IMG/VR virus record: IMGVR_UViG_3300033153_000868
Location: 1 to 64,000 of that record
Origin: a virus
Direction: 5' to 3' (one strand)
DNA length: 64,000 bases
The notes under the pieces are model-generated. The model was not told where the DNA came from and made no database searches. It saw nothing but the letters and a program-made list of their open reading frames with translations. Position 1 is the stretch's first letter, and the number at the start of each line of letters is the position of its first letter. The translations under genes and the position numbers were made by a program. This document shows positions 1-64,000 of the stretch, piece by piece.

Positions 1-1399
1 ATTTTGGTAGAACCACTTAAGTTGATTATCCCAAGAAAGTTTCAACAAGTGAATGTTGTCATTTCCTTCATCAGTTACATCAAAGATAATAAAGCTAAAT
101 GAACTTAGAGGTCTACCATCAATTAATGGATTCTCAATGTCATTTGTATTTAAGTTATCAAATGCTGGATTCAATACAAACTTAACGTTAGCTAAGAAAG
201 GAATAGTAAAGCTTGTGTAAGCAAAACCATAATCTAAATCCATACCAGAACCTTTAACAGCTCCTATGTCAGATGCATTTTGAACTAAACCAGAACCATA
301 CACTTCATCAGCAATTGCTTTGTTGATTAATTGCATACCACCAATACCTGTTTGTACAACAAGTGATCTTTGTGGGTCCGGTCCTTTAAATTCAACTTTA
401 CCTTGGTAGAAGTTGTAAAGCTCAGACTTAAACATGTCAAGAGTAAATGAAGACTTGTTATATACTCTTTTGAAAGAGTTATCTAACTGTGCCCATAAAC
501 CTACAGATAATCTAATATCATCTGGTCCATCTTGCTTAATTCTACCACCTTTACCCCACATTAGGTAAGTTTCAATATCTGTTGCAATTTTAGATAAATG
601 TGCAGCTTCCATATTTGTAATGAAAGTACGTGTAAGAGTTCCATTTTCAAATGCTTCTCTTGCACCAGCTTTACCCATGTTTGCAACTAATCCTTCAATA
701 CTAGGTACAGATGGATTGTTAGCGTCTGTGTTAAAGTTTCTCCAGATTTCAGTTACAGGCACTGTACCATCAGCGTTTAATCCGCCTTTGATCATTAAGT
801 CTGCTCTTGAAGAAATTGAATAGTGTACGTGAGCTTCTGCACCTCCTACAAAGTTGTAGAATTCACGGAAACCAGAACCTGTTTCAATATCAGAGAATCT
901 TTCACCGTACTCGCCTCTTGCAGAACCTTTTCTGAAGAATTTAGTACCTTTAGCTAAATACTTGTTATCCAAGATAGCCGAGTTGTTGTTGTTAACTAAT
1001 TGAACAGTATAAACAAAACCGTCACCTGCTGGGATAATATCATCAGCTGTGATGTAAAGTTCAAGTCCATTATACTTGTCATAAGTAATAATGTCACCAT
1101 GTCCAAAAGTTCTTTTGTTAACTTTGATCTTAAATGTTGTACCATCTACACCTTTGTTTGCGTTACCTGGTTCAATATCCGCTACAATGTAGGGAAGATC
1201 TTGTGCAATAGGAGTTTGCCACTTGTACTCACCTCTAGCGTTATCCACCATGATAGTATTCTTTCCACCAAAAGAAGCCATTTGATACAAAGGCATTTCT
1301 ACCTTTTGGGTCATAGCCCAAAGATCAATTGGTCCCATATCCATAGGCTCAGGATTACCAAGCATTTGGGTAAGGTGAATTTAAAACTGGAGTTGCCAT
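1..1399 (-). CDS. Major capsid protein (crAss-like), 3' end beyond window; apparent frameshift/deletion at ~1378
   Basis: Not in the ORF track because it runs off the edge. A stop-free minus frame opens at 1380: HLTQMLGNPEPMDMGPIDLWAMTQKVEMPLYQMASFGGKNTIMVDNARGEYKWQTP...DGRPLSSFSFIIFDVTDEGNDNIHLLKLSWDNQLKWFYQN. ATG at 1399 (MATPVLN) is in another frame and stops at 1355-1357. Position after portal and scaffold-like gene matches crAss-like synteny. Confidence 0.85.
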
Positions 1400-1460
1400 A
1401 ATTTTTGATTGTTTTTGTTGTTAATAATTAATTTACTGTTTATATATTTAATTTACTTAA

Positions 1461-2777
1461 TTAAATTCGTTTAAATATGTTGGTTGGTCTTTGAATTTTT
1501 CTTTTAGTGCTTCTCTTTGTAGATTCTTTTTCAGCTTGGTTTACACCTAATGATGCACCACCTACATTTGATTGTTCACTTTTTAATTTTCTAACCGTCT
1601 TCTCAACACTCTTTTGTGCACCCTTATCCATTATCTTTGCTTTATATCCTGTTGGATCTTGTAATAACCACAAGGCTTCAGAAATTAATGCATAATTAGG
1701 TTCCACAAATTGATATTTTTCAAGTAGGTGCCCTAATAAATTAGTATTACGCCCACTTACTGATGGGTAATTAGGCTGAACTAAACCATTATATAACATA
1801 GCTTGAGTCTTTCTATCTACTTTAATATCACCTAACTTACCTTCTTTTAATGTTTCATATACATTTTTCATATATGCTTGAGATGCATTTTCTTGTTGTT
1901 TCTTTTTAAGCTCTTGCTCTTCAAGTTTTTGTGCAACAACTTTTTCTTGCATCTTATCTAATTTTGGCTTAAACTTATTTGCTTGTGTTTCAAGCTTACC
2001 TAAGTCTTTCCAAATTTCTATTTCTTCTTGAATATCTTCAGCAGTACCATATCCAGTAGCACTTAGGTATTCTTTAATAATTCTTTCTTGACCACTAACA
2101 CTTTTAACATCAATAGTTTTAGTTTCTTCTACTTGACCAAGTGTTGTAAATAAACCTTTTAGATCTTTACCACCATCAGCTACATATTTAGCAGCTATTT
2201 GTAATTCTTGAGGTAAACTTTGAAAAAATTGTTTTGGAGTTTCTCTTCTAACTTGATTAGCTTTTTCTTCTAAATTAGCTTGAATAAGCTCCTCCCAATC
2301 TTTTGCAGTATAATCTTCTAGTTCTTTATCATCATCAAAAGGAACTATCTTATCATCTTTGATAAGTTTTGAAAATACATCAGATATACCTGATATAGTT
2401 TTTCTTCCTCTTTTTTCTTTTGTTTCTACTTCTTCAGTTTCTTCTTGCCCAAGTTCACCAAAGATTTCTTCAACGCTTTCAGTTGAGGTTTCAGTTTTTT
2501 CTTCAACTACTTCACTTACTTCATCTTTTACTTCTTCCGTAGTCTCTTCTTTTTCTTCTGACTTAGCTAATACATCAGTAGCATCGTCATTATCAGGATC
2601 TGCAAAAGACATATCAGCTTTTTCAGTTAAGCCTGAGAAGATATTTTTAGGTTGAGATTTATTATCTTGAATCATATCAGCACCACTTGGAGCAGCGTTG
2701 AATATCTCATCTAAATTAACTTCTACATTTTGTGCTACGTTACTTTTCACAGGCTGTGTTTCTGTTGTTGTACTCAT
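1461..2777 (-). CDS. Conserved crAss-like protein between portal and MCP (acidic, putative scaffold/cargo)
   Basis: 438 aa with E/D-rich N-half and coiled-coil middle; terminase-portal-X-MCP synteny. Confidence 0.7.
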   Translation of the reverse strand: MSTTTETQPVKSNVAQNVEVNLDEIFNAAPSGADMIQDNKSQPKNIFSGLTEKADMSFADPDNDDATDVLAKSEEKEETTEEVKDEVSEVVEEKTETSTESVEEIFGELGQEETEEVETKEKRGRKTISGISDVFSKLIKDDKIVPFDDDKELEDYTAKDWEELIQANLEEKANQVRRETPKQFFQSLPQELQIAAKYVADGGKDLKGLFTTLGQVEETKTIDVKSVSGQERIIKEYLSATGYGTAEDIQEEIEIWKDLGKLETQANKFKPKLDKMQEKVVAQKLEEQELKKKQQENASQAYMKNVYETLKEGKLGDIKVDRKTQAMLYNGLVQPNYPSVSGRNTNLLGHLLEKYQFVEPNYALISEALWLLQDPTGYKAKIMDKGAQKSVEKTVRKLKSEQSNVGGASLGVNQAEKESTKRSTKRKIQRPTNIFKRI

Positions 2778-2894
2778 AATATTTGTTGGTTTTAATATTA
2801 ATAACTTCTTACATATATAATATAAGAAATGTTTCTAATATAATTGTCAAGTTAAACTTAAAAAATTTTAATAAAAGTGAAAGTTTTTTGCAGT

Positions 2895-2906
2895 ATATAG
2901 CTAACG
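2895..2906 (-). promoter_or_regulatory. CGTTAGCTATAT motif, copy 1
   Basis: Exact 12-mer also at 15634-15645 and 18152-18163; immediately follows the portal stop codon. Confidence 0.45.
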
Positions 2907-5657
2907 CTACTTTTTATCTTTCTCATTTTTGACATCATACTTATTTTTGTTCTCTCTTGCAATTTGAAGTTTAGTATCAGCTATTTGTTTAGATGCAGCA
3001 ATTTTTTCTCTTTCAACGCTCAATCTATTATTTTCTTGTGCAGATTTAACAGCACTTTCTTGGCGTTTAAAATTCATTTGCTCTCTATACTGTGTAGATT
3101 CTCTTATATCCTTCATAGCATCTTGATAATCAGATTGTTGATTTTGATTTAAATCAACCATTGACCCATATCCGGCTGATCTAATTTCAGCTAGTAACAC
3201 ATCATTCTGTCTATCTTTTTCATTTTCAGACATTTCAACTTGAAGTTTTTGTTGTTCTTCTTGTTGCTTAGCTTGAAGTTGCTGCTCTTGCATTTGACGC
3301 TGTTGCTGCATATCTTCTTGTCTTTGCTTCTGGATTCTAATTTCAGAATCTTTAAGTATATCTGATACTTCTGCAATTGAGTCTGCTTTAACTATATTAC
3401 CTAACTCATAAATACTTGCTCCTGAAGTATTATTAGTTAATGCCATTTGCTTTAAGTTTTCTAATATAGCTCTATGATTAGTCTTAGTTGTTGCAAATAC
3501 GTTAAAGTCTCTAAGTAATAAATCCGTACCATTAATTTGGAAATTAACTTTCTCAGCTTCTGTAGATATATATTGTAGTCTAACGCTTGGATTAGTACTA
3601 TAATAATATTGTGCTAAGTCAGTTCTCATTTGATGGATACGTGGCATCAAATGATCAGAGTGTTGTACAAAATACATTTCTGTTTGTGCATATGATTGTT
3701 GCATAGCCTGAACAACACCTGTTGCGGTTTGAGCTGAGACAGCTCCACCTAAACGTTGTGGGTTAATACCTATTGCATCAAAACATTGTTGCTTAAAATA
3801 ATTTGCAAGTTGAATTCTAGACATCAATCTATTAGTTTGCTCCATATTTAGAGTCTGGTAATGATTGAAGTTAGTTGCATTCTCAGTATTTGTAATAGAT
3901 GTATCAAGAGGTAGCATTTGAAAATCTTTCATTGCTACGTATGCTTTTGCATAGTTGTTCTTACCCCAATCCTCACCCATTGAGTGACGTGGTAAAGCAT
4001 TTTGATCAAACATTATTACTGTTCCTAATTCATCTATTAGAATGTCAGCAATTTGGTTATTAACCATATTATATCCAACTTGATATGCTTTCATTAAATC
4101 TACTAAAGAAGTAGATCTAGTATTTCTATCAGAAAATACTCTACCTTCTACAGGTAATTTACACCCATATAATGATGTATCTCCTTTAAACTGAAATGGT
4201 AATCTTCCAGGCTTAGTTCTATTAATACCTAAATAAATAGGATTAATATTATCACCCATAGTAGATTGCCACATAGCTGGTAAGTTTGGTCCAATTTTTA
4301 CACCACCCCATACTTCATTAATCCAAATCCAGTCAACATGTTCACCTTGTAATAAGTTATCTTTTGACTTTTGTTTAAATATAGAAGTATCATATATGGC
4401 CTTTTTGGTTATCTTAAAGGTCTCATCTATAATCTCTTGAGTAACTTCACCATCATCTTCAATTTTAGTAAGATGACCAACTTTTCTTTGTGTTTTCCAA
4501 TATATTGTAGCAACTCTCATTAGGTTACCTTCACCCCACATAGATACATCTTCATTCTCATCTAGTATTTCACTAAGTATATCACCACCTCTAGCGGGAT
4601 CATTCCAATAGTTAGATGTAAATTGTCTGTAACCTAATCCCGGTGCATTGGTATTCCATTCGTGAGATCTTGTTGCATCATAATATGCACCATCATTTTG
4701 ATATCCACTAACTTGATATTGTGCTGATCTAGCAGGATATATCTTTTGTAGAGATTCTAATTGTTTGGAATCCATTAAATAACCATATCTATCTACTACA
4801 TCTGATACAGTCATTAAATCAATTTTACCTGCATAGTTTGAATCTGCAATGTATCTTTGATCAGGAGATTTTTGATAGAAAGTTAATACAGGATTCCAAA
4901 GCTCTACATCATAATCATCTTCTAACATTCTAAAATGCCAAAATTCTCTATCTGCAATAAGCATATCACGGAAACCTCTTTCTTCAAGTTCTTGCATTTT
5001 GAATCTTTCTTCATCTACTGCAAGTTGATGGGATGCCCATTCTTCTACCATACTTCTGTAAGACTTACTAAAAAAGTCTTCAATCTCTGGTAATGATTTT
5101 AAACCTTCTGGAGATAATTGCTTTTGTGCTTCTTCTGATCCAGGGTCAGCACCCATCTCAATCATTTTACGTACTAAGTTTGCTTCTGCATCAGCCAATA
5201 AAGATTCTTCTATTTGAATTTTCTTTTGCTCAAGCATTTCATTGTATGATGCATCATCTACAGCTCTAAACTGTACCTTTGAATATCTTTTGGCAAATTC
5301 TCCTGTTAATACATTTATTACATTAGGTACAATAGGATAAAATTTAAGTTCTAAAGCTGAGTCATTTTCAGCTGTAAGAACGTCCATTAAATCTTTGTAT
5401 TCATTATCTGGTTCAACAATATAATCAGTCTTATCAATTATACCTTTAGCTAACTTATAATTCTTTAAAAGCCTTCTAGAATTTACACGTAGGAATTCAA
5501 TGCCTTGAAGTTCTAACCAATCTAAATTCCATGCAGCCCAATCATCATCCTTTTTTTTATAAGGTAAAAACTGAACCGGTTGTGTTAAGCTAGAAAATGT
5601 AGGCCCGCTTTCAGCTTTTGCCCCATTCTTCATTTGCATTGCATTTAATACTCTCAT
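2907..5657 (-). CDS. Portal protein
   Basis: 916 aa; 'LKFYPIVPNVINVLTGEFAKR' and 'GINPQRLG' motifs, Q-rich coiled-coil C-terminus; directly downstream of terminase. Confidence 0.85.
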   Translation of the reverse strand: MRVLNAMQMKNGAKAESGPTFSSLTQPVQFLPYKKKDDDWAAWNLDWLELQGIEFLRVNSRRLLKNYKLAKGIIDKTDYIVEPDNEYKDLMDVLTAENDSALELKFYPIVPNVINVLTGEFAKRYSKVQFRAVDDASYNEMLEQKKIQIEESLLADAEANLVRKMIEMGADPGSEEAQKQLSPEGLKSLPEIEDFFSKSYRSMVEEWASHQLAVDEERFKMQELEERGFRDMLIADREFWHFRMLEDDYDVELWNPVLTFYQKSPDQRYIADSNYAGKIDLMTVSDVVDRYGYLMDSKQLESLQKIYPARSAQYQVSGYQNDGAYYDATRSHEWNTNAPGLGYRQFTSNYWNDPARGGDILSEILDENEDVSMWGEGNLMRVATIYWKTQRKVGHLTKIEDDGEVTQEIIDETFKITKKAIYDTSIFKQKSKDNLLQGEHVDWIWINEVWGGVKIGPNLPAMWQSTMGDNINPIYLGINRTKPGRLPFQFKGDTSLYGCKLPVEGRVFSDRNTRSTSLVDLMKAYQVGYNMVNNQIADILIDELGTVIMFDQNALPRHSMGEDWGKNNYAKAYVAMKDFQMLPLDTSITNTENATNFNHYQTLNMEQTNRLMSRIQLANYFKQQCFDAIGINPQRLGGAVSAQTATGVVQAMQQSYAQTEMYFVQHSDHLMPRIHQMRTDLAQYYYSTNPSVRLQYISTEAEKVNFQINGTDLLLRDFNVFATTKTNHRAILENLKQMALTNNTSGASIYELGNIVKADSIAEVSDILKDSEIRIQKQRQEDMQQQRQMQEQQLQAKQQEEQQKLQVEMSENEKDRQNDVLLAEIRSAGYGSMVDLNQNQQSDYQDAMKDIRESTQYREQMNFKRQESAVKSAQENNRLSVEREKIAASKQIADTKLQIARENKNKYDVKNEKDKK

Positions 5658-5668
5658 ACCTGTTTAGT

Positions 5669-7858
5669 CTATTTTATATTCTTGAATCCGGACCTTCTAA
5701 TTTTAGAACCACCAAATGTCTTGTTACGCCCAATATTTCTAAAAGGACCATTATACTTTAATTTACTCATTTTTTCTGAATTATCCAAAGAATTGCCTTC
5801 AGATTCACGTCTCTTAGTATAGCCTCTATTTGACTGTTGAATTTTCACAAATGCAATCAATGCACCAAATGTTACAAGCCTATCAACGTTTAATCCTGGA
5901 TAATATGCTAACATTTCTTTAAGTAACATTGGATCTGGTATTCTTTCAACACCCAATGTTTGTTGCATTACATTACCATTTTCATCAAGCTCTTCATCAA
6001 TAACTTCTCTTAAAAATTCTATTGCATATGATATCAAATGACTCTTAAATAATGTACCTGTATTTTTCCATCCGTATTCTTGATATACTGTTCTATTAGA
6101 TCCAAGATCTTTTAAGAAAAGTATTTGTTGTTTAGGAACAAGATATCTTTGTTTTTTTCTAGCAATCATATGCTGTATAAATAATGAAATATTGTTTTCA
6201 ACAATTGTCCATGCATTATACCATTCTATGATCATTTCTAATCTTTCATGAGTTTTATTTATATCATCAAAACGCCCACACCATGCTGCTACAATTTTAT
6301 CTTTTTCAATGAATTGTTCTACTTCACCTGACACAGTTGTTCTTGTTACTTCAGTAGCATTTTTATAAATGTAAATACTACACAAAGAATCTGATGTTGT
6401 TGTCTTCCCTTCTGACACAGGGTCAATTGATCCATAATATGCACCAAATGCCGGGCTTTTAACTGGCCTTTCCCATACAACAATAGATCCTGTTTTATCA
6501 ATTTCTTTTTTGTTTACTGGAAAAGTTGATATAGGTAATTTTTTTGTACGTTTTGCAACTATACCAGTTTGATCTCTATCTAATTCAATTAATTCATATG
6601 CATATTCTTTCTCTTCAATACGTTTAAGCTGTTTGCTTAAGATACCTTGTGGAAAAACAGACTCTTTTCTATATGCAAATGCTTCTCCTATATTAAGAGG
6701 TTTCTGTGATATTCTTAATTGATACTGTTCACCACTTAATTCATTTTTCCATCTTGCTCTTTCTAATCCTATTGCTTCTATTGCTTCTTCAACTTGTGAG
6801 TTGCCATAATCATCAATATAAGGGGGCATAGACCATTGTTCTGGAATAAATAACCCTGCCATACCAATTGTTCCATCAGCATCCATTAGATTTGTTTCTA
6901 CAGCATATATATCATTAGCACTTGGATTAAGTATCATTTCTTTTAATGGACCGCATTGCTCTAAATCACCCACTGATCCAGCAGCTATAAACATACCTGT
7001 AGTCATCATACCAGATGACATTGCAGGACGTAAATACTCATATGTCTGCATCATGTTTTTAGCAATACCAGCTTCCTCATGAAAGAAGTATGTACATGGA
7101 CCCCCTACTCCTGTGGTAGCATTCTTTTCAAAAGAAGCACCTTGAATCTTTGATTTAAGACCTCTTGATGTTTTTCTATTATTTACTTTAACCTCAATTT
7201 GCTGTTGCCATAGTAAAACTTTTTCAGGATTACTTGGTCTATACCATGCAGTATGCTCATTAAGAAATGTTTTATATTCTTCTAAAAACTTCCATGAACC
7301 TTTATCATTAATATAATCTTTTAATGATGCTCCTACTTTGCAAATTGAACCTTCTTCAAACCAATATTGATTTATAATCTTACCCATATGAAAATATGAG
7401 GATGCTATCTGACGTTTCTTAAGTATTGCAGAATGCTGATTATTTAATTCAGCTAATAGTTCATACAAAGCCATGTGATATTGTGCATCTCTTACCTTAG
7501 CAAAACCATAATGCTTTTCTTCTTTATCAAAGATTGGTAAAAAGTTTAGCCACATATAATAATCTCTAGTTAAATACCATTGATCATCACCATCTTTATA
7601 TATAACTCCTACTCTACATTTATTTTTTTGATCTTCCCAATAAGCAGTAAAATCTTTTGACCTAAATGGCTTATTACAATAAAACCCTTGCTCATTAAAT
7701 ACTCTTGCTTCTTTATTAAATTCAAGAGCTATCTTGGTAAAGTTATATTTACCAGGTTCTTTAAAAATACTATATAGATATTCTGCAAAGTCTTCATCAC
7801 TTTCAAATGATGTTACATCCCACTTTCCATTTTCATATGTAGGTATGATTCTACTCAT
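5669..7858 (-). CDS. terL: Terminase large subunit
   Basis: 729 aa; Walker A-like 'ILKKRQIASSY', Walker B 'YFFHEEAG', nuclease 'GSIDPV', 'IVENN', C-terminal 'NVDRLV'. Confidence 0.9.
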   Translation of the reverse strand: MSRIIPTYENGKWDVTSFESDEDFAEYLYSIFKEPGKYNFTKIALEFNKEARVFNEQGFYCNKPFRSKDFTAYWEDQKNKCRVGVIYKDGDDQWYLTRDYYMWLNFLPIFDKEEKHYGFAKVRDAQYHMALYELLAELNNQHSAILKKRQIASSYFHMGKIINQYWFEEGSICKVGASLKDYINDKGSWKFLEEYKTFLNEHTAWYRPSNPEKVLLWQQQIEVKVNNRKTSRGLKSKIQGASFEKNATTGVGGPCTYFFHEEAGIAKNMMQTYEYLRPAMSSGMMTTGMFIAAGSVGDLEQCGPLKEMILNPSANDIYAVETNLMDADGTIGMAGLFIPEQWSMPPYIDDYGNSQVEEAIEAIGLERARWKNELSGEQYQLRISQKPLNIGEAFAYRKESVFPQGILSKQLKRIEEKEYAYELIELDRDQTGIVAKRTKKLPISTFPVNKKEIDKTGSIVVWERPVKSPAFGAYYGSIDPVSEGKTTTSDSLCSIYIYKNATEVTRTTVSGEVEQFIEKDKIVAAWCGRFDDINKTHERLEMIIEWYNAWTIVENNISLFIQHMIARKKQRYLVPKQQILFLKDLGSNRTVYQEYGWKNTGTLFKSHLISYAIEFLREVIDEELDENGNVMQQTLGVERIPDPMLLKEMLAYYPGLNVDRLVTFGALIAFVKIQQSNRGYTKRRESEGNSLDNSEKMSKLKYNGPFRNIGRNKTFGGSKIRRSGFKNIK

Positions 7859-8129
7859 ATCTTATGATAGCATATACATCACCTACTTGTAATAACAAAT
7901 GATCTTCTCCTTGGTGTTTCATTGGTGTAGGCATAGCATGTTCTGCATATTGAACAACATCACCTATTTGTATTTCAGTTACCTCATCACCTCTACCCAC
8001 TACTTTACCTTGAAATGTTTGTTTAAGTGCTATCTCAGGTAAGTATAATCCTGACTTAGTTTTAGTTTCAGGTTTTATCTCCTTTATTAGAAGCTTCATT
8101 CCTACTGGTACTACTACTTGATTTTTCAT
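7851..8129 (-). CDS. groES: Co-chaperonin GroES (Cpn10)
   Basis: 92 aa; 'P.GMKLLIK...ETKTKSGLYLP...GKVVGRG...IQIGDVVQY...DVYAII' is the GroES pattern. Confidence 0.9.
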   Translation of the reverse strand: MKNQVVVPVGMKLLIKEIKPETKTKSGLYLPEIALKQTFQGKVVGRGDEVTEIQIGDVVQYAEHAMPTPMKHQGEDHLLLQVGDVYAIIRYE

Positions 8130-8208
8130 TCTTTTTATTTATTGGTTTATAATTAAATTCTGGCTCATCCCAATAGCAAAATAGCCATTGTGTTTTGTTT
8201 TTACTCAT
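8068..8208 (-). CDS. Small hypothetical protein (46 aa, WLFCYWDEP)
   Basis: ATG abuts the upstream gene stop; below the ORF-track cutoff; overlaps the groES start. Confidence 0.4.
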   Translation of the reverse strand: MSKNKTQWLFCYWDEPEFNYKPINKKNEKSSSSTSRNEASNKGDKT

Positions 8209-8727
8209 CTACATTTGATCATAAGCAAGTCCGGCACCTCCACGTACTGAACTTTCTTGTTCTTGTCTCATATCTGTAAATGCACCTTTATATGACTGTC
8301 TTATGTTTTCAAATTTAGCTGCTGCATTTACCATAGCATTAATGTTTCCATCTCTACCATGTTCTATTGCAGTAACTTCCATATACTTAGCTAATCTATC
8401 TAACATAGATTTTATACCTACATAAGCTCTATATGTTGGAGTTTCATATAGTTTTTTACACATATCAAGTGCATACCTTATTTTACCATCTTCAGGAGAT
8501 TCTTCCAATTGTATTTCTTCTATTATAATATCTTCCTTTTCATGTTCAGGCAGATTAAAAAATGGATTTAAATCAGGATTAGGGCATGTCATGTAAAATA
8601 AATACTGATATACAGCCATATGTGTATCAGGATACTCTTCCATTATACCTTTTAAAAAGGGTAGTGCATAACAGTGCTCTGTTAATACTACCTTACTATT
8701 TTGTATGTCAAATAATCTTATTACCAT
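8209..8727 (-). CDS. Conserved crAss-like protein upstream of terL (possible small terminase)
   Basis: 172 aa helical protein ending 'VRGGAGLAYDQM'; position upstream of terminase. Confidence 0.55.
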   Translation of the reverse strand: MVIRLFDIQNSKVVLTEHCYALPFLKGIMEEYPDTHMAVYQYLFYMTCPNPDLNPFFNLPEHEKEDIIIEEIQLEESPEDGKIRYALDMCKKLYETPTYRAYVGIKSMLDRLAKYMEVTAIEHGRDGNINAMVNAAAKFENIRQSYKGAFTDMRQEQESSVRGGAGLAYDQM

Positions 8728-8730
8728 ATC

Positions 8731-9081
8731 TTAAAAACAATTACATCCATCTTCATAAAGTTCACCAAGGTCAGTCTGATTCATAATAGACTTTACAGCA
8801 TTAAAAGAAATATTAGTTATACATATGGGTTCAATCATTCCCTCAATTAGAATTTGATGTACAGAATTAATAACTCTATCTCTACCTAGTTCAAAATATG
8901 CTCTTACACCTAGAATAGTATTTGCATCAATATATATTTCATGCCTTTTAGAATAATCAAATCCTAATAAATTTCCGTCTTCTGTTGTTGCAGGACTCCC
9001 CATTGAATCTGTTATTAAAACTGGGAATACTTGTGTAAGAGATACATATCTTGGTTTATATAATGCTATTTTTTTTGACAT
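8731..9081 (-). CDS. Hypothetical protein
   Basis: 116 aa ORF tightly packed in the operon. Confidence 0.7.
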   Translation of the reverse strand: MSKKIALYKPRYVSLTQVFPVLITDSMGSPATTEDGNLLGFDYSKRHEIYIDANTILGVRAYFELGRDRVINSVHQILIEGMIEPICITNISFNAVKSIMNQTDLGELYEDGCNCF

Positions 9082-9087
9082 AATCTT

Positions 9088-9903
9088 TTATTTTTTATTT
9101 TCTTTCAACCACATAATAATAGAATTTACTTCATCTTTTAAATATGGTAATTCATAGATTTTAATATTTTCTAATACTGGTTCTCCGTTAACATGCTCAT
9201 TGATTGGATATCCATTAGCATCTTCACCTACTTGTTTAAACTTTACATGTTGAATTGTTAGTTTTCCAATCTTAAGTTTAGGGTTGTGCTTTTTAATAAT
9301 ATACGCATAAATACTGAGTTGAAGGTTATAATGATTCAAATTACAATCATCTAAATGATTAACAGGCTTATACATTTTATTAGTAATCCCTTCCCAATTA
9401 GTAAATCCTTTTTCTTTTATTTCTTTATTAGTCTTGTAATCATTAATGTTTATATAGCCATTAACTACTTCTACTACATCTGCTTGACCACATAAACCTA
9501 CTGATTTTAAATACACTAAATGTTCAGGATAAACACCTTCTTCAAGTTTTTGTTTTGGTGCAATTTTAGTTCCTTGTTCATCAATAATAGGTTTAATGAT
9601 AGGAACTTCTACACCATGTCTACCAATTGTTTTAAGATCTAGCATGTCAGCTTCTCTTTGGTTATGATAAAAGTTACCAAGTTTAATTGCTCTTTCTGTT
9701 TCAGCATCCCATGCAGCAATTATTTCTTTTGGTGTCATACCATACCATTTAGATCTTTTATTTTTAGATGATTTTTTTGCTTGACCATCTCTATCAAATT
9801 TAGGTTTAAACTTGGCAATAAAAGATGTTACACTAAGCCAGTTAATGTTTTCATCATTTGTGCTTTCATACACATGACCTTCTTCTATAAATTTTAGTCC
9901 CAT
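9088..9903 (-). CDS. PD-(D/E)XK (RecB-like) exonuclease
   Basis: 'LSVTSFI', 'PEHLVY', 'LCGQAD', 'INDYKTN', 'YNLQLSIYA'. Confidence 0.85.
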   Translation of the reverse strand: MGLKFIEEGHVYESTNDENINWLSVTSFIAKFKPKFDRDGQAKKSSKNKRSKWYGMTPKEIIAAWDAETERAIKLGNFYHNQREADMLDLKTIGRHGVEVPIIKPIIDEQGTKIAPKQKLEEGVYPEHLVYLKSVGLCGQADVVEVVNGYININDYKTNKEIKEKGFTNWEGITNKMYKPVNHLDDCNLNHYNLQLSIYAYIIKKHNPKLKIGKLTIQHVKFKQVGEDANGYPINEHVNGEPVLENIKIYELPYLKDEVNSIIMWLKENKK

Positions 9904-9905
9904 AT

Positions 9906-9998
9906 CTATGATATTGTTGTATACCAGTATGATTTATCATTTTTTACCTCTAAAGAAGTTACAGTATCATTGTATACATAGTTAATTATTAGTTTCAT
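9906..9998 (-). CDS. Small hypothetical protein (30 aa)
   Basis: MKLIINYVYNDTVTSLEVKNDKSYWYTTIS; fills the gap in the operon. Confidence 0.4.
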   Translation of the reverse strand: MKLIINYVYNDTVTSLEVKNDKSYWYTTIS

Positions 9999-10317
9999 TA
10001 TCTTCTATTTGTTTAGTTATTAGTTCTTCTTCTTCTTCTGTTGTATATGCATCCCAATATCCTTTTGGACATTCAGAAGATAAAGATCTTACTTTAAAAG
10101 CTAAGCTACATCCACAATCTCCACAACATGGTTGTGTACCTGGTGCAACACATTTATCTCCTCCAGCATCAAATAAAGAGCACTTTACACATATTTGAAA
10201 TCTATCAGTTGCTACTGCTTCAACATGTTCTTTTTTAAAAATACTATTCTTAATTCCTTCTGCAATTTTATCAGCATTTTTAAATACATCAAGATATTTA
10301 CTCCACTTACTTTTCAT
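9982..10317 (-). CDS. Cys-rich putative zinc-binding protein
   Basis: 'RFQICVKC...CCGDCGC...ECPKGYW'. Confidence 0.75.
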   Translation of the reverse strand: MKSKWSKYLDVFKNADKIAEGIKNSIFKKEHVEAVATDRFQICVKCSLFDAGGDKCVAPGTQPCCGDCGCSLAFKVRSLSSECPKGYWDAYTTEEEEELITKQIEDNETNN

Positions 10318-10663
10318 TTCTAAATTTCTTTTTATTGCTAATATCTTGCTCTAGTTGTGCCATTGCTTTTTCCATTTGCAAAATATTATTTTGTATATCT
10401 TCACTTTTTGCAAATCCATTATAAGTTCTTTTAGCAATATTTCCCAAAAGACTTTTATTTTTCATTATAGATTTATCTAGTTTATTTTTTCTTAAATAAA
10501 AAGTTCCTAGCCCATCTACGTTAATTCTAGGAAAAGCTAAACTAGAAAGTTTTTGTCTAACCTTTGCATAATAAAATGAAACAAAATCATCTACAACAGA
10601 AGGGTGAACACCAACTTCATCTGCTATTCCTTTCTTAAACTCTTTATGACTCTTCGGATTCAC
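10307..10663 (-). CDS. IHF/HU-like DNA-binding protein
   Basis: 'IADEVGV...VDDFVSFYY...RINVDGLGTFYLRK' resembles the HU/IHF fold, typical of crAss-like capsid modules. Confidence 0.65.
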   Translation of the reverse strand: MNPKSHKEFKKGIADEVGVHPSVVDDFVSFYYAKVRQKLSSLAFPRINVDGLGTFYLRKNKLDKSIMKNKSLLGNIAKRTYNGFAKSEDIQNNILQMEKAMAQLEQDISNKKKFRNEK

Positions 10664-11015
10664 GTCCTAATATTTTATAATCCAACAATACAAGACCACT
10701 AGATTGAACATTAATATCTGGATTTAAAGAAATAGTTTTTTTATTGTGTCCTTTTTTTACAAGTAAATTCTTCTTCTCAGCCTTTGTAATTGCATTTCTA
10801 GCTGATTGAGAACTTTTAAATATATTTTTTCCAACTGCAAAATCACAAAACTTTGTAAGTTCTATTCCTTGAACCTTAGCCAATTCAGTTAAAAATTTTA
10901 AATCTGAATTACTAATTAACGTATCATTAAAGAAACAGTATGTAACTATCTGATACTTTATTGATACATTTATATCTACTTGATGTTTAAGATCTACTTT
11001 ATTTACTATAGCCAT
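10644..11015 (-). CDS. Hypothetical protein (possible winged-helix)
   Basis: 123 aa; 'SSQSARNAITKAEKKNLLVK'. Confidence 0.65.
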   Translation of the reverse strand: MAIVNKVDLKHQVDINVSIKYQIVTYCFFNDTLISNSDLKFLTELAKVQGIELTKFCDFAVGKNIFKSSQSARNAITKAEKKNLLVKKGHNKKTISLNPDINVQSSGLVLLDYKILGRESEES

Positions 11016-11016
11016 A

Positions 11017-11937
11017 TCATAAACTCATTATCATATCAACAAAGTCAGGATGAGGATAACAATCCATTTTACCTTTCCTAACATTGGTGTGTGTTAATAA
11101 ACCTTTTATTTTTCCATAGAATGCATCTTGTTGAAAATCAAAGCCTTTTGTTGGACCATACTTTTTAATAAATTGTTGTAGTCCTAATCTTACATCTATA
11201 TTATCTCTATCAGCAACATATTTAATCCACTTTTCTGTTTCTTTAATTTGTGCTTCTGAATATGTATGCCAATATAGCTTGCCTTTAAATGGTTCATCAA
11301 GAGTAACAACTTGATCTGGTGTACATTTAGACCCAACATAAGTTAAATGATTTTTATCTAAATAACCCATGCTGCATATTTCTAATGCTACAGAGTGACG
11401 GTTCATAAATCCTGAACCTGTCCTACCCAAATGCCATCCTTGACATCCTTCAGGAAAAGCTTGTACCATAACACCATCAAACTCATCATCACCATTTCTG
11501 TGATTGATACCTCCTAAAACAAATTCAGTGGCAACTCTTCCTCTAGTATCCCTACCCCAATGATCAATACATCTATATGGATTAGCATTACCTGCTGTAT
11601 GATGTAAAAATATATATTCATTTTGTATAGGTCCCTTAAGGTATTCTCCTTTTGGTAAGTGATGTCTATGAATTATTTGATCATAGTTTGTTTTAAAATA
11701 CTGAGATGAAGCATCTGTATCTTCGTCAATTGCTTCTGTAACAGTATATTCCATATTTAGAATTAATGTCCATGTATTAGAGTCTACAACTCCTGTAACC
11801 ATTAAGTCCTTATCTAATTGGAATCTTTCTACAGCTTTTTCTGTCAAGGGTCCAAAAACCCCATCTACGGTAAGCCCTAATGCTGTCTGTAGTGTTTTAA
11901 CATCTGAGCCTCTATCACCTCTCTTAAGCTGTTTCAT
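11017..11937 (-). CDS. N-acetylmuramoyl-L-alanine amidase (endolysin) with N-terminal peptidoglycan-binding domain
   Basis: PG-binding 'LKRGDRGSDVKTLQTAL...DGVFGPLTEKAVERFQ'; amidase_2 'IFLHHTAG', 'GWH', 'ALEIC', 'LLTHTNVRKGKMDCYP'. Confidence 0.9.
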   Translation of the reverse strand: MKQLKRGDRGSDVKTLQTALGLTVDGVFGPLTEKAVERFQLDKDLMVTGVVDSNTWTLILNMEYTVTEAIDEDTDASSQYFKTNYDQIIHRHHLPKGEYLKGPIQNEYIFLHHTAGNANPYRCIDHWGRDTRGRVATEFVLGGINHRNGDDEFDGVMVQAFPEGCQGWHLGRTGSGFMNRHSVALEICSMGYLDKNHLTYVGSKCTPDQVVTLDEPFKGKLYWHTYSEAQIKETEKWIKYVADRDNIDVRLGLQQFIKKYGPTKGFDFQQDAFYGKIKGLLTHTNVRKGKMDCYPHPDFVDMIMSL

Positions 11938-12235
11938 CTTGCATAGCTTTTACCATTGCTTCTTGAAAAGCTTTACCTTCTTCTGTATTAAGATCTGGTG
12001 CACCTTCACCTTTTTGAGCAGCATATTGCTGTGCCATAAACATTTGGGCTTGCATACGCTCTGCTCTAGCCTTTTCTATAGTAGCTAATAACGTTTCATA
12101 ATCTGCTTGAACTTCCAAGTGTGGAATATTATCATTGTAGAATTGAGTAATTTCATCTCTACGTGCTGACATTTCTTCTTTAGACATTTTTGGATCTTTG
12201 TCTTGAAGATTTGAATTGGTTTTTGAATCTGACAT
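11924..12235 (-). CDS. Hypothetical coiled-coil protein
   Basis: Probable start MSDSK at 12235, downstream of the promoter motif at 12263-12270. Confidence 0.7.
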   Translation of the reverse strand: MSDSKTNSNLQDKDPKMSKEEMSARRDEITQFYNDNIPHLEVQADYETLLATIEKARAERMQAQMFMAQQYAAQKGEGAPDLNTEEGKAFQEAMVKAMQDETA

Positions 12236-12262
12236 TTTACTATTTTTATAAGTTAATAAAAA

Positions 12263-12270
12263 CAAATGTA
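12263..12270 (-). promoter_or_regulatory. Bacteroidota sigmaA -7 element TACATTTG
   Basis: Matches TAnnTTTG; intergenic, about 28 nt upstream of the start codon. Confidence 0.55.
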
Positions 12271-12296
12271 TAAAAAATAGTTTAAATAAAAAAAGT

Positions 12297-12557
12297 TTAG
12301 ATGTTTATTTTAGAAACCGTATTACGTCTAAGTACGTCAATTAATATTTTAGCTTCCGAATATTGCCATATTTTAATTGTCATTGCAGGATCTTGTATGT
12401 ACCACCCTCCATCTTCTTCTGCTTCATCATTTCCACCAGAGTGAAAGATTATATCACCAAACTCTATGTGAAAATAGTAATATCCTTCTGGCCAGTCATC
12501 ATCATCATCATGACTTATTTTTGTAAACCCTAATTCTCTTAACTGTGCTGCTGTCAT
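12297..12557 (-). CDS. Hypothetical protein
   Basis: 86 aa, 'LRELGF' N-terminal motif. Confidence 0.7.
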   Translation of the reverse strand: MTAAQLRELGFTKISHDDDDDWPEGYYYFHIEFGDIIFHSGGNDEAEEDGGWYIQDPAMTIKIWQYSEAKILIDVLRRNTVSKINI

Positions 12558-12560
12558 ATC

Positions 12561-12854
12561 CTACCATTTAACTTTGTCTGCCCAATAAGCAGCAGACATT
12601 TTACCTTTCTTTATGTTTTTGCCATGTCTAGCTTTAAAACTCTTACGTTTAGCTTTCATTTTAGCTGACTCACCTGCTTTTGGTTTACCAGCAGTCTTTG
12701 CACCCTTTTGTCCAAAACGTATAGTCTTAATCTTGTCTCCTTCTTTGGCTACAACAATATGAGACTTCTTTGGGTGTCCCGGTGTACGCTTTGGTTTATT
12801 ATATCCTGATACCCCAGCTCTTGTTAATCTGCTGTCTTTTTTCTTAGGTGCCAT
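12561..12854 (-). CDS. Small basic phage protein (DUF6321-like)
   Basis: 'KTIRFGQKG...KRKSFKARH...MSAAYWADKVKW'. Confidence 0.7.
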   Translation of the reverse strand: MAPKKKDSRLTRAGVSGYNKPKRTPGHPKKSHIVVAKEGDKIKTIRFGQKGAKTAGKPKAGESAKMKAKRKSFKARHGKNIKKGKMSAAYWADKVKW

Positions 12855-12856
12855 TA

Positions 12857-13384
12857 TTAATGTGCTTTAGCTTGTATAACAATCCATTCTGTTCCATCAG
12901 ACCAAAGAGATACACCTTCATATCTTTTAGAAATCTCAAAATCAGCTCCACCATCTATAGTGTCTCCTGGAGCTGCAGTAAGAAAAATTTTATCTTGTGC
13001 TCCATTATCCAGGCTACCATCTGTAATAATTCTAATATTTCTATATTTTAATGAAGAAGCAAGTGGTATATTAAGAATATAATTTCCATTTCCAAGACCA
13101 TCCCAAGATATATCTATTAAATTATAATTAGTGGGCATTGTAGAAGACCCATCAGCACCGGCTAAAATTTTAAAAGGTTCTAGCTTAACTAGTTGAGAAG
13201 TATTATTATTTATAAAAGACACTAGATCTTTTGCTAATATTAATTCTGTATCTACTTTTGGATTTGGTTTTAATCTTTCGTGGGATGTTTCATATCTAGA
13301 TATAACAAAATAATCATCTTGTTTAAGTTTTTTTACTTTCTTTCTTGAAAGCATTCCCATCATGTCTTGTAATATTGTACTCAT
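12857..13384 (-). CDS. Putative virion fibre/decoration protein
   Basis: C-terminus 'GDTIDGG...YEGVSLWSDGTEWIVI' is typical of fibre domains; N-terminus resembles those of 41671 and 45835. Confidence 0.6.
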   Translation of the reverse strand: MSTILQDMMGMLSRKKVKKLKQDDYFVISRYETSHERLKPNPKVDTELILAKDLVSFINNNTSQLVKLEPFKILAGADGSSTMPTNYNLIDISWDGLGNGNYILNIPLASSLKYRNIRIITDGSLDNGAQDKIFLTAAPGDTIDGGADFEISKRYEGVSLWSDGTEWIVIQAKAH

Positions 13385-13623
13385 CTTTTTTTTCCTTTAT
13401 GCAAGCCGTGACTTGCGTGTTGTTTACCTTTCTTGGTAGCAGCACGTTTCTTTGCATTAGCTGCAGCCAATTTCTTTTTACCTTTCTTAGTACTCTTAAG
13501 TTTAGATATAGTTCTAGAAGGTGCATATACCTCTCCGGTTTCGGAAGATTTCTTTCCGCTTGCCGTTCTCCATTTCTGCTTGGTCCATCTAGTTAGACTT
13601 TTTTGTTGTTTAGTCTTTGCCAT
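13381..13623 (-). CDS. Small basic protein (DUF5872-like)
   Basis: 'QKSLTRWTKQKWRTASGK...KKRAATKKGKQ'. Confidence 0.65.
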   Translation of the reverse strand: MAKTKQQKSLTRWTKQKWRTASGKKSSETGEVYAPSRTISKLKSTKKGKKKLAAANAKKRAATKKGKQHASHGLHKGKKR

Positions 13624-13844
13624 TACTTACATCTTGATTCTTGTAGCCTAATAATTTCTTTCTCTAATTCTACAATCCTATCTTCCGATTCATTGATCAT
13701 TTTTATTTTTTTTTCTAGCCTAGCTTCTAGTACAACCATATCATCTGATAATTGTGCTATTTGGCTATATGCTATACCCATTGTGAATATAATACCTATG
13801 ATCCAAATTATATTACCAATATTTAGGGTTAGGTCTTTCATCAT
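13623..13844 (-). CDS. Small membrane-anchored coiled-coil protein
   Basis: N-terminal TM segment followed by heptad repeats. Confidence 0.65.
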   Translation of the reverse strand: MMKDLTLNIGNIIWIIGIIFTMGIAYSQIAQLSDDMVVLEARLEKKIKMINESEDRIVELEKEIIRLQESRCK

Positions 13845-14050
13845 TTCTTGGATTTGTATCCACCACCGTTAGCTTTGTAACGTTTAGCAAGCATTTGAGC
13901 TTTACGTGCAGACCACTGACCAGGTGCACCACCCTTACTACCAGCCTTGATAGAATTAAATAATCTTTTACGCATTCCCGGTTTAGTATAATTCCCTGAA
14001 CTATTTACGGTACTTTTTTTCTTTTTAGTTGTTTTTCTTTTTAATGCCAT
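13841..14050 (-). CDS. Small basic protein (DUF5872-like)
   Basis: 'NYTKPGMRKRLF...GSKGGAPGQWSARKAQML..YKANGGGY'. Confidence 0.7.
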   Translation of the reverse strand: MALKRKTTKKKKSTVNSSGNYTKPGMRKRLFNSIKAGSKGGAPGQWSARKAQMLAKRYKANGGGYKSKK

Positions 14051-14055
14051 AATTT

Positions 14056-14379
14056 CTAAGCTTCATAAGTTTCCGGATACGCCTTAAACATTATATCCCT
14101 TAATGCAGCACACTTCTCATAGTCTTCTTCTTCTACGAAGTACGCTATCATATTTTCTAATTCTTCAAGTTTCGGTCCATTGTCTGGATCATAAGCCATC
14201 ACTAACTCTTTTCCCTCACTAAATTGAGTTGATATTAATTCTTCAAAAGTAATTTCCCCGGTCAGTAACATCCATGCATTGTTGTATGCTGTGTCTAATA
14301 TAATAGCATCTAACTGCATTTGCTGTATGTCAGATAAACCACCAGTTTCTTTTTCCCCGTTATCATCCCAATCAGCCAT
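14056..14379 (-). CDS. Protein with C-terminal UvrB/UvrC (UVR) motif
   Basis: 'FVEEEDYEKCAALRD'. Confidence 0.7.
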   Translation of the reverse strand: MADWDDNGEKETGGLSDIQQMQLDAIILDTAYNNAWMLLTGEITFEELISTQFSEGKELVMAYDPDNGPKLEELENMIAYFVEEEDYEKCAALRDIMFKAYPETYEA

Positions 14380-14429
14380 AGTATTTTGTTTAGTGAGTAA
14401 CTCTTCTATAAAAACAATATACTAAAATT

Positions 14430-14577
14430 CCCCGTCCTATAAAAATTTTTGAGCCACAACATCCCCCCGTCTACTGTAAAATTGCCCCTACGCCCCACCA
14501 AAAAATTGTGTGTTTGGCACTTTCAAGAGGTATATATGATCTGCTCCCCAACTAAATTTTGCAGTGCGGGTACCCCC
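14430..14577. other. C-run cluster at the divergent late/early boundary (possible terminus/packaging or origin region)
   Basis: C runs at 14430-33, 14463-68, 14485-88, 14493-96, 14546-49, 14573-77; CCCCGTC direct repeat. Confidence 0.4.
14540..14554 (+). repeat. TCTGCTCCC(C/A)AACTA motif, copy 1
   Basis: 14/15 identical to the copies at 14799 and 15401. Confidence 0.7.
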
Positions 14578-14782
14578 TATGTTTGCATAGGAACTCAAAC
14601 TGCACTTGCTAACTGCATAAAGTTGTACAAAAAAAAAGAATGTATGACTATTGTGTGATAGCAAAGCGGAGTAGTGTAGTGCTACTGTGTCTACGTCAGG
14701 TATCTACTGAATATCAATACATCATTGATTTGTTTGTATTCATCAGTAGTATATATATGATGGACTCACTGTGTGCATATAC

Positions 14783-14813
14783 GGCATTTTTCAATGCCTC
14801 TGCTCCCAAACTA
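14783..14813 (+). promoter_or_regulatory. Hairpin (GGCATT-TTTC-AATGCC) plus TCTGCTCCCAAACTA, copy 2; candidate early promoter
   Basis: Lies about 83 nt upstream of the first plus-strand gene. Confidence 0.45.
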
Positions 14814-14896
14814 TATATAGCGGGATAAGCCGTTTAACCTTTTCAGCAATAGCCTTATCACTATTGTAATCAATTTAATAATTAAATAATTTCATT

Positions 14897-15358
14897 ATGA
14901 ACAATTTAGTAACAGTACGCAAGAATGAAGACGGAACATTCATCAGTAAAACAAAGAACAAAGATATTGGCTTTGTAATCTATGAACAAAAGGCCGTTGA
15001 ACTTAGAAATGGTTGGTATGCAGATAAATCTTTGTCAGCATTAGTATTAGGCCCAATAGCTTTGCTTGAGTCTATGGACCACTCAAAACCATTGACAGGT
15101 AAGATTATTGTGCGTGAGCAACTTGAGCCATTCAATGATAAGGATTTGACATACAAATTAAAGTATGCTGGTGACTCAAAGGTAGTATGTATGAAAGGTG
15201 ATAAACCTATTTACAGAACTACAGAGTTTACCTCAGACCTTAATGCTCAGTCTACTTTTATTCAGCACACCAATGGTGCTGAGATAAGAGAGGCTAACAA
15301 CTCTACTGTAGCTGTAGAGAGCTTGAATGCGTTTAAGCAGGAAACTGTAGAAGCGTAA
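14897..15358 (+). CDS. Early protein, paralog of 18577-19191
   Basis: Shares 'LKYAGD..(V/I)C...G.PIYR.TE.T.D..AQ...I.HTNG..IR.AN'. Confidence 0.8.
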   Translation: MNNLVTVRKNEDGTFISKTKNKDIGFVIYEQKAVELRNGWYADKSLSALVLGPIALLESMDHSKPLTGKIIVREQLEPFNDKDLTYKLKYAGDSKVVCMKGDKPIYRTTEFTSDLNAQSTFIQHTNGAEIREANNSTVAVESLNAFKQETVEA

Positions 15359-15381
15359 TTGTAACATAGTAGCTTGTGGGT

Positions 15382-15415
15382 AGGCGTGCTTTTCAGCACG
15401 TCTGCTCCCAAACTA
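15382..15415 (+). promoter_or_regulatory. Hairpin (AGGCGTGCT-TTTC-AGCACGTCT) plus TCTGCTCCCAAACTA, copy 3
   Basis: Same TTTC loop and downstream 15-mer as copy 2, with a different stem sequence. Confidence 0.45.
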
Positions 15416-15419
15416 TGTT

Positions 15420-16501
15420 TAGCACTTATAAAAATAGAATTAGTACAGAATGTTACTACTCTCAGACAATAACTACTAACTATTGTTACATAGAGTCAAA
15501 AACAATTGAATTAAGTTATAAAAGTGTGGTAATTTTATTTTTTTTGTGTGTGTCACTCTGAATGTGAGGTCTTATACCCACAAAATACCACCTTTTACCA
15601 CTCTTGTAACTATGAGTGTTACTAATAATATAAATATAGCTAACGTAGCTACAAGTGTAACTATTACACTCAACAATATAACAAGGGTAGTCTTTGTCTC
15701 TTCCTCTATAGGATAAGAGCCATATTACCCGCAATATTAAAACAGGCACATAGATATATTCCTGTATAAACATGGTTGGTCTAATCCAGTGAGTTGCTGG
15801 CGTAAGAGAGAACTTACAGTAATCTAAACTCAATATGCTAATACCATAACTAGAGGAATGTGGATCAACAATACCAATAAGACTACAAGTTATGGTTATT
15901 AGCTTTAATCATCCAGCAATAAAGCAGGGTGTGAAGTAGATAGGGACGTGGATATTAATCCTGAACTTGGTAATGAGTCCTGCAGGATAGTCTCTATCTA
16001 CTTTTAAAACATAATAACTAATAATCCTACCGTATGGATGGAGGTGAATAGCGGAGTGAATATCTCTATTAGTTATATCTTTTAAACCCGTGGCAACGGG
16101 AGTGTTGGGTGTCACTTTGTACACCAAGAGGAGTAGTTTGTCAGCTTAACCTCGTATACGTTAGGGTCAATGTACCTGTAAGGTTTGACAACCGGAAACC
16201 GTGTATTTGACTTGTCTGTTGAATATGTAACAGTCACCGTCAACCGGGATAACGGTCGTAAGAGGTAATCAGGCTCTTTATTTTTAACTCAAGAACAATA
16301 TAAAGATACGTGTCTAGGTAATTCTAGACTAGTGTGACACACATGAAGTGAATTAGGTTAATTACCTATAGTGTCTAATCAACCAATGAGTATGTTGGTA
16401 GGTGTTGGTCTCACCTAATAATCAAATGACTTATTCCTAACTATGAGTATTCATAGGACAGCCATGCCAGTTGTAGTTGGATAAAACAGACTGGCTTTTT
16501 T
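15420..16501 (+). ncRNA. Candidate large structured non-coding RNA or array of structured RNAs
   Basis: About 1.1 kb with no credible CDS; consecutive 10-15 bp stems (15837-51/15888-903; 15934-47/15990-16003; 16014-23/16067-76), many small hairpins and G-U pairs on +; ends in a terminator-like stem plus U-run. Confidence 0.5.
16466..16501 (+). terminator. Possible intrinsic terminator
   Basis: GCCAGT...ACTGGC followed by T6. Confidence 0.45.
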
Positions 16502-16522
16502 AAAATCTAATACTAAAACGTT

Positions 16523-16693
16523 ATGAAAAAACAATTCTTATATTTTATTCTATTACTATTCATAGGTGGACCAATGTTACAATCATGTGGTTCTTCTCGT
16601 AAATGCTCTGTCAAGAAAAGTAAAAAGCATTTTGCAAAGAAGAACTATTGGAAACCTAAAAAGAGACACAAGAGATCCAAATGGGGTCGTTAA
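16523..16693 (+). CDS. Small basic lipoprotein (56 aa)
   Basis: MKKQFLYFILLLFIGGPMLQSCGSSRK...; signal peptide plus lipobox LQSC; K/R-rich tail. Confidence 0.7.
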   Translation: MKKQFLYFILLLFIGGPMLQSCGSSRKCSVKKSKKHFAKKNYWKPKKRHKRSKWGR

Positions 16694-16718
16694 TCATTAA
16701 TCAATTAAATTATATATC

Positions 16719-17030
16719 ATGAAATATTTATTCAAGTATCTTATCAAGTTAATCTTCGTAGCTGTTATACCTTTTGCTATGACAGTAGTACTAGTTAATC
16801 TAGTTTATTACACACCTTGGTCACCTATTCTTATAGTTGCCTTTGGTATTATAACCGCATTAACTTTCATCAATGCAATCTTCTATGCTATTCATATGGA
16901 TAGAACATACCTTTTGCCTAGGATGAGAGTAAACGCAAGACCTGGAATTGGTCTTGACATAGAGAAAGTAACTCGTCATTGGGAATTGAAGTTACCTTTC
17001 TTAACTATAATCTTCCAAAGAAGAAAATAA
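16719..17030 (+). CDS. Membrane protein (2 TM)
   Basis: Two hydrophobic segments in 103 aa. Confidence 0.7.
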   Translation: MKYLFKYLIKLIFVAVIPFAMTVVLVNLVYYTPWSPILIVAFGIITALTFINAIFYAIHMDRTYLLPRMRVNARPGIGLDIEKVTRHWELKLPFLTIIFQRRK

Positions 17031-17181
17031 AAAGTCTCGTATATGGACCACTAACAATACCAGTAATTATATATTATATTAATACTAGGTATTGAGGCTG
17101 TGTTCTTAATCAGATCAAAGACTATTACTGTTACATTTCATACTTGTTTGCAGTATGGTCTTTGATTACAACATAAAATCA

Positions 17182-17739
17182 ATGGCAAAACAATATCACG
17201 TACAGGATGAAGTATTAAAAGGCATCCTTTCAGGTTTATTTGATCAAAGATCTATCAATAAATCAAACAATTTAAAATTTATAACAGATATAATATCTAA
17301 AGAAGTTAAAGATTCAGCTCTAGAAGCTATAATACATCTTATGCTAACAGAAAGAACTTTTGTACCAACAGAGATTGGTAGTTATGTTAGACTAGTACCA
17401 CCAAACTATCATCAAGGCAGTGAATTTGAATTAGATGTTCTTGAAGACATGGGATTACTAGGTAAAGGTGATGAGTATAGTGACTATTATGTATATGGTC
17501 AAGTAGTTGGTGACTCTTCTTGGGGTTCTGATCCTTATGACCCGTTTTATTCTACTATAAAAGTGAATTTAATGTATCATGATGATGATAAAAACCTTAA
17601 GTTTGTAGAAACTACCGTTAGTCCTCTACATGCTCTTAACATACAAAAGAGATTCATAAGTTATTTTAAAAAAGTAAAACAAACAGAACTAAATTTTCAA
17701 GAAGATGGCAAAGATATCAATGGAACTATTGAACTCTGA
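17182..17739 (+). CDS. Hypothetical protein
   Basis: ORF 17155-17739; probable start MAKQY. Confidence 0.7.
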   Translation: MAKQYHVQDEVLKGILSGLFDQRSINKSNNLKFITDIISKEVKDSALEAIIHLMLTERTFVPTEIGSYVRLVPPNYHQGSEFELDVLEDMGLLGKGDEYSDYYVYGQVVGDSSWGSDPYDPFYSTIKVNLMYHDDDKNLKFVETTVSPLHALNIQKRFISYFKKVKQTELNFQEDGKDINGTIEL

Positions 17740-17917
17740 ACATAAATCATGGTTAGAGTTAGACAAATCACTTAGAAAGGCTGGAGGTCTTAATGTACCT
17801 TTTGGCATGTACATGCAAGAAAAGTATGCTTTTAAAGACAAGGATCTTACTGATGAACATGATACCAATATGGCCATGCTCATTATAATTAAGAACCATG
17901 TTGAAGGAATCAAATAG
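17705..17917 (+). CDS. Hypothetical protein
   Basis: 70 aa, overlaps both neighbours. Confidence 0.65.
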   Translation: MAKISMELLNSEHKSWLELDKSLRKAGGLNVPFGMYMQEKYAFKDKDLTDEHDTNMAMLIIIKNHVEGIK

Positions 17918-18149
17918 ATATGGTATAGTTAAACATAAAGTATGTACAGATCCTAACTTGTCAGTTCAAGCTAAAGGCTTGTACAGTATATTATGCTGTT
18001 ATGCCAATAAAAACAGAATTTGTTGGCCATCAATTAGTAAGCTTGCAGATGACTGTGGCTCAAGTCAATCATCAGTTAAAAGATGGATAAAAGAGCTAAA
18101 ATCATATAAATATATAAAAAGAATAGGTAATAAGTTAACCATATTATGA
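17898..18149 (+). CDS. Helix-turn-helix DNA-binding protein (HTH_36-like)
   Basis: 'LSVQAKGLYSIL...CWPSISKLADDCGSSQSSVKRWIKELKSYKYI'. Confidence 0.85.
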   Translation: MLKESNRYGIVKHKVCTDPNLSVQAKGLYSILCCYANKNRICWPSISKLADDCGSSQSSVKRWIKELKSYKYIKRIGNKLTIL

Positions 18150-18151
18150 TG

Positions 18152-18163
18152 CGTTAGCTATAT
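18152..18163 (+). promoter_or_regulatory. CGTTAGCTATAT motif, copy 3
   Basis: Directly after the HTH gene stop; exact match to 2895-2906 and 15634-15645. Confidence 0.45.
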
Positions 18164-18232
18164 TTATGCTTTTTATTTTTGAGTTAAGTCCAAATTCACT
18201 TTATATTTCTGACACAGATTAAGTTATATTAT

Positions 18233-18240
18233 TATCTTTG
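18233..18240 (+). promoter_or_regulatory. Bacteroidota -7 element TATCTTTG
   Basis: TAnnTTTG about 20 nt upstream of ATG 18260. Confidence 0.55.
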
Positions 18241-18259
18241 ATAAACTTTAGATAAGATA

Positions 18260-18532
18260 ATGATAATACAACTTCCTAATGGCAGAATCATAGAATGTTC
18301 CCTAGAACAGTACCTTTCTCTCTCTGATGAAGAGTACAATGATCTAAATGGCCTTAGCTCCGCATACACAAAGGAAGTGGTTGATCCATGGTATAATAAG
18401 TTTGCAAAAGCAACTGGTAAAGCTGTCTCAGATGAAGCAATAGAAAATATTGAAGAATATGAGCCTGCACTAGATGAGATTGAAGCTTATGAAAAACTGG
18501 AAGACCCGTATTTTCACTCTGATGATAGTTAA
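18260..18532 (+). CDS. Acidic hypothetical protein
   Basis: 90 aa, 'QLPNGRIIECSLEQYLSLSD'. Confidence 0.75.
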   Translation: MIIQLPNGRIIECSLEQYLSLSDEEYNDLNGLSSAYTKEVVDPWYNKFAKATGKAVSDEAIENIEEYEPALDEIEAYEKLEDPYFHSDDS

Positions 18533-18576
18533 TCATCACACACAATTATTTTATTAATCATTTAATTTTATTAAAA

Positions 18577-19191
18577 ATGCAAAATCAAGTAGAAGTCCTA
18601 GCGGATGACATGGGTAATGTTGTACGCTTAAGTAAAAACAATCCAGAGTATTCTTTCATTAGATTAGGATACAAAAGTGTATCAATTGGTAAAGGTGGTT
18701 GGTTAAGAGAAAGAAATCTTACCACTCTTATTATGGGTACAACAGAGAATTTAACCTCTTATGCTAAAAATTTAGGTAAAACATTACCTGGTAAAATCAT
18801 AGCAATAGAGTCTTTAGAACCTTTTAACAACACAAATCCAGACAGAGACCTGAAATATGCAGGTGACACTGGTATTATATGCTGTCAAGACGGACAACCT
18901 ATTTATAGGAAAACAGAATATACTTATGATGTAGAAGCACAAGATATTCTGATTGAGCATACTAATGGTGATGCTATTCGTGCAGCTAATGAAAGCTCTT
19001 TTGAATTAGACAAGTCTAAGATCAAAAAAGCAACAACTGCAGAAGCATTTGGTTTGAAATCTGATGATACAACCACTGATGACACAGAAGATGTCACTGA
19101 GATGGAAGTAACTGAAGAAGAAGTTGTTGCTGAAGTAGAAACAGAAGAAGAAGAAGTTCTTGAAGAAGAAACAGAAACTTTTGAACTGTAA
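18577..19191 (+). CDS. Early protein with acidic tail (possible ssDNA-binding protein), paralog of 14897
   Basis: Shared core with 14897; E-rich tail ending TETFEL. Confidence 0.75.
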   Translation: MQNQVEVLADDMGNVVRLSKNNPEYSFIRLGYKSVSIGKGGWLRERNLTTLIMGTTENLTSYAKNLGKTLPGKIIAIESLEPFNNTNPDRDLKYAGDTGIICCQDGQPIYRKTEYTYDVEAQDILIEHTNGDAIRAANESSFELDKSKIKKATTAEAFGLKSDDTTTDDTEDVTEMEVTEEEVVAEVETEEEEVLEEETETFEL

Positions 19192-19203
19192 TTAAATTGT
19201 TAA

Positions 19204-19233
19204 AGGCTGGGGTGTAAAAACCTCAGCCTATTT
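19204..19233 (+). terminator. Intrinsic terminator-like hairpin
   Basis: AGGCTGGGGT-GTAAAA-ACCTCAGCCT then ATTT. Confidence 0.6.
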
Positions 19234-19288
19234 AACACCTCTTACTAAATACAACTAATAAATTCATAACTAAATAAATCAAACAAGT

Positions 19289-19816
19289 ATGCTATCTAAT
19301 GAACAAATTTCAAAACTAAAACTCAATGAAAAAGAACTAATCTTAAGTAGACGTATTGAGCGTTATCAATACTTAGGCCTTCTGGATGAATATCAATTAC
19401 ATCCTCCTTCAATTATTAACTCTTTTGAGTATAATAAACTTAATCCATATCAACATTTTTTGTTTAAACGTGTGTTGCATGGCCTTAATGTTTATAAACC
19501 TGAAGAAGTTACTAAACTGCACTGGGATAAGAAAAGACGCATTACAAAAGTTTGGAAACGTGGGCAAAGAGAAATAAATGCCTGGAAACAAACACTTTGT
19601 AATAAGAGAATTAATGCTTATCTTAGGAAAACATTTCCACACAGTCCTATGGCTCTTGCAATTGCAGATGTGCCGGCTGAGGAAACGTTAGATGATTACA
19701 AAAACACTCTTACATTTAAAGATTTAGGTATCAACTATGAAGATATAGTGCTTAAATTTATGTCAGTGGGTTTGTTACCAAATAACTTTTTTACTTTAAA
19801 ACCAAATGGCAATTAA
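19289..19816 (+). CDS. Hypothetical protein
   Basis: 175 aa ORF. Confidence 0.75.
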   Translation: MLSNEQISKLKLNEKELILSRRIERYQYLGLLDEYQLHPPSIINSFEYNKLNPYQHFLFKRVLHGLNVYKPEEVTKLHWDKKRRITKVWKRGQREINAWKQTLCNKRINAYLRKTFPHSPMALAIADVPAEETLDDYKNTLTFKDLGINYEDIVLKFMSVGLLPNNFFTLKPNGN

Positions 19817-20075
19817 AAAAGTCTCAAACAAAATGTCCAAAATAAATGCTGCTTACTCTAAAAAGCGTAGGCAGTATTTAACGGACAATCCAGTCTGTCA
19901 TGCAAAAATAGATAAATGTACTGTACAGGCTACTGATGTTCATCATAAACACGGTCGTGGTGTATATCACTTGGAAGTATCTACATGGTTACCAGTTTGC
20001 AGAAACTGTCACATGTGGATAGAAGAACACCCAGAAGAATCTTATGAATTAGGATTCTCAGGCTCAAGATCATAA
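19806..20075 (+). CDS. HNH endonuclease-like protein
   Basis: 'C.....C...ATDVHHKHGRG...WLPVCRNCHMWI'. Confidence 0.8.
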   Translation: MAIKKVSNKMSKINAAYSKKRRQYLTDNPVCHAKIDKCTVQATDVHHKHGRGVYHLEVSTWLPVCRNCHMWIEEHPEESYELGFSGSRS

Positions 20076-20081
20076 CTTTAT

Positions 20082-20155
20082 GGTCCTATAGCTCAACTGG
20101 ATAGAGCAACAGCCTTCTAAGCTGTAGGTTCTAGGTTCAAATCCTAGTGGGATCA
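20082..20155 (+). tRNA. tRNA-Arg(TCT)
   Basis: Acceptor GGTCCTA/TGGGATC, anticodon arm ACAGC-CTTCTAA-GCTGT, T arm CTAGG-TTCAAAT-CCTAG. Confidence 0.95.
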
Positions 20156-20160
20156 CAAAT

Positions 20161-20249
20161 GGCCGGATGATGAAATTGGTAGACATGAAGGACTTAAAAT
20201 CCTTTGGGCAGTAATGCCCGTGTGGGTTCAAATCCCACTCCGGCTACCA
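20161..20249 (+). tRNA. tRNA-Leu(TAA)
   Basis: AAGGA-CTTAAAA-TCCTT, long variable arm GGGCA-GTAA-TGCCC, encoded CCA. Confidence 0.95.
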
Positions 20250-20325
20250 GGACTCTTAGCTCAGTTGGTCAGAGCACCGCACTCATAATGCGTAGGTCAC
20301 AGGTTCAAGTCCTGTAGGGTCCACC
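20250..20325 (+). tRNA. tRNA with CAT anticodon, probably tRNA-Ile2 (lysidine-type, reads ATA)
   Basis: Acceptor GGACTCT/AGGGTCC, loop CTCATAA; body resembles bacterial Ile2 and lacks the initiator GGG/CCC anticodon stem. Confidence 0.85.
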
Positions 20326-20343
20326 TTTAACACCAAAAGAGAG

Positions 20344-20460
20344 ATGAAACAATATCAAAAAGACAGGCTAATTAGAATATTAGCTTGGACAATCGTACTA
20401 TCAATAACAATAATATTATGGCAAATAATTCTGGAACGGCTGTTCCAACTAGAAACGTAG
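20344..20460 (+). CDS. Small membrane peptide (38 aa)
   Basis: MKQYQKDRLIRILAWTIVLSITIILWQIILERLFQLET; one TM segment. Confidence 0.5.
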   Translation: MKQYQKDRLIRILAWTIVLSITIILWQIILERLFQLET

Positions 20461-21542
20461 TTCAAGAAGATGCATTAGCAATAGCTGTGCAACATAAAAG
20501 ATGTGGCTTGGCCATATCTATGGGTGTAGGTAAAACTAGAATAGCAATACAGCACCTTCAAAGATACTATGATCAGTTTATACAAGTACTGGTAGTAGTT
20601 CCAAAACATTCAGTAGCTCAATCATGGATTGATGAGTTAGGTAAGATGGGATTAGAAGCTTTAGTTAAGCATATCACATTTACTACATACATCTCATTAA
20701 AAAAGAGAGAACCAAATAACTATGATATAGTATATTTAGATGAATGTCATTCACTTAAATATGTTCATGAGTTATTTCTAGCTAGATTTACAGGTAGAAT
20801 TCTTGGTCTTACTGGTACACCACCAAAAAACACAACCTCTGAAAAGGGAATGTTAGTACAAAAGTATTGTCCTATTAAGTATACATTTACTACGGATGAT
20901 GCAACTGACTCTAAGATACTTAATGACTATAAGATCATTATACATCAGTTAGAATTGTCTAAGTTACCTTCTTTAAAGAAGAAAAACAAGGCAGGTGGAT
21001 TCTGGTATACATCAGAAAGAAAAGACTATGATTATGTTACCAATAGGCTAGCACAAGCTAATACAGACAAACAAATACAGTTTGGTAGAATTATGCGTAT
21101 GAGAGCTCTAATGGATTACACAAGTAAAGAAGCATATGTAAAAGGTATACTTAGTAATGTAAGCAGTAAATGTATTGTATTTGCTAATACTCAAAAACAG
21201 GCAGATAGAATATGCAAGCATAGCTATCACTCTAAAAATTCTAAATCAGATGAAAACCTTGAGTTGTTTTCTGATGGAAGAATAGATAAGCTATCCTGTG
21301 TGTTACAATTATCAGAAGGTGTTACAATACCCGGCCTTAAAGCAGGTATTATTATGCATGCATATGGTAATGAAAGAAAAACAGCACAAAGAATAGGAAG
21401 ATTACTCAGGTTAAATCCAACTGAGACAGCTACATGTCACATACTTATGTACGTAGGTACACAAGATGAGAAATGGGTGGCTGATGCAGTCAAAGGATTT
21501 GATCAATCAAAAATTAAATACTATAATCCACTTAATAAATAA
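20418..21542 (+). CDS. Superfamily II (DEAD/DEAH-like) helicase
   Basis: 'SMGVGKT', 'YLDECH', 'LGLTGTP', 'LSEGVTIP', 'AQRIGRLLR'. Confidence 0.9.
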   Translation: MANNSGTAVPTRNVVQEDALAIAVQHKRCGLAISMGVGKTRIAIQHLQRYYDQFIQVLVVVPKHSVAQSWIDELGKMGLEALVKHITFTTYISLKKREPNNYDIVYLDECHSLKYVHELFLARFTGRILGLTGTPPKNTTSEKGMLVQKYCPIKYTFTTDDATDSKILNDYKIIIHQLELSKLPSLKKKNKAGGFWYTSERKDYDYVTNRLAQANTDKQIQFGRIMRMRALMDYTSKEAYVKGILSNVSSKCIVFANTQKQADRICKHSYHSKNSKSDENLELFSDGRIDKLSCVLQLSEGVTIPGLKAGIIMHAYGNERKTAQRIGRLLRLNPTETATCHILMYVGTQDEKWVADAVKGFDQSKIKYYNPLNK

Positions 21543-21547
21543 CATTA

Positions 21548-21786
21548 TGGGAAGAATGAAAGAGCTCTTTATTGAGCAACAACAAGAATTAGAATACCGT
21601 GGTGCACATGATGCAATGATACACGGTTTATCTAGAAAAGCAATAGAAGAATATATAGAAGAAGGTGATACACCTTGTCCTAACTGTAACATGCCAACTT
21701 TGTTACGCAATGAATCAAATGCTAAGTGCACTGAGTGTGCTCAAGAGTTTGTTTATGTTGACGGAGGAGCACTAAGATTTTTGTGA
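21548..21786 (+). CDS. Zinc-ribbon protein
   Basis: CPNC...CTEC; start MGRMK. Confidence 0.7.
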
Positions 21787-21787
21787 T

Positions 21788-22030
21788 ATGGAATTTATAA
21801 CAAACACAGGAGAAACAGTAGAAGTAGAATATACTTATGATCCAGGTGAACCAGACCAATGGTATGATTCCAACGGAGATCCAGGTACACCAGGTTATGG
21901 ACCATCAGCAGATATAAAGCATGTTTGGTACACTAACACGGATACTAATGGTAATGAAGTTACCATAGATGTACAACACTTATTAGAAGAAGACATAGAA
22001 GAAAAAATACTAGAATATCATGAGCAATAA
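21788..22030 (+). CDS. Acidic hypothetical protein
   Basis: 'VEVEYTYDPGEP...GDPGTPG'. Confidence 0.7.
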   Translation: MEFITNTGETVEVEYTYDPGEPDQWYDSNGDPGTPGYGPSADIKHVWYTNTDTNGNEVTIDVQHLLEEDIEEKILEYHEQ

Positions 22031-22172
22031 TGAACCTAAAAAAAAAATAGTTAACGGTAAAACATATATATTTGATAACGGTAGATGGGTAAATGTTTAT
22101 ACACTAGATTTAGATCCACATGACCCAGATTATTTATCATTTGTACCACTAAAAAATCAAAGTGATGACTAA
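22020..22172 (+). CDS. Small hypothetical protein (50 aa)
   Basis: MSNNEPKKKIVNGKTYIFDNGRWVNVY...; fills the operon gap. Confidence 0.55.
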   Translation: MSNNEPKKKIVNGKTYIFDNGRWVNVYTLDLDPHDPDYLSFVPLKNQSDD

Positions 22173-22482
22173 GGACAACAAAAACATTTTAATTTATGCT
22201 TCAGTACTAAAAGCACTAGAACATTTAGATAAGCTTGATATGCATCCAAGTTCAGATCAAAGAAATATTGATGCTGCAATACAAAGATTGGAAGATATAA
22301 AAAGCATTTCTAAGATAAGTGTTGATGATACACATAAGAAGCTTATGGAAACGGGACCTCATTCTGAATTCTTAAATACACAAGGAAGAAGTAGTGAGAA
22401 AGTTAAATACACTGAAGATGTTGCTATACTTGCTGTTTTAGCATGTGTTGCATTATTATCAGCTTTAGCCTTTTTTACATGA
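22165..22482 (+). CDS. Hypothetical protein with C-terminal TM segment
   Basis: ORF track 22162-22482. Confidence 0.65.
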   Translation: MTKDNKNILIYASVLKALEHLDKLDMHPSSDQRNIDAAIQRLEDIKSISKISVDDTHKKLMETGPHSEFLNTQGRSSEKVKYTEDVAILAVLACVALLSALAFFT

Positions 22483-22862
22483 AAGATAATTTATACATAA
22501 AGGCTTCAGTTAAAGATGGTCAACTATATTTTCCTATTAAAGCAATGGGTACTAAATATAGAAAGTTCTTTGAACAATTAGAAGATGATTCTAGACTGGA
22601 GATATTTGTTGGTGTAAGTGGTGCTAAGGGTAGTAACCCACAACTAGCACGCTTACATGCAATGATTAGAGAAATAGCACAAGAAATTGGCTATACCTTT
22701 GAAGAAGCCAAGATACAAGTAAAAAGATCCGCAGGATTATGTTTTGTAAAAGACAAACAAGAGTATTGTAAGTCTTTTGCAGATTGTGATAAAGATGAGT
22801 TGAATTTAGCAATTCAATCTTGTATAGAAATAGGAGACTTTAATGGGATGCAGCTTAGATAA
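22479..22862 (+). CDS. Hypothetical protein (weakly NinB/Orf-like)
   Basis: 'GSNPQLARLHAMIREIAQEIGYTFEEAK...KSFADCDKDELNLAI'. Confidence 0.6.
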   Translation: MKDNLYIKASVKDGQLYFPIKAMGTKYRKFFEQLEDDSRLEIFVGVSGAKGSNPQLARLHAMIREIAQEIGYTFEEAKIQVKRSAGLCFVKDKQEYCKSFADCDKDELNLAIQSCIEIGDFNGMQLR

Positions 22863-23309
22863 TTACTTTACAATTTTAAGTTTAGCTTCTAAAGCTTTTA
22901 TCTCTTCTGAAACGTCTTCACCTGACATCATTTTTCTTCCAAGGTCCGCTACTTCTTCTTTAGTAGCTGATGTTTTAGTTTTTAATTCATAACCTTGATC
23001 AATAGCATTTGATTTAATGGTTTGTAATAGTGAAAATAAAACATAAAGATCACCTTCCCATGGGTCTAACATAATTTTTTCTTCTGGTTCTTTTCCAGAA
23101 TCATGAGCTTCAATAATTTTGTTAAACTTAATGAATGTATCACCTACTGTTTCAATCTTATCTTCTTCCATTATAGTTTTATTTATAATGGCAGTTAAAG
23201 CTGGGATATACCTAGTTGATACAGATATATTTTTTACAGTAGCATTAAAATCCCATGTACTATAGCTTTCAAATTCTGGCTTATCGGATGTTTCAGTAGT
23301 ATCTGACAT
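22863..23309 (-). CDS. Hypothetical protein on the opposite strand with its own promoter
   Basis: 148 aa; TATATTTG at 23324-23331 (-). Confidence 0.75.
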   Translation of the reverse strand: MSDTTETSDKPEFESYSTWDFNATVKNISVSTRYIPALTAIINKTIMEEDKIETVGDTFIKFNKIIEAHDSGKEPEEKIMLDPWEGDLYVLFSLLQTIKSNAIDQGYELKTKTSATKEEVADLGRKMMSGEDVSEEIKALEAKLKIVK

Positions 23310-23350
23310 AATAAAAGTTTTAACAAATATACTATAAATTAATAAATAAA

Positions 23351-24061
23351 ATGGAAATAGACATAAATATCTTAAGAGATAATTTAAACAGCAAACTTAA
23401 AGAAAGTGGCTGGGACCGCATGCTTGCACCATATGTAAATGGTTTAAGCTTTGATCATATAATGAATACATTAATAGAAAATGTAGAACAAGGTAAGCGT
23501 TTTACCCCAAGATTTAAAGATGTGTTTAATGGATTTTATGAATGTCCATATGATGATATGAAAGTTGTCATAGTAGGTCAAGATCCTTATCCACAACTAG
23601 GTGTAGCTGACGGAATTGCATTTAGCTGTAGTAGAAAAGGTAAAGCTGAAAAGTCTTTACAATATATACTAAAGCAAACAGTTGGTGATTTTACTAAAAC
23701 AGGTAGAGTTATGTATACACCAGAAGAATGTGACTTAAGACGTTGGTCCAACCAAGGTGTACTGCTAATTAATACAGCATTTACATGTGAGATAAATAAA
23801 ATTGGTTCTCACTATGGTATATGGAAAAGTTTTACTGAATATATCTTTGATAATATAAATAGACATAACAAAGATACTGTGTTTATACTTATGGGTAAGA
23901 AAGCAGAGCAATGGCAAACATTAATTCCAAACTGTAAAATTTTAAAATGTTCTCACCCTGCATCAGCTGCATATAGAGGTGGAGAATGGGACTGTAATGA
24001 CGTTTTCAACAAAGCTAATCAAGAATTAGAAAAGCAGGGGAAAACTTGCATAGAATGGTAA
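23351..24061 (+). CDS. ung: Uracil-DNA glycosylase (family 1)
   Basis: 'VVIVGQDPYP', 'ADGIAFS', 'QGVLLIN', 'VFILMG', 'SHPAS'. Confidence 0.95.
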   Translation: MEIDINILRDNLNSKLKESGWDRMLAPYVNGLSFDHIMNTLIENVEQGKRFTPRFKDVFNGFYECPYDDMKVVIVGQDPYPQLGVADGIAFSCSRKGKAEKSLQYILKQTVGDFTKTGRVMYTPEECDLRRWSNQGVLLINTAFTCEINKIGSHYGIWKSFTEYIFDNINRHNKDTVFILMGKKAEQWQTLIPNCKILKCSHPASAAYRGGEWDCNDVFNKANQELEKQGKTCIEW

Positions 24062-24068
24062 ATTTTAT

Positions 24069-24076
24069 TACCTTTG
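24069..24076 (+). promoter_or_regulatory. Bacteroidota -7 element TACCTTTG
   Basis: About 22 nt upstream of ATG 24099. Confidence 0.55.
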
Positions 24077-24098
24077 ATAACCCTAAAAAATAATATAA

Positions 24099-24626
24099 AT
24101 GGCTAATAACCAGGACATTAACCAGAAGCAAGAGATTGCTGAATTTAAAAAATCTTTTTACACAACTTACGGAGTAAAATTGTATATTTACACTCCTCAA
24201 GAAAAAAACAAAAGGATTCCATTAGGTATATTTCATGATAGCGCTTTAGCAGCTCTTCATGAAAATGAACCAAGATTTAGTAGAATTAAAAGCCTACAAC
24301 ATAGAACTAGACTTAGAGATTATCTTGTATATGTACAAGTTATGTCTTACTTAGCTCATAAAGAAGGCCATAGTAAAACTAGTATAGGTAGATTCTTAAA
24401 ACGCAACCATGCAACCGTTATTAATTCATGTAAAATGATAGACAATGGTTTTTTCAGTAATGATAAAAAAGTTATGGATGCTCATGATAACACTTTAAAA
24501 CACTTAGAAAAATATGTGGGAACTATTTCAGAAAATACTGAAAGCAAACTTGACTCCAAACCAGAGCTTGATCCTATTTGGTATGAAGCAAAAAATCTCC
24601 TTACCAGAGGCAGTAGCAAAGGATAG
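24099..24626 (+). CDS. DnaA C-terminal (domain IV) HTH-like protein
   Basis: 'SKTSIGRFLKRNHATVINSCKMI' resembles DnaA 'S...IG..F..RDHTTV'. Confidence 0.7.
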   Translation: MANNQDINQKQEIAEFKKSFYTTYGVKLYIYTPQEKNKRIPLGIFHDSALAALHENEPRFSRIKSLQHRTRLRDYLVYVQVMSYLAHKEGHSKTSIGRFLKRNHATVINSCKMIDNGFFSNDKKVMDAHDNTLKHLEKYVGTISENTESKLDSKPELDPIWYEAKNLLTRGSSKG

Positions 24627-25104
24627 AGAGGCGCTTGTAAAAAAAGGTTTTCTAGAAATGAAAGAAGACCAATATATAATGACAAATAAAGCCAAAGTAA
24701 TTTGTGCTACTCTAGATAGTTATTTTATTAAAGCTAAGAAAAAGACTGATATTCAATTAATGGGTAAAGACTTTGTAGAAAGAATAAATAATTATAGAGA
24801 AGTATTTCCTGCTAAAAAATTACCAAGCGGTAAACCAGCAAGAAATAATGTCAAAGCTTTAGGAGAAGCATTTAGATGGTTCTTTGAAACATATGATCAT
24901 ACATGGGATGAAGTGCAAAAAGCAACTGAGATGTATGTAAATGAGTATAGAGATGCAGAGTATATGTACATGCAAACAAGTCAATACTTTATATGTAAGC
25001 AAGATAAACATAGGGTCAAACATTCTACTTTAGCTGACTACTGTGATATGATAGTAGAAGGTGTAAGTACAGAAGAAGATCACTTTAAAGAAAATGTAGT
25101 ATAA
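24514..25104 (+). CDS. Conserved hypothetical replication-module protein
   Basis: 196 aa, immediately upstream of the helicase. Confidence 0.7.
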   Translation: MWELFQKILKANLTPNQSLILFGMKQKISLPEAVAKDREALVKKGFLEMKEDQYIMTNKAKVICATLDSYFIKAKKKTDIQLMGKDFVERINNYREVFPAKKLPSGKPARNNVKALGEAFRWFFETYDHTWDEVQKATEMYVNEYRDAEYMYMQTSQYFICKQDKHRVKHSTLADYCDMIVEGVSTEEDHFKENVV

Positions 25105-25121
25105 CTAATTAAATAAATAAT

Positions 25122-26078
25122 ATGGGTAAACCAACACCAGCATGGGTGGGCCAGTACACAGCCTTCAATGATGCACTAAAATATATGTATGCTAGGTCAA
25201 CAGGAGAAGAGAAATCTATTTACACTCCTTGGCCTAAATTTAATGATGCAGCTACTGATGGCTTAGAATGGAACACACTAACTGTTATTGGTGGTAGACC
25301 TGGTTCAGGTAAAACTCTTATTAAAGATCAGATTATACGTGAATCATTTATGCTTAATCCTAATGATGACTTTAGAGTTCTTGAATTTCAATTTGAGATG
25401 GTTGGTAGAACATCAGCTATTAGAGAATTTAGTTCTATAACCGGTAAAACATATAAAGAATTATGTAGCGCTGGATCTGTCTTAAGTACTGAAGCATTAA
25501 ACACATGTCATCAATATGCCAAAGAAAGAGTAAAGTATCCTGTAGATATTATATCAACACCCTTGACTGTAAATCAAATGCGTGATCAAATTGATCAGTA
25601 TATGACTAAACATCAAGGTAAAAAGACTATAATTACATTAGATCATACAATGCTTGTAAAGAGGGCCCCTTATCAAAACAATTCATTAGATATGTTATTT
25701 GAATTAGGTGAATTCTTTACTCAATGTAAGAGAGATTATCCTTGTTTATTTATTGCACTATCACAACTTAATAGAAATATTGATAACCCTGATAGAGCAA
25801 TTGATGGCAAGTATGGTAATTATATTCTTGAGTCAGATATATTTGGATCAGATGCTATGCTTCAGCATGCTGATATGTTAATTGGTATCAACCGCCCGGC
25901 TAAACAAAAGATTAGATATTATGGGCCTGATAGATATATAATAGAAAATGATAGGACATTGGTGTTGCATTTCTTAAAAGCTAGAAATGGTGATGCAAGA
26001 ATGAGTTTTTTCAAAGCAGAATTTGAAAAGATGCAGATTGCAGAAATGCCTACTCCTGGACAACAAGAACGCAGATGA
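25122..26078 (+). CDS. dnaB: DnaB-like replicative helicase
   Basis: 'IGGRPGSGKT', 'FQFEM', 'ITLDH', 'IALSQLNR', 'SDIFGSDAMLQHAD', 'LKARNG'. Confidence 0.9.
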   Translation: MGKPTPAWVGQYTAFNDALKYMYARSTGEEKSIYTPWPKFNDAATDGLEWNTLTVIGGRPGSGKTLIKDQIIRESFMLNPNDDFRVLEFQFEMVGRTSAIREFSSITGKTYKELCSAGSVLSTEALNTCHQYAKERVKYPVDIISTPLTVNQMRDQIDQYMTKHQGKKTIITLDHTMLVKRAPYQNNSLDMLFELGEFFTQCKRDYPCLFIALSQLNRNIDNPDRAIDGKYGNYILESDIFGSDAMLQHADMLIGINRPAKQKIRYYGPDRYIIENDRTLVLHFLKARNGDARMSFFKAEFEKMQIAEMPTPGQQERR

Positions 26079-26638
26079 TAAGCACTAAAAAATTAAACAC
26101 AGAAATTATGGGATTAACTCCTGAAGAAAGAAAACAAAAAGTAAATAAATTAAGAGAAGAGCATGAAGACTACTTTCAAACAGTAGGTACTATGCATGCA
26201 CTGTATATACCAAAGATGGCCTATAGGCCTAAAGGTAAAGATGAATTATATGTATCATTCTTTCCTAGTGAGCTAGAAAAAGATAAAGACATTTACACTG
26301 AATTTGTAAGTATAGATTATGATTCTGAAGATCCAAAAAGAACGTTATATTTGCATAGAGCTAATCCACATTGGAAATCAGAATATGAATTAGTTACTTC
26401 CAGTTCAGGTTTTCAAAGACATCTTATACCTGTAAGTGAATTAAAAGTTATTAATGATATAACTTCAAGAGGTAATCCTATTATAGAAGAGCCTAAGTTT
26501 GTATCAGATATAGGTAAAACATTATTTGATTTACCAAATCCTGATGCAGGTGCAAATTCTGCACTTATAGATAAGCTAGAAGAAATAAATCAAACATTAA
26601 TCACATTAACTAAAGTAATCAATAAATTCAATAAATAA
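26075..26638 (+). CDS. Hypothetical protein
   Basis: 187 aa ORF. Confidence 0.7.
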   Translation: MISTKKLNTEIMGLTPEERKQKVNKLREEHEDYFQTVGTMHALYIPKMAYRPKGKDELYVSFFPSELEKDKDIYTEFVSIDYDSEDPKRTLYLHRANPHWKSEYELVTSSSGFQRHLIPVSELKVINDITSRGNPIIEEPKFVSDIGKTLFDLPNPDAGANSALIDKLEEINQTLITLTKVINKFNK

Positions 26639-26641
26639 ATC

Positions 26642-27325
26642 ATGGCAAACAGCGTATTAGTAATTGCTGATTCAGGTACAGGAAAGTCAACCTCAATCAG
26701 AACATTAGATCCCAAAGAGACTTTCATTATAAACATAGCAAATAAACCTTTACCTTTTAAAGGTTGGAAGAGTAAGTATACTCAGATAACTAAAGATAAC
26801 CCTAAAGGTAATCTTACCTCAGCTGCTACAGCTCCGGGTATTATTAAGGCAATGCGTCATGTAAATGATAAAATGGGCCATATCAAAACTATTGTTGTTG
26901 ATGATTGGCAATATATGAGTTCTTTTGAATATTTTGATAGAGCTAATGAAAAAGGGTATGATAAGTTTACTCAGATTGCAGCTAACTTAGCACAAGTTGC
27001 TAAGCTACCTAAAGATCTTAGAGATGACTTAACTATCATTTTCTTAACTCACTCAGAAGAGTCAACTGATATTAATGGGAATAGAAAAATTAAAGCTAAA
27101 ACTGTTGGCAAAATGATTGACAACACTTTAACTTTGGAAGGCTTATTCTCAATTGTTTTATTTGGAAAAGTAAATAAAAATGATGATGGTGAACTTGAAT
27201 ATGGTTTTGAAACTCAAAACAATGGAGAGAACACATGTAAATCACCAATGGGTATGTTTGAAGATAGATTTATCAAGAATGACCTACAATTTGTAACAAG
27301 TTGTATTGAAGAATACAACAAATAA
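26642..27325 (+). CDS. AAA_24/Sak4-like ATPase (recombination)
   Basis: 'VIADSGTGKSTS', 'IVVDDWQY', 'FLTHSE', 'TCKSPMGMF'. Confidence 0.8.
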   Translation: MANSVLVIADSGTGKSTSIRTLDPKETFIINIANKPLPFKGWKSKYTQITKDNPKGNLTSAATAPGIIKAMRHVNDKMGHIKTIVVDDWQYMSSFEYFDRANEKGYDKFTQIAANLAQVAKLPKDLRDDLTIIFLTHSEESTDINGNRKIKAKTVGKMIDNTLTLEGLFSIVLFGKVNKNDDGELEYGFETQNNGENTCKSPMGMFEDRFIKNDLQFVTSCIEEYNK

Positions 27326-27349
27326 ACTAATAATTAAAAAAAGTAAATT

Positions 27350-28024
27350 ATGTTAAGTACTAAAGACATGTCTGCCGGATCAGGCGGAACTAAACCAGTA
27401 ATTGGAACAGGAAATCAAAAAGTAAAAATCAATTCTATTACCTTTGATCAAACACCATATGATGCAGATGCATACAATATTACATTACATGTAGAAGGTG
27501 AACCTATTGAAGGAGAATTCAATGGTTTTCTTAAAGACGTTAATAATGTAAATGGTCCACGTTATGAAGGTCAAGTTGGTAGAGTAAGATTTTCTCCATA
27601 TCCATTTAAAGATGCTACATTAGCAAATGGTAATGAAATTAGCCGTGATACTGAAGTTTTGAAAGCAATGGTCTTTTTGGCTGAAGTTGTTGGCAAAAGA
27701 GATGAGCTTGATGCTATTGAGGCAGGAACAATTGAAGACTTTATGATGAAGGCTGCAAAGATTTGTTCAGGCACTGGCTATATTAATGCTTGCTTAGGTG
27801 CACGTGAGTGGGAAAATAGAGAAGGTTATGTAAATAATGATCTATTCTTACCAAAGAGAAACAGAATGGGTGTTCCTCTAGAAGCTCTTGATGTAGAGAA
27901 TTCTAATCTTGTACAATTTGATAAGAATGATAGCAATCATTTCAGACCATTTGTAAAGAAAGAAGCAGCACCAGCTAATAACTTTGAACCAGCTCCTACT
28001 GCAGGATCTGACTTTGAACTTTAA
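27350..28024 (+). CDS. Putative single-stranded DNA-binding protein
   Basis: Located between the Sak4-like ATPase and primase; flexible tail ending GSDFEL. Confidence 0.55.
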   Translation: MLSTKDMSAGSGGTKPVIGTGNQKVKINSITFDQTPYDADAYNITLHVEGEPIEGEFNGFLKDVNNVNGPRYEGQVGRVRFSPYPFKDATLANGNEISRDTEVLKAMVFLAEVVGKRDELDAIEAGTIEDFMMKAAKICSGTGYINACLGAREWENREGYVNNDLFLPKRNRMGVPLEALDVENSNLVQFDKNDSNHFRPFVKKEAAPANNFEPAPTAGSDFEL

Positions 28025-28035
28025 TATCTCCAATT

Positions 28036-28077
28036 AGAAAGAGTGGGCTCAGTGTATTGCTGGGCCCATTTCTTTTT
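28036..28077 (+). terminator. Intrinsic terminator
   Basis: GAGTGGGCTCAG...CTGGGCCCATTT followed by CTTTTT. Confidence 0.7.
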
Positions 28078-28092
28078 AATATCTTTGGTTTT

Positions 28093-29070
28093 ATGTTTAA
28101 TACAAAAAACATTGTTGGAGAAGGACAAGATGTACCTAGTACTTGGGTGTTTCAATATTACTTAGATCTTCCTGAACAGCTTACTGGTCAAGACATTAAG
28201 ATTAAATCTATTTTTAATCCTAATGAAAGAACGCCAAGCTTTTGCATATATGTAGATAAATCTATAATGCAGTATAAGTTTAAAGACTTTTCAACAGGTA
28301 GAAGCGGTAATAAGATAGATCTAGTTAAACTAATGTTTAATATAGACTTTCATGGTGCCATGACAAAAATGACATCAGATTACAACAAGTATGTGCAATC
28401 ATCAGAATATGTACAACAAAAATTTACACCTCAATCAAGATGGAAAATTGACTTTATCAAAGAAAGACAATGGACTACTGAGGATAGGAAGTTTTGGTTA
28501 TCTTTTAGAATAGGTAAAACTATGCTTGAAGAGTACAATGTTAGACCAATTGATTATTATAATTTAATTAAAGATGATTCAGGTGAAGTAAATAAGCTAA
28601 CTATAGGTAGCAAATGGTGCTATGGTTATTTTGATAAGAATGGTGAAGTTTATAAAATGTACCAACCTTTTAGTAAGAAGTACAAATTTTATAAAGCAAA
28701 GCCATATTTACAAGGTAAGGACCAGCTTAAGTATAATCAGCCTTATTTAGTTATTTGTTCATCACTTAAAGATTCAATGTGCTTAAAGAGTATGGGTTAT
28801 AACATAGAAGTTATTAGTCCTGACTCAGAAAATACTATGATTAAACCTCATATTATAGAGCACTTAAAGAAGAAGTATAAAAAAGTAATCACTCTATTTG
28901 ATAATGATGATGCAGGTAAGCATGCTGTGGAGGTATATTTAAAAGAATATAAAATCCACGGTTTTGTGCCAACTATATGTAAAGACATATCAGATGCTAT
29001 GAAAGAGCATGGATTTGATAAAGTGCATAGTATGCTAAGACCATTATTAAAAGAGACCTTAAATAAATAA
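28093..29070 (+). CDS. DNA primase (Toprim)
   Basis: 'NERTPSF...FKDFSTG', 'ICSSLKDSM', 'LFDNDDAG', 'KDISD'; start MFNTK after TATCTTTG at 28080-87. Confidence 0.8.
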   Translation: MFNTKNIVGEGQDVPSTWVFQYYLDLPEQLTGQDIKIKSIFNPNERTPSFCIYVDKSIMQYKFKDFSTGRSGNKIDLVKLMFNIDFHGAMTKMTSDYNKYVQSSEYVQQKFTPQSRWKIDFIKERQWTTEDRKFWLSFRIGKTMLEEYNVRPIDYYNLIKDDSGEVNKLTIGSKWCYGYFDKNGEVYKMYQPFSKKYKFYKAKPYLQGKDQLKYNQPYLVICSSLKDSMCLKSMGYNIEVISPDSENTMIKPHIIEHLKKKYKKVITLFDNDDAGKHAVEVYLKEYKIHGFVPTICKDISDAMKEHGFDKVHSMLRPLLKETLNK

Positions 29071-29073
29071 TAT

Positions 29074-29442
29074 ATGAAATGGTTTATACCGGGAAACGTA
29101 CCTTCTAGTAAAAATGGAAGAAGATGGACAGGTAAATACTTTATTGCTAGCAAAGCTGTAATGAACTACAGAAAAGCAACTAAAGATATTTATCTTAAAT
29201 ATACTGAAGAGTTTAAAGAAGAGCTCAAGAAGCATGAGCTTCCAGTTAAAATATCTTTTGAATTTATTAGAGGCAGCCGCCATAAGTTTGATTATATAAA
29301 TCCTGCACAAACAGTGCAAGATGATATGGTTAAGTATGGCTGGATAGAAGATGATAATGCAGAATTTATAATCCCTGCATTTGAGCAATACACATATGAT
29401 AAGAAGAATCCAGGAGTATGGATAGAGATAATTACAAAGTAA
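29074..29442 (+). CDS. RusA-like Holliday junction resolvase
   Basis: 'IPGNVPSSKN', 'KFDYIN...VQDDM...WIEDDN'. Confidence 0.7.
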   Translation: MKWFIPGNVPSSKNGRRWTGKYFIASKAVMNYRKATKDIYLKYTEEFKEELKKHELPVKISFEFIRGSRHKFDYINPAQTVQDDMVKYGWIEDDNAEFIIPAFEQYTYDKKNPGVWIEIITK

Positions 29443-29720
29443 TTACATTTGAAGAATTCTTTAGATTAAAACAAATGTTTCAAGGTTTACCTGATGATCA
29501 GGAATTAGCTTGGGAAATTTATACAAATAATTATAAGAATGACACTACTGATTTACTAATGCATAAAGCTTTAGTATTTAAACACAGAAAGAAGTTTGCT
29601 GATGCGGTTCAATTTATTGATCCACCAATTGTTGGCAGACAGGCTTTATACTATTATATAGATATCCATAAAGCAGATTCTATTTATAAACAAATATTAG
29701 ATAAAATCATGAATCAATGA
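29418..29720 (+). CDS. Hypothetical protein
   Basis: 100 aa ORF. Confidence 0.65.
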   Translation: MDRDNYKVITFEEFFRLKQMFQGLPDDQELAWEIYTNNYKNDTTDLLMHKALVFKHRKKFADAVQFIDPPIVGRQALYYYIDIHKADSIYKQILDKIMNQ

Positions 29721-30811
29721 TAAACATACAAGATCAGGTTGCAAGAACAACTAAAAATTTAATATTTACAGAGCCCTTTTACGGGCTCTTTTTAATTGGT
29801 ATCAATAAGCAATATAGTGAGCGTATTCCTACAGCAGGAGTAAGCAAACAAGGTATTGGTATGCAATTGACAATAAATCCAGAGTTTTATAATGGACTCA
29901 GTGAAGATCACAGATTTGGATTAATTAAACATGAACTTTTGCATATTGCATTTGGTCATCTTTTATTGAGGGATCTATATTCTAATCACAAGTTATTTAA
30001 TATAGCTGCAGATTTAGAGATCAACCAGTACATACTGGAAAGTAAATTACCTGATGGTGGTTTATTGTTATCAAGTTTTCCTGAATTAAATCTTCCTAAA
30101 AAAGCAGGTACAAAAGAATATTATAAACTTTTGGAACAAGCGCAAGAAGATGGGACCTGTCCTTCATTAGATAATCTAATGGATCAAATGGATGGTGAAT
30201 CACCTTATTGTCATAGTACGTGGAAAGAGTTTGATGAGTTACCTGAAGCTGATAAAAAGTTAGTTCAGAAACAAATTGAACATCAACTTAAAGAATCTGC
30301 TGAGCAAACAGAAAAGAAACAAGGTACTATACCGGGTGAGCTTGCTGATTTGATTCATAGGTTAATGCACATTGAACCCCCTAAGTTTGATTGGAAAGGA
30401 TATCTAAGAAGATTTGTAGGTAACTCTAGTATAGTATATACTAAAAAGCTGAGACGTAAATACAATAAACGTTATTCAGCTAATCCAGGACTTAAGATTA
30501 AATTCAAGAATCACATACTTGTTGGTGTTGACACAAGTGGATCTGTAAATAATGATGAGCTTAAAGAGTTCTTTAGTGAACTTGCATTTAATCCAAAAAA
30601 AGATTGGGAAATACATGGTCGTGGTGGGACAAGCTTCCAACCAGTAGTAGATCATTTTAATGAAAACAAAGGGCAGTATACAGCTCTAATATATTTAACA
30701 GATGGTGAGGCTTATTCTCCAGAAAACTGTCCAAATAACACCTTATGGGTATTAAGCAGTATTTCTAGTATGAATGATGAACTACCAGGACAAGTAATTA
30801 AATTAAATTAA
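29717..30811 (+). CDS. Metallopeptidase-vWA protein (DUF2201-like), possibly with an in-frame deletion at ~30586
   Basis: 'IPTAGV', HExxH 'KHELLH', 'NIAADLEIN', MIDAS 'VDTSGS', 'GRGGTSFQP', 'IYLTDGE'. Confidence 0.85.
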   Translation: MINIQDQVARTTKNLIFTEPFYGLFLIGINKQYSERIPTAGVSKQGIGMQLTINPEFYNGLSEDHRFGLIKHELLHIAFGHLLLRDLYSNHKLFNIAADLEINQYILESKLPDGGLLLSSFPELNLPKKAGTKEYYKLLEQAQEDGTCPSLDNLMDQMDGESPYCHSTWKEFDELPEADKKLVQKQIEHQLKESAEQTEKKQGTIPGELADLIHRLMHIEPPKFDWKGYLRRFVGNSSIVYTKKLRRKYNKRYSANPGLKIKFKNHILVGVDTSGSVNNDELKEFFSELAFNPKKDWEIHGRGGTSFQPVVDHFNENKGQYTALIYLTDGEAYSPENCPNNTLWVLSSISSMNDELPGQVIKLN

Positions 30812-30818
30812 TAGAAAA

Positions 30819-31999
30819 ATGGCACAAGTAAATTTAAATGTAACAGAGTTAAAGGGGTTTGTAAATCACATAATTGCTAATAACAGATATTTGCAAGAAG
30901 CAGGTAAGAATTCTGTATCCGTAGAAGTTGTAGGTGAATCAGGTATTGGTAAGACTTCTACTATAGTAGAGCTTGCTCAAGATAATAACCTAAAGTTTGT
31001 AAAGCTTAATTTAGCTCAGATAGAAGAACTAGGTGACTTAGTTGGTTTCCCTGTACGTCAATTTCAGATGTATAAAGAGAAGCAAGTACCTGCAAAGAAG
31101 ATTGATGACATATCTTATACAGCAGCACAAAGAGCTGCAGCATCATCAGATTTAGCTAATCTTAAAACTACTACTAAAAAAGTTGGTATGTGGGTTGATG
31201 AACTTGCCGTACAAGAGTATCTAAAGAATGGATACAAAATGACAGGTAAGAACAGAATGTCTTATTGTGCTCCTGAATGGATTGCAGATGCAAAAGTATC
31301 TCATGGACATTACCAAAAGACTGGCACATAATTTTGACAGCAAATCCGGATAACGGTGATTATATGGTTAACAGTGTAGATAGTGCACAAAAGACTAGAT
31401 ATGTAACGGCTAACCTTAAGTTTGATGTTAATGTATGGGCACAATGGGCTGAGGGTGCAGGTATTGATACACGTTGTATTAACTTCCTATTGCTCCATCC
31501 AGAGTTAGTAACACAAGAGACTAATGCAAGATCAATTACTACATTCTTTAATGCAATATCAAGCTTTGATTCTTTTGAGGATAACCTTAGTATGATTCAG
31601 ATGATTGGTGAAGGTAGTGTTGGTGATGCTTTTGCTTCTATGTTTACAACCTTTATTAATAATAAGCTTGATAAGCTGGTAACACCTAAAGATTTGTTGA
31701 CTCATGAAAACGAATCATATATCTTGGGTGAGCTTAGAGGTTGTATTGGTAAAGATGACACGTACCGTGCAGATATTGCATCTACTCTTGCTACAAGGCT
31801 AGGTAACTTCTCAGTTGTTCATTCTAAAGATAATACAATAACACAGAAGTTAACAGACAGGCTGATAGCTTTATGTACTAAAGATTATTTTACTAATGAT
31901 CTTAAGTATTTAATTGTACGTACAATTTTTAACGGTAATAAAAAGAAGTTTAACAAGTTGATGATGGTTCCTGAAATCATCCAAATGACAATGAAGTAA
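30819..31999 (+). pseudogene. MoxR-like AAA+ ATPase split into two frames at ~31296, Walker B region missing
   Basis: Frame 1: 'VGESGIGKTS', 'LAQIEELGDLVGFP', 'APEWIADAK'; frame 2: 'ISWTLPKDWHIILTANP...SVDSAQKTR'. Confidence 0.8.
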
Positions 32000-32000
32000 A

Positions 32001-33059
32001 ATGGCAAATAAATCAGTATATCAAAAGTTTGATGCTGATGCTTTAAAATACTTTGGACTAGAAGCTGACCCTGTATATGGGTTGGTTTCTAGTACTAGTA
32101 TTGTTGAAGTATTATGTTCACAAGATCAAACAACATATGAAAAAATAAACACTATACTAACGGTCCCTACAGAGGATGACCAAACTTTTAGAACCAAAAA
32201 GAAAGCTTTTATACTACCAAAATGTAATGTATCACAGGATAGATTGAAAGCTGCTCTTAAAGAGCATGGTATAACTGTAACAAATGATTATGAAATAGCA
32301 GATCTAATTGTAGGTCATGATGAAATATCAACTTATAAATTATCTAATGCTGAGAATATTCCTTCTACAGTAATGATGAATAAGATATGGAATTATGAGA
32401 CTACAAAAGGAGATGTGAATGGACATGGTATTATTAAAAAGATAGGTGATTCAGGTTTGGAATGTATTATTACACCAAAGATCACAGATAATGTAAGATA
32501 CTATGATATAGATATAGAAGATAGTTTGTATGATGTCTGGATGTTAACTGGTATGGCTATAAACTTGGCTCATATAATTGATACTACAGATGTTAGTGTT
32601 ATTGATCCTGAGACAGTGCTTCATGCGTCTGCTACTAAAATGACTCTTGATGAACAGCTTCTTAGTGATCTTAAAACTCAGTTAAATTCATATGGTGATG
32701 ATAAAGCTTTAGCTCTTAAAATTGTTCCTACTATTGACTATAAGAAAAACTATCATTTATTGTGGCAGTTTGCACAAGACTGTAGTAGCATAACATATGC
32801 AGACAATAGAGATAAAGATTTGCAGTATTGGTTAGAAGCATCAAAGTTTAATGATTTTCATCGTAAAAGTGCACAAGACATGATACTATGGTTGGAGCAA
32901 GAAGAGAAACTTGATACAACAACGTTTAGATATCTTGAGCCTATAGTAAGAAGAGAAATAAGCATTCATAACAGAGACCTTTATACATTTAAAGTAGCTG
33001 TTAAAAAAGAATATCAAAAATATTTAAAACATGAAAAAAAGAGTAAGATTAAACATTAA
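32001..33059 (+). CDS. Hypothetical protein with BRCT-like segment
   Basis: 'KAFILPKCNVSQDRLKAALKEHGITVTNDYEIADLIV'. Confidence 0.7.
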   Translation: MANKSVYQKFDADALKYFGLEADPVYGLVSSTSIVEVLCSQDQTTYEKINTILTVPTEDDQTFRTKKKAFILPKCNVSQDRLKAALKEHGITVTNDYEIADLIVGHDEISTYKLSNAENIPSTVMMNKIWNYETTKGDVNGHGIIKKIGDSGLECIITPKITDNVRYYDIDIEDSLYDVWMLTGMAINLAHIIDTTDVSVIDPETVLHASATKMTLDEQLLSDLKTQLNSYGDDKALALKIVPTIDYKKNYHLLWQFAQDCSSITYADNRDKDLQYWLEASKFNDFHRKSAQDMILWLEQEEKLDTTTFRYLEPIVRREISIHNRDLYTFKVAVKKEYQKYLKHEKKSKIKH

Positions 33060-34182
33060 TATAAAATCATCTGCAATTGATGATAGCGGTAGATTAACAA
33101 AAGATGCTTTTGAATGGAATCATCTTGATGGTATGCATGTCTTTAGCAGCAATAACTGGGAAGTTAGGATGGAAGATCTAACTAAACTAGGTGTTGCTAA
33201 TTTAAAGAAAACAGTTGATTTACAAGATAAAAAGATCTATAGGTATCCTAAGTTAGATTTACCTAGACAGAAAGTTGACCTTTTGAAAGAAAAGTTTAAC
33301 TGCAAAGTTATCAGAGATGCTTCTAAAGCTGATATAAGTATAGTATCTATGAAGTTTTTTGATAAATTAGTTTCTAGAGAATGGAAATCATCTATTACAT
33401 ATGTAGAGTGCTATAAGATTTTAGCTGAATTAAAGAATATGGATTTGCTTTCTTCATCAGCTTTAGATGTTTTAAGAGACTTTATGTCTAATACAGATGT
33501 AAACTATAGAGTTAGTTTTAGCTATGGTTCAAACTGGAATGAAGCACAGACAGCTCAAACTGATAAAGTAAAACAAGTTATAGATCAGCTAGCATCACAA
33601 AATAATAAATCTGCTGATCACGGTCATGATTGGATATTACCTGTAGAAAACTATGAATTGTTTGATAAAATAACAAACTCATCTACTGAAATTATTGCAG
33701 ACACAAGTATATGTGCAATAATAGATGAAGACCTTGCTGTTTTAGAAAGTGAAAAATTTGATGAGGTAGAGAAGATGGTTACCAGTAGTGATATAGATAA
33801 TAGATCATTAGCTTTAGAGATGTTGGCTAATTCCAATATTGAAAAATCTTTTGATGTAGTATCTGGTATTTATTACTGGCACTATGATTGGCTTAAAGCT
33901 ACTACAAACTGGAATACAGTTAACGTTAAGGCTTTTAGAAAAAGAATGAAGGCTTATGAAGGAAACCATAATACTCAAGGTATTTACTCTTTTAATAAGT
34001 ATCTAAATCTTTTGGCTAAAGACAGAAAATTAACTAAATTTGCTGTGGATAGTACAAGAGAAAAGCTTCATACAACATTTCTAGCTAGTTTAGTAGGACC
34101 AAGTGCAGATGTATTTAAGGTTGACTTAGATTCTTTGTACATTAATGAAGAATTAACTAATAAAATTATTTCAGATGAATAG
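33031..34182 (+). CDS. Hypothetical protein with BRCT-like segment, likely paralog of 32001
   Basis: 'KIYRYPKLDLPRQKVDLLKEKFNCKVIRDASKADISIV'. Confidence 0.7.
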   Translation: MKKRVRLNINIKSSAIDDSGRLTKDAFEWNHLDGMHVFSSNNWEVRMEDLTKLGVANLKKTVDLQDKKIYRYPKLDLPRQKVDLLKEKFNCKVIRDASKADISIVSMKFFDKLVSREWKSSITYVECYKILAELKNMDLLSSSALDVLRDFMSNTDVNYRVSFSYGSNWNEAQTAQTDKVKQVIDQLASQNNKSADHGHDWILPVENYELFDKITNSSTEIIADTSICAIIDEDLAVLESEKFDEVEKMVTSSDIDNRSLALEMLANSNIEKSFDVVSGIYYWHYDWLKATTNWNTVNVKAFRKRMKAYEGNHNTQGIYSFNKYLNLLAKDRKLTKFAVDSTREKLHTTFLASLVGPSADVFKVDLDSLYINEELTNKIISDE

Positions 34183-35164
34183 AAACATGGAAAGAGAAGA
34201 AGACTTTTATGCAGATAAAGATTTTGCATTTAGTTATTCTTCTCTTAACAAACTTTTATTTTCACCATCCTTGTTTTACAAGGACTATATTCTTAAACAA
34301 CGTGAGGTTAAAACAGATAAACATTTAGTAGAAGGTAAACTTGTACATTGTTTAGTGTTTGAACCTGAGAACTTAAACAAAAAGTTTAACATTGTACCCG
34401 GTAAAGCACCATCAGATAGTGTTAGAAAGGTCCTAAAAAATATGTCTTTATATACTGATGCAAAATTGTTATTTGATGTTCCATCTGAAATAGTATTGGA
34501 TTCACTCAAAGAAATGAATTTGTATCAATCTCTTAAAACAGATGAACAACGTATTGTAAAGATTATAAAAAAAGAGTTTGAACCTTATTGGGAATTCTTA
34601 TCTAATACTAATGTAGATGTTATTAATGAAGAGACACTATTAGATTGTACTGCTAAAGCTGAAGTTATAAAAGCTAATGAAGAGGTTATGAGTTTATTTA
34701 AAAATGAACAGACTGACTTTGATTTAGACCCAATAACTACATATGCAGAACAATATCTTGTTTCTGATCTAGATGGCTATCCGTTTAAATTACATGGATA
34801 TGTGGATTACTATACTGTTGACTCTGAGTCAAAGACAGTAACAATATGTGATCTTAAAACATCCGGTAAAACTGTTGATGTATTTGCAGAAAGCGTAGAC
34901 TTTTATAATTATTGGTTGCAAGCTGCTATTTATTCTAAAATGGTTTATGATTCTCTTGGAGATGATAGAGATGATTACACTATAGAATTTAAATTTATTG
35001 TGATTGATAAGTATAATCAAGTATATGTTTTTGATGTATCTCAAGAATCTATGGGCAATTGGGCTCAAGGTCTTGGCGGTGTATTAAAAACTGCAGGATA
35101 TCACTACAATGAGAGAAACTATTCATTACCTTATGAATTATTAGTGAAAAAGGTTAAATTATAG
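34175..35164 (+). CDS. PD-(D/E)XK exonuclease (ExoVIII/DUF3799-like)
   Basis: 'FSYSSLN', 'GKLVHC', 'LHGYVD', 'ICDLKTS', 'YWLQAAIY'. Confidence 0.85.
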   Translation: MNRNMEREEDFYADKDFAFSYSSLNKLLFSPSLFYKDYILKQREVKTDKHLVEGKLVHCLVFEPENLNKKFNIVPGKAPSDSVRKVLKNMSLYTDAKLLFDVPSEIVLDSLKEMNLYQSLKTDEQRIVKIIKKEFEPYWEFLSNTNVDVINEETLLDCTAKAEVIKANEEVMSLFKNEQTDFDLDPITTYAEQYLVSDLDGYPFKLHGYVDYYTVDSESKTVTICDLKTSGKTVDVFAESVDFYNYWLQAAIYSKMVYDSLGDDRDDYTIEFKFIVIDKYNQVYVFDVSQESMGNWAQGLGGVLKTAGYHYNERNYSLPYELLVKKVKL

Positions 35165-35165
35165 T

Positions 35166-35744
35166 ATGGGCGTATATTTAGAATATTTTCAAAAAAGCAA
35201 AGTATTTCTTTATCCTTTACTAAAAATAAAGAAAGGCATTACCCGTGTACCAATACAAACGTATGTTGCATGGGATAATGTCTATTCTACTAATGATCTT
35301 AAGTTTTTGTGTGAATACAAAACTAAACAAACACCTAAGTTTAATAGTTTTGCTAAATCACATTTATTAAATCATTCTCTACTTGAAGAAGTAATAGAAT
35401 TAAATGAAAATACCCAACTCTTTATTTTTGATTTTAGTAAATTTAAATCTGACTACAATAAATTCCTTAAAGGAAAATATTCACAGTATAGTTTAGATAG
35501 TAAAATCAGTATAATTGATTTCTTTGGAACACAAGATAAAATTGGATCATATGTTGAAGGTTTTCTTACACCAGAAGGTGTGCATGATGAATATGCTGAA
35601 AGCCTTGGTGTAGATATTAAATCTATAGAAGATATATATGAAGTATGTACACCTCCTGATCTTGAAAAAGAAACTTTAATTGATAATAATCATGTTATTA
35701 ACCAATTATTAAAAAATAGTTCCATATATTTGACAAATAAATAA
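35166..35744 (+). CDS. Conserved hypothetical protein
   Basis: 192 aa, 'KSKVFLYPLL'. Confidence 0.7.
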   Translation: MGVYLEYFQKSKVFLYPLLKIKKGITRVPIQTYVAWDNVYSTNDLKFLCEYKTKQTPKFNSFAKSHLLNHSLLEEVIELNENTQLFIFDFSKFKSDYNKFLKGKYSQYSLDSKISIIDFFGTQDKIGSYVEGFLTPEGVHDEYAESLGVDIKSIEDIYEVCTPPDLEKETLIDNNHVINQLLKNSSIYLTNK

Positions 35745-35751
35745 AATAATT

Positions 35752-36171
35752 ATGGCAAACCAAATAGGACAAAATATGATGTTAGTAAATTCTAGTTTTA
35801 GAAATGCTAAATCATTTACTTTAATCCCAGTGAGTCAAGACTCACCATATGTAGAAGCTATGTTTGACCCAACGTCAGGCATTTTAGCTGTCATCAGTAA
35901 AGTGATGAAACAATCTTACCACATGGTACCTAAATTGGATGACAACGGTCAACCAATAAGATTAAAAACACCTAATCAACAGACAGGAAAAACTGTAAAA
36001 GAAGAAAGAAGATTAGTAGATACATTTTCTGAGTTTTATCTAAGTGATAGATCTGATATAGAAACATTTATTCATATGTTTGCAGTAAATGCAGATAATT
36101 TTAATATTGAAGAATTTTTTGTTGATTTACAAAAAACAGAACCATCTAAAATTATTCTTCCGGGTCAATAG
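35752..36171 (+). CDS. Hypothetical protein
   Basis: 139 aa; TATATTTG promoter element at 35725-32. Confidence 0.75.
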   Translation: MANQIGQNMMLVNSSFRNAKSFTLIPVSQDSPYVEAMFDPTSGILAVISKVMKQSYHMVPKLDDNGQPIRLKTPNQQTGKTVKEERRLVDTFSEFYLSDRSDIETFIHMFAVNADNFNIEEFFVDLQKTEPSKIILPGQ

Positions 36172-36207
36172 AATTCCCATACTATCCAACTCTATAATCC
36201 GGTACAG

Positions 36208-36235
36208 AAAAACCTCATTGAATTGGGGTTTTTTT
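36208..36235 (+). terminator. Intrinsic terminator
   Basis: AAAAACCTCA-TTGAAT-TGGGGTTTTTTT. Confidence 0.7.
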
Positions 36236-36253
36236 GGCTCTAATAAATTTTAA

Positions 36254-36586
36254 ATGGCTAAATTAACACAACAAGAAATAATGGATGTGAACATCCTATT
36301 TGCTATGACTAAGTGTATGGGAGAACTAGCACATAATCTACAGTATATACATACCCAACAAGTTAAACAGAGAATTAAACATGTAATTAAAACTGTTAAA
36401 TTGTATGAAAGGGAAATTGATAAACAACTAGAACGTGAAGGTTCTTCAGAAGCTATTGAAAGTATTTATGATGGTATTATGGAGTTAATTTATGAAGCTA
36501 GAGAAGTTGCACTTAAAAACTATAATGATGGAAACACTAATTCAAATGAGAGAAAGGCTGATGATATTAGCTCTCAAAAAACATAA
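36254..36586 (+). CDS. Hypothetical protein
   Basis: 110 aa ORF. Confidence 0.7.
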   Translation: MAKLTQQEIMDVNILFAMTKCMGELAHNLQYIHTQQVKQRIKHVIKTVKLYEREIDKQLEREGSSEAIESIYDGIMELIYEAREVALKNYNDGNTNSNERKADDISSQKT

Positions 36587-36674
36587 AACTGTAAAAAGTG
36601 CAGCTAAAGCTTTAGGTATTAGTGATAGAACTTTACATGCATTTAAAGATAAACTTAAAGATAGAAAAGAATGA
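36528..36674 (+). CDS. Small Fis-like HTH protein
   Basis: 'ALKKHKTVKSAAKALGISDRTLHAFK'. Confidence 0.65.
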   Translation: METLIQMRERLMILALKKHKTVKSAAKALGISDRTLHAFKDKLKDRKE

Positions 36675-38662
36675 AGCATTGGGTAATGGACTATGAGACT
36701 TTATCTAATTGTTTCACCGGGGTATTTGAACATTATAAGACTACAGAAACAAAAGTCTTTGTTATTCATGACCTGCGTAATGATTTAGATGAGTTCATTA
36801 GTTTCCTAGAAGAAAACTTTAATAATAAAGAGTGGCATATATCCTATAATGGATTGGCCTTTGATGCTCAAGTCACTCACTATATAATAGATAACCATAT
36901 AGATTGGTCAGATCTTAGTGGTTGTGAGATTGCTAGTATTATTTATAGATATGCCCAACGTTGTATTCAGAAATCTAACAATAAAGAATTCAGTGATTAT
37001 CCACAATGGAAGATGATAATTGGTCAAATAGACATATTTAAACTTCATCATTGGGATAATCCAGCCAAGCGTTCAAGTCTTAAATGGATTCAATATAGCA
37101 TGGATTGGGAAAACATCCTTGACATGCCTATTCATCATGAGACAGAGATAACTAAACAAGAAGAAATAGATACTATACTTGAATATTGTATTAATGATGT
37201 AAGATCTACTAAAGAAATTTATAATAGATCTAAGTCACAGGTTGGTTTAAGAAAAGAACTGACCCAGACTTATAACATTAATCTGTTTAGTGCTTCTGAG
37301 CCCCGTATCAGTAAAGAACTTTTTGGATTTTATTTATCAGAAAAACTTAATATACAAAAGAGGGACCTAAAACAAATGAGAACTCATAGAACTGTAATTA
37401 AAGTTGATGATATTATATTACCATACATCTCGTTTACATCTCCTGAGTTTAAAACATTACATGATAGGTTTAAATCTCTTGAGATAGATGCAACAAGATT
37501 AAAAGGTAGTTTTAAATATCATATTAATTACAAAGATGTGAAGACTCACTTTGGTTTAGGAGGTGCACACGGTGCTGCTGCTAAAGGAGTTTATGAAAGC
37601 TCAGATGATATGATCATTATGTCTTCGGATGTAACTAGTTTTTATCCTAATCTAGCTATTAAAAACAAGTGGTCTCCTGCGCATTTTCCAGTTGACCAGT
37701 TTTGTGATCAGTATGAGTGGTTCTTTGAGGAGCGTAAGAAGATACCTAAGAGCAATCCAATGAATTATGTATACAAGATTATACTTAATTCTACTTTTGG
37801 TCTTAGTAATGATGTAAACAGCTTCTTTTATGACCCTGAGTTGTGTATGAGAATTACAATTAACGGTCAACTAACGTTGATGATGTTGTATGAACAAATA
37901 ATGGAGCGTATACCGGGTGCTGTTGCTTTATTACAAAACACAGATGGTGTAGAAACTATTATACCTAGGGAGCACTATGATTTATATATGCAAATATGTG
38001 AAGAATGGGAAAATACTACAAGTTTAAACTTAGAACATGATGAATATCAAAAGCTTGTTTTATCTGATGTAAACAATTACATTGGTGTAAACAACTTTGT
38101 AAACGTTGACATTACTAAGTGGAGAGAAGTTAAACAAAGTCAGCCTCATTACTTATTTAAGGTTGAGAATGACAAGTTTAGCTTTGCGCCCGTTAAGCTT
38201 AAAGGTAGGTTTGACTTTCATAACCTGCAGTTGCATAAGAATAAGTCTAAGCTAGTGATCCCAAAGGCCATATATCAATACTTTGTTAATGATGTGCTGC
38301 CAGAAGATTACTTAGAAGAGAATAAAAATATTCTTGACTACTGTATAGGAGGTAAATCCAAAGGTGATTGGCAACAAGTAGCCCGCAGTATATTAAACGG
38401 TGCTTATAATGAAGAGTCATTGCAGAAAATCAATAGGTATTTTATATCTAAAGAAGGTGTAAAGATTATTAAAGTCAACAAGAATGATGGACGTGAGATA
38501 CAGTTAGAATCAGGTAGATGGTTGCAAACAGTCTTTAACAAGATGGAAGTTAAACCTAAATGGTCTGATTATAATATAGATAAGTTATATTATCTTCAAG
38601 CTATTGAATCTGAGATAAATAGTATACTCTCTGTAAAAACAAATCAATTAAAATTATTTTAA
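36671..38662 (+). CDS. polB: Family B DNA polymerase (crAss-like)
   Basis: Exo 'MDYET', 'YNGLAFD', 'YCINDV'; pol 'SDVTSFYP', 'KIILNSTFG', 'NTDG', 'KLKG'. Confidence 0.92.
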   Translation: MKHWVMDYETLSNCFTGVFEHYKTTETKVFVIHDLRNDLDEFISFLEENFNNKEWHISYNGLAFDAQVTHYIIDNHIDWSDLSGCEIASIIYRYAQRCIQKSNNKEFSDYPQWKMIIGQIDIFKLHHWDNPAKRSSLKWIQYSMDWENILDMPIHHETEITKQEEIDTILEYCINDVRSTKEIYNRSKSQVGLRKELTQTYNINLFSASEPRISKELFGFYLSEKLNIQKRDLKQMRTHRTVIKVDDIILPYISFTSPEFKTLHDRFKSLEIDATRLKGSFKYHINYKDVKTHFGLGGAHGAAAKGVYESSDDMIIMSSDVTSFYPNLAIKNKWSPAHFPVDQFCDQYEWFFEERKKIPKSNPMNYVYKIILNSTFGLSNDVNSFFYDPELCMRITINGQLTLMMLYEQIMERIPGAVALLQNTDGVETIIPREHYDLYMQICEEWENTTSLNLEHDEYQKLVLSDVNNYIGVNNFVNVDITKWREVKQSQPHYLFKVENDKFSFAPVKLKGRFDFHNLQLHKNKSKLVIPKAIYQYFVNDVLPEDYLEENKNILDYCIGGKSKGDWQQVARSILNGAYNEESLQKINRYFISKEGVKIIKVNKNDGREIQLESGRWLQTVFNKMEVKPKWSDYNIDKLYYLQAIESEINSILSVKTNQLKLF

Positions 38663-38666
38663 ACAT

Positions 38667-39011
38667 ATGGATTATTTTGAATTAGAATGTGCAGTTGAAA
38701 GCTGGGCAGAAGAAAAAGGTATTTTAGAAAAAGCAACGCCAATGGCCCAAGCTTTAAAGACATTAGAAGAAACAACTGAGCTCTGCACGGCTATCAATGC
38801 TGATGACCGTGAAGAGATCATTGATGCTATGGGTGATATTATGGTCACCCTGATTATTCAGGCTAAGATGCAAAATGTATCTTTAGAGTATTGTCTTAAG
38901 TCAGCTTATAATGTAATTTCTAAACGTACCGGTAAAATGGTTAACGGTCAGTTTGTAAAAGATATAGATATTATATCTGGTACTGAGTCAGCTTACATAA
39001 AGAATGATTAA
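38667..39011 (+). CDS. MazG-like nucleotide pyrophosphohydrolase
   Basis: 'WAEEKGI...KTLEETTEL...IIDAMGD...AYNVISKRTGKMVNGQFVKD'. Confidence 0.85.
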   Translation: MDYFELECAVESWAEEKGILEKATPMAQALKTLEETTELCTAINADDREEIIDAMGDIMVTLIIQAKMQNVSLEYCLKSAYNVISKRTGKMVNGQFVKDIDIISGTESAYIKND

Positions 39012-39837
39012 GGTACAAAGAACTAAGACCCTTGTAACTAAACCAAATAACAATAGTGCTAACTGCATAGCTCCCAATATTATCTACGGGTGTTTTGGCG
39101 GCTGTGTAGATACCTATTGTTATATGTCTAGGTATAATGGCAAAAGAGTCTTTGTTAATAAAAACGTTGACCAGATCTTCCAGTCTGTAGTTAATTGGGA
39201 AAAATCTTACTATAAAGAACCTGATCAACAAGACCCTATATATACTATGGTAGATGTAGCATGCAATTCAGATTTAGTTCTAATGCAAAAACATATGCCT
39301 GAACCTTTAATTGATTACCTTAAACGTTATGATGATCATCCTCAGCTTAATAGCACTATGGCCACTAAGTATCCGGGGTTGTTGAAGCTTGACGTAAAAA
39401 AGTTCAACAAACCTCCAAGAGTACGTGTAAGCCTTATGCCTCAGAAGTATTCTAATATATTAGAACCTAAGATGCAAAAGATAGAAAGTCGTATAGCTGA
39501 TGTTAACCGTCTAAAAGATTTAGGCTGGCAAGTTCATCTTAATTATAGCCCTTTAGTCTTTTATCCCGGTTGGAAAGAAGAGTATGATAAACTTTTTGCA
39601 CAGGTAAAAGAACAGGCAGGCATAAATAAATGTGAAGTTATTGCACTTACTAATCATACTAATCAAATGGCCAAGGCATCACCAGAAGCCCAGGACATGA
39701 TGAAGTATAGTTCAGAAGTAAAAAATCAAAGCGGTGTCATGAGATATCCTCTGATGCATAAAGGCCGGTTATTAAGAGAGTTTAAAGAGATATACAGTAA
39801 ATATTTTCCTTTAAATACAATAAGATATATATTTTAA
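39004..39837 (+). CDS. splB: Spore photoproduct lyase-like radical SAM protein
   Basis: 'GCFGGCVDTYCYM', 'DVACNSDL', 'ATKY', 'RVRVSLMP', 'GWQVHLNYSPLVFYPGWKEEY', C-terminal 'FPLNTIRYIF' parallel the SplB motifs. Confidence 0.8.
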   Translation: MIKVQRTKTLVTKPNNNSANCIAPNIIYGCFGGCVDTYCYMSRYNGKRVFVNKNVDQIFQSVVNWEKSYYKEPDQQDPIYTMVDVACNSDLVLMQKHMPEPLIDYLKRYDDHPQLNSTMATKYPGLLKLDVKKFNKPPRVRVSLMPQKYSNILEPKMQKIESRIADVNRLKDLGWQVHLNYSPLVFYPGWKEEYDKLFAQVKEQAGINKCEVIALTNHTNQMAKASPEAQDMMKYSSEVKNQSGVMRYPLMHKGRLLREFKEIYSKYFPLNTIRYIF

Positions 39838-39888
39838 TTTGCTGTGTCAGATTAATTTATTATATTTACACTTTAAAAGTTTAATATT

Positions 39889-40770
39889 ATGGGACATAAA
39901 AAACCAACAGAGACCACAAGGTCTTATTTAGAGAATGCACCCTTACCCAATCATGGTAAGACATACACAGTTGTTACACACAAAGAGGTGATAGACAATA
40001 CGTTAACTTTACTCAAGAAGAGTGGGTTCACAGTTCAAAGGGAAATATACAGAGCAAATACTAATGCTACAATTGCACAAGGTATTTATCATATTTACCC
40101 TAGTAGAAGCGTTGATGAAGATATCATTAATGAAACTGAATTAGGGATGATGTTTGCCTGGACTAATTCATATAATAAACTTGTTAGATTCCAATGTGCT
40201 ATTGGGGCCTATGTTAAGGTTTGTTATAACGGTATGGTTGCTGGAGATATGATGAATTTCAAAAGAAAACATACTGGGACGGCAAATTTGGATTGCTCTA
40301 TAAATATAGCTGATCAAGTTAAAAATGCTGAGAAGTATTATAAACGTATCATCAAAGATAGAGACGCTATGAAGAATGTTATTCTTACTGAAAGACAACA
40401 AGCTGAATTAGTAGGTAGAATGTTTGTACAGGAAGAACTTATAGATTCTCAACAAACATCTATTATTAAGGCTGAGCTAGCTAAACCATCATTTCACTAT
40501 GGTACTGATGCTGAATCCTGCTGGACTTTTTATAATCATGTTACACATGCATTAAAGAAAGCACATCCACGCTACTGGCTGCAAGACAGTCAAAATTTTC
40601 ATGACTTTATTGTTGCAGAATGTTTAAATACATCTAAGCCAACCATAAAAAAAGAAGCTTTATTATCTGATAAAGTTATTGTAATGTCAGAATCAGTAGA
40701 AGAAGTGGTAGAAGTTGATGAAGATGTTACTGACACACAACTAATTGAAAATGTATTTCTAGATCAGTGA
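39889..40770 (+). CDS. DUF932/DUF945-family protein
   Basis: 'YTVVTHKEVI', 'WTNSYN', 'GAYVKVCYNGM', 'RKHTG', 'WTFYNHVTHALK'. Confidence 0.7.
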   Translation: MGHKKPTETTRSYLENAPLPNHGKTYTVVTHKEVIDNTLTLLKKSGFTVQREIYRANTNATIAQGIYHIYPSRSVDEDIINETELGMMFAWTNSYNKLVRFQCAIGAYVKVCYNGMVAGDMMNFKRKHTGTANLDCSINIADQVKNAEKYYKRIIKDRDAMKNVILTERQQAELVGRMFVQEELIDSQQTSIIKAELAKPSFHYGTDAESCWTFYNHVTHALKKAHPRYWLQDSQNFHDFIVAECLNTSKPTIKKEALLSDKVIVMSESVEEVVEVDEDVTDTQLIENVFLDQ

Positions 40771-40835
40771 AGCTAATTGTTGCACTCATATTAGCTATAC
40801 TCTTTTTATACATTAGTAGTCAAAACAAAATGAAT

Positions 40836-40896
40836 AAATAGGAGATAACCAACCGGGGCCTGAGTTTTTGCATTCTTGGGCTCTGGCTCCTTATTT
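40836..40896 (+). other. Long GC-rich intergenic hairpin
   Basis: CCGGGGCCTGAG (40853-64) pairs with CTTGGGCTCTGG (40875-86); outer AAATAGGAG/CTCCTTATTT. Confidence 0.5.
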
Positions 40897-40920
40897 ACTC
40901 CCTTTACAAAAGAATAACAC

Positions 40921-41112
40921 ATGAAGAAATTTCTAGAATTTGCTTTGATATGGTACAGTCAACAGATGGCTATACCATTCTGGGTGATCGGACACGTACA
41001 TTTAAGCGTAAATACATATAAAGACTTGCATGAAATCATAGCTAGCCTAGGATTAAACGTACTCGTAGCTGTTGGTTTTATAATAGACTATCGTAAAAAT
41101 AAAGACAAATGA
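40921..41112 (+). CDS. Small membrane protein
   Basis: 63 aa, hydrophobic. Confidence 0.6.
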   Translation: MKKFLEFALIWYSQQMAIPFWVIGHVHLSVNTYKDLHEIIASLGLNVLVAVGFIIDYRKNKDK

Positions 41113-41315
41113 CAAATAAAGAAAGAAAAGAAAAAGAAAGATATGCCAAGGCCGGAGTAAACTTTATACCTTGTAGTGAAGATAGTCAGATTTATAGCTG
41201 GCAAAGAACAAATAGAAAAGCAACATCAGGTGCTGCAAATGGACCATGTGGTGCATATGAGGTTAGAAAGATTGAAGATGTAATGGCTGAAAGAAGAAAA
41301 AAGAAAAAGAAATGA
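41109..41315 (+). CDS. Small basic hypothetical protein
   Basis: 68 aa, ATGA-coupled to its neighbours. Confidence 0.6.
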   Translation: MTNKERKEKERYAKAGVNFIPCSEDSQIYSWQRTNRKATSGAANGPCGAYEVRKIEDVMAERRKKKKK

Positions 41316-41626
41316 TTAAAAAAGAATGGATGTTTATGGATAAAGCTGAAAAAAGAAAAGGAACTCCAGTATTCACTGGCGTATTAAAATATTTCCCGGA
41401 TGCTATTATGGAAATAGCACGTGTATCTTTACAGGGAAACAAACAACATCATCCTGATAAACCTCTTCATTGGGATCGTAATAAGTCTAATGATGATTAT
41501 GATGCATTAGCTAGACATCTAATTGATGCAGGCACAATTGATGATGATGGAATTAGGCACACCGCAAAGGTTGCTTGGCGTGCTCTTGCATGTTTACAAA
41601 AAGAACTAGAAGAAACTAGAGAATAA
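41312..41626 (+). CDS. DUF5664 / dATP-dGTP diphosphohydrolase-domain protein
   Basis: 'FPDAIMEIARVSLQGNKQH...W...DALARHL...HTAKVAWRALACL'. Confidence 0.75.
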   Translation: MIKKEWMFMDKAEKRKGTPVFTGVLKYFPDAIMEIARVSLQGNKQHHPDKPLHWDRNKSNDDYDALARHLIDAGTIDDDGIRHTAKVAWRALACLQKELEETRE

Positions 41627-41628
41627 AA

Positions 41629-41652
41629 AAAGCCCGGAATTAACCGGGCTTT
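41629..41652. terminator. Bidirectional terminator between convergent transcription units
   Basis: AAAGCCCGG-AATTAA-CCGGGCTTT with A/T flanks. Confidence 0.75.
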
Positions 41653-41670
41653 ATTCTAAAATATTACTAA

Positions 41671-44286
41671 TTATACTTTTTCATTTGAATAGAATCTAAT
41701 TTCAATATTACCTTGAAGGAGACCTTTTGTACTTGCTTTATTATCTTGTTCTAGAAAATCAATCTCAACTATCTGTGGTCCTATTGCAACAGGTGCTTGT
41801 CTAAAATATAGTTCTGCAGGATCAACTCCTTCTGTTATTGGGGATCTACCGCCTACTAAACACCATACTTTTTTAGTACGTGTAGCTTCACAAGCAGTTG
41901 CAGGATCACCTGGTGTATGAATAGTAAAATTATACTGACCAGTTTTTGGTAGAGTACAAGTAACTTGACAACCTGTTGTATTTTCTAACTCAGTCACTGT
42001 TATAGGAGAACCTTTTGGATGAGTCCATGTTGCAACATATGTTGTATAAGGTAAAGAGCCACCGCCTGATCCATTGCTAGCTGCAGTAATCTGACCTTGG
42101 GCATTTACTGTAATATCAGCATTTGTGTAATTTCCTGCAGTTACAGCAGTGTTGTCTAAGTCAACTGTTAATGTATCTGTTGCAGATACTGTAGTTGTTA
42201 AACCAACACCACCGGCAATTTTTGCCGTATTACCTGTTGTAATATCCTCAGAAGTTCCTAAATCACCACCAAGCTTCCAACCATTGTACTCTGCAGGTAT
42301 TGTTGGGAATGTCTGCAGTCTAAAAGTACCATCTATATATTGTGATGTAGTACCTTGAACGTTCCAATTAAGTTGTGTATCTGGACCACTTAAGTTAACT
42401 TCTGTTAAAGTCATTGCTACACCTGCACCGCTTGGCCATGATGTACTTAATGACTCAATACCTGAACTTGATTGAGCAAAATTAATTACAGTAGGGCTAA
42501 CATTGTTATCCATAGTAACACCTGGTCCTGTAAACTCAAACAATCCAGACTCAGTGGTATTACCTACTTTAATGCTATTTACAACATTAGTTGATATTGC
42601 ACTTATTGTTAGTGTTTTTTCACCACTTGGATCTGTATTAACTGAACCTGATAAACCTGAACCTATTGTTATTTTATCACTCCAATATCCTGCTACAGTA
42701 TCTGCTGCATCAATTTTAAACTTAACATCTTCTGATGCCGGTGGGATAGTAGGGAATGTTTCTAATTCACCTTCTCCATTTATATACTGTCCAGCTACTC
42801 CTTTAAAGTCTATAGTTAATTTAGGCGTTGTTGTCGGATCAGTTACAGTAAAATCAATTGAATTTGCTACAACTGGAGTTACTTCAGTTGAGATACTAGT
42901 TACTGTTCCTACATTACCTCCTGGGATTGTTGCCCAATTACCATCTTGTCTTAAGAATTGACCTGCAGTTCCTCCCGAAAGATTTAATTCTATTGTACCG
43001 TTTGATGTGATTGGAGAGCTTCCAACTTGGAAAGCTGCAATATCTGTACTTAAACCAACACTGGTTACAGTACCTCCACCACCTGATGCAATACCATAAA
43101 CAGTACCATCTATTTCTATAGAAGTTAAATCTACTGTAGGATTGCCTGGGTTACCAACTACTACAGAACCTGATCCTTCAACCCATGGTACATTAACAAC
43201 AAGTTGTTTTGCATCATTAAATTGAATTCCGTATGTTCTTTGATCTACATCTGATACAAGAGCTGCTGGTTGTGCTTGTATAACATCACTCCACAATTTA
43301 CCTGTTCCAGTAATTGTAGATGTCATTACTGGACTACTAGTTGCAGATGCTTTTATTGTAACTGTATCATTACCAGCATCAATCAAATCAATTCCAGTAC
43401 CTGCTTCTAGCAATACTTTACCTGCAATTGCACTATTTGAATCTAATAAACTTATAGCATAATTTGTTGTACCTGATACTTCTCCTTTTAGACTATAAGT
43501 GGTTTCTGCGGGCAAGGTAACCTTACTTGTAATTACTTGTGTTACGTGACCCCAATTATCTACTTTAACAACTCTAACAGCATCAAAACTGTCTCCAAAA
43601 TCTGGATCAACATTTTCATTAACAAAGTCTACTACTTGTTCATCATGATTAAATGTTACAGTATCTGTACCATTACCAATAGTTGTTATTTTATCACCAC
43701 CAACAAAGAACACCTTAGCGTCACAACCAACAGTAAATCCACCTTCTCCTCCTACAATCCATTTACATTCGCTTGCATTGTCTTTCCAAACTACAGTACC
43801 ATCTGGTTGAGCAATAAGGACTTGACCAGGTGTTCCTTCTGATTGATTAAAGTCTAAAACTTTTGATGCTAACCATATCTTATTTGATGGATCAGAAAAA
43901 CCTAAACTAACATTACCTGCTAATTCTGAGTCTTTTTTAACAAGAAGATTACCACTAACAGCAATTGTTGTATTAGCAGCATCTTGAGTCATAATGCTAT
44001 CCTTTAATGCTTTTAAACTACATACTCCATCTGTCTCAGTATAAACAGGCACATAACCTATATTTCCTGATCCATCTACAGTTCTAGTTAACCCCTTAGT
44101 TATTTCACATACTAAATCTTGACCTTTTATTACAAAAGGCTCCATTTTTGGAGAGTAAGATGTCCCAGTATTTAATGTACTGTTTTGCTTTCTTCCAAAT
44201 TCAAACCAGTCTGTTTTTAGATTAAGAGTTTTTTTGTCTTTGTTTCTTTGCAGTAGGTTTAAAACCTCTTGTATAAATACGCTCAT
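41671..44286 (-). CDS. Fibre-like virion protein with internal repeats
   Basis: 871 aa, G/T/S/V-rich; 'GTVTSV', 'GT.GQ(F/Y)...G...T(F)PTIP' repeats and 'VTAGNYTNADITVNAQGQITAASNG'. Confidence 0.75.
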   Translation of the reverse strand: MSVFIQEVLNLLQRNKDKKTLNLKTDWFEFGRKQNSTLNTGTSYSPKMEPFVIKGQDLVCEITKGLTRTVDGSGNIGYVPVYTETDGVCSLKALKDSIMTQDAANTTIAVSGNLLVKKDSELAGNVSLGFSDPSNKIWLASKVLDFNQSEGTPGQVLIAQPDGTVVWKDNASECKWIVGGEGGFTVGCDAKVFFVGGDKITTIGNGTDTVTFNHDEQVVDFVNENVDPDFGDSFDAVRVVKVDNWGHVTQVITSKVTLPAETTYSLKGEVSGTTNYAISLLDSNSAIAGKVLLEAGTGIDLIDAGNDTVTIKASATSSPVMTSTITGTGKLWSDVIQAQPAALVSDVDQRTYGIQFNDAKQLVVNVPWVEGSGSVVVGNPGNPTVDLTSIEIDGTVYGIASGGGGTVTSVGLSTDIAAFQVGSSPITSNGTIELNLSGGTAGQFLRQDGNWATIPGGNVGTVTSISTEVTPVVANSIDFTVTDPTTTPKLTIDFKGVAGQYINGEGELETFPTIPPASEDVKFKIDAADTVAGYWSDKITIGSGLSGSVNTDPSGEKTLTISAISTNVVNSIKVGNTTESGLFEFTGPGVTMDNNVSPTVINFAQSSSGIESLSTSWPSGAGVAMTLTEVNLSGPDTQLNWNVQGTTSQYIDGTFRLQTFPTIPAEYNGWKLGGDLGTSEDITTGNTAKIAGGVGLTTTVSATDTLTVDLDNTAVTAGNYTNADITVNAQGQITAASNGSGGGSLPYTTYVATWTHPKGSPITVTELENTTGCQVTCTLPKTGQYNFTIHTPGDPATACEATRTKKVWCLVGGRSPITEGVDPAELYFRQAPVAIGPQIVEIDFLEQDNKASTKGLLQGNIEIRFYSNEKV

Positions 44287-44298
44287 TTTTTTTTTTAT

Positions 44299-44643
44299 TT
44301 ATAGATACAGAGCAGACAGTTTAATATCTGCCTGTACCGTACATGTTATTGTTATATTTCCGTCAGCATCATTAAATGCATCAATTTCAAAAGGGCCTAA
44401 AAAACCCTCTTCACCAGCTGCTAAAGTTATAACAGCGTTTTCTTTAACTAATTTACCTAATGAAGGGTCTATTACTGTTGTTACCACTGGTACTACAGTA
44501 GCAGTTACTGATACACTGCTATCATTTTCTAAATGAAAAAACTGTGTTCCTGTATTAGCTAATTTATCACCTGCTAATGCTGGTGTTACTGTTGCAGGCT
44601 TTAAGCCCTGCTGTGTTATTCTTTGTGCAGTTAATGTTGCCAT
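44299..44643 (-). CDS. Small beta-rich virion (decoration-like) protein
   Basis: 'MATLTAQRIT...GDKLANTG...GPFEIDAFNDADGNITIT'. Confidence 0.6.
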   Translation of the reverse strand: MATLTAQRITQQGLKPATVTPALAGDKLANTGTQFFHLENDSSVSVTATVVPVVTTVIDPSLGKLVKENAVITLAAGEEGFLGPFEIDAFNDADGNITITCTVQADIKLSALYL

Positions 44644-44649
44644 GCTTTA

Positions 44650-44883
44650 TTATTTACAATACCCTCTTTTAAAAGCTTCAGACTGAACAGGTTCTTTTGC
44701 TCTAGTTGACTTTTGTGGAGGATTTAAATTAGTCTTTTTTGCTAATCTTATTCTTGCTTCAACTTTTTTCTTATTCTTAGCATTTTGCAATGCTTGTGGA
44801 ATAGACGTAGGGTTATAAACCCCATTAGTTGTTTCTCTTTTATAGCTTTCACCCTGCATAGGGAATGATATTTTCTTTGCCAT
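44650..44883 (-). CDS. Small basic protein
   Basis: 77 aa, K-rich. Confidence 0.65.
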   Translation of the reverse strand: MAKKISFPMQGESYKRETTNGVYNPTSIPQALQNAKNKKKVEARIRLAKKTNLNPPQKSTRAKEPVQSEAFKRGYCK

Positions 44884-44885
44884 GA

Positions 44886-45155
44886 TTATTTCTTTTTAGA
44901 TTTCTTGTTGCTACCACCATATTGTAAAGCTCTCATGCTAGCAATATTTTTTTTGTCTTGTTCTGTTTTGAACTTAGGTCTAAAAAAAGTGCTTTCTTTA
45001 GCCTCTAATTCTTTTACAAGTTGAGCATCAGACTTATTTGGTAAGCTATCATATACATCAGTTACATCGCCACCAGCCATATAACCTTTTAGACCACCTC
45101 CTTTAGAGTATGCATCTATTTTCATTTTGTTTGTAATACCTTTCTTGTTTCCCAT
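44886..45155 (-). CDS. Small basic protein with xxGG motifs
   Basis: 'YSKGGGLKGYMAGG', 'QYGG'. Confidence 0.65.
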   Translation of the reverse strand: MGNKKGITNKMKIDAYSKGGGLKGYMAGGDVTDVYDSLPNKSDAQLVKELEAKESTFFRPKFKTEQDKKNIASMRALQYGGSNKKSKKK

Positions 45156-45157
45156 GA

Positions 45158-45358
45158 CTATTTTTTTACTTTTTTAGGGCCACCGTATTGTTTATAGTCT
45201 AATACTGAACCACCATTCATAAAACCTTTTAGTCCACCACCTTTAGCCATTGATTCCATTCCTGCTTTAGAAGGTGTAATGTCTCCATCTCCAGCACCTT
45301 TTGTAAATCCACCACCGTAAGTGTAGCTCATTCCTGCTTTTTTCATATTATTTGGCAT
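45158..45358 (-). CDS. Small basic protein with xxGG motifs
   Basis: 'MAKGGGLKGFMNGG', 'KQYGG'. Confidence 0.65.
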   Translation of the reverse strand: MPNNMKKAGMSYTYGGGFTKGAGDGDITPSKAGMESMAKGGGLKGFMNGGSVLDYKQYGGPKKVKK

Positions 45359-45363
45359 AATTT

Positions 45364-45825
45364 CTATTTTTTAATTGTTGTATATTTTTCAAATCCACGT
45401 GACCCAAAATAAGCTACATAAATTGTAACTAATAAAGTCTTTAATAAATCAACCCAACTTTCATCTATATCAAATGCTATATTTAAAGAGTCAAGAATAA
45501 TATATAAAGATGTGATGACAGTTAAATATATTAATGTCATTGGTCTTGTATTTTTACTAAGCCATGAATCAGATTTCATATCAGACTCCCATCTTTTACT
45601 AACTTCTTGAAGTTCTATCTGATCTAATTCTAAAAGTTTCAAAGCTTTCTCTTTGTCTTCCGGTGGCATAACAGGATCTTTATCTATAAGATTCTTTACT
45701 ATACCAAGAACACCAGAGTCTGGTAATAAATCTCCTACTGTATCTACAATAGCAGAACCATTACCTAATAGGAACTTTCCTACTTTAGTATCTTTAAATT
45801 TCTTTTTAGGTTTTTTATCACTCAT
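45364..45825 (-). CDS. Putative holin (3TM-holin-like)
   Basis: 'RWESDMKSDSWLSKNTRP' followed by TM segments and 'AYFGSRGFEK'. Confidence 0.7.
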   Translation of the reverse strand: MSDKKPKKKFKDTKVGKFLLGNGSAIVDTVGDLLPDSGVLGIVKNLIDKDPVMPPEDKEKALKLLELDQIELQEVSKRWESDMKSDSWLSKNTRPMTLIYLTVITSLYIILDSLNIAFDIDESWVDLLKTLLVTIYVAYFGSRGFEKYTTIKK

Positions 45826-45834
45826 GTTTTTAAT

Positions 45835-46824
45835 TTAAGGGTATACTAATATTTCTAAAGGTGTATAAAGCAATTGACCATCTACATTTGACAATGATGA
45901 ACCAGCAAACGTTTGTAAAGAAAAGTCTTCATCACTTATACTATTTATATTAAATAGCTGAGGTCCTGACTTTCCTGTCTGTGATACTGTAATTGCAATT
46001 TTATTTACGTCAGCTACAGCTGGAGAAAAATCAAATTGATATGTTCCTGGCTGATCTCTACTTACACTTAATGTAAAATCTGTTGTGTTTTCTAATACAG
46101 TAATTACCGGATCATTATCGCCAGCTTGACTTAACAATGCTCTAAATACTTTTGGTGAAAAGTATGAAATACTTATTGTATCTCCTTTTGTTTGAACATC
46201 TATATCACCAGCACCAATTAAAGTTCTAAACCTTAATTGATCACCTATTTCACTTTCAAAAACCTCTTGACCTCCGCCTATATTAATTGCAGATGTTTGA
46301 TCACCACCACCTGTTGCATTAATGATCAGTGAACTACCATCATCACTTATATTTATATTAGAACCTGCAACTATAGATTTAAATCTCAGTGATTCACCAA
46401 CTTTATCTTTATATAAACCAAAGCCACGTCCTATATTTTCTGCAGTATTGGGTTCTCCATCAGTAGTTAATTCTATATAGTTATCATCTAATGATAAAGC
46501 CAGTTTTAAGTTAGATGATAAACTTTTAAGTGAGCGTAAATAAGATATGCATTCCCCTGTATCAGGGTCAGTTGTTGTTTTTTGAAATACACCTACTCCA
46601 GATTTTGTATTTTCTGGTGTATTTTTTATTTCACATGACGCAGCTTCAACCTTAAAGTCTTTTACTTTAATAAGCTTAACTGCTTTATAAGGAATTGGAG
46701 AAGCTACACCAGTCATATCAGGCTGTTCATTCCATTTTCCTAAAACAAGAACATCATCTTTTTCAGCAAGCTTTGAAAACTTACCTTGTCTAATTAAACT
46801 TAATATGTCAGTTAAAATATTCAT
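45835..46824 (-). CDS. Fibre-like virion protein
   Basis: Tandem 'NIG.G......G..LRF(K/R)(S/T)(I/L)' repeats; C-terminal domain similar to that of 41671. Confidence 0.7.
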   Translation of the reverse strand: MNILTDILSLIRQGKFSKLAEKDDVLVLGKWNEQPDMTGVASPIPYKAVKLIKVKDFKVEAASCEIKNTPENTKSGVGVFQKTTTDPDTGECISYLRSLKSLSSNLKLALSLDDNYIELTTDGEPNTAENIGRGFGLYKDKVGESLRFKSIVAGSNINISDDGSSLIINATGGGDQTSAINIGGGQEVFESEIGDQLRFRTLIGAGDIDVQTKGDTISISYFSPKVFRALLSQAGDNDPVITVLENTTDFTLSVSRDQPGTYQFDFSPAVADVNKIAITVSQTGKSGPQLFNINSISDEDFSLQTFAGSSLSNVDGQLLYTPLEILVYP

Positions 46825-46827
46825 ACT

Positions 46828-47052
46828 TTATTTGCCATCATAGGTCCAACCACCCATTTTATATTTTTGTTTTTTATCTTTACCAGATCTATCTTGAACA
46901 ATTCTTTCTGCATTACCACCTTTTCTCATTTTTTCTACTACAGAACCTAGCATGATATCTTCTTCAGCAAGTTCACCACCTATTCTCATAAGTAGTTTAC
47001 TTTTCTGTCTTGTCATTTTTTGCTTTGGTAAGCAAGCTCTTTTTTTAGCCAT
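46828..47052 (-). CDS. Small basic protein with xxGG motifs
   Basis: 'MRIGG', 'MRKGG', 'YKMGG'. Confidence 0.65.
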   Translation of the reverse strand: MAKKRACLPKQKMTRQKSKLLMRIGGELAEEDIMLGSVVEKMRKGGNAERIVQDRSGKDKKQKYKMGGWTYDGK

Positions 47053-47063
47053 TTTATTTAAAT

Positions 47064-47210
47064 TTATATGTCTAATGTAAACGTTACAAAAAACAGGTAT
47101 ACTTTCATTGTAGCATAATTAAACTCAGCATCTGGTTGTATAAACTCCCAACCCAATGCAAATCTATTGTGCGGCCAATGAAATGCTATTTCTAATTGCC
47201 AATCACCCAT
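47064..47210 (-). CDS. Small hypothetical protein (48 aa)
   Basis: MGDWQLEIAFHWPHNRFALGWEFIQPD... Confidence 0.55.
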   Translation of the reverse strand: MGDWQLEIAFHWPHNRFALGWEFIQPDAEFNYATMKVYLFFVTFTLDI

Positions 47211-47311
47211 TATATTTTACTTTTAGTTTTTTTACAAAGACCTTGACGGCAATGCCCTAAACAAACTTTACCTTTTGTAACCCATTGTATTAATAAACAA
47301 ATTTGTCTCAT
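47210..47311 (-). CDS. Small Cys-containing protein (33 aa)
   Basis: MRQICLLIQWVTKGKVCLGHCRQGLCKK...; start and stop overlap the neighbours. Confidence 0.45.
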   Translation of the reverse strand: MRQICLLIQWVTKGKVCLGHCRQGLCKKTKSKI

Positions 47312-47442
47312 CTTCCTTGTCCTTTATATTTTTTTTTATAGTTCTTACTTGTTTTTAAACTAGAACTTTTGCTTTTTGCATGAACCCCAGGTCTTTTTGA
47401 CTTTGAGGGTTTTTCATATACTGCTGCTTGTACTCTTGCCAT
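47308..47442 (-). CDS. Small highly basic protein (44 aa)
   Basis: 'KRPGVHAKSKSSSLKTSKNYKKKYKGQGR'. Confidence 0.6.
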   Translation of the reverse strand: MARVQAAVYEKPSKSKRPGVHAKSKSSSLKTSKNYKKKYKGQGR

Positions 47443-47444
47443 TA

Positions 47445-47696
47445 CTATGCTTTTTTACTAGATTTTCTTTTTCTAGTTTTACCAGCAGCAGCTTTAGGTA
47501 CATGAGCCAATTGATTACCAACCTCTTTAATTGCTTTACCTACATCAGATAATTCTTGTGCAGTAAGCTTATAGCGTTTTACAATTTCTAACAAGGTAGC
47601 ATGTGCTTTTTCATCTACTGTTGTTCTTGACCAAATAGCTCTCCAATAATCTTGTAAGCTATAAGTCCAAATAACATTTATAATTTTTTTAAACAT
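47445..47696 (-). CDS. Hypothetical protein
   Basis: Start MFKKII; 'IWSRTTVDEKA'. Confidence 0.65.
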   Translation of the reverse strand: MFKKIINVIWTYSLQDYWRAIWSRTTVDEKAHATLLEIVKRYKLTAQELSDVGKAIKEVGNQLAHVPKAAAGKTRKRKSSKKA

Positions 47697-47957
47697 AATA
47701 TGTTTTTTAAAAGTACTATATGAATAATATACAAATTTTGTCTCACTTAAACAACTGATTAACACATATAAATATTATCTTTGTCTAGTGTACTAATATC
47801 AATATACAAAATTTAACTAAGTTAAATTACATATAATATGAGATAAAAAGCAATAGTTCTCTTTTATATCTCATATACATTTAGTAAATTAAATATATCT
47901 AGTAGCCGCATTTTCTCTTGTAGATCATGGGGCTTTTTAATCCTTAATAATAACCTT

Positions 47958-48938
47958 ATGAACAAAGACATCTTTAAACCCAGAGTAAACATACTGCCTT
48001 ATGAGTATCCACAACTATTAGCATACAAAGACGCAATTAGGCATTCCTACTGGATAGATACAGAATTCAACTTTACAGAAGACATACAAGACTTTAAAGT
48101 CACTATATCAAAAGAAGAAAAAGATGTCATAAAAAAGACAATGCTTGCAATTGCTCAGATAGAAGTAAATGTAAAAACTTTTTGGGGAGATCTTTATAAA
48201 CGCATGCCTATCACAGAAGTAGGTGATGTAGGCTTTACTTTTGCTGAGTCAGAAGTAAGGCACAAAGATGCTTATGCCAGGCTGCTTAGAATACTAGGAT
48301 TAGAAAAAGAATTTCAATCAGTAGTTGAGGTACCTGCAATAGAAGGTAGACTTAAGTACTTAAAGAAGTACTTGGATGGTACACGTTCTAGAGACAATAA
48401 AATGTATACTAAGTCTGTGCTGTTGTTCTCTTTATTTATAGAGCACGTAAGTCTATTTAGTCAGTTCTTGATTATGATGAGCTTTAACAAAGAAAAAAAT
48501 GTACTTAAGGGTATATCTAATGTTGTTGAGGCTACTAGTAAAGAAGAAGAAATACATGGTAACTTTGGTGCTGAGATTATTAATATTATCAAAAAAGAAA
48601 ACCCTGAATGGTTTGACCAAGAGTTTGAAGACCTAATTGACTCAGCATGTAGAAAAGCATATAGAGCAGAGTGTGGAATACTTGATTGGATATTTGAGAA
48701 AGGGGAGCTTAGCTTCTTACCACAAAATACAATACAACATTTTATAAAAAACAGATTCAATAACTCTCTAGAAAAGATAGGCATGAAACCAATCTTTGAG
48801 GTAGATCAAGAAATATTAAAAGCAGTAGAATGGTTTGATATAGAGATCACCGGTACTAAAGAAGGAGACTTCTTTTACAAAAAGAGTGTTGACTATAACA
48901 AGAAAAGCAAAAGCATCACAGAAGATGATTTATTTTAA
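47958..48938 (+). CDS. nrdB: Class I ribonucleotide reductase beta subunit
   Basis: 'IAQIE', 'ESEVRHKDAY', 'IEHVSLFSQF', 'KEEEIH', C-terminal 'DFF...VDY'. Confidence 0.92.
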   Translation: MNKDIFKPRVNILPYEYPQLLAYKDAIRHSYWIDTEFNFTEDIQDFKVTISKEEKDVIKKTMLAIAQIEVNVKTFWGDLYKRMPITEVGDVGFTFAESEVRHKDAYARLLRILGLEKEFQSVVEVPAIEGRLKYLKKYLDGTRSRDNKMYTKSVLLFSLFIEHVSLFSQFLIMMSFNKEKNVLKGISNVVEATSKEEEIHGNFGAEIINIIKKENPEWFDQEFEDLIDSACRKAYRAECGILDWIFEKGELSFLPQNTIQHFIKNRFNNSLEKIGMKPIFEVDQEILKAVEWFDIEITGTKEGDFFYKKSVDYNKKSKSITEDDLF

Positions 48939-48949
48939 AAATAAAACCA

Positions 48950-50546
48950 ATGGAATATAATAAGTACTACTGGCTGAATGAAGACAGCCGCACATTTTTA
49001 TCAAGAGGGTATATATCAGAAAGCCCTGAACAAAGAATCAAAGACATTGCTATTAAAGCAGAAAAGTATTTGAATATAAAAGGCAAGAGGATTTTACTCT
49101 TTGTCTACTCCTGTATGGATTAATTTTGGTAAACAAAAAGGTTTACCTATAAGTTGCTATGGATCTAATGTTGATGATAACTTAGATAGTATTTTAAATG
49201 CTGGTCGTGAGATTGGAATGATGAGTAAATATGGCGGAGGTACAAGTGCTTTTATTGGCAACATTAGAGCAAGAGGAACTGAAATATCTACAGGTGGTTT
49301 TGCTGATGGTCCAGTGCACTACGCTAAGATATATGATACTGTAGTAGATGTATGTAAGCAGTCTGAAGCTAGACGTGGTGCTTGTGCAGTATACCTGCCG
49401 GTTGAGCATGCTGACATCTTAGAGTTCTTAGATATTGGTACAGAGGGTAACCCCATACAAAATTTGCAGTATGGTGTTACAGTTACTGATCAATGGATGA
49501 CTGAAATGAAAGAAGGAGATAAAGACAAACGTAAAGTATGGGCTAAGATCATTCAGAATAGAAGTGAGTTTGGATTTCCTTATGTTATGTTTAAAGATAA
49601 TTCTAATAACAATTCTCCGTATAAAGAACTTGGGATGGATATTACAGCATCTAATTTGTGCTCAGAAATCCAGCTTCCTACAGATAGTTATAACTCTTTT
49701 GTATGTTGCCTTGGTTCTATCAACCTGTTACATTGGGATCAGATAAAAGAAACTGACGCAATTGAAACATATGTATATTTCTTAAACGCAGTAATGGATG
49801 AGTTCATTATTAAGTCTGAGACTATGCCGGGTATGAAGAGAGCATTTAACTTTGCTGAAAAGCATAGAGCTATTGGTCTTGGTGTATTAGGTTATCATTC
49901 TTTGTTTCAATCTAAGCTTCTTGAGTTTGACTCACTGCAGGCTAAAGGATTAAACAGTGAGATTTTTAGAACCCTTAAAGATAGAAGTGAGATTGCTTCA
50001 AGAGAGTTACATAATGATTATGGATACACATCTCTTAGAGAAGGGTATGCTAATACAACCCTTATGGCAATTGCTCCTACTAAGTCTAGCTCATTTATAC
50101 ACGGTGCTGTGTCTATGGGTATAGAGCCTATTAAGTCTAACTACTTTATTAAGGATCTTGCTAAGTCTAAGACTATCTATAAGAACCCATTCTTAGAAGA
50201 GGAACTTGAGAAGTATGGTCTAAATACAGACAAAACCTGGAAATCCATTCTAAAGAAAGATGGAAGTGTACAACACTTAGACTTTCCTACCAAAGAAGTA
50301 TTTAAATCATTTGTTGAGATATCTCCAAAAGAGATTGTATTGCAGGCGGCACAGAGACAAAAGTATATTGATCAATCACAGTCATTAAACTTAATGATAG
50401 ATCCATCTGTCTCAGCTAAAGATATAAACAAACTATATATGTACGCTTGGGAAGAAGGTGTAAAAACTTTATACTATCAATTTAGCAAAAGTTCAGCTCA
50501 GGATTTTGCACGTAACATTTTAGAATGCTCAAGTTGTGAAGGTTAA
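48950..50546 (+). CDS. nrdA: Class I ribonucleotide reductase alpha subunit, interrupted by a frameshift/deletion at ~49083
   Basis: Frame 1: MEYNKYYWLNEDSRTFLSRGY...KYLNIKG (stop 49121-23); frame 2: ARGFYSLSTPVWINFG...PISC...SNLCSEI...AIAPTKSSS...CSSCEG. Confidence 0.88.
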
Positions 50547-50799
50547 AAGAAGAATACTCAAATTACTAGCTTATAAAAATAAGCTTACATCATATCAAAA
50601 GGTTGCATCCCGTATAGGTTATATGGGTGCAGGCTTTTTGATAGCAGGTCAATGGACACTACATCCGGGATTATTTATACTAGGTTTTATATGTGTAGTT
50701 ATACAGACATCATCACGTAAACAATGGAATCTTGTTGCTCTGAATATAAACGGGTTAATTGCTTGGACAGTTCATCTTATTAGAACAGTGCTAGGATAA
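50536..50799 (+). CDS. Small membrane protein
   Basis: 87 aa, three hydrophobic segments. Confidence 0.6.
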   Translation: MKVKRRILKLLAYKNKLTSYQKVASRIGYMGAGFLIAGQWTLHPGLFILGFICVVIQTSSRKQWNLVALNINGLIAWTVHLIRTVLG

Positions 50800-50808
50800 G
50801 AGTTAAGT

Positions 50809-51222
50809 TTATTTTCTTAATCCTTTATGGTTATCAATTCTATCTAGAATTTTATTGAGTTCTTCTGTTTTTATTAAACCTGCCATTGAAGCATTCTTTA
50901 AAGCACTTATAAGTTGTAAGATCATAAAAGGAACTACAACTACTTCTGATAGCCAACCTGTTCCTGCAAAGCCTCTTTCTACCATAAGAACAACCGTGAG
51001 TATAGCTATCCATACTGCCGTGTTTCTGGTTATTCTTAATGCTTTATATGTTTTAAAACCTTCTCTTTTACAGCCTGCCCAAACTCCAAAAATGCCATCC
51101 AACCATAATACTGAACAAACAGCTAAGTATTGTTCCATGTTTTCCATTGATAAATCAAAAAAGTACGTACATAAATACGTACAAAATGCTGTTATGCTCA
51201 CTATGAATAATTTAGTTGTCAT
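50809..51222 (-). CDS. Holin-like membrane protein (holin_4-like)
   Basis: TM segments; 'LDGIFGVW', 'QLISALKNASMAGLI'. Confidence 0.6.
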   Translation of the reverse strand: MTTKLFIVSITAFCTYLCTYFFDLSMENMEQYLAVCSVLWLDGIFGVWAGCKREGFKTYKALRITRNTAVWIAILTVVLMVERGFAGTGWLSEVVVVPFMILQLISALKNASMAGLIKTEELNKILDRIDNHKGLRK

Positions 51223-51314
51223 TTATAAATCTCATTTACTTTATCTATCCAGGTTTATACTATAATATAACTAAATAATATGTCATATGATAGATTTAAA
51301 CCTGTTAATTTGTC

Positions 51315-54300
51315 TTACTTAATATAGAAATCAGAGTTTTTAAGGTATGAATCCCATTTCTGAATAGAATATAGTAGTGGGAATACATCTTTAATGTTTT
51401 TATATACCTTTAATTCTCCTTTTCTTTTACCTCTTTGATATACATAATTAGAATTAGCATAAAATGCTTCTTCATTTCCGGTTGCTTTAGCCATTGTATA
51501 TTTGAAACCTCCAACAAAAATCATTTCAAAAGCTTCAGACATTTCACTTACTGATCTTGATGCAGCAATAGGTGAGTTAAACATTTGCTCTACCTGTTCA
51601 AACCCTGCAAAAGAAGGCATGAATAAAACAAGTTCCTTATATACTCTATCTGCTTGATATCTTGTTAAATTTTTAAATCTCTTTTCAGTATCACTATCAT
51701 CATCATCACCAGATAATAAATCATCAAATAGCAAAGAAATAAACATAACACTAAACATGATACCTAAATCACCCATACTTCTATAGAAACCAAATAGTCT
51801 ATTCTTAGCTCTTTGATCTATGTTACCCCCTCCACCATAATCTCTTGCTTCTCCAAACTTTTCACTAGTATATGCTCTGACTTGTTGGTTTAGGTATTCT
51901 TTACCCATTGTTCTAAAGTTCATATTACCTTGAGCCAACTCTTTTCTTGCAAAATTTAAGAATGATAAAGCAGATCTATATCTACCTTCCATCCATCCTA
52001 GATTTTCATCAAAGTATTCTCTTTGATACCTTGCTCTAATTGCTGGAGCCAACCACTTTTTAAATTGAATAGCTAATGCACCAAGTGTATGTGACTGAAG
52101 AACAATTCTATCTTCCTTGGCATAGTTACCATGAATTTGTTTGTTAACTTCTCTAATCTCATTTCTAATTTCATATCTTATATCATCATTATAAGCTACT
52201 TCTTGTCCATTTCTTTTGATTACTATATCAAAACCATCTTTAATTTTATTCTTATGTGTTTTTGTATCGTATTCAAATGCATCATAAAATGACAGCTCTT
52301 CTCCTGTTTTACTATTTCTAATCATAGTGTCCATAAGTATAGCCATACCCACTTTGGTCTGTGAATTATATTCAGCAGCATCTTGCATCACGTAACCCCA
52401 CTCAGTTGCTCTATCAAACCAACTCTTACCATCTTCAGTAGCTCTACTTTGTTCACGTATATCAGACATACTATCCATCATTCTGAACATATCAACAAAA
52501 GCTTCATACTTACTATTAGGTAATTTTTTATCATAGTCAGCTTTAGCTAATCCTGGTATAACACCTAATGTTACTACGTCAAGTAAATCTTCTGCACCAC
52601 CATGTGCTGTTCTATTGACTAATCCTGGAATAGCTCTCTTATTAAATTCCCAGGTTGCTCTTTTAAATGCCTTTTGACTATAAAATCTACCACCAATAGA
52701 TTCAATATTGTTATTTATTCTACCAATCAAGTAGTTATTAAAGTTACCAAATGGGTTAAACGCTACATATGATAAAGAAGACAACTGAATAAGACCATCT
52801 GCAATTTTATCTACAGCACCCTTAGTAATGTTTTCATTTTCATAATGAATCATAGACATAAACTTCTTTGCTCTACGTACTACATTTTTTTCTTGAGTAC
52901 TTGTATTAGCTTTAGTACCTAAATTATCTACAACTTTATCTTTTACTTTTGCTACTAGATTTAATCTCAATCCAGGAGCAGGAGTATATGTTCTGTTTTC
53001 AATTACCTTAACAAAAGCTTTTAAGGTATCATCTACAGCGCCCATTGTTTCATAGTTTTGAGCCATTGCACTAAACTTAAGTAAACTAGATGCCATATCT
53101 GTGCTAATCTGTCCTCTACTTGGTGTTGCTCTGAGCCTTACCATTTTACCATTTAATACAGCTATTTGCTTTTTATACTGTTGATCTTGGATTTCATTCT
53201 TTTTATACTTTGATTTAAGAAGATCAATTTCTTTTTGTAAATCAGCCATATCAGTATCAAGCTTAGGTCTACCGGTATAGTAGATAGGCATTTGATCAAT
53301 AATATAACCCTCATTATCTAGTATAACATTTTTTTGAGTAGAGGTTTGTTGAAACATATTCCAAGCCCTACTCTCTGTCATACTAGCATATAGCTTGGTA
53401 AACAAAGTTCCTTTCTCTTTTACATCAGACATCAATCTATTCTGTACTAAAGGAACTCTACCCAACATTTGTGCACTTTGCCCAATAGGTATTTTCTTAA
53501 GCAAGTCATTCTCATACATATCTATGTATAATTGATAAAACTCCCTTTGGGCTACAGATTTTGCGTCAGTACCGCTCATTATGGCATCATACTTGGCGTT
53601 TCTCATATTACGTCCATCAAGGGTAGTTTCTAGTATTTGTCTATACTCTGCTTTAGGCACCATCATATCTTGACGGTCTTCTATAATTTGTCCTGTTGCC
53701 TCTCCCTTTATTCTTACAGCTCTGGTATATTCAACCGGCTGATAATATTTTGCAACATAAGCTGCATAGTCTGCATCTGAAATATTTTTTTTCTTTTCCC
53801 AACTTCCTCTTTGATTAGTTTCAGCACCGGGTCTCCACACTTCATATTTATTTCTGATATCAATAAACTCTTGGGTGTACTTGTGATACATACCTGAAGG
53901 ACGTAATGTACCATCATCTCTTTTTTGCTCAGCCATATAAAAATCTCCATATGCTTTCTTTTTAGCAGCTAGATCTTTATTGTATTCTATATCTTCCTGA
54001 CTTGCTGTTTCTAAATCATAAACAGGTCTGTATTGATATGGTGTACCTTCATTATCATAAAGTTGACTTCTGAGTTCATTTTGTATAGCCCAATATTGTT
54101 CTCCTATTTTTGTTACATATCTACCATTAAAAGTACCGTCTGCATCATACTCTAACATGAATTTATATAACTCGTCAAGTTTTAATTCAGGTGATAACTT
54201 TGCAAGCTTTTGTCCAGCCGTTCTTATAAGGTTTTCTCTTTGAGCCACAAGATCTAATAGCTTTTGATTTTGGGCTTTTCTTATTTTATCCATTGTAGCC

Positions 54301-57092
54301 AATAGTACATCTGGAGATGTTGCCATATCTTTAGTTTGATATTCAGTGTCACTGATATCTGCAGCTTTTTCCATCAAAAGCTCTAAGTCTTTTTCAGTAT
54401 ATAAACTATTTTCACCACCAAAATCTCTATTTGATTTTAGCCTCACCATTTCTTTAACATAGTCTTTTAGTGCTTCACCTACTATTCCTCCTGTGTCAGT
54501 GCCAGCACCACTAAGTAAATTAAGTTGTTGTTGTAATGATAAAATTAAATTCTTTTGAGTATTATTTAAACCTTTTAAATCTTTAAGTATAAAAAGCCCT
54601 TCAAACGTTTTCATATACTTATCAAAGTTTAAAACATAAGAAACATATTCAGGAGAATTTATATTCTTAGGATTTTCTACATAAGCTCTAAAATCTTTTA
54701 TTTGAGATAAAGCATCAAGCAAAACTTCAGACAAAGCTTTTGATTGGCCTTTAACACTACCAGCCATAGCTAAGTTTATATATGCTATTGTTTTAGATAT
54801 TTGATCAATTTCATTTTCTTTTGTTGATTCCATATATATATTAGACTTCAACAAAGGAATCATATCCCTTTTCTCAATAAGTGCTTTCTGATATGTATCT
54901 AGTAAACCAGCTGCAGCATTATATTCATCATAGTTTTCTGCTGCTTTTTTATCATCTTCAGTTGTTTCCTCTTTCTGGTCTTTACCATTCCATATTTTAT
55001 TGTATGAACCTTCTTGATCTTTTTCTAATCTACTTTTTTGATAGGAGTTTCTTACTTCTGGTACAAGAGCATCTACTAAATTAAGATTTTGACTTACAGG
55101 ATGAGGGACCCATCTATCAAATTCAATTGATCCATCAAACACTTGATCAGATCCTGTTCCTTCTATACCAACTTTAAAGTGTATTGTAGAGGTGGCCCAT
55201 TCATCATAAGATACTTCATACCCCATATTTTCAGCCATTCTTCTATATACATTAACTTGTAAGTTATGCTGTTGCTCTGTTGATAATTCTTTTGCTAATC
55301 CTTGTTGATATAACACTGAGTCTTGTTCTAAGGCGTAAAATCTTTCTTTATATTGATTTCCTATACGCTTTCCTTTTTTATCATTTAAAGCTACCTCTTT
55401 ACTTAACTCATTTTTTGTAGTCTTAAGATCCATGATGTTAATTCTACCATGTTGATCTATAATAAATACATCTGCAGTACCGGCCATCTTAGAAGCTTCA
55501 TCAAACAAAACAACTTGAGATAACACAATTGCACCTTTCATTTTTAAACTATCCATAATACTAGCAAGAGTATCAAAAGTATCTTTAGCTTTATCTTTAG
55601 ATATGTTATTTGTCTCTAGTGCAGCATATGCATCTTCAAAAGAAAGATTAGCAATAACACCATCTAATAGTGTGTCAACCTCATTACCAATATCCAAGTT
55701 AATCTTATGAGCAACTTGTTTATCTGGTGAAAGTTTTCCTTTTATAGCTGTGGTTACTGATGTATATACTTTATCAGAATCATTAGAATTTATATATGTA
55801 TGATCTTCTTTATTAAGTGTTACAATTGAATCTCCAGCAGCTGCATCTTTTACTGACGCTGACAGAGAATCAACAAGACCAGAGTTTTCACTCTGTGCTA
55901 CATTAAATAGCTGCATTATAATAGGCTTCTGCGTATCATTAGCTCTTTCTAGTGCATCTTTGATTTGTATTTCTTTAGATGGTGATAAACTATATCTTAA
56001 TTTACCGTCAACTCTTTTTTCTAGTTTAAACTGAATGCCTTCCGTATTAAGTAGTTTAGCAATATCACTTAGACTTGTACCCGGTTTAATAGCAGATACA
56101 GGTAACTCTCTACCAGTAATATATTTATTAAGGTTTTCAATTACTCCTTTAAACCACTCAAGAAGTTCTTTAACTTTTGCTAGGAATCCTTTTGTAGGTG
56201 TTGTTTCATATTCTTTTTTGAAGTGTCTTGATAATGCTTGTGTTACAATTTCAAGATCTCTTTCTGTATCTGTAAAATTTCTTGTACTACTATTGTAAGC
56301 ATCTTCAATTTCTGCTGATAGTTCTGGAAAATTATTTACTGCTTCATCAAGAAGTGAGTTAAATAATTCTTCATTCTCCATCTTTACTGCATCTATAAAA
56401 GGATGCAACATTTCTTCAATTGCTATTTCATCTGTGACCCTACCTTTTATTAAGTAAGCTACACCATCCATATAAAAAGAATTTATCTCATTAAAAGGAA
56501 CGTTATTGGTTTTAGTTTTTGGTAATGATTCATACATTACTCTTGCTTGTGCAACAGATAACATTTTAACTTGTATCTGTGGAAACATTCTTTTAAGATG
56601 CATAACAACCGCTCTTGATCTATTGGTGTCCCATGATCTTGAACTTTCAAGTATATCTCTAGCAGAGAACATATTATTGTTAGGTTCAATCTTATAGCTT
56701 TTTGGCGTTCTTGTTACTGTAAATGAATCTTTTGGTATGTTATTAATTTCTAAGTATCTGTAAAACCTTTTTAGATTACTTTGTAAAAAAGCTTCATCAT
56801 ATGATAATGTCTGAGGATTTGAATTATTAATTAAAAACTGCCCTGCTAAATTGCTACCTATTCTTTCTCTTCTTAAATTATTGAGCACGCTTTCTCCAAA
56901 TGCTTTTCTTTTTAATGAGAATGCAATATCTTGGTCTTTAACCATAGTCTGAGCTTGGACAACACTAGGAAACGCATCAGAATCATTAACACGTTGCCAG
57001 TCACTAATAACTTTAGATGTTTTGATATCAGTACCATATTCATCCTTTAATGCTTGGTATCCCGGATCATTTCTATTATAACATTTAGCCAT
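51315..57092 (-). CDS. Giant virion (ejected/cargo) protein with degenerate zincin motif and PD-(D/E)XK domain
   Basis: 1925 aa; 'IEEMLHPF'; 'YTSVTT...AGTADV...MDLKTT...NLQVNVY'; adjacent to the vRNAP gene. Confidence 0.75.
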   Translation of the reverse strand: MAKCYNRNDPGYQALKDEYGTDIKTSKVISDWQRVNDSDAFPSVVQAQTMVKDQDIAFSLKRKAFGESVLNNLRRERIGSNLAGQFLINNSNPQTLSYDEAFLQSNLKRFYRYLEINNIPKDSFTVTRTPKSYKIEPNNNMFSARDILESSRSWDTNRSRAVVMHLKRMFPQIQVKMLSVAQARVMYESLPKTKTNNVPFNEINSFYMDGVAYLIKGRVTDEIAIEEMLHPFIDAVKMENEELFNSLLDEAVNNFPELSAEIEDAYNSSTRNFTDTERDLEIVTQALSRHFKKEYETTPTKGFLAKVKELLEWFKGVIENLNKYITGRELPVSAIKPGTSLSDIAKLLNTEGIQFKLEKRVDGKLRYSLSPSKEIQIKDALERANDTQKPIIMQLFNVAQSENSGLVDSLSASVKDAAAGDSIVTLNKEDHTYINSNDSDKVYTSVTTAIKGKLSPDKQVAHKINLDIGNEVDTLLDGVIANLSFEDAYAALETNNISKDKAKDTFDTLASIMDSLKMKGAIVLSQVVLFDEASKMAGTADVFIIDQHGRINIMDLKTTKNELSKEVALNDKKGKRIGNQYKERFYALEQDSVLYQQGLAKELSTEQQHNLQVNVYRRMAENMGYEVSYDEWATSTIHFKVGIEGTGSDQVFDGSIEFDRWVPHPVSQNLNLVDALVPEVRNSYQKSRLEKDQEGSYNKIWNGKDQKEETTEDDKKAAENYDEYNAAAGLLDTYQKALIEKRDMIPLLKSNIYMESTKENEIDQISKTIAYINLAMAGSVKGQSKALSEVLLDALSQIKDFRAYVENPKNINSPEYVSYVLNFDKYMKTFEGLFILKDLKGLNNTQKNLILSLQQQLNLLSGAGTDTGGIVGEALKDYVKEMVRLKSNRDFGGENSLYTEKDLELLMEKAADISDTEYQTKDMATSPDVLLATMDKIRKAQNQKLLDLVAQRENLIRTAGQKLAKLSPELKLDELYKFMLEYDADGTFNGRYVTKIGEQYWAIQNELRSQLYDNEGTPYQYRPVYDLETASQEDIEYNKDLAAKKKAYGDFYMAEQKRDDGTLRPSGMYHKYTQEFIDIRNKYEVWRPGAETNQRGSWEKKKNISDADYAAYVAKYYQPVEYTRAVRIKGEATGQIIEDRQDMMVPKAEYRQILETTLDGRNMRNAKYDAIMSGTDAKSVAQREFYQLYIDMYENDLLKKIPIGQSAQMLGRVPLVQNRLMSDVKEKGTLFTKLYASMTESRAWNMFQQTSTQKNVILDNEGYIIDQMPIYYTGRPKLDTDMADLQKEIDLLKSKYKKNEIQDQQYKKQIAVLNGKMVRLRATPSRGQISTDMASSLLKFSAMAQNYETMGAVDDTLKAFVKVIENRTYTPAPGLRLNLVAKVKDKVVDNLGTKANTSTQEKNVVRRAKKFMSMIHYENENITKGAVDKIADGLIQLSSLSYVAFNPFGNFNNYLIGRINNNIESIGGRFYSQKAFKRATWEFNKRAIPGLVNRTAHGGAEDLLDVVTLGVIPGLAKADYDKKLPNSKYEAFVDMFRMMDSMSDIREQSRATEDGKSWFDRATEWGYVMQDAAEYNSQTKVGMAILMDTMIRNSKTGEELSFYDAFEYDTKTHKNKIKDGFDIVIKRNGQEVAYNDDIRYEIRNEIREVNKQIHGNYAKEDRIVLQSHTLGALAIQFKKWLAPAIRARYQREYFDENLGWMEGRYRSALSFLNFARKELAQGNMNFRTMGKEYLNQQVRAYTSEKFGEARDYGGGGNIDQRAKNRLFGFYRSMGDLGIMFSVMFISLLFDDLLSGDDDDSDTEKRFKNLTRYQADRVYKELVLFMPSFAGFEQVEQMFNSPIAASRSVSEMSEAFEMIFVGGFKYTMAKATGNEEAFYANSNYVYQRGKRKGELKVYKNIKDVFPLLYSIQKWDSYLKNSDFYIK

Positions 57093-57107
57093 TTGATTAT
57101 TGTTTAA

Positions 57108-60100
57108 TTATATAAGACATTTAAGTCTCTCAATTATTTCTTGTTCTCCCTCTTCTGTTTGTGAAAATAAATCACCGTATAAAGCTATTGCATCATCAAG
57201 TGTTTTTATATTTTCTCCAGAAAGCTTTTCTAAAGCAGCACTATTACCTTCTACATTTGCATCCCACCATTCTACTAAACTTGAAGCTTCTGAAATTTCT
57301 TCTGAAGCAAAAAGATCAAGTTCTAGTTGTTCTTGCTCTTGTTGTTCAAGTTCTGTAGCTTCTGGAATGCTCATATCAGTATCTTCTATAATAGCATTTC
57401 CTGTCTCATCAAATATAGCACTATCTGTGTTAGCAGACAACTCAGCCATTATTTTTGCCATATCAGATATATTTGTTTCTGCTGCATCTATATCTGCTTT
57501 AACTGTTACAGAATCTGTAGTTTGATTAACTATTGCTGAGTCAGAGTTTAATACTTCATTAACTTCTAGTATAGCTCCAAGATTAGTATCAACAGGATAC
57601 TCAACCTCACTAGTTTGTTGTGCTGGTTGTTCTAGTTGTGCAGCTCTATCTTGAGGTAAACTATTTTGTGTAGTTCCTTTGCCTACATTTCTTGCTTGAT
57701 CATATGTAAGTCTAGGTCCTCCTACAAAACCACCACCAAATTGTTGATTAGAACCCATAGAAGGAACTTCTAAGTATTCAGTTACCTTTGCATTAGGATT
57801 ATCTTTAGCAAGCAATCTAAACAAAACATAGAAATCTCTACCTTGTCTTTCAACTTTAACCCTTACAAACTCTTTTGCATTTACATGTTCAAAACTCTCA
57901 GAAGTAATAGTAAACTTATTAGGTCTAGAAACTGGGTCAAAAGTAAAGCCTTCATCAAGACTAGAAGCATCATAAGTGACAAGCAATGGTCCTACAACAT
58001 TAGATTGTAAGTATCCATATTTAAAATCTTTCATCACTTCTTCTTTAGAGATACCAAAGACACTTTCAAATTCTACTTGTCCTTTAAGTGCAGCTTCTAC
58101 AGAACCAACATTCTTAAGATATTTATTCATAATAAAAGGACTCATTGCACTCATAAGACTTCCATACTTAAGCTGCAATCCATCTTTAACCATCATGTAA
58201 TGCAGAATGTCTTCAGCTATTTCTCTTGTCTCAAGTGAACCATATAGTTTTGCAAAGGATGTTTGTAAATCAAGTTTATTAGATGCATTAAGTCTTCTCC
58301 ATGTATCCGCTTTTACTAAATTCATTCCTGTGTTATTACCCTGAGTTCCGGCATATTGAGTACCTACAAAATTATCTAAGAAGTAATTAGGCTCTGCACC
58401 TTGTTCAGCTCTTAGCAATTGTAAATCTTCAATTTTTTTAATCAATGATAAGTTAGTTGTACCTACAGGACCAGGATAAAGCAATGTGTTTTCTACAGAA
58501 GAATTACCAGAGCTATTATTAAGAAGATGTTGGTATGACTTAATTGTTAAATAAGATAATAGATCTTGTTCAATACCATTTTTTGCTACATTATCAAAAC
58601 CTCTTGAGTCAACATTCATTTGATTATAAGTAGGCTCTAGTATATCATTAAAGTCCTGACTCATAGTTAAAATAGTGTTAGGTAAAAGATCATTATGTAT
58701 TTGACCAAATATTTCTAAATAAGTACTCTGCCAAGTTTTGCTATTCTTACCATAAATAGGTCTGATATTCATAGGTGCTTCCTTATCAAACAAACTAGTA
58801 ATTGTCTCAATAGCATCTTTCATTTCTGGTATTGAACTAGGTAGACCTTGAGTAAGACTTGTTACTTTATTTATTTTACCTGTAAAGTTTTTAATGTTAT
58901 TAAGTCTTTCAAATAAAAATAGTATTTGAAGTCTTTCATTATTAGTTAAATCTTCAGTGCTGTCTACAGCTGTCTCTAAAAACTCATCTGATAGTTTTAC
59001 AAATGGTGGTTTATTGCCACCTTCTTTTTCCTTAGCAACTAATGAGGCTAAAGATCCAATACGTTTTGTTAAAAGAGTATCTAAACCTGCATCAAATTTG
59101 TCCTCTTTATTTAAAGCTTGATCATACAAGTCTCTTATTTCAGCAGAATTTACTAATAAAATTGAAGTTCTTAGTGGGATCCCCAATGAAACCATATTAC
59201 CAACTAAACCAACAGCATGAATATTAAGTCCAAACTTTGCTATTAAACGTTCTTTAGCATTATCAGTTTCCATTGTTACTAGAGTAGAAATAATATCTTG
59301 TATTCTTTCACCATTTATTTTGTCTTTAGTAAACCCATCATATGTATTATTATTAAATTTTATAGGTCTAGCTAATTTAATATTGTACTCACGCAATAAA
59401 CTTAAAGCTAAATTAGGTTTAACAATAGCACCAATTGCAGCTCCTTTGTTTGCTTCAAAGGCTTTTATCATTCCATGAAGTGTGTCAATATCTACATCAG
59501 AATCCTTTCTGCTTGCAAATAATTCTATACCCTCAACATTAGAAAGCTCATCAAATAAATCCTCTAATATTTTTAAGTCAGCTGCTTGATAAGCAATAGG
59601 TAAATCAGACTTACCTTCACCAGCATCTTGATCAATAGTCTTTAGTGTTTCACCTGTTACACCAGTATTACCTGCTAATACATATCTATAATCTAAAATG
59701 TTATTGTTTAAAACCGCCTCATTAGGTGATCCAAACTTTTTAGAATATTCTTCAAATTGTTTTTTAGTAACAGGAAGACCCAATATTAACATTGCTCTAA
59801 GAGCTTCTTCTGATATACTGTTTACACCTTGTTTATCTGTAACTCTATTTTGTTCAGAATCACTCAAAGAGTTTTCCCTTCTAATAGCCAAGGTTTCCTC
59901 CTTGTATAAAGAAGATGATGTACTATAAATATTATTAGGTTCAGAAGCTTTTTGATTCATGTACTTTATATACTCAAAATAAGAATTACCAGAACCGTAA
60001 GCTTTAAATTCTTTATTGCTATCTAAATAGTACTCTTTTGCCAATGCATATACTTTATCAATATCAAAATCCGCTCCTGATATTTCTACAAGTTCTTTTG

Positions 60101-63100
60101 GAAATATAGCTGTTGAACCATAATATACAGGCATAAAATCAACAACTCTTATGTTTACAGCTGAATGTTTATCTTGTGTTGGTATACGTACTCCAAACAA
60201 CTTGGCTACTGCATCTGGTATTGAAGCATTTGAATTTTCTTGAATTAACTCCATTACATTTCTATCCATAGGAGGCATAATAGTTTCACTATATCTTACT
60301 CCTGTAGGCTCCCCATTTACAACATCATCATTTTGGTATTCCATAACCCCTGTTCTAAGAACATCAAGAACAAGAATGCCATCATGTTTACCATCAACAA
60401 GATCATTTATATTTTCTAGGCTCTCTCCATTATAAGAACTTTCTCTTACAATCTCAGATCTAATAGGCATACCGTTTTTCATTTCATATACACGTCTGTA
60501 AACCTTATGACCAAATGAAGATAGTAATGCAACTGAAGTACCAGGTACTTTTTCTCTTAGTGTGCCTTTGCTAAAATAAGTCAAGAAAAGTTGTTCAAAC
60601 TTTTTAGCTGTTACCGGACTGTTTAAATTATACTTTTGAACACCATCTTCAACTCCAAAGAACTCAAGTAAGTTTGATGCAGCTCCTGAAGCCATAAGAC
60701 CTTTTTGTGCTTCTAATAAAAATGCAGCAAGATTTGGGGTAATGGCTCCTTTTTCTTTTGATAATTCTAACTCATCAAGTGCCGTGTCAAAACTAAATAC
60801 TAAATTTCTTTTGTTTTTGTATTTTAAAGTTACTCTTTCTCCTACTGCTTTGTTGTATGCGTCTCTTACTTTTCCTACAGTATTTAACTCAGGGCTTCCT
60901 TCTATAGTAATTTCTACATCATCACTTTGTTCAGAAGTTATAAGCTCCTTGATTTGGTTCATATCAGTTACTATAATCTTGTTAGAAGGGTTTACAACTT
61001 GAAGACCCAAGTAAGATGTGTCTAAATTAATAGATTGCAAATCTTGTGTTGTATCAAATACATTTGACTCAAGTAAATTAATCCCCTGTTTTAGCATTTT
61101 TATTGCTGAAACTGGAGCCGCCATTGCAAAGTTTTTATTTGCTTCTTCATTAGCTTCCATTTGTTCACGTAAATAATGAAGCTGTTGCATGTTAGGTTTA
61201 GCCTCCCACGTACCTGTTTTTTGATTATAGTTGGATGTATACTCTTTTGTTAAAACGGTAACTGACATTTTTAAAGCAGTTTTACCATCCATATATACAA
61301 ACTTCTTAGAGTTTATAAAGTCCTGTTGCTTTGCTAAATTAATAGAGTTTTCAGCAGAACCCCATGCTCTATCAGCATTTATAGACTCACCCTTATCAAT
61401 GCTATCTAGCATACTTGCCATTGCAGGACTTAATCTACCAAATGCAAAAGTAGAATATCTTATACCTTTTGTAGTAATATAAACTTGAGCATCTGCTAAT
61501 TCAATATCATTACCTGTAAAATCAGACTTAGCTGTTGGATCTTGGAAAGGATATAAATCAAAATTAGTACTAGAATGAGTAATACCTTTATTAAGATCCG
61601 TAATTTCACTATAGGCACTATAGTATGCGGCATTCTGTAGTTTTGCTCTTTTAACTTTATCAACCATGTCTTTTAAAGATACAGCTTGATCACCAAGCAG
61701 TAAATCATTCATTGACTTAGAATTGATATAGTTGTTAAAAAATATTTGTTTTAAGTTATATGCTGAATCATTTGTAAGATTTAACTTAAGTTGTGATAAT
61801 TCAACAGCACCTCTAGAAACACCAGATGCAATAGTTAATCCGTTTAATACTTGCGTAGAAAGATTATCTTTTGCTTTTAATGATGTAATCACATCATCAA
61901 ATTCTTTAAAGCTTTGCTCTAAGCTTTTATTAACTTCTGATCTAATAGATGCATTTGTTACACCTACAGCTAGTGACACAGCTTGTTTAAAAGAAACCGT
62001 CTCTCCTTGTTTAGCTTTATCAATAGCAACTTGTATTAATGCTTTTTTGGTTGATTCAGAAAGCAATAATCCATTATTAGTAAATTTGAATGCTCTGCCT
62101 TTATCAGACCTATCACTTTTTTCATTATTAAATCCTTGAATATCACCAGGTGCATTTTCAAATGCTAATGTTTCTTTGCTAATTCTATCAAACTCAGCCT
62201 CTATGCTATTTATAAATACATTAATAGCTTCTGGTGTAAGAACAACATTACCGTTAACTTCAGTAACTGCTTTAATAACAGGCAAACTTGTTAGGTCTCC
62301 AGTGTTAGCTGCTTCCATTACTCTTAAAAATACAGGAGCCATTGCAACTTGTTGGCCACCTTTTCCTTCTACAGTTTCAACTCTACCCGTTCTTCTGTTA
62401 AAATTAGAAACATAGTTGTTTATAATAGCTATAGCAAACTCTTGTGGCGTAAACTCTCCAAAACTTTGTGTTGATTTATTTTTTGATATAGATTCATTTA
62501 ATATATCTTCAACAGCTTGATCATTTTCAGCGTTTGTAATTTGCTCTTTAATTTTACTACCAGCAACTCTTATTACTTTTAGTCTATTCTGATCAGATAA
62601 GTTTAAAAATGCTTCACTATTAAGCAAATAATTATTTGATAAAAAGTCTTCACTTTTTAATTGTTCAATTTTAGATCTGTTATTTAATGACCCAATGCTT
62701 TTTAAATGATATGTAGGTAATTGATGAGCATATACAATATCACCATTAGGATTTATAAATGTTGATGATCCAATTGTTTCATCAAATGCAGCATTAGAAA
62801 TACTAAGCTTAGTAAGTCTTGATGCCATACCATCCTGTTTAGTGGAATATATATTTGCATTTGTACTAAACCCAGAATATAATTGATCTAATAAATCATT
62901 TGTTATTGGTTCCTCTGTATATCCATCTGACAATGCTTTTAATTCAGGACTGTTTTTTAAGTCAGCTTCTGTTTTAGATTTAGCAATACTATATGCAATG
63001 TAGTTAGGGCTTAATCTAATACCTATTAGATCAAACATGCGTTGAGAAAACTCTCTAGACATTTGATATGCTAAAGATGTTGACTCTGGATATGAAGTCA

Positions 63101-64000
63101 TTGCCTCTTTCATATCTTTAGTAAGGCTTAAGAATTGCTTTAATCTCTTAGGGTTAGCTGCAGCAAGTTTTCTTTTTGTTATGTATGCTTGAGCCCATTC
63201 ATCTAACTGAGCATTAATATCATCTCTTTCAGATGCAGTATATACTAATAAGTTACCATTACCATCTCTTTCATTAAATAGATAATCAACCTTGTAGTTT
63301 TCAAATCCTTTTAATATTGATATCAATAATGAACCATCTTTAACATCTTTAAATGGTTGCTCTGATGTTAGACCTTCTATTGTTAATCCCGTATCATTAA
63401 ATAATTTATCTACAACCGCCTTACCTTGTGGATTTAATCTAGAATATGCATACATTCTTTTAAGCATAACTACAGGATCACTTTCATTTGAAACTGATTT
63501 TAATAAGCTAGTATATGCTTCTTGAAATTTAACAGGAACAATCAATGCTTCACCCTCAGTTAATTCTGTCTTACCAAAGAAGTCAGTATCAACCATTGTT
63601 GTAGTAGCTATATATGATCTTACTTTATATGATAAAGAGTTAAAACCACCTATCTCTGCTGCATCTTTATTAAAGTCACTTGTACTTCTTATACCTGAAG
63701 TCTCTTCAACATTTTCTATTTTTAATTGATTAGCCTGATCCATATCAGAAATAACATTAATCAAAGCAAACACTTCTTTTTTAATGTCTTCAGGATAATT
63801 TATAAATGCCATATCAATTTGTTCAAGATATGCTTTCTTTGTTCCAGAAAAACCTTTGTTGGCTTCTCCCTCTGGATCAAGCATAATCATGAAATCTGTT
63901 TCAAGATCATTATATACTTTTGTAGGGTTATATGACTTCTCAGTTAATGATAATTCATTTACTCTATTTATAAACATACCAGCCATAGATCTAATTAAAG
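57108..64000 (-). CDS. Virion-packaged double-psi beta-barrel RNA polymerase (phi14:2 gp66-like), 5' end beyond window
   Basis: >2292 aa; 'GVRIPTQDKHS', catalytic loop 'ISGADFDIDKVY' (~60055-60080), 'TDNAKE'; frame stays open to 64000. Confidence 0.88.
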   Translation of the reverse strand, partial: LIRSMAGMFINRVNELSLTEKSYNPTKVYNDLETDFMIMLDPEGEANKGFSGTKKAYLEQIDMAFINYPEDIKKEVFALINVISDMDQANQLKIENVEETSGIRSTSDFNKDAAEIGGFNSLSYKVRSYIATTTMVDTDFFGKTELTEGEALIVPVKFQEAYTSLLKSVSNESDPVVMLKRMYAYSRLNPQGKAVVDKLFNDTGLTIEGLTSEQPFKDVKDGSLLISILKGFENYKVDYLFNERDGNGNLLVYTASERDDINAQLDEWAQAYITKRKLAAANPKRLKQFLSLTKDMKEAMTSYPESTSLAYQMSREFSQRMFDLIGIRLSPNYIAYSIAKSKTEADLKNSPELKALSDGYTEEPITNDLLDQLYSGFSTNANIYSTKQDGMASRLTKLSISNAAFDETIGSSTFINPNGDIVYAHQLPTYHLKSIGSLNNRSKIEQLKSEDFLSNNYLLNSEAFLNLSDQNRLKVIRVAGSKIKEQITNAENDQAVEDILNESISKNKSTQSFGEFTPQEFAIAIINNYVSNFNRRTGRVETVEGKGGQQVAMAPVFLRVMEAANTGDLTSLPVIKAVTEVNGNVVLTPEAINVFINSIEAEFDRISKETLAFENAPGDIQGFNNEKSDRSDKGRAFKFTNNGLLLSESTKKALIQVAIDKAKQGETVSFKQAVSLAVGVTNASIRSEVNKSLEQSFKEFDDVITSLKAKDNLSTQVLNGLTIASGVSRGAVELSQLKLNLTNDSAYNLKQIFFNNYINSKSMNDLLLGDQAVSLKDMVDKVKRAKLQNAAYYSAYSEITDLNKGITHSSTNFDLYPFQDPTAKSDFTGNDIELADAQVYITTKGIRYSTFAFGRLSPAMASMLDSIDKGESINADRAWGSAENSINLAKQQDFINSKKFVYMDGKTALKMSVTVLTKEYTSNYNQKTGTWEAKPNMQQLHYLREQMEANEEANKNFAMAAPVSAIKMLKQGINLLESNVFDTTQDLQSINLDTSYLGLQVVNPSNKIIVTDMNQIKELITSEQSDDVEITIEGSPELNTVGKVRDAYNKAVGERVTLKYKNKRNLVFSFDTALDELELSKEKGAITPNLAAFLLEAQKGLMASGAASNLLEFFGVEDGVQKYNLNSPVTAKKFEQLFLTYFSKGTLREKVPGTSVALLSSFGHKVYRRVYEMKNGMPIRSEIVRESSYNGESLENINDLVDGKHDGILVLDVLRTGVMEYQNDDVVNGEPTGVRYSETIMPPMDRNVMELIQENSNASIPDAVAKLFGVRIPTQDKHSAVNIRVVDFMPVYYGSTAIFPKELVEISGADFDIDKVYALAKEYYLDSNKEFKAYGSGNSYFEYIKYMNQKASEPNNIYSTSSSLYKEETLAIRRENSLSDSEQNRVTDKQGVNSISEEALRAMLILGLPVTKKQFEEYSKKFGSPNEAVLNNNILDYRYVLAGNTGVTGETLKTIDQDAGEGKSDLPIAYQAADLKILEDLFDELSNVEGIELFASRKDSDVDIDTLHGMIKAFEANKGAAIGAIVKPNLALSLLREYNIKLARPIKFNNNTYDGFTKDKINGERIQDIISTLVTMETDNAKERLIAKFGLNIHAVGLVGNMVSLGIPLRTSILLVNSAEIRDLYDQALNKEDKFDAGLDTLLTKRIGSLASLVAKEKEGGNKPPFVKLSDEFLETAVDSTEDLTNNERLQILFLFERLNNIKNFTGKINKVTSLTQGLPSSIPEMKDAIETITSLFDKEAPMNIRPIYGKNSKTWQSTYLEIFGQIHNDLLPNTILTMSQDFNDILEPTYNQMNVDSRGFDNVAKNGIEQDLLSYLTIKSYQHLLNNSSGNSSVENTLLYPGPVGTTNLSLIKKIEDLQLLRAEQGAEPNYFLDNFVGTQYAGTQGNNTGMNLVKADTWRRLNASNKLDLQTSFAKLYGSLETREIAEDILHYMMVKDGLQLKYGSLMSAMSPFIMNKYLKNVGSVEAALKGQVEFESVFGISKEEVMKDFKYGYLQSNVVGPLLVTYDASSLDEGFTFDPVSRPNKFTITSESFEHVNAKEFVRVKVERQGRDFYVLFRLLAKDNPNAKVTEYLEVPSMGSNQQFGGGFVGGPRLTYDQARNVGKGTTQNSLPQDRAAQLEQPAQQTSEVEYPVDTNLGAILEVNEVLNSDSAIVNQTTDSVTVKADIDAAETNISDMAKIMAELSANTDSAIFDETGNAIIEDTDMSIPEATELEQQEQEQLELDLFASEEISEASSLVEWWDANVEGNSAALEKLSGENIKTLDDAIALYGDLFSQTEEGEQEIIERLKCLI

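Follow-up and report, generated by a model that had tools for sequence, protein, structure and literature searches.

The stretch without open reading frames (ORFs) at positions 15420-16501 probably consists of independent non-coding RNA cassettes, all in the same orientation, at the hyperplastic beginning of a marine crAss-like phage's early region. In a hyperplastic region, gene content is highly variable between relatives. Comparison with related loci shows that the stretch is split into separate conserved non-coding units, which have been gained, lost and reordered separately among the relatives. Their identities across loci show that sequence constraint is stronger on these units than on the protein genes next to them. 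Two of them, M_d and M_e, are shown by compensatory changes to fold as RNA on the + strand, each ending in a covarying hairpin plus U-run.

The window analyzed here covers the initial 64 kb of an IMG/VR virus record that measures 114,219 bp and has direct terminal repeats. It contains two giant minus-strand ORFs (1925 and 2292 aa), a replication module, and three tRNAs, which are located 3.6 kb downstream of the array (ARAGORN and Rfam scan of the window). At about 30% identity, the helicase of the present phage resembles those of Flavobacterium FpV4-like phages, Cellulophaga phi14:2, and Bacteroides crAss001, and this similarity places the phage as a distant environmental member of the Crassvirales (marine, crAss-like). 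Its host is expected among the Flavobacteriia. crAss-like phages rank among the most abundant known viruses, and an injected giant RNA polymerase drives their early programme. The locus is located at the switch from leftward genes (up to 14379) to rightward early genes. Coordinates of the units and their structural elements are given in Table 1.

Table 1. Units and structural elements of the array, with positions in the window
Feature	Position	Strand	Description
Promoter-like hairpin (loop TTTC) then CTGCTCCCAAACTA	15384-15417	+	Third copy; 5' boundary of the array
M_a	15420-15738	+	Leader unit in nearly all relatives; conserved core 15540-15738
M_a2	15739-15835	+	~100-nt conserved unit with small hairpins
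M_b	15826-15909	+	Long hairpin, stem 15837-15851 with 15888-15903
M_x	15913-16009	+	97-nt hairpin unit, stem 15934-15947 with 15990-16003
M_c	16011-16083	+	~70-nt ultra-conserved unit, outer stem 16014-16023 with 16067-16076
M_d	16084-16288	+	~200-nt multi-hairpin RNA, 26 distinct copies
M_d helices	16087-16100, 16108-16125, 16128-16153 (inner 16135-16146), 16154-16206 (inner 16182-16193)	+	
M_d helices, continued	16208-16242 (inner 16216-16233), 16243-16256, 16260-16278	+	
M_d T-run	16279-16286	+	Directly after the 16260-16278 helix
M_e	16289-16508	+	~210-nt multi-hairpin RNA, 9 helices, 7-8 distinct copies
M_e other helices	16313-16328, 16336-16375 (inner 16353-16369), 16382-16399, 16401-16415, 16441-16456	+	
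M_e terminal hairpin	16466-16495, T6 at 16496-16501	+	7+3-bp stem, covaries
First early ORF past the array	16523-16693	+	56 aa, lipoprotein-like signal peptide, cassette leader AATACTAAAACGTTATG ahead

The region had originally been described as ORF-free, and this description is borne out: no conserved ORF was found in 15359-16522, between the stop of the 153-aa ORF at 15358 and the ATG at 16523. The longest ORF of the gap under translation table 11 (minus strand, 15516-15833, 105 aa) shrinks to 37 aa in an 88%-identical relative, and 1-nt indels occur across the same region in other relatives. Stops and 1-nt indels also break the frames in L018 and L030. When stop codons were recoded (TAG=Q, TGA=W), only a 203-aa minus-strand frame appeared, which has no family match and is not conserved. 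A small peptide in M_a, in the + frame ending at 15716, was likewise rejected for its weak third-position bias, the lack of a shared start, and frame-breaking indels. A PHROGs search of the gap frames gave no match. A frame kept among relatives, with indels in multiples of three, is the mark of a protein-coding gene and was not found in the gap. The flanking and interleaved small ORFs received no annotation from Pfam and PHROGs.

About 40 related marine phage contigs were collected for comparison of the locus. Eight IMG/VR contigs were obtained with the flanking 153-aa protein as a query, and about thirty others, of viral or marine metagenome origin, with DNA patterns taken from the conserved units; when the region was compared by blastn with 50,697 phage records, no match appeared. 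BLAST maps of the related loci delimited seven units. Across these contigs, the units are present or absent independently, their order is variable, and small ORFs are interleaved among them. Every unit except M_a is absent from some relative, and M_a is the sole unit retained in L007. M_x is missing exactly from L001, L002, and L008 and from the 99%-identical L031. The order also changes: M_c and M_d stand ahead of M_b in L017 and L020, M_d ahead of M_a in L018, M_e ahead of M_d in L026 and L038, and M_c ahead of M_a in L057-L059. The ORF cassettes that alternate with the units in relatives encode 39-115 aa without a Pfam or PHROG match, and a tRNA-Asn is found inside the array of L038. Each unit, however the array is composed, occurs in one copy per genome, at a single locus and in a single orientation, co-oriented with the early genes.

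The junctions of the units consist of short T/A-rich linkers or of a conserved ORF leader. The TTTAA-type linkers noticed in the original prediction are real, and such linkers (TTTAAT, TTTTAAAA, CTTTTAAA) coincide with the junctions at which relatives differ. The leader ahead of the first early ORF has counterparts ahead of the small ORF cassettes that replace or separate RNA units in relatives; as a genome-wide signal, the cassette leader TAATACTAAA showed no enrichment.

This mosaic bears directly on the original suggestion of a single large RNA on the scale of GOLLD/ROOL. A fold of all 1082 nt that includes long-range pairs can be computed; however, the order and content of the units vary, ORFs are inserted between them, and neither GOLLD/ROOL nor any other Rfam family was matched. 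Because the units are independent and reordered, with ORFs between them, a single large RNA is excluded. The remains of a decayed protein gene might be sought in a near-open 630-nt minus-strand frame (15516-16148, interrupted by one TGA), but this frame is not conserved, and the units are more conserved than the real genes nearby. Taken as one explanation, a single large RNA or decayed gene remains has a negligible probability. The other option originally offered, a polycistronic array of structured RNA modules on the + strand after a promoter-like element, fits both the mosaic and the covariation of two of the modules.

The units are 82-99% identical where the flanking coding sequences are 65-77% identical. 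Between L048 and the window, for example, identity is 98.6% for M_c, 89.8% for M_d, and 89.3% for M_a, compared with 73.8% for the 153-aa ORF, 77.2% for orf103, and 72.4% for orf194. In L058, M_c is 98.5% identical while the gene upstream is 68% identical.

Every hairpin listed in the original prediction is present where it had been placed. In comparison with dinucleotide shuffles, the 15-bp stem of 15837-15903 has z = -4.06 (0 of 200 shuffles as good) and the 14-bp stem of 15934-16003 has z = -3.30 (1 of 200), whereas the 10-bp A-U stem of 16014-16076 reaches only z = -1.17 (25 of 200). The hairpins at 16087-16100, 16216-16233, 16312-16329, and 16441-16456, together with the terminator-like end at 16466-16501, correspond to covarying helices of M_d and M_e. 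The hairpin at 15654-15670 is present in the window and broken in relatives. A long-range pairing of 15715-15729 with 16264-16278, which would close a domain of about 560 nt, was considered and dropped, as it is not kept in relatives.

The region had also been called hairpin-dense. Its long stems and its covariation agree with this description, but its region-wide energy is unremarkable: in sliding 150-nt windows the mean folding z is about -1, no better than in neighboring coding DNA. The proposed comparison of folding energy with shuffled controls would by itself leave the case undecided: it favors the stems of 15837-15903 and 15934-16003, and favors neither the region as a whole nor M_d, which has z = -0.3. 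Because the overall energy is unexceptional, the case for a hairpin density beyond chance is made by the three long stems and by covariation. For M_d in particular, energy alone is not discriminating, and covariation is what discriminates.

No known family had been recognized in the region originally, and the Rfam search agrees. At gathering score, Rfam 15 matched just the three tRNAs in the window. At E <= 10, the best matches in 15300-16600 scored 16-22 bits against thresholds of 43-114, and none was on the + strand of M_d. By this search, M_d and M_e are classed as new structured RNA families.

For M_d, the 26 distinct copies were aligned with MAFFT, and RNAalifold found 14 pairs with compensatory changes. 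A 5' hairpin was added, a covariance model (R1) was built, and the copies were re-aligned to R1. In the R1 alignment, the structure has 10 helices with 46 pairs in total; paired cells make up 99.5%, and changes on both sides are seen at 16 pairs. None of 500 shuffles reached any of the measures, with the provisos that shuffles ignore phylogeny and that the alignment was fitted to the model. When the partners were slid by 1-3 columns as a control, only 34-42% of cells were paired. The covariation signal is argued to be real because the independent MAFFT result and the slid controls agree. An eleventh, highly variable hairpin lies within helix 5. The loop of helix 9 (16243-16256) is G-GNRA-A, a GNRA tetraloop between G and A, in 25 of the 26 copies, a hint of tertiary structure. 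The 3' end consists of AAGAG/CTCTT, in which 3 of the 5 pairs covary, followed by TTATTTTT. The sequence 5' of M_d differs by locus (M_c, M_b, or an ORF end), and no common motif was found there; no promoter shared between loci was seen immediately ahead of M_d or of M_e. No copies of M_d were found in bacterial genomes.

M_e has fewer copies than M_d, but these are more divergent. Among its 48 pairs, 28 are changed on both sides, whereas shuffles average 12.5 such pairs and none of 500 was as good; this count comes from an alignment partly fitted to the structure and from shuffles that ignore phylogeny. In slid controls, 35-41% of cells were paired and at most 12 pairs showed double changes. 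The terminator stem occurs in the variants GCCAGT/ACTGGC, TCTAGT/ACTAG, and TTCAGT/ACTGAA, and the L056 copy carries two additional terminator pairs changed compensatorily. In bacteria, M_e was found on one 3.2-kb contig of a metagenome-assembled genome (MAG), which resembles a phage fragment.

The covariation among homologs that had been proposed as a check is therefore strong for both M_d (16 pairs) and M_e (28 pairs), and in both the compensatory pairs exceed the controls, as expected of structured RNA. The strand is indicated as well. Pairing in M_d falls from 99.5% on the + strand to 91.1% on the opposite strand, with 103 G-U cells, and in M_e from 91.8% to 82.7%, with 32 G-U cells. This asymmetry confirms the G-U mismatches on the + strand noted originally. 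Both RNAs also carry the 3' hairpin and U-run that form the intrinsic terminator of a small RNA gene.

These terminal elements could be read differently. M_d and M_e may be cis-acting leaders, that is, riboswitch-like or protein-dependent attenuators in which a sensor domain is followed by a terminator gating the next ORF. We regard this as unlikely, although a covarying hairpin with U-run does end each of them, an ORF starts about 15-25 nt past the U-run in most loci, and the multi-helix folds with the GNRA-type loop have an aptamer-like complexity. The downstream position is occupied by at least seven unrelated small ORFs, differing by locus, and in the window, L044, L028/L041/L050, and L026 by a non-coding unit instead of an ORF. 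Two alternative (anti-terminator) pairings were tested and neither covaries; a long helix joining the 5' and 3' parts of M_d equals its shuffles exactly, and a TCTTAAC/GTTAAGA closing stem is just 62% paired. Mutually exclusive terminator and anti-terminator pairings with a consistent regulated gene, the marks of an attenuator, were not found. Independent RNA genes are preferred over riboswitch-like leaders because the downstream ORFs are unrelated and the anti-terminators do not covary.

The other units offer too little variation or too few copies for covariation to be assessed in M_a, M_a2, M_b, and M_c. M_a2 is 91-99% identical in 11 loci, is missing from many others, and is separated from M_a in L018 and L046; it shows one compensatory event, from CAGG/CCTG to GAGG/CCTC, in L018. 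In M_b, the loop segment TCAACAATACCAATAAGAC is invariant and the loop is more conserved than the stem (6 distinct copies); changes in the stem are mainly to G-U on the + strand, with one compensatory pair. M_c is 97-98.6% identical in at least 17 loci whose flanking genes are 68-77% identical. Its hairpin loop shows GGAGGTGA, whose rarity genome-wide is not statistically striking, and the loop of its inner helix exposes GGAGGUGA. The few changes in M_c fit the inner helix (C-G to U-A; U-G/C-G/U-A), although variation is too low for statistics.

M_a appears to differ in kind from the other units: what is conserved is its sequence, not its structure. Its identity is 77-99% over 21 loci, but its consensus structure is weak (-12 kcal/mol, with a single covarying event). 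It holds the motif ATAAATATAGCTAACG and the near-palindrome CTCTTCCTCTATAGGATAAGAG, and one of its 16-mers recurs inverted at 18152-18167; apart from this 16-mer, no antisense targets of the units were found elsewhere in the genome. Protein-binding or DNA-level signals are the more likely content of M_a.

For the stretch as a whole, a DNA-level element at the late/early switch (an origin, a packaging or injection signal, or operators), with hairpins that are incidental or formed in DNA, is improbable. The strand switch and the cumulative GC-skew minimum, where the skew changes sign at the locus, are in keeping with such an element; however, the skew merely tracks gene orientation, and it does so window-wide. 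The conservation of M_a without structure, its near-palindrome and repeated 16-mer, and the motif GTG[AT]CAC, found 3 times here of 8 in 114 kb, also agree with it. On the other side, the compensatory changes and G-U asymmetry of M_d and M_e fit only + strand RNA, and all units but M_a are dispensable and variable in order, unlike an essential cis element. For M_a alone, the DNA-level reading is reasonable.

M_x is known only from the present genome, and its junctions lie in TTTA(A) linkers. An exact M_x 21-mer had no match in IMG/VR, and no second copy was found in the 114-kb genome. This singleton may be a recent insertion, or it may have been lost everywhere else. Its flanking by two TTTAA motifs raises the question of selfish cassettes, mobile or shuffled by recombination (MITE-like or of the T4-type promoter-stem-loop kind), whose conservation would reflect recent spread and among which M_x would be a recent insertion. 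Presence and absence with sharp TTTA(A)-linker junctions would agree with this, as would an M_c that is 98% identical in phages otherwise 68% identical. We nevertheless give it very little credence. The units are single-copy, at one locus and in one orientation, and none is found in bacterial genomes barring the one short phage-like MAG contig. The inverted repeat of M_x is not terminal but begins 21 nt inside the left junction, and there is no multi-copy family, so that M_x does not have the features of a MITE; TTTA(A) at both junctions may just as well represent microhomology at a deletion. Finally, M_d and M_e carry compensatory substitutions, which show that selection has acted on their fold over the long term, beyond any recent transfer.

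The element originally proposed as a candidate early promoter (15382-15415) proves to be the third of three conserved copies of a hairpin plus motif, and its promoter activity remains putative. Copies of the hairpin with CTGCTCCCNAACTA are found on the + strand at about 14541, 14800, and 15401; among related loci of sufficient length to include all three, most preserve their spacing. M_a directly follows the third copy, and no copy is present between units. This arrangement would fit three early promoters with read-through of the array. No consensus is known for the promoters that crAss-like virion RNA polymerases use (bioRxiv 10.1101/2020.03.07.982082). If termination at the hairpin and U-run elements were efficient, the downstream early genes would need another promoter.

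Under the preferred explanation, an array of independent RNA cassettes, transcription would run rightward into the early genes and would start at the third copy of the hairpin plus CTGCTCCCAAACTA, probably a promoter recognized by the injected virion RNA polymerase. Individual RNAs may be delimited and stabilized by the long closing stems, the U/A-rich linkers, and the hairpins that end M_d and M_e; these RNAs would therefore accumulate above the mRNA level, as reported for the early non-coding RNAs of phi14:2. The most likely role for them, held with low certainty, is that of trans-acting accessories, whose invariant loops might bind a host or phage protein or a ribosome component during take-over. 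Like the early small-ORF cassettes alternating with them, the RNA cassettes would be dispensable and exchangeable.

A bolder possibility, which is doubtful at present, is that M_d, M_e, and M_c represent new RNA classes with complex folds, which act in trans on the host and are traded as 'RNA morons'. Their targets might, for example, be a ribosomal, RNA-polymerase, or defence component that is sequestered or reprogrammed. The invariant loop GGAGGUGA of M_c is Shine-Dalgarno-like, and the expected host phylum does not as a rule use Shine-Dalgarno sites. If this possibility were true, RNA cassettes would serve the Crassvirales generally as a currency for early take-over of the host or for counter-defence, and the abundant early RNAs of phi14:2 would gain a function.

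The covariance model of M_d and the alignment of M_e define at least two structured RNA families, besides which there are smaller ultra-conserved units. All of the units are restricted to one genomic niche in a widespread group of marine phages. Genetically, they are like accessory early genes, which suggests that RNA, besides small proteins, may form part of the variable early arsenal.

Among known systems, phi14:2 is the closest for comparison, and to our knowledge it is the only crAss-like phage with a transcriptome. It shares with the present phage a marine Crassvirales affiliation, a giant virion RNA polymerase, and an ORF-free start of the early region of more than 1 kb (1.7 kb in its RefSeq record). 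Its transcription has been measured, whereas the present locus is known from sequence alone. Two intergenic stretches at the start of its early region (g004-g005 and g005-g006) yield very abundant early transcripts in the rightward direction, which exceed most mRNAs and last throughout infection (Drobysheva et al., bioRxiv 10.1101/2020.03.07.982082). The present locus gives these abundant early RNAs a comparative footing. No similarity was found between the present units and the phi14:2 non-coding region by blastn, nhmmer, or the M_d covariance model.

Within the phi14:2 stretch, positions 4031-4500 hold a gene for tmRNA (Rfam 46 bits, E about 1e-16; ARAGORN tag GSSVQKLAMVA), which is absent from the annotation of the record and is not mentioned for the region in the preprint (bioRxiv 10.1101/2020.03.07.982082). 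One of the phi14:2 'lncRNAs' is thus probably a phage tmRNA. With this gene as the positive control for the tmRNA search, ARAGORN detected no tmRNA anywhere in the 114-kb genome of the present phage, the window included, and RF00023 had no match in the window.

GOLLD and ROOL, known from phages and also from bacteria, are single RNAs of about 500-800 nt with complex folds, often near tRNA genes. In contrast, the present units are 70-210 nt in length, independent, and reorderable. Riboswitch and attenuator leaders share with M_d and M_e a multi-helix domain and a hairpin with U-run shortly before an ORF, but here the downstream gene is inconsistent and the alternative pairing is unsupported.

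Phage tRNA clusters, such as the T4 tRNA region, in which a tRNA cluster is accompanied by two stable RNAs, also consist of small structured RNAs in tandem, co-oriented, presumably cut from a common precursor, and variable in content. The present units, however, are not tRNA-like and alternate with protein cassettes. Early regions shuffled by promoter-early stem-loop cassettes are found in T4-type phages, and the early operon of T7 contains RNase III hairpins. The array resembles the former in its small early cassettes, gained, lost, and reordered at short conserved junctions, and the latter in its long intercistronic hairpins within an early polycistronic transcript. It differs from both in that several of its cassettes are themselves covarying structured RNAs, rather than junction signals between ORFs.

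The non-coding content of the array differs among related loci. In one relative (L038), a tRNA-Asn gene with anticodon GTT lies between the homologue of the 153-aa ORF, which precedes the array in the window, and the array unit M_e, so that the RNA array of this relative includes a tRNA gene. Other relatives carry additional non-coding units that are absent from the window. One of these, about 140 nt in length, follows the unit M_d and contains an ACTGAT/ATCAGT hairpin; another is a strong terminator, GCAACAC...GTGTTGC followed by T8, located after the divergent copies of M_d. A clear M_e copy was also found in a contig labelled as Clostridium sp. This contig probably comes from a phage and was assigned to a bacterial MAG during binning, so its label says nothing about the host.

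Several short motifs lie within the array. The 114-kb genome contains eight copies of GTG[AT]CAC. Three of them are found close to where M_a, M_d and M_e begin, and the copies in the latter two units supply the 5' strand of a helix that covaries. The 16-mer ATAAATATAGCTAACG is almost invariant among relatives at its position in M_a, and its inverted copy is intergenic, preceding an ORF at 18260. Together with a third occurrence after a portal-side gene, its exact 12-nt core is present three times, a number reached in none of 100 shuffles. M_c, the most conserved unit of the array, bears in its hairpin loop GGAGGTGA, an 8-nt perfect Shine-Dalgarno-like sequence. The phage is a Bacteroidota phage, and mRNAs of Bacteroidota are generally without such sites. 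Genome-wide, GGAGGTGA is not statistically striking (2 copies against 0.28 expected per strand). The minus strand of the array contains a 630-nt frame broken by one TGA, which is improbable by composition; it was rejected as a gene, being neither conserved in relatives nor matched to any family.

Upstream of the array, the three copies of CTGCTCCC(A/C)AACTA are candidate early promoters. A TTTC-loop hairpin precedes each of the second and third copies, and the three copies appear with identical spacing in most of the related loci that extend over all three sites. A second ORF-free stretch, upstream of the first copy, has a C content unusually high for this genome and repeated CCCC(G) runs, a composition that could reflect a genome-end or packaging signal.

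Positions of features in the window and in compared loci
Feature	Locus	Position	Strand	Remarks
CTGCTCCC(A/C)AACTA, three copies	window	14541-14554, 14800-14813, 15401-15414	+	window sequence
Second ORF-free stretch	window	14380-14540		upstream of first promoter-like copy; window sequence
GTG[AT]CAC	window	15550, 16109, 16334		M_a, M_d, M_e respectively
ATAAATATAGCTAACG	window	15630-15645	+	inside M_a
ATAAATATAGCTAACG, inverted copy	window	18152-18167	-
ATAAATATAGCTAACG, 12-nt core	window	2895-2906	+
GGAGGTGA	window	16036-16047		M_c
630-nt frame	window	15516-16148	-
tRNA-Asn (GTT)	L038	634-715	+	directly between 153-aa-ORF homologue and M_e
Extra unit	L028	about 4020-4170	-	likewise L041, L050, L060
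Extra unit	L026, L027, L045			directly after M_d
M_e copy	L056			JANZQE010000026.1, 3249 nt, labelled MAG: Clostridium sp.
tmRNA	L025 (phi14:2, NC_021806)	4031-4500	+	Rfam RF00023, 46 bits, E about 1e-16; ARAGORN

In the crAss-like Cellulophaga phage phi14:2, a tmRNA gene was detected inside the ORF-free early region, with the ARAGORN tag peptide GSSVQKLAMVA; no tmRNA is annotated in the examined stretch of the RefSeq record. The gene is probably located in the g005-g006 interval, one of two phi14:2 intervals whose transcripts have been described as abundant lncRNAs without a known function (bioRxiv 10.1101/2020.03.07.982082).
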